Shown one piece after another: positions 1-15,433 of a stretch of 15,433 nt of DNA. Position 1 is the first letter of the stretch, and the number at the start of each line of letters is the position of its first letter. The DNA comes from Candidatus Helarchaeota ASGARD archaeon Hel_GB_B. Its GTDB lineage: Archaea; Asgardarchaeota; Lokiarchaeia; Helarchaeales; HEL-GB-B. The stretch spans positions 1 to 15,433 of the forward strand of contig SUPR01000082.1 of the NCBI GenBank assembly GCA_005191425.1, read 5' to 3'. The notes beneath the pieces were generated by a model that was not told the origin of the DNA, did not search any database, and worked only from the letters and a program-made list of their open reading frames with translations. The position numbers were made by a program, and so were the translations under genes.

Positions 1-194
1 TTTATTGCAATTTTTTCAGCAATTTCTTTTATTGGGGAGGTTCTAGCATTTTTTGATAATTTTACCTTTATTATTTTATGTTTTTTAATTTGACGCTTAA
101 ATTCTTCGATTATAGACTGCCATCCATTTTTTCCTACAATAATGTGGGGTGGTTTTTCCCAAACATTCTTCAATTTATTTTTATCTATTTTCAT
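1..194 (-). CDS. yhbY: YhbY/CRM-domain RNA-binding protein (3'-truncated by window edge)
   Basis: Not in the ORF track. Manual translation from ATG at 194 (overlaps rnp4 end by 14 nt): MKIDKNKLKNVWEKPPHIIVGKNGWQSIIEEFKRQIKKHKIIKVKLSKNARTSPIKEIAEKIAI. The I-x-V-GKNG...I-EE...IKVK pattern is CRM/YhbY-like, and the position after rnp4 is typical of archaea. Confidence 0.85.
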   Translation of the reverse strand, partial: MKIDKNKLKNVWEKPPHIIVGKNGWQSIIEEFKRQIKKHKIIKVKLSKNARTSPIKEIAEKIAI

Positions 195-516
195 TTTTAT
201 TAATATAAAACCTCTTCTGATTTTTACAATATAAACATGTAATTGTGATATGAGTTTTTTTATTGTTCCTAATCCTAACTCTTGAAGTTATTCCAGGTAT
301 TAGTAATTTTTTACAATTATTACAAATATTTATTTTATACGATCTTGGTATCCTAACTTTACACCGCATACTAATTCTACGGCATATATCTAAATATCTA
401 TTAGCCAATGGTAAATTGTCCGATTTTATTTTTTCAATTTCGTTAAAATAGGATTTGATCTGATCGAGCGCTAATTTTCTAATATTATTCCTACTTTTCT
501 TTTTACTACGAGTCAT
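181..516 (-). CDS. rnp4: Ribonuclease P protein subunit Rpp21 (Rpr2/Rnp4)
   Basis: LANRYLDICRRISMRCKVRIP, zinc-ribbon pairs CNNC and CLYC, L(I)PG..SRVR motif; basic 111 aa protein. Confidence 0.93.
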   Translation of the reverse strand: MTRSKKKSRNNIRKLALDQIKSYFNEIEKIKSDNLPLANRYLDICRRISMRCKVRIPRSYKINICNNCKKLLIPGITSRVRIRNNKKTHITITCLYCKNQKRFYINKNENR

Positions 517-691
517 TTTTTGGATTTTTTTCTATAAAATAAATTATATCGTTAAATTTTATTAAGTGATATACACCTAATTTAAAAAATTTAAATATAT
601 CAGTAAAAAGATCTTTTGCTAATCACATAAAATTATAATTGTATATATTATATCAAAAATTTAATTAATTAAGATAAAAATATGAAGTGAA

Positions 692-795
692 TGCGGCCAC
701 CGGGATTCGGACCCGGGCGTCTCCACCATTCTAAATTATAGAGATGGTTTGAGAGGTTGGAAGCCTCTTATCCTAAACCACTAGACCATGGCCGC
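692..795 (-). tRNA. tRNA-Gly(TCC) with a 31-nt intron in the variable region
   Basis: Acceptor stem GCGGCCA/TGGCCGC plus A73; anticodon arm AGAGG-CT-TCC-AA-CCTCT; T arm CCGGG-TCCGAAT-CCCGG. Removing 719..749 gives a 73-nt cloverleaf. CCA is not encoded. Confidence 0.92.
719..749 (-). other. tRNA intron at about position 45/46 of tRNA-Gly(TCC)
   Basis: Intron AACCATCTCTATAATTTAGAATGGTGGAGAC. Central helix CTCT/GGAG (one G-U), bulge CA|A, inner helix ACCAT/ATGGT, second cut AC|G. The junction could shift by 1 nt. Confidence 0.8.
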
Positions 796-821
796 ATAGG
801 TTAATGGTGCGTCCACGGGGA

Positions 822-849
822 GTTTCAGACATTTTTTATTTTTATGCCT
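822..849 (-). other. tRNA intron at 59/60 (T loop) of tRNA-Gly(GCC), 28 nt
   Basis: Strict BHB: outer helix is the T stem, central helix TTCA/TGAA, bulges AA|A and AC|T, inner helix GGCAT/ATGTC. Mature T loop is TTCAAAT. Confidence 0.9.
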
Positions 850-894
850 TTTGAACCCCGGTCGGCGGCGTGGCAGGCCGCTATCTTAGCCAGA

Positions 895-916
895 TTCTCC
901 AGCATATATTATACTT
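895..916 (-). other. tRNA intron at 15/16 (D loop) of tRNA-Gly(GCC), 22 nt
   Basis: Intron AAGTATAATATATGCTGGAGAA. Central helix GTCC/GGAG (3 of 4 pairs), bulge AG|A, inner helix AGTAT/ATGCT, 3' cut AA|T. Same register as the Val intron. Confidence 0.82.
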
Positions 917-953
917 CTGGACTATGGACGCATATGTTTTTATATTTCAAATA

Positions 954-1064
954 TGGGTCCGGCCGGATTTGAACCGGCGACAATTGCCACGTCAGGGCAA
1001 CATCCTAACCATTACCTACATAGGACAATAATATTGGTCGTCCTATATTCTAGATCACGAACCC
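954..1064 (-). tRNA. tRNA-Val(GAC) with a 38-nt intron at 15/16
   Basis: Acceptor stem GGGTTCG/CGGACCC plus A73; anticodon arm TTGCC-CT-GAC-GT-GGCAA; T arm GCCGG-TTCAAAT-CCGGC. Mature length 73 nt. Confidence 0.93.
1012..1049 (-). other. tRNA intron at 15/16 (D loop) of tRNA-Val(GAC)
   Basis: Central helix ATCT/AGGT, bulge AG|A, 9-bp inner helix ATATAGGAC/GTCCTATGT, 3' cut AA|T. Confidence 0.88.
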
Positions 1065-1088
1065 AGATTTATGTTAAGAATCCATATA

Positions 1089-1101
1089 TTTTAAAACTTT
1101 T
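1089..1101 (-). promoter_or_regulatory. Putative BRE/TATA promoter for the tRNA Val-Gly-Gly operon
   Basis: Minus strand AAAAG-TTTTAAAA, ending 25 nt upstream of tRNA-Val G1. The AT-rich background makes this weak. Confidence 0.35.
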
Positions 1102-1202
1102 AATAACAATAAAAAATACAAAATCTTAAAAAATTTATCCCATTATTATCTTAAAAAATTAAGAATATTTTTTTATTATTTTAATAAAGTAAGGTTATAA
1201 TA

Positions 1203-1691
1203 ATGGTAATGTTTGTAAAATGGCGAAACTATGAAAATATGACATATATAATGCAATTTATTATAATTTCAGCTATAATTCAGACTATAATAACAGGAAT
1301 AAGTAATTTTATATATCCGATCAATAGTTTACCGGTTCTTATTTTAGTGCCACTTGGAGAAATTCCTGTAGTGGCGGCATCAATGGTCATTTTTAGTGAT
1401 TTTTTTTATCAATATTTATACATTAAAAAACAAGAGAAAATGATCAAAAAATCAGAGGAAAATATTACACCTGTTTCAAAATCTTTTTCAATATATATTG
1501 CTTCAACTATAGTGGTTATATGTTTTATTTTATTGAACTTCTTTTTTAATTATATAATTATTGATCCAATATGGTTTCATGGCATTCCAACATATTCTCA
1601 ATTTACATTAAGTCAGACAACCAGTGCATTAATTATCATTATAATAGTTACAATTTTAAAAGAAATACAAATGTCAAAAAAGAGAGGATAA
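1203..1691 (+). CDS. Hypothetical integral membrane protein (about 4 TM helices)
   Basis: 162-aa ORF with four hydrophobic segments and a Lys/Glu-rich central loop; no family recognised. The true start may be a downstream Met. Confidence 0.7.
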   Translation: MVMFVKWRNYENMTYIMQFIIISAIIQTIITGISNFIYPINSLPVLILVPLGEIPVVAASMVIFSDFFYQYLYIKKQEKMIKKSEENITPVSKSFSIYIASTIVVICFILLNFFFNYIIIDPIWFHGIPTYSQFTLSQTTSALIIIIIVTILKEIQMSKKRG

Positions 1692-2168
1692 CTTGCAAAA
1701 ATTAAAAATTTTGGAGAAATTGTTTTTTATAGGTATAAATTGGATTATATTTCTTTCCAAGTGAGTTAGTTAGATTTCGTTATCCCTCTTAAAAACTCTT
1801 TCCATAAACTTGTAATAAAAATTTGACAATTTAGCATATTTTGTCTTAATGTTAACTATTAATTGACATTTTGCTCAATATAATCCATTTTATTTTGATA
1901 AAAATATTCAAATTATCCCTAATTCGTGCCAAATTTTAAAAAATCATCATCTTTTCTTTTATCTTTAAAAAAAAAGAAAATTTAAATATCTTCCAAAAAA
2001 AATTACATTGCTTTATTATCTAATCAAAAAATTTATAAGATTCAAATCTTTTATTAAAAAGAGTTATTTAGAAGGACAAGTTTAACTTCTGATAAAAAGA
2101 AATTAATAATAAACTAATAATTTATAAATCAGACCGATCAAAATTGCTGAGGTAGCTTAGCCCGGGAG

Positions 2169-2182
2169 AAAAGTATCCCGAG
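2169..2182 (+). other. tRNA intron at 22/23 (D arm) of tRNA-Phe, 14 nt
   Basis: Intron AAAAGTATCCCGAG. Central helix CGGG/CCCG with cuts AG|A on both sides. Removal restores GCTT-AGCCCGGGA-GAGC. Confidence 0.82.
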
Positions 2183-2197
2183 AGCGCTGGACTGAAG

Positions 2198-2221
2198 ATA
2201 AAATCTTTGAAATGATGAGAA
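2198..2221 (+). other. Canonical-position (37/38) intron of tRNA-Phe, 24 nt
   Basis: ATAAAATCTTTGAAATGATGAGAA lies between G37 and A38. The central helix CTGA/TGAG has a G-G mismatch and the inner helix is poor. Confidence 0.85.
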
Positions 2222-2533
2222 ATCCAGTTGTCGCGTGTTCAAACCACGCCCTCAGCACCATAATCTTCAAATATAAACTTGAAAAAGTCAAAAATTCTCA
2301 TTTTTCCTAAATATTTTACAGGTAATTAAATTATCAATTATTTATAGATAAAACTAACTTATTATCAACAAGAATTGGAAAAAAATTGAATAATAATCAG
2401 AATATAGAAATCGTATTTTTTATTTTAAAACAAATTATTTATTTTAAATACTTAAAATTGGTTAAAAACAAATTATTTCAAAAATTTTACACATAATTTA
2501 AATGCATTAATAAAATTTTAATAAGATAATAAG

Positions 2534-2661
2534 TGGACCGGCCGGGATTTTCGTTAGTTTGTATTTTTTAATTTATAAATGAAATATAATAATTAAACTA
2601 ATCTCGAACCCGGGGCCTTCACGATGCCAACGTGACGATCTACCAACTGATCTACCAGCCC
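2534..2661 (-). tRNA. tRNA-Ala(GGC) with a 55-nt intron at 59/60
   Basis: Acceptor stem GGGCTGG/CCGGTCC with the G3:U70 Ala identity pair and A73; anticodon arm TCACG-TT-GGC-AT-CGTGA; T stem CCGGG/CCCGG. Mature length 73 nt. Confidence 0.94.
2548..2602 (-). other. tRNA intron at 59/60 (T loop) of tRNA-Ala(GGC)
   Basis: Strict BHB: central helix TTCG/CGAA, bulges AG|A and AA|T, inner helix TTAGTTT/AAACTAA. Only 6 of 55 bases are G/C. Confidence 0.9.
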
Positions 2662-2688
2662 ACTTTTAAACGAATCATAATAATAGGT

Positions 2689-2874
2689 TTATCTTGTTCT
2701 AATTCTATTAACATTTCTACGGCGCCAGTTATATTTTTTGATTTTAGATGATTTTCCAAAACCACAAGCTGCGCATACTCCATGTCGTTTATGATATGAT
2801 GTACGTCCACATCTACGACAACGGATATGAATAGTTTTATTTCGTTTACCGAAGGATGGTGTTCCTTTAGTCAT
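2689..2874 (-). CDS. rpl37e: Ribosomal protein L37e (eL37)
   Basis: [11 protein letters not shown]...[11 protein letters not shown]....CAACGFG zinc-finger signature; TAATG overlap with lsm. Confidence 0.98.
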
Positions 2875-3143
2875 TAATCTTCACTTTTTTCACTAATAGG
2901 TAGTCTAGGTGGACTAATAATAATAACATTATCACCGCGGACGATGATAGTGCCTAATTGATTGATAATTTGTTCTCCTTCATCATTAATATTAATTTCT
3001 TCAGCTTCATCAAGCACAAGATTCATATGTTGATCAAAACCCCGCAATTTTCCACGGAGTTCTCTTCTACCTTTAAGTTTAATCAAGACACGAGTCTCTA
3101 ATGACTTTGTCAGTAGTTCAAGAGGCCTATTTCCGCCAATCAT
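2874..3143 (-). CDS. lsm: Sm-like archaeal protein (SmAP1/Lsm)
   Basis: Sm1 motif [15 protein letters not shown] and Sm2 motif [12 protein letters not shown]; conserved linkage to rpl37e; GGAG ribosome-binding site upstream. Confidence 0.96.
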
Positions 3144-3344
3144 TTACGTTCTAACTCCAATAAATACATAATGATTCATTTAAATTTAGAAATATTTAAC
3201 TTTTAAAAATATCTTATTAAATTAATAAGTTTTTGAAATTTAAATAATTTTAAATTAATTATTATTTTTCACAAAGGATTGTATTTAAATTTATTTATTA
3301 AAGTAGGAGATAAAATTTAATGGCGATAAATTATAGTTGAATAA

Positions 3345-3857
3345 TTAAATTTTAGAAGAATTTTCAAGAAATTTCCAAATTTTGTCATTGATATAATGAA
3401 TATTTTTAATAACTTTTCCTTTTTTCATAGATTTTATAACATTAGCGTCATATAAGGCAATGCCAATAGCTAACGGACGTTTGAATGACATTTCAATTAT
3501 TTTTACATATGAGCCTTCTTTTATATTATCATTTATTTCTACGATGCCAGGTCTCATTACATCTGCGCCATTAACAACATATTTAATTGCGCCCATATCG
3601 ACAATAATTTCTGGTAAATCAAGAATATTGTTTCTTAATGCTTTTAGTGAGGGAATTAATTGTGAATTTTTCCGAAAAAGCATGATTTTATTGTTAATAA
3701 TGTAAATAGGAAAAAAATCTTCGAGTTCAGCTATTTCAACTTTTGAATTTTTAGGTAAGATCTTTATGATGCTATCTTCACCAAATTTGTCTGAAATTTC
3801 TTTTTTTAGTCGTTTAATTTCATCAGATCTTAAAAAATGTCTATTTTTTAGCTTCAT
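3345..3857 (-). CDS. PUA-domain RNA-binding protein (DUF1947 plus PUA; MCTS1/Tma20-like)
   Basis: RHFL N-terminus; VDMGAIKYVVNGADVMRPGI and HY.ND.IW motifs; usual position between aCPSF1 and lsm. Confidence 0.9.
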   Translation of the reverse strand: MKLKNRHFLRSDEIKRLKKEISDKFGEDSIIKILPKNSKVEIAELEDFFPIYIINNKIMLFRKNSQLIPSLKALRNNILDLPEIIVDMGAIKYVVNGADVMRPGIVEINDNIKEGSYVKIIEMSFKRPLAIGIALYDANVIKSMKKGKVIKNIHYINDKIWKFLENSSKI

Positions 3858-3888
3858 TTTATCTCTAAATAGAATAAATTTAAAAAAA

Positions 3889-5793
3889 TTATTTTAACCG
3901 TATTGTTTCCATGTTATAAGGAGCTCTAGTTTCGATATGATATTTTTTGTAAATAGATGTTGCCAGGGCAGTACATTTAGACTCTTCACCATGAGCTACA
4001 ATTATTTTTTCAGGTCTAGGTTGGAGTTGGCTGAGAAAATTCATTATTTGGTGTCTTGAAGAATGTCCAGAAAAGCCTTCATTAGTAATTACATTTAGTT
4101 TTACTTTAACAGGTTCTAGTTGTCCTTCAGGATTTCGCATCTGGATATCTCTAAATCCTTTTTGTATTCTTCTACCAAGAGTACCTTCTACTTGATAACT
4201 GACGAAAATTAAAGTATTTCTTTGGTCTCCTGCAAGTAGTCTGAAATATTCAACTGAAGGTCCGCCAGTCATCATACCGGAGGTAGCCATAATAATACAT
4301 GGGCCGCCTTCAGTGATTTCAGATCTTGCTGTGCTGCTGTCTACTTGTACAAAATAGTCTGCGAGAAAAGGAGAGTGTCCTTGATGAAATATCATTTGTC
4401 TTAGATCTTTAGAAAGGTATTCTGGGTGAGTAGTATGAATTGCTGTAGCTTCTGAAATCATACCGTCAATATAAACCGGGACTTCTTCAATAATACCTCT
4501 TCGCATTTTTTCTTCAATTACAATAATTAATTCTTGAGCCCTGCCGACAGCAAGAACAGGGATTAGGACTTTACCGCCATTTTTTATTGTGTTATTAATA
4601 ATAGTAGTGAGTACATTCTCAGATTCACGGCGGGATGGCATATTGTCTTTCGGTCCGCCATAAGTTGCTTCCATTATAATCGTTTCTAACCTTGGAAATT
4701 GGTTGTTAGCCATTTCTAATAATCTTGTATTTGCATATTTGAAATCACCAGTATAGGCTAAATTATAAGCCCCATCGCCAATATGAAGGTGTACGATAGC
4801 AGAGCCTAGAATATGACCGGCGTTATGTAATGTTAGACGTATATCTGGGGCAATATCAGTGACTTCTTGATAGTCAAGAGGGATAGTATGTAATACAGCT
4901 TTTTTAACATCTCTTTGTCCATAAGGAAGGAATTTACCTTCTCGCTGGGCAATATCTAAATAATCAATTTGTAGTAAAGTCATCAAGTTCATAGTGGGTT
5001 TAGTACAATAAATGGGGCCATCATATCCATATTTGTATAAGAATGGTACAAATCCGTGGTGGTCCAGATGAGCATGAGAGATGACAACAGCATCGAGATT
5101 TTCAATATCAAATTCTGGAATATTTAAATAAGGAAATGGATTATTTGGAGAGCCAACATTTATGCCACAATCAATTAATACATTACTTTCGGGGGTTTGG
5201 ATCAGCATCCCCATTCTTCCTACTTCTCTGAAGCCTCCAAGAGTTGTAATTCTTATAATTTCATCTTGAATAAATTTAGGTCTATGTATACGATTTCCTA
5301 CATTTTGGAGAATTTCTTTTCTTATTTCTGCATCTTTATTAAGATAATGTCTAATTTGAATGACCATTTTTGATTGAATAGGGGGAGTCCTAACAACAGA
5401 GGGACGCCATAAAATTTGTCTTGTAATTTCTTGAAGGGTTTCTCCACCCCGACCAATGACAAGTCCAGGTTTTTTAGCTTCAATAATGACTTCTCCGACA
5501 TTCGTATCAAAATTTAGCGATGTAATACCAGCTTCTTCAGGACATATCTCTTTTATTATCTGTGATGCAGCTTCTTCGTCCATTCGGACTGAAGGGTCAG
5601 AGCGAATGACTATTCGTTTTCGTATTTTTCTGGCGATATCTTTTACAATTCCTCTACTGTCCAAGAGAACTCTGGGGTTTTTTGAATAAATAGCAATTTC
5701 TGGTCCTTCAAATTCAATTTTAGTTAATTCGACTTCTTTTGGAATATAGCTTATTATCTCTTTTTTAATTTGGTCTAATATTTCCTTAGGCAT
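3889..5793 (-). CDS. fttA: aCPSF1/FttA, KH-domain beta-CASP ribonuclease and transcription termination factor
   Basis: N-terminal KH region (IEFEGPEI, KPGLVIG..G), metallo-beta-lactamase HAHLDH motif, AGHILGS, GFSGHS, HGEE; 634 aa; downstream of psmB. Confidence 0.97.
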   Translation of the reverse strand: MPKEILDQIKKEIISYIPKEVELTKIEFEGPEIAIYSKNPRVLLDSRGIVKDIARKIRKRIVIRSDPSVRMDEEAASQIIKEICPEEAGITSLNFDTNVGEVIIEAKKPGLVIGRGGETLQEITRQILWRPSVVRTPPIQSKMVIQIRHYLNKDAEIRKEILQNVGNRIHRPKFIQDEIIRITTLGGFREVGRMGMLIQTPESNVLIDCGINVGSPNNPFPYLNIPEFDIENLDAVVISHAHLDHHGFVPFLYKYGYDGPIYCTKPTMNLMTLLQIDYLDIAQREGKFLPYGQRDVKKAVLHTIPLDYQEVTDIAPDIRLTLHNAGHILGSAIVHLHIGDGAYNLAYTGDFKYANTRLLEMANNQFPRLETIIMEATYGGPKDNMPSRRESENVLTTIINNTIKNGGKVLIPVLAVGRAQELIIVIEEKMRRGIIEEVPVYIDGMISEATAIHTTHPEYLSKDLRQMIFHQGHSPFLADYFVQVDSSTARSEITEGGPCIIMATSGMMTGGPSVEYFRLLAGDQRNTLIFVSYQVEGTLGRRIQKGFRDIQMRNPEGQLEPVKVKLNVITNEGFSGHSSRHQIMNFLSQLQPRPEKIIVAHGEESKCTALATSIYKKYHIETRAPYNMETIRLK

Positions 5794-5857
5794 TTAAATT
5801 GTGCACCCAAAATATTGTTATAATTTTTTGCTTTTTGAATAAAAATTCAATATTTAA

Positions 5858-5899
5858 TTAATATAATAAATATAATAATTTAATATAATAAATATAATA
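5858..5899. repeat. Two 20-bp direct repeats (TTAATATAATAAATATAATA, period 22) in the psmB-aCPSF1 spacer
   Basis: Exact copies at 5858..5877 and 5880..5899, with a partial third after 5900; low complexity. Confidence 0.6.
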
Positions 5900-5931
5900 G
5901 TAAATATAATAATAGTAAAAGTGAAAAGAAG

Positions 5932-6555
5932 TTAATTAATTATTTTTCCTGATTTTTCTAAAACATTTAAAACCAAAGAATCATCAAGCTTTTTATATCC
6001 ATTTTTATCAATAATAACTACATCGATACCATAGCCAGACCCAGCATCGCGTTCAATAGAAGCTCTGACTGCATGAATTATAAGTGGAACTGCTTCATCT
6101 ATTGTAATATCTTCATGATAATTATCTTCAAGAATGCTAATAGCCATAGGCGTCCCAGACCCAGTTGTTGCAACGGTATTTTCTTTAATTAAAGAGCCAA
6201 TTGGGTCAAGCGTATAAAGTGTAGGGCCTTCTCTCTCATTATATCCACCAATTATAGATTGTAGCATATATGGATAAATCTTTTGCCCATAAAGAATGTT
6301 AGACAGTAAAGTAGCAGCAGATTTCACGCTAATTTCAATATTTGTATCTAATTTGTAAAGGTTACACTCGGCAATCATAATATCAATTATTGCTTGAGCA
6401 TCAGCAACTGTTCCAGCAATAGTCATTCCAATATTATCTGTAATCTTAAATATTTTTTGAGCATGTTTATGAGCTACATAATAACCTGCAGTTGCTTGAC
6501 GATCAGAAGCCAAAACAATTCCATTTTTACAAACAATTCCAGCAGTTGTTGTCAA
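5932..6555 (-). CDS. psmB: 20S proteasome beta subunit (no propeptide, TTG start)
   Basis: M-TTTAGI with Thr1, Asp17 (ASDR), Lys33 (AQKI), TGSG and RDAGSG motifs. An in-frame TAA lies directly upstream of the TTG. Confidence 0.95.
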   Translation of the reverse strand: MTTTAGIVCKNGIVLASDRQATAGYYVAHKHAQKIFKITDNIGMTIAGTVADAQAIIDIMIAECNLYKLDTNIEISVKSAATLLSNILYGQKIYPYMLQSIIGGYNEREGPTLYTLDPIGSLIKENTVATTGSGTPMAISILEDNYHEDITIDEAVPLIIHAVRASIERDAGSGYGIDVVIIDKNGYKKLDDSLVLNVLEKSGKIIN

Positions 6556-6853
6556 TTAAAACACAGACCATTAAATAATTTATTACAATAATATAGAACT
6601 GAAATTAATTTAATTCATAACATTTTAAAATAAAAGTCGTTTTTAGTAAAAGAATATTATTATTTAAATGTTTCTCAAAATTATAATTAAAACTTTTATC
6701 TATTGAGAATAAATTAAGAACTTTTAAATTTATATGAATTTATTTGCTTTTAATTTTGAGAATTTTTTGAGAATTTAAAATTAAATGCACAAAATTTAAG
6801 TAACTAATTTGCTACGATATTACTAATATAATTCAAATAGAGCGCGTTTATTA

Positions 6854-7309
6854 ATGAAGGAAATTCTTACATTAATAGGAAAAAAGCAGGCAAAAATAGG
6901 ATATAAGTTCAGATTTATTGGTCAATGTAGTAATTATAATAATTGTAAAGAGTTTCTACGAAATATTTGTATAAATAATTTAGAAAAGAACCAAGTATAT
7001 GAAATTATTGAAGTTAGGAAAGTTTATCACGACTGTATTGTACATTTTGATGGTGTGTGTACAGTTAAAGTTAAAAATACACCTATAACTATAGCAATTA
7101 ATTCAAAATTTGCCCACGAGGGTGCTATATTAAAATATATTCCCATAAAATGTAATAATGAGGGGTGTAAATTTCATGAATTTTGTGTTCCAATTGAATT
7201 TGAAAAAGATATTGAATATAGATGTCGAATTTTAAAAATTAAAGACAGAAAAAAAAACATTTGTTCGATTTTTCCAGATTTTTCATTAATTGAAGTTGAA
7301 AAAATTTAA
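6854..7309 (+). CDS. UPF0179 family archaeal Cys-rich protein
   Basis: TLIG...AK.G..F.F.G.C...C.....C..NLE....YEI..VR...H.C.VH..GV..V.V and a second C-x4-C-x5-C cluster. Confidence 0.85.
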   Translation: MKEILTLIGKKQAKIGYKFRFIGQCSNYNNCKEFLRNICINNLEKNQVYEIIEVRKVYHDCIVHFDGVCTVKVKNTPITIAINSKFAHEGAILKYIPIKCNNEGCKFHEFCVPIEFEKDIEYRCRILKIKDRKKNICSIFPDFSLIEVEKI

Positions 7310-7378
7310 ATTTGAGAATTATAACAAAACTTATTTCATTATATTTATTCAATTATAGATATCAATAAAAATACTTGA

Positions 7379-8287
7379 GTGATTCAAATGTCGAAGAAAA
7401 AAAATAAAAATGAAAAAGCCATCAAAGAAGACGAAAAAAAGGAAGATACAATAGAAGAAAAAAGCGAAGAAGAAAGTACTGAGGAAGATATTGAGGAAGA
7501 AATTAAAGAAGGAGATTTTATATTATTGGATATTACTGGAAAAATTGAAAAAACAAACGATATTTTTATTACTACTATAAAAGAAACAGCTGAAAAAGCA
7601 GGAATTCTGGAAGGTAATGAGCAGCTCTTATATGAACCTCAGATGGTAATTGTTGGTGACAACTTTAGCGTCCACGGAGTTTCAATTACTGGGTTAAGTT
7701 CAAAATTGGTAGGTATGAAAGTTGGTGAAACAAAAGCGATTACGATTCCTCCAAAAGATGCATTTGGTGAGCGGCTTGCTAAAAATGTTAAAGATTATAC
7801 TATGAAAAAAATTAAATCTATAGAAAAAAATCCTCGACCTGGAAAAAGGATAGTTATTGATAATAGGTCAGGCATAATTACAAGGGTAGATACTAGAGGT
7901 CGCGTTAAAGTCGATTTTAATCATCCATATGCAGGGTTAAACATAATTTATGAAGTTACAATTAAAAAGAAAATTTCAGACAAAGATGAAAAATTAAAAA
8001 GTTTAATTACATCAAGAATTCCACTTAATGACCCAGATGCTATAAAAACAGAACAGGAAAATGATGTATTGAGTATCATAATTCAGGGTAATGTAGCATT
8101 TCAATTAATGAGGCAATTACCTATGATTAAATTTGGACTTGCATTAGATATCCAAAGATATTTAAATTTTGAAACCGTTAAATTCGTTGAAATTTATGGA
8201 AAAGATCTATTTGGCGGTATTGCAGTCCCTACAAGAGCTACTAAAAAGGAAGAAGTAGAAAATGAGCAAAAAGAGTCAGGTCAATAA
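7379..8287 (+). CDS. Long-type archaeal FKBP peptidyl-prolyl isomerase/chaperone (SlyD family) with a charged N-terminal extension
   Basis: EGDF, GM.VGE...I.IPP.DAFGER, insert-in-flap domain, RV.VDFNHP.AG, C-terminal domain ending V.FVE.Y. The start may be ATG at 7388. Confidence 0.9.
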   Translation: MIQMSKKKNKNEKAIKEDEKKEDTIEEKSEEESTEEDIEEEIKEGDFILLDITGKIEKTNDIFITTIKETAEKAGILEGNEQLLYEPQMVIVGDNFSVHGVSITGLSSKLVGMKVGETKAITIPPKDAFGERLAKNVKDYTMKKIKSIEKNPRPGKRIVIDNRSGIITRVDTRGRVKVDFNHPYAGLNIIYEVTIKKKISDKDEKLKSLITSRIPLNDPDAIKTEQENDVLSIIIQGNVAFQLMRQLPMIKFGLALDIQRYLNFETVKFVEIYGKDLFGGIAVPTRATKKEEVENEQKESGQ

Positions 8288-8293
8288 AATAAT

Positions 8294-8824
8294 CTAATTA
8301 CCTTTTCTTAAATACCACCCGATATCAATTATATTTTTGATTTTAATATTATTATTGAATTTAATATTGATTGGATATATTGTTTTGCCTAGTCCAAGGA
8401 CTTCATTTTTATTATTAATAATTATCATTTTGTCTAAAGGATTAAAATTGCTGAAAATTTTTATGATATGTTTTTTTTGTAAATTTTTTCCATAAATGAA
8501 CTTTAACTCACCTTGTTTATTTACCATGATCTTTTTTGTTGTTAAGTTATTTATTACCTGTAAAGAATTTAAACTAAAAAATAGAGATTCATTTTTTAGA
8601 TCCCCAAAATAAATGCCCAAATAGTAAGGAACCCTATAATTTTTAAATTTTAAAAAAATCTCATAATTATTTTTTGGAATGAGGAAAATTTCTTTTTTAA
8701 TTTTTGTATTTATCAAGAAGATGTTGGATTTAATTAGAGTATCAAAAATTAGTCCCCCAAAATAATTTAATGATTTATTTATTTGAGCTAATTCTTTATT
8801 GGACAGTTCTTTAAAATTGATCAA
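8294..8824 (-). CDS. nip7: Nip7-like large-subunit biogenesis protein (PUA domain)
   Basis: Y.LGIYFG, F.YGK, N...EVLGLG and terminal DIGWYLRKG motifs; TTG start 1 nt after the nop2 stop. Confidence 0.85.
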   Translation of the reverse strand: MINFKELSNKELAQINKSLNYFGGLIFDTLIKSNIFLINTKIKKEIFLIPKNNYEIFLKFKNYRVPYYLGIYFGDLKNESLFFSLNSLQVINNLTTKKIMVNKQGELKFIYGKNLQKKHIIKIFSNFNPLDKMIIINNKNEVLGLGKTIYPINIKFNNNIKIKNIIDIGWYLRKGN

Positions 8825-8825
8825 A

Positions 8826-9785
8826 TTAATTCACCACTTTTAGTTTACAGACAAAAAATCCTTGAGTACCATTTTTATGTGGATAAAATCGTTTTGCTTT
8901 AAGCAAATCTTCGCTAATAGCATTTCCAAATACATTAATAATGCCAGATTTGCCCCATTTAAGTCCAGTGTCAAGAATTTCTATTTTACCTTTATTTAAA
9001 AAGTTATTAATTACTAATTCATTTTCTTCAGGGGCTATTGAACATGTTGAATATACAATAATTCCGCCAATTTTCACGCTTTCAATTGCAGCATTTAATA
9101 ATTTTATTTGAATTGAAGAGCATGTGATAATATCTTCAAATGACCTACTTTTTTTCCTACTTTTATCGAATGGAATCAATCCTTCACCAGTACAAGGAGC
9201 ATCTAATAAAATCTTATCGACTTTATAATTAAATTCGGGAAATTTTGCTGCATCCATACGAAATAAAATTGCATTTTTTATACCACAACGAGAAATATTG
9301 GACCTTAAACTTTTAATTCGGTCTTTATCATATTCAATACCAATTATACAACCATTATTATTCATAATATCCGCTGCTTGGATTAATTTTCCACCTGGAG
9401 CTGCACACATATCGAGGACTATATCATTTTGGGAAATATCTAATATATTTACGGGTATCATTGATGCTGCTTTTTGAATATAATAATAGCCTTGTAGATA
9501 TTCTGAAGTCGCACCTATTGAGTAGGGTTCTTTGTCGATATAAAATCCGTTTTTATCCCATTCGATTTTACTGAATTCAAAGCCATTCTCTTCCATTCTT
9601 TTGATTAATTTGTGCGGTTTAATATTAAATGAATTAACTCTAATAGATTTTTTTATTTTCCTTTCATTTGCTTCAAGTAATTCATAAGTTTCTTCTAGCC
9701 CAAATAATTTTAAATAACGAGCAACCATATACTTAGAGTATTGATATTTTGATGCAATTTTTTCAACATCGTTCAAATTAATCAC
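8826..9785 (-). CDS. Nop2/NOL1/RsmB-F family RNA m5C methyltransferase
   Basis: SAM-binding DMCAAPGGK; both catalytic Cys motifs present (DAPCTG, YSTCS); GYYYIQ, PEENE and GFFVCKL. Confidence 0.96.
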   Translation of the reverse strand: MINLNDVEKIASKYQYSKYMVARYLKLFGLEETYELLEANERKIKKSIRVNSFNIKPHKLIKRMEENGFEFSKIEWDKNGFYIDKEPYSIGATSEYLQGYYYIQKAASMIPVNILDISQNDIVLDMCAAPGGKLIQAADIMNNNGCIIGIEYDKDRIKSLRSNISRCGIKNAILFRMDAAKFPEFNYKVDKILLDAPCTGEGLIPFDKSRKKSRSFEDIITCSSIQIKLLNAAIESVKIGGIIVYSTCSIAPEENELVINNFLNKGKIEILDTGLKWGKSGIINVFGNAISEDLLKAKRFYPHKNGTQGFFVCKLKVVN

Positions 9786-9805
9786 AAGATTGGTGTATGA
9801 AATAG

Positions 9806-10336
9806 ATGATAGAGGTAGAACTTAAAGTTCCAATTGCTGATAAAAATATGATAGCTGGAGAATTAAAAAAGATTGGTTTTGTTTTTAAAAAATCAATAAT
9901 ACAAAATGATACTTATTTTCAACACCCAATTCGTGATTTTGCAAAGACTGACGAGGCATTGAGAATTCGGGAAACACCAGAAGAAGTTTTTTTAAGTTAT
10001 AAAGGTCCAAAATTAGATGAAATTACAAAAACACGGGAAGAAATTGAGATATCTTTTGATAATTCAAAAAATTTAAAAAAAATATTTGAGAAAATTGGAT
10101 TTAAAAAAGTCATTGTAATAAATAAGACCCGCGAATTATTTGAAATGGACGAAATAAAAGCCGCAATAGATATTGTAGAGCATTTAGGGGCATTTTTGGA
10201 ACTTGAAATTCTATGTGAAAATAAAGAAACCATGCCAGATAAAAGAGAAACTTTATTTTCCATCCTAAAAAAAATAAATATATCTCAAAATAGCATAATT
10301 AGAAAATCATACCTCGAATTATTGCTTAAAATTTAA
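9806..10336 (+). CDS. cyaB: CYTH-domain protein, class IV adenylate cyclase (CyaB) family
   Basis: EVELK (ExExK), Q.DTYF, LRIR, YKGPK, REEIE, D.V..LG.FLELE and KSYLELL. The real substrate may be a triphosphate rather than ATP-to-cAMP. Confidence 0.92.
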   Translation: MIEVELKVPIADKNMIAGELKKIGFVFKKSIIQNDTYFQHPIRDFAKTDEALRIRETPEEVFLSYKGPKLDEITKTREEIEISFDNSKNLKKIFEKIGFKKVIVINKTRELFEMDEIKAAIDIVEHLGAFLELEILCENKETMPDKRETLFSILKKINISQNSIIRKSYLELLLKI

Positions 10337-10398
10337 AGTCAATTCATTCTAGAATTATTTAAATAATATTTTTTTAATATAGTAATTGGTGTTACAAA

Positions 10399-10626
10399 AT
10401 GTGTCTAGCCGCTCCTGCAAAAATTTTGGAAATTTTTGATGAGGGAAACCGAGCATGGGCAGATTATGGAGGTATTAAAAAGAAAATTGTTATCAGTCTA
10501 ATAGAAAATGCACAAGTCGGAGATTATGTTATTATTCATGCAGGATATGCCATCGAAAAGTTGGACGAAAAGCAAGCTTTAGAGAATTTAGAAACATGGT
10601 CAGAATTCCTAGAGACTGTTAAATAA
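10399..10626 (+). CDS. hypC: [NiFe]-hydrogenase maturation chaperone HypC/HupF
   Basis: MCLA.P N-terminus and VGDYVIIHAGYAI; 75 aa. Confidence 0.96.
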   Translation: MCLAAPAKILEIFDEGNRAWADYGGIKKKIVISLIENAQVGDYVIIHAGYAIEKLDEKQALENLETWSEFLETVK

Positions 10627-10740
10627 GATTCATAAAAGAATGTTTTAGATTTTTTGGAATTTATTAAATTACTATTCGGTTTCTTTTTAATTTTAAATGA
10701 AAAATAGATATGTTAAGTATAATTACTAAGAAATTAAAAA

Positions 10741-11259
10741 TTAAGTGGATTTAGTAATATTTATCCATATTTGAGTCCAGAGTCCTAAATATTGGAATTT
10801 TTTTAGTACCGAATTAAATTTCCATAATTCGAAAATCAATCTTGAATTATTTATGACCATGTTAATAGAGAGATTTACATGAATCATCCTTGAACGCTGA
10901 TTTTCTACAATAACAAGATATTTTTTAATAAAATAAGCCGTATTTGTAGAGGGATGCGATTTATTTATCGTAGTATTTTCATTACCTAAGGTTATATTTA
11001 CTAAATATAAATTAAGTTTTCCTTCATAATTTCCAATATCAACCCACAAATAAAAAGGTGTGTTGTTTTTAACAGTCGTAGGGTAATTACTTGTTGTCTT
11101 ATTTTCATCAAGGAGTCCAATTGATGAAAAATGTTCAGATTGTGCATTAAAAAAGGAATAAATAATCATAGAAGAAACAATAACTATTGCAATAATTATA
11201 CCACTAAGAATAATTTTTTCTTGTTTAACATCGGAATTTTCTCGCTTTAATCGAGTCAT
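10741..11259 (-). CDS. DUF1616-like membrane-anchored protein
   Basis: N-terminal TM; E.FS..GLL....T.NYP, L...IGNYEG....Y.V, LIFELW and W.QIWINIT; eight N-x-S/T sequons. Confidence 0.75.
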   Translation of the reverse strand: MTRLKRENSDVKQEKIILSGIIIAIVIVSSMIIYSFFNAQSEHFSSIGLLDENKTTSNYPTTVKNNTPFYLWVDIGNYEGKLNLYLVNITLGNENTTINKSHPSTNTAYFIKKYLVIVENQRSRMIHVNLSINMVINNSRLIFELWKFNSVLKKFQYLGLWTQIWINITKST

Positions 11260-11261
11260 TT

Positions 11262-11813
11262 TTATTGATCACCTTCAGGAAGAGTAATTTTCATGTTTAA
11301 AAATTTTTTCTCCTTATATTTTTTAATTAAAATATATATCAATATTCCAGCAATAGTAATACTTATTGAAACTATAACTACCGTTATAATAAACATAGAT
11401 ATTGACTGCTGGTTGTATAAATTAGTTTGATAGATCCTTATATTTATGTCATTAATAAGCAAAGTCACATTTCCTAATGCCATCTTTGACAAATAAACAG
11501 AATAATTATAATTGGACATATTTAACATCTCAGATGCATTATTTAAAAGATTAATAGCAAAATTTAAGCGTCCAACAAGGTCTGTAATTATCCCGTTTAT
11601 TGATTCAAGATATTGTAGTTTGATTGTAGCATTAAAAATAGCATTTTCAGCGAGAGATATATTATTAATTGCTTGTTCTTTTGAGCTAAAAGTTCTTGTC
11701 ATTACATTATGGTTTAAAATTTGATGGCCATTTTCTGGAATTTGTGAGATATTGACTATCAAACATAAGAATAAAATGATACTTATAATTTTAAATTTCA
11801 TTTTCATATTCAT
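11262..11813 (-). CDS. Predicted secreted, C-terminally anchored helical glycoprotein of unknown function
   Basis: N-terminal hydrophobic signal, helical Asn-rich ectodomain, C-terminal TM followed by KKYKEKK; seven N-x-S/T sequons; ATGA overlap with uxs. Confidence 0.75.
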   Translation of the reverse strand: MNMKMKFKIISIILFLCLIVNISQIPENGHQILNHNVMTRTFSSKEQAINNISLAENAIFNATIKLQYLESINGIITDLVGRLNFAINLLNNASEMLNMSNYNYSVYLSKMALGNVTLLINDINIRIYQTNLYNQQSISMFIITVVIVSISITIAGILIYILIKKYKEKKFLNMKITLPEGDQ

Positions 11814-12832
11814 ACCTCATTATTTTTTGAACGAACCCAATTAATCATATATTTTAATCCTTCTTCTAAAGAAATTTTTGGTTCCCAATTAAGAATTTTT
11901 TTGGCTTTAGTAATATCAGGACATCTACGTTTTGGGTCGCCAGGAGGTATTGGTTTGAATACTATTTCAGAATTGGAGTTTGTTAATTTGTGGATTATTT
12001 TTGCCAATTCTAGGATAGAAATTTCGTTTGTACTACCGATATTGATCACTTCACCTCTTGCCTCTGGTGTAGATGCGAACTTTATTATCCCAGTAATTTG
12101 GTCGGTGATATATGTGAAAGAACGTGTTTGATTACCTTCCCCAAATACAGTTATTGGTTGGTCGCTTAATGCTTGAGTTATGAAGTTCGGTATAACACGT
12201 CCATATAATGATCCAGAACGTATCCTTGGACCGTAAGTATTGAATATCCTTACAATTCGAGTATTTAAGTTATGTTGCAATTTATATGCACTAACATATG
12301 CCTCTCCAGCTCTTTTTGCTTCATCATAACAAGATCTGGCACCATTTGGGTCTACATTTCCATTATAAGTTTCAGGTGTGGGAATATATTTTGGGTCAGG
12401 ATCACCATAAACTTCGCTTGTACTTGTGTAAAATAGTTTTGCATTATGTTTTTTTGCTATCCCTAGAACAATCCAGGTGCCCAATGTATTTGCTTTTAAA
12501 ATTTGTATTGGATAATTGGAAAACTCAAATGGTGATGCTCTACTTGCCAAATGAAAAATATAATCTAATTTTTCATCAAAAAAAATCTCTTGAGATATGT
12601 CATGTTTTATAAATTTAAAATTATCATAATCCAACAAATGTTTAATATTACTTTCTTTACCACTATAGAAATTATCTAAGCATATAACTTTTGCATTCTT
12701 GCGGATTAATACATCACATAGCCAAGACCCTAAAAAACCAGCACCGCCAGTAACTAAAATAGTTGTGTCTTCAAATATATTATTTGTATCTCTATAAATT
12801 GTTTCAATTCCTTTTTCAATTATTTTATTCAT
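11810..12832 (-). CDS. UDP-glucuronate decarboxylase (UDP-xylose synthase family, extended SDR)
   Basis: TGGAGFLGS, HLASRASP, TSEVYGDP, RSCYDEAKR (YxxxK), RIFNTYGP, GRV..NFI.QAL, QTRSF.Y and DP.RR.PDI. Confidence 0.9.
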   Translation of the reverse strand: MNKIIEKGIETIYRDTNNIFEDTTILVTGGAGFLGSWLCDVLIRKNAKVICLDNFYSGKESNIKHLLDYDNFKFIKHDISQEIFFDEKLDYIFHLASRASPFEFSNYPIQILKANTLGTWIVLGIAKKHNAKLFYTSTSEVYGDPDPKYIPTPETYNGNVDPNGARSCYDEAKRAGEAYVSAYKLQHNLNTRIVRIFNTYGPRIRSGSLYGRVIPNFITQALSDQPITVFGEGNQTRSFTYITDQITGIIKFASTPEARGEVINIGSTNEISILELAKIIHKLTNSNSEIVFKPIPPGDPKRRCPDITKAKKILNWEPKISLEEGLKYMINWVRSKNNEV

Positions 12833-13253
12833 CTATATCATCAAGTAGAATAATTTAATTTATTTATAAGAGAATGATTTATTTAAATAATTTTAAATTT
12901 TGTATTATTTCAACAATAAATTCCATTTTAACCGACTTTAGAAATGCGATTGGGAATCTAATCAGAATTATAAATTATAAATAAATCAATATTAAATAAA
13001 TAAAAAATTAATTCTCACAAAATTATGATTTATATGAGTCATTGTTTGAATTAGTTATATCAATAAATTTTTAGAAACTGATAATAATAGCACCATATTT
13101 AGAAGTATATTTAATTAAAAAAATAGATAATATCAAATATCTTCTATTTTTATGGGTAATGAAAAAGTTTATAAAAAATTTTTCTTGAATAATATTGAAA
13201 ATACCGTAATATCCGAATTTAGATTTTAAGAAAATATTTAATAAAGGAATTTA

Positions 13254-13742
13254 ATGAAATTATCTTTTAGAAAAATGGTTAAAATGATTGATGGAGTTAA
13301 AATTAAAAAGTTAAAGGTTATACCCGATGAACGCGGTAGATTAGCTGAAATTTTAAGATCAGATGATAAGGATTTTTTTATTAAATTTGGGCAAGTTTAT
13401 ATTACTACAGCATATCCAGGAGTTGTTAAAGCATGGCACTATCATAAGAAACAATGGGATAATATGGCAGTGATTTATGGAATGATGAAAATCGTATTAT
13501 ATGATCCTAGAGAAAATTCACCAACTAAAGGTGAAATAAATGAGTTTTTTGCAGGGATATATAATCCAATTTTAGTCCATATTCCACCAGAAGTTTATCA
13601 CGGTTTTAAGTGTATTTCAGAAACAGAAGCGATTGTCGTAAATTGCCCTACTGAATTATACAATTATGAAAATCCTGATGAATATCGAATTCCTCCTCAT
13701 GGCAATGAAATTCCTTATGATTGGTCTAGACGAGATGGATAA
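13254..13742 (+). CDS. rmlC: dTDP-4-dehydrorhamnose 3,5-epimerase (RmlC-like cupin)
   Basis: DERG, GVVKAWHYH, L.D.R..SPT and IPP.V.HGF motifs; upstream of rmlB. The start may be a downstream Met. Confidence 0.88.
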   Translation: MKLSFRKMVKMIDGVKIKKLKVIPDERGRLAEILRSDDKDFFIKFGQVYITTAYPGVVKAWHYHKKQWDNMAVIYGMMKIVLYDPRENSPTKGEINEFFAGIYNPILVHIPPEVYHGFKCISETEAIVVNCPTELYNYENPDEYRIPPHGNEIPYDWSRRDG

Positions 13743-13745
13743 ATA

Positions 13746-14711
13746 ATGAAAATATTAATTACTGGTGGTGCAGGATTTATAGGTTCTAATTTTATTCATT
13801 ATTTATTGGATGAAAGAAATGATTATAGTGTTATTAATCTGGACCTATTGACATATGCAGGTAATTTAGAAAATTTAAAAGATATTAAAGATATTAGTCA
13901 ATATAAATTTATTAAAGGAAATATTTTAGATTTTGATTTATTAAGATCAATTATGAGCGATGTCGATTATATTATTAATTTTGCTGCTGAATCACACGTT
14001 GATAGATCAATTATAGACCCAGAGATTTTTATAAAAACAAATATTGAGGGCACACAATCCTTGTTAGAAGCTGCAAGAATTTTTGATATTAAAAAATATA
14101 TTCAGATTTCAACAGATGAAGTATACGGGACTTTAGGTCCAGAAGGATTTTTTTCTGAAAATAGCCGATTACTCCCAAATAGCCCTTATTCTGCCAGTAA
14201 AGCTGCAGCTGATTTAATTGTAAGAGCATATCATAAGACTTATGGAATACCGGTTAATATTACCAGATGCTCAAATAATTTTGGACCTTATCAATACCCT
14301 GAAAAATTTATTCCGGTTATAATTAATAGTGCATTAAATAATATGCCCATTCCCGTATATGGAGATGGGAGTAATATACGTGAATGGATTTACGTTATTG
14401 ACCATTGTTCGGGAATTTTAACAGTCCTTGAAAAAGGAAAAAATGGAGAAATATATAATATAGGTACCAACAATGAATACCGAAATATAGAGCTCGTTAA
14501 ACTTATCCTAGAAATAATGGGAAAACCAGAGAGCTTAATTAAATTTGTCAAAGACAGACCTGCTCATGATAAACGATATGCACTTGATTCTACTAAAATT
14601 AGAAAAGAATTAAACTGGAAACCAGAATATAGTTTTCGATCTGGATTAGAACAAACTATTAACTGGTATATATCAAACCAAAAATGGGTAAAAAATTCAC
14701 TTAACAAATAA
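13746..14711 (+). CDS. rmlB: dTDP-glucose 4,6-dehydratase
   Basis: TGGAGFIGSN, LTYAGNL, FAAESHVDRSI, ISTDEVYG, PYSASKA, RCSNNFGPYQ.PEK, DRP.HD.RYA. Confidence 0.97.
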   Translation: MKILITGGAGFIGSNFIHYLLDERNDYSVINLDLLTYAGNLENLKDIKDISQYKFIKGNILDFDLLRSIMSDVDYIINFAAESHVDRSIIDPEIFIKTNIEGTQSLLEAARIFDIKKYIQISTDEVYGTLGPEGFFSENSRLLPNSPYSASKAAADLIVRAYHKTYGIPVNITRCSNNFGPYQYPEKFIPVIINSALNNMPIPVYGDGSNIREWIYVIDHCSGILTVLEKGKNGEIYNIGTNNEYRNIELVKLILEIMGKPESLIKFVKDRPAHDKRYALDSTKIRKELNWKPEYSFRSGLEQTINWYISNQKWVKNSLNK

Positions 14712-14725
14712 AATTTGCGGTCAAA

Positions 14726-15433
14726 ATGAAGAAGATTTTAGTTATAGGTGCTGCTGGATTATTAGGCCAAAAAATCTTTGAATATGGTCGAAAACAATTT
14801 GATGTCCTCTTAGGAGACATAAATTATTTTGAATTTTTACCTAAAGAAAAATACTTCAACATAGATATTACAGACCCAACCATTACAAATAAAAAGATTT
14901 CTGAACTTAATCCTGAATGGGTTATTCTTACAGCAGCTATGACAAATGTTGATCAATGTGAAATAAATAAAGAATTAAGTTACAAAGTCAATGTTATTGG
15001 CCCTAAAAATGTGGCTACTGCAGCTAAAAAAATTGGTTCTCAATTGATTTATATATCTACAGATTTTGTATTTGATGGAAAGAAAAAACTATATAATGAA
15101 AATGACCAGCCAAATCCACTCAGTAATTATGGTAAGACCAAATTAAATGGTGAATTAGAAGTAAAAAGAATTGATATTGATAATTTAATTGTAAGGACAA
15201 GTGTCCTTTTTGGGTGGAATTTAGACCCAAATAATTTTAATTATGTTGCGTGGATATATAATAAATTAAAAAGTAATGAAAATATACAAATCACTAACTC
15301 ACAATGGAATACTCCTACTCTAGCTGATAATTTAGCTCAAGCAATTTTAATGGCTATTAATAAAAAATTAATGGGATTATATCATATGTGTGGCTCGGAA
15401 TGTATTAATCGCTATGATTTCGCTTTAAAAGTT
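14726..15433 (+). CDS. rmlD: dTDP-4-dehydrorhamnose reductase (3'-truncated by window edge)
   Basis: Not in the ORF track. From ATG 14726: MKKILVIGAAGLLGQ...AAMTNVDQCE...ISTDFVFDG...PNPLSNYGKTKLNGE...RTS; open to the window end. Confidence 0.95.
   Translation, partial: MKKILVIGAAGLLGQKIFEYGRKQFDVLLGDINYFEFLPKEKYFNIDITDPTITNKKISELNPEWVILTAAMTNVDQCEINKELSYKVNVIGPKNVATAAKKIGSQLIYISTDFVFDGKKKLYNENDQPNPLSNYGKTKLNGELEVKRIDIDNLIVRTSVLFGWNLDPNNFNYVAWIYNKLKSNENIQITNSQWNTPTLADNLAQAILMAINKKLMGLYHMCGSECINRYDFALKV

Follow-up and report, generated by a model that had tools for sequence, protein, structure and literature searches.

Seven predicted introns interrupt five tRNA genes of the Helarchaeota genome Hel_GB_B, a further example of heavily interrupted tRNA genes in Asgard archaea

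Results

The window analysed here is a stretch of 15,433 nucleotides of the Helarchaeota genome Hel_GB_B (contig SUPR01000082.1 of assembly GCA_005191425.1). Between its positions 692 and 2661 lie five tRNA genes, namely those for Gly-UCC, Gly-GCC, Val-GAC, Phe-GAA and Ala-GGC, which are divided by seven inserts of 31, 20, 28, 36, 14, 24 and 55 nt; one of these is located at 45/46, two are found in the D-loop, two at 59/60, and one each at 22/23 and 37/38. An earlier note on this DNA had reported seven inserts of 14–55 nt in five tRNA genes, mostly at non-canonical sites, and they are present where that note placed them. Its suspicion that standard callers would under-annotate such genes also proved right: with the unspliced sequence, ARAGORN recognised none of the five tRNAs and the Rfam tRNA model passed its threshold for Gly-UCC only, while once the inserts had been cut out each of the five was called by ARAGORN with the anticodon expected. 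Gly-UCC, Gly-GCC, Val-GAC and Phe-GAA are each present as a single copy in the Hel_GB_B assembly, a draft MAG whose completeness was computed as 94% and is given as 87% in the original paper.

A strict bulge-helix-bulge (BHB) motif was taken to consist of a 4-bp helix, two 3-nt bulges and an inner helix of 5–10 bp. Five of the inserts conform to it, so that the earlier description of seven BHB introns stands for these five and has to be relaxed for the two of tRNA-Phe, one of which is a bulge-helix-loop, while the central helix of the other contains a G.G mismatch.

The tRNA-Gly(UCC) gene (692..795, minus strand; 104 nt unspliced, 73 nt mature) does not encode CCA. Its intron of 31 nt (719..749, minus strand) is positioned at 45/46 in the variable loop and forms a strict BHB, with a CUCU/GGAG helix, CA^A and AC^G bulges and an inner helix of 5 bp. 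The Rfam tRNA model scores the gene at 52.8 bits with a 32-nt insertion, and the spliced form is called Gly(tcc) by ARAGORN. When the insert was shuffled, a canonical BHB arose in 0.26% of the trials and one as good as that observed in 0 of 5000. The ortholog in G001, a genome of the same genus, is uninterrupted at 45/46, its variable loop being CGAC. The T-loop of the Hel_GB_B gene is UCCGAAU, i.e. it carries the atypical C55 instead of U55, as does Val-UAC.

The tRNA-Gly(GCC) gene (805..931, minus strand) encodes CCA, which is preceded by 124 nt of unspliced sequence (931..808), and it contains two introns. The D-loop intron (896..915, minus strand; 20 nt) can be assigned to 15/16 or 16/17 owing to a repeated A, and its strict BHB is made of a UCCA/UGGA helix, two GA^A bulges and 5 bp of inner helix. 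Cutting as defined by this motif leaves an unusually long D-loop of 12 nt, which is outside the ARAGORN model, and for this reason the program folds the spliced gene only as a 69-nt alternative. The claim that removal of the inserts restores a normal cloverleaf is thus borne out by the ARAGORN calls for all five spliced genes, but not in full for Gly-GCC. The long D-loop also means that the 3′ boundary of the intron possibly lies up to 4 nt further on; ARAGORN accepts the fold when 22 or 24 nt are removed. In G001 the same D-loop site holds an unrelated insert, whose strict BHB keeps this register, the sequence of the 12-nt D-loop being conserved, and an insert is likewise present at this site in G004. 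The T-loop intron (822..849, minus strand; 28 nt, 59/60) has the strict hBHBh′ form, composed of the 5-bp T-stem, a UUCA/UGAA helix, AA^A and AC^U bulges and 5 bp of inner helix. The G001 ortholog has no insert at 59/60, its T-loop UUCAAAU being intact. A T>A variant at position 832, in the loop of this intron, was seen in two other metagenomes.

The tRNA-Val(GAC) gene (954..1064, minus strand; 111 nt unspliced, 75 nt mature) is interrupted in the D-loop, at 15/16 or 16/17, by an intron of 36 nt (1013..1048, minus strand) with a strict BHB (UCUA/UAGG helix, GA^A and UA^A bulges, inner helix of 8–10 bp). An unrelated insert is found at the same site in Val-GAC of G001.

The tRNA-Phe(GAA) gene (2146..2260, plus strand) encodes CCA, ahead of which it measures 112 nt unspliced (2146..2257) and 74 nt mature. 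A mini-intron of 14 nt (2169..2182, plus strand) lies in the D-arm at 22/23; its CGGG/CCCG helix is accompanied by a 3′ bulge AG^A, and since the 5′ cut site AG^A is inside the hairpin loop, the motif has no proper 5′ bulge and falls into the relaxed bulge-helix-loop class. The G004 ortholog has an intact D-arm equal to the predicted mature form, and at the same site G001, G003 and G005 carry inserts of 12, 38 and 15 nt, respectively, with the same CGGG helix. The second intron (2198..2221, plus strand; 24 nt) occupies the canonical 37/38 position and has a relaxed BHB, in which the anticodon stem serves as outer helix, the bulges are AG^A and AA^A, and the CUGA/UGAG helix forms three of its four central pairs because of the G.G mismatch. 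The anticodon loop of Phe in G003 and G004 is CUGAAGA without any interruption, and inserts of 39 and 15 nt are present at 37/38 in G001 and G005, respectively. This intron contains the sequence AUGAUGA. A C/D-box guide RNA was not favoured here, as the snoR25 match is weak (20 bits, threshold 50) and the intron is not long enough to hold a complete guide.

The tRNA-Ala(GGC) gene (2534..2661, minus strand; 128 nt unspliced, 73 nt mature) has the G3:U70 pair. Its intron (2548..2602, minus strand; 55 nt, GC 11%) is found at 59/60 in the T-loop and presents a strict hBHBh′ motif, with the 5-bp T-stem, a UUCG/CGAA helix, AG^A and AA^U bulges and 7 bp of inner helix, which appears in the global minimum-energy fold. 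Within Hel_GB_B, Ala(CGC) is not interrupted and Ala(UGC) has an intron of 58 nt at the same 59/60 site, while Ala(GGC) of G001 has an intact T-loop UUCGAAU, its intron lying in the variable region.

Strict BHBs counted per gene did not discriminate real from shuffled sequences, 0.2–1.1 being expected per sequence, and the count was replaced by a shuffle null specific for each junction. With only the insert shuffled, a canonical BHB appeared at the same junction in 0.3–2.6% of the trials, and for the five strict introns a motif as good as the observed one in at most 0.06%. The Phe 37/38 motif was no better than this null (15%), and for the 14-nt Phe insert a shuffle of dinucleotides is uninformative, because its helix survives in 49% of the shuffles. 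Both Phe inserts fall into relaxed motif classes of the kind described for enzymes that carry the crenarchaeal loop.

The relatives compared (G001, G003, G004 and G005) were drawn from the same genus and order. Intron-free orthologues were obtained for five of the seven sites, i.e. Gly-UCC 45/46, Gly-GCC 59/60, Ala 59/60, Phe 22/23 and Phe 37/38, and these genes without particular inserts fix several of the insert boundaries. BLAST of Gly-GCC and Val gave no intron-free comparator for their two D-loop sites, and a pattern search for Gly-GCC anticodon arms in the relatives matched mostly in coding DNA. Where a site is shared, the inserts diverge in length and sequence across the relatives, with the exons and the central helix remaining conserved.

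At the level of the whole genome, 25 of about 30 tRNA loci anchored by acceptor stem and T-arm span 89–164 nt from position 1 to 73. The load amounts to roughly 1.4 inserts per gene, a figure that is rough because the census misses genes with acceptor-stem or T-stem introns; the combination of BHB splicing and ARAGORN resolves genes with one or two introns and is ambiguous for those with three. ARAGORN with introns allowed miscalls genes across the genome, for example a three-intron Lys gene on C98 given as ‘Phe’. The 59/60 T-loop intron occurs in 10 of 29 anchored genes, a genome-wide hot spot; the ten introns are at most 66% identical and have only the motif-required bases in common. Most anchored loci being interrupted, the intron expansion that the earlier note ascribed to this genome is supported, and part of it is species-specific: G001 lacks the introns Gly-UCC 45/46, Gly-GCC 59/60 and Ala 59/60 and carries others absent from Hel_GB_B; within one genus at least four intron-site differences separate the four orthologous genes compared.

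The genome encodes two EndA paralogues, matched twice by PF01974, an α subunit of 192 aa and a β subunit of 198 aa. The best PDB match of the former is the α subunit of A. pernix (E 2.5e-42); the catalytic histidine is kept, GIDHAP and RKK are present in a His/Lys active site, and there is a crenarchaeal-specific loop with the equivalent of Lys44, IRKPK being aligned to VEKPR of A. pernix α. In the β subunit, according to the alignment with M. jannaschii EndA, alanine replaces the catalytic histidine. RtcB is encoded as well (568 bits). The Lys44 loop of A. pernix EndA enables the enzyme to cut BHB and BHL introns of the D-loop (Hirata et al. 2011, PMC3241643), and a broad-specificity splicing endonuclease, which the earlier note had proposed, is plausible by homology given this α/β pair and the key lysine in the loop of α.

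Discussion

The locus very probably comprises five functional archaeal tRNA genes with seven introns of the protein-spliced, BHB type, splicing being deduced here from the DNA, as none of the public runs listed with this DNA is an RNA run. The three genes Val, Gly-GCC and Gly-UCC, lying on the minus strand with spacers of 22 and 12 nt, would probably be transcribed as one common precursor. Each insert would fold together with the adjoining exon bases into a bulge-helix-bulge or a relaxed bulge-helix-loop, to be cut after the second base of each 3-nt bulge by a heterotetrameric (αβ)2 EndA with the crenarchaeal-type loop on α; the exons would then be ligated by RtcB, which probably also circularises the introns. 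For Hel_GB_B we infer that the precursors are cut and ligated, that the three genes are co-transcribed and that EndA is broad in its specificity. Group I or II introns and mobile elements are ruled out by the size of 14–55 nt and the absence of any ORF.

Splicing may nevertheless be incomplete, in that the two Phe inserts, or the last 2–4 nt by the Gly-GCC D-loop intron, are retained or cut elsewhere. The Phe motifs, one not exceeding its shuffled inserts and the other devoid of a 5′ bulge, lend this some weight, as does the Gly-GCC D-loop, which fits ARAGORN only after the longer removals, and the 2026 preprint on Asgard tRNA introns (bioRxiv 10.64898/2026.10.13.758758) states that some D-arm insertions may be non-introns. 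Yet the uninterrupted Phe D-arm of G004 and anticodon loops of G003 and G004 match the predicted mature form exactly, no tRNA could work with 24 extra nt in its anticodon loop or 14 in its D-stem, and no other Phe gene was found; for Gly-GCC, the strict register and the conserved D-loop in G001 argue in the same direction. Retention of this kind is therefore improbable.

It is still less likely, and indeed very unlikely, that the loci are decaying pseudogenes with uninterrupted functional genes missing from the assembly. The assembly is an incomplete draft and C55 of Gly-UCC is odd, but this base recurs in Val-UAC, the stems formed by the exons are canonical and identity elements are in place, among them G3:U70 of Ala and G37 of Phe, most anchored tRNA loci of the genome are interrupted, and the same genes are interrupted also in relatives, with exons conserved and inserts divergent. 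Chimeric joins within tRNA genes, produced by assembly or binning, would be conceivable in a short-read metagenome assembly; however, positions 600–2800 were recovered in contigs of four other metagenome runs from four studies with 0–1 differences per piece, none of them an indel, and without joints at the boundaries of the introns, the interrupted alleles matching, which makes an artefact the most remote of these explanations.

Neither the splicing mechanism nor the phenomenon itself is new. In 2024, heavy non-canonical interruption of tRNA genes was reported for Asgard archaea (PMC11291895); it appears also in PMC5829648, and the 2026 preprint surveyed 90 Asgard genomes for tRNA introns. The statement of the earlier note that dense non-canonical introns are known mainly from Thermoproteales is therefore out of date; Hel_GB_B being an Asgard archaeon, its intron load belongs, at the level of the phylum, to a lineage in which such a load is already catalogued. 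The biology of that note was right and its novelty overrated: Hel_GB_B is a new example rather than a new phenomenon, and its load belongs to the heavy interruption of tRNA genes that is habitual across Asgard archaea.

The likeness to the Asgard surveys (PMC11291895 and the preprint) extends to most tRNA genes being interrupted, many of them in the D-arm, the variable region or the T-arm, to the possibility of several introns per gene, to the strongest canonical BHB motifs being in the T-arm, to callers missing D-arm inserts, and to gains that are recent and lineage-specific without intron copying between tRNA types. Hel_GB_B differs in that it comes from hydrothermal sediment and is a MAG of the Helarchaeota, a Lokiarchaeia-related lineage that the accessible text of these papers does not name. 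Its rough value of about 1.4 inserts per gene lies between 0.91 for the ‘other Asgard families’ and 2.2 for the focal families of the preprint. Among the Lokiarchaeota, tRNA-Sec similarly has an intron, roughly 30 nt long, in its T-loop (Mariotti et al. 2016, PMC4989117), but this concerns a single gene, unlike the many 59/60 introns of Hel_GB_B.

Multi-intron tRNA genes of Thermoproteales are described in Sugahara et al. 2008 and Fujishima et al. 2010, as cited in later work. Non-canonical and multiple BHB introns that depend on an (αβ)2 EndA with the crenarchaeal-specific loop would be common to both groups, for Hel_GB_B by homology. In Thermoproteales, however, many introns belong to families spanning several tRNA types, which suggests transposition, and the ten T-loop introns of Hel_GB_B form no such closely similar set. 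As to the enzyme, the predicted α subunit resembles the A. pernix α/β EndA (PDB 3P1Z, 3AJV) in its catalytic histidine and Lys44-equivalent loop, whereas β is full-length, in contrast to the short crenarchaeal β, and most similar to proteins of Methanopyrus and Methanocaldococcus.

The tRNA set of Hel_GB_B, a much-cited Asgard genome, is nearly invisible to standard callers, and tRNAs are never mentioned in its genome paper. Because of this blindness, completeness estimates and codon/anticodon inferences for the lineage need intron-aware annotation. A Lokiarchaeia-related lineage joins the intron-rich Asgard groups, and the comparison of orthologous genes points to gain or loss of tRNA introns that is ongoing between species of one genus. 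More tentatively, the Helarchaeota could represent another Asgard lineage with continuing gain and loss of tRNA introns, the 59/60 T-loop site acting across the genome as a hot spot where introns land or are retained, a possibility to which we give somewhat less than even weight. How introns insert is named as the central open problem in the 2026 preprint, and the intron differences between congeneric species could help explain how tRNA introns arrive; if the tentative view is true, insertion of introns might be observed under way in this genus pair, with its population variants in Guaymas Basin metagenomes.

Interrupted tRNA genes in the window

Five tRNA genes were found by hand-reading of both strands and by a scan for bulge-helix-bulge (BHB) geometry, in which, as in the canonical 37/38 case, each strand of a 4-bp helix is followed on its 3' side by a bulge of 3 nt that is cut after its second base. 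On the minus strand lie Gly-UCC (795..692), with one 31-nt insert at 45/46; Gly-GCC (931..808, plus CCA), with inserts of 20 nt in the D-loop and 28 nt at 59/60; Val-GAC (1064..954), with a single D-loop insert of 36 nt; and Ala-GGC (2661..2534), with 55 nt at 59/60. Phe-GAA (2146..2257, plus CCA), on the plus strand, carries 14 nt at 22/23 and 24 nt at 37/38. The coordinates of all five genes and seven inserts were verified by sequence extraction, and the exons stand out as GC-rich islands in a window of 28% GC. CCA is encoded 3' of Gly-GCC (805–807) and Phe (2258–2260), and not of Gly-UCC, Val or Ala.

ARAGORN detected no tRNA in the unspliced window, and the Rfam tRNA model gave one above-threshold match (795..692, with a 32-nt variable-region insertion) and, at loose thresholds, an additional partial match to the Ala gene. 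Once the seven inserts were removed, ARAGORN called all five genes with the anticodons expected. The BHB scan and these calls bear out the claim of the earlier note that five genes are interrupted by seven introns, and the yield of the callers on the window, zero and one of five, agrees with its suggestion that such genes may be under-annotated.

An assembly artefact is ruled out by four further sequencing runs from as many studies of sediments, both hydrothermal-vent and marine: their contigs cover 600–2800 with 0–1 differences per piece, free of indels and without joints at intron boundaries. Two other metagenomes have contigs with a T>A change at 832, where the intron of the Gly-GCC T-loop forms an A-rich loop; no further difference was seen across the three minus-strand genes Val, Gly-GCC and Gly-UCC.

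The Val, Gly-GCC and Gly-UCC genes are separated by spacers of 22 and 12 nt and lie directly upstream of the Rpp21/Rpr2 gene for an RNase P protein subunit, on the same strand (181–1064, minus). In the same-genus genome G001 the two Gly genes also adjoin Rpp21/Rpr2, but inverted and without Val. Between the tRNA clusters, an ORF of 162 aa (1203–1691, plus) belongs to no Pfam family, and long non-coding stretches rich in AT (1692–2145 and 2261–2533) flank it.

Splice motifs and intron boundaries

Strict motifs, with 3-nt bulges and inner helices of 5–10 bp, were found at five inserts: those of Gly-UCC at 45/46 (helix CUCU/GGAG), Gly-GCC in the D-loop (UCCA/UGGA) and at 59/60 (UUCA/UGAA), Val in the D-loop (UCUA/UAGG) and Ala at 59/60 (UUCG/CGAA). 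The T-stem doubles as outer helix in the Gly-GCC and Ala T-loop introns, and the complete hBHBh' (BHB with outer and inner helices) of the Ala intron is present in the global minimum-energy fold. Since the number of strict motifs per gene was not rare in comparison with shuffles, individual junctions were tested instead, with the exons held fixed and the insert alone shuffled. For the five strict introns, 0.3–2.6% of shuffles recreated a canonical motif at the junction concerned, and at most 0.06% one equalling the observed quality.

The 14-nt Phe insert at 22/23 has a relaxed motif of the bulge-helix-loop type, with helix CGGG/CCCG, 3' bulge AG^A and the 5' cut site within a hairpin loop. The motif of the 24-nt insert at 37/38 is also relaxed: a G.G mismatch interrupts its central helix, its inner helix is almost absent, and in the junction test it did no better than shuffled inserts. 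The description of all seven as BHB introns thus holds strictly for five, but only in relaxed form for the two of Phe. The Phe 37/38 intron also contains a C-box-like AUGAUGA opposite the anticodon-loop CUGA, and the region (2198–2243, plus) has a weak Rfam match to snoR25 (20 bits versus a threshold of 50); the corresponding introns of G001 and the same-order genome G005 end in CUGAA, a repeat of anticodon-loop bases 32–36.

The restoration of a normal cloverleaf, as earlier proposed, is supported by the five ARAGORN calls, but when Gly-GCC (896–931, minus) is cut where the BHB dictates, its D-loop remains 12 nt long, AGAAUCUGGCUA, R15 and G18 being separated by five bases. This loop is predicted also for G001, where it is conserved as AGAGUCUGGCUA, and probably for G004, of the same order. 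ARAGORN accepts this tRNA only with 22 or 24 nt removed, which leaves an uncertainty of up to 4 nt in the 3' intron boundary: the long loop is either a genuine peculiarity of this tRNA or a sign that the 3' cut falls 2–4 nt beyond the BHB-defined site.

Orthologues, paralogues and intron load

Intron-free comparators exist for five of the seven insert sites, because orthologues in G001, G003 and G004 lack those inserts. In G001, whose FttA is 87% identical to that of the window, Gly-UCC carries no insert; the T-loops of Gly-GCC (UUCAAAU) and Ala-GGC (UUCGAAU) are intact, Ala-GGC having its intron in the variable region; the D-loop sites of Gly-GCC and Val are occupied, but by inserts unrelated to those of Hel_GB_B, that of Gly-GCC with a strict motif in an identical register; and Phe has inserts of 12 nt in the D-arm and 39 nt at 37/38, plus a 59/60 intron absent from Hel_GB_B. 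Among the same-order genomes, G004 has three inserts in Gly-GCC and a Phe gene uninterrupted in both the D-arm and the anticodon loop (CUGAAGA), each being the exact mature form predicted for Hel_GB_B; Phe has a 38-nt D-arm insert and none at 37/38 in G003, and 15-nt inserts at both sites in G005. At sites shared among the relatives compared, exons and central helix are conserved and insert length and sequence are not, a pattern that would be expected of spliced introns whose gain or loss continues, and we infer from it that the seven inserts are probably removed by splicing.

No second copy of Gly-UCC, Gly-GCC, Val-GAC or Phe-GAA is present in the assembly; Ala-CGC contains no insert, and an intron of 58 nt interrupts Ala-UGC at 59/60. 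Two tRNA-Asp(GUC) genes (C46:2042-2147, plus, and C49:6463-6537, minus, on other contigs of the genome) form an intron-plus/intron-minus pair, one having a T-loop intron of ~31 nt and the other being uninterrupted. Position 55 of the T-loop is near-universally U and is the pseudouridine-55 site; Gly-UCC (692–795, minus) and Val-UAC (contig C29:7566-7668, minus) have the T-loop UCCGAAU, with C55, and the Gly-UCC orthologue of G001 has a normal UUCAAUU.

The assembly comprises 182 contigs and 3,543,077 bp at 28.0% GC (N50 28,908; longest contig 72,379; mean 19,467), and the word tRNA is absent from the Guaymas Basin genome paper (Seitz et al. 2019). A heuristic scan, in which acceptor-stem and T-arm anchors were located, BHB candidates removed and ARAGORN applied, gave ~30 loci, none of them a further gene on this contig; five are uninterrupted and 25 measure 89–164 nt from position 1 to 73, in support of the proposed genome-wide intron richness. 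The best solutions hold ~41 inserts, roughly 1.4 per gene, a figure that is probably too low, since it is the long loci that went unresolved; Leu-CAG and Pro-CGG, on other contigs, have triple-intron solutions. A 59/60 intron with a stereotyped UUCR/YGAA helix occurs in 10 of 29 genes, the ten sharing no meaningful sequence identity beyond the motif. The Rfam model counts 16 tRNA genes in Hel_GB_B and 15–52 across 40 same-class relatives, most of these nearly complete genomes having just 15–36; such low counts, although only a proxy, suggest that the class as a whole, and not Hel_GB_B in particular, has interrupted tRNA genes that stay hidden.

Splicing enzymes

The genome encodes the ligase RtcB and two paralogues of the tRNA-splicing endonuclease EndA. 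The one of 192 aa is best matched by the alpha subunits of A. pernix, S. tokodaii and P. aerophilum and retains the catalytic His, exactly the position at which PDB entry 3AJV differs from 3P1Z by His to Ala. Its loop segment IRKPK aligns to VEKPR, so that an equivalent of Lys44 is present; as Hirata et al. showed (PMC3241643), it is through this loop and Lys44 that the enzyme gains the ability to cut BHB introns of the D-loop and bulge-helix-loop introns. The 198-aa paralogue, in which Ala is aligned with the catalytic His of M. jannaschii EndA, is by this replacement the structural beta subunit. Homology of the two paralogues, with His, loop and Lys44 equivalent in the alpha subunit, makes plausible the broad-specificity endonuclease postulated in the earlier note. 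An (alpha-beta)2 EndA with a crenarchaeal-type loop has already been reported across Asgard archaea (Kaneta et al.).

Comparison with known Asgard tRNA introns

Introns, often non-canonical and multiple, were described by Valentin-Alvarado et al. 2024 in 92–95% of the tRNA genes of Atabeyarchaeia and Freyarchaeia (PMC11291895), and a T-loop intron was found in a Lokiarchaeota tRNA-Sec by Mariotti et al. 2016 (PMC4989117). According to an October 2026 preprint surveying 90 Asgard genomes (bioRxiv 10.64898/2026.10.13.758758), inserts number 2.2 per gene in its focal families versus 0.91 in other families, those in the D-arm are systematically under-called, BHB enrichment peaks in the T-arm, gains on terminal branches are many with no copying between tRNA types, and two-subunit EndA is widespread; the names Helarchaeales and Lokiarchaeia do not occur in its accessible text. 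The analysis supports the earlier interpretation, but what it describes is not new: the 2024 paper and the 2026 preprint had documented it in Asgard archaea. All tRNA observations on Hel_GB_B fit the published Asgard picture, to which this genome adds a further example of intron-rich tRNA genes.
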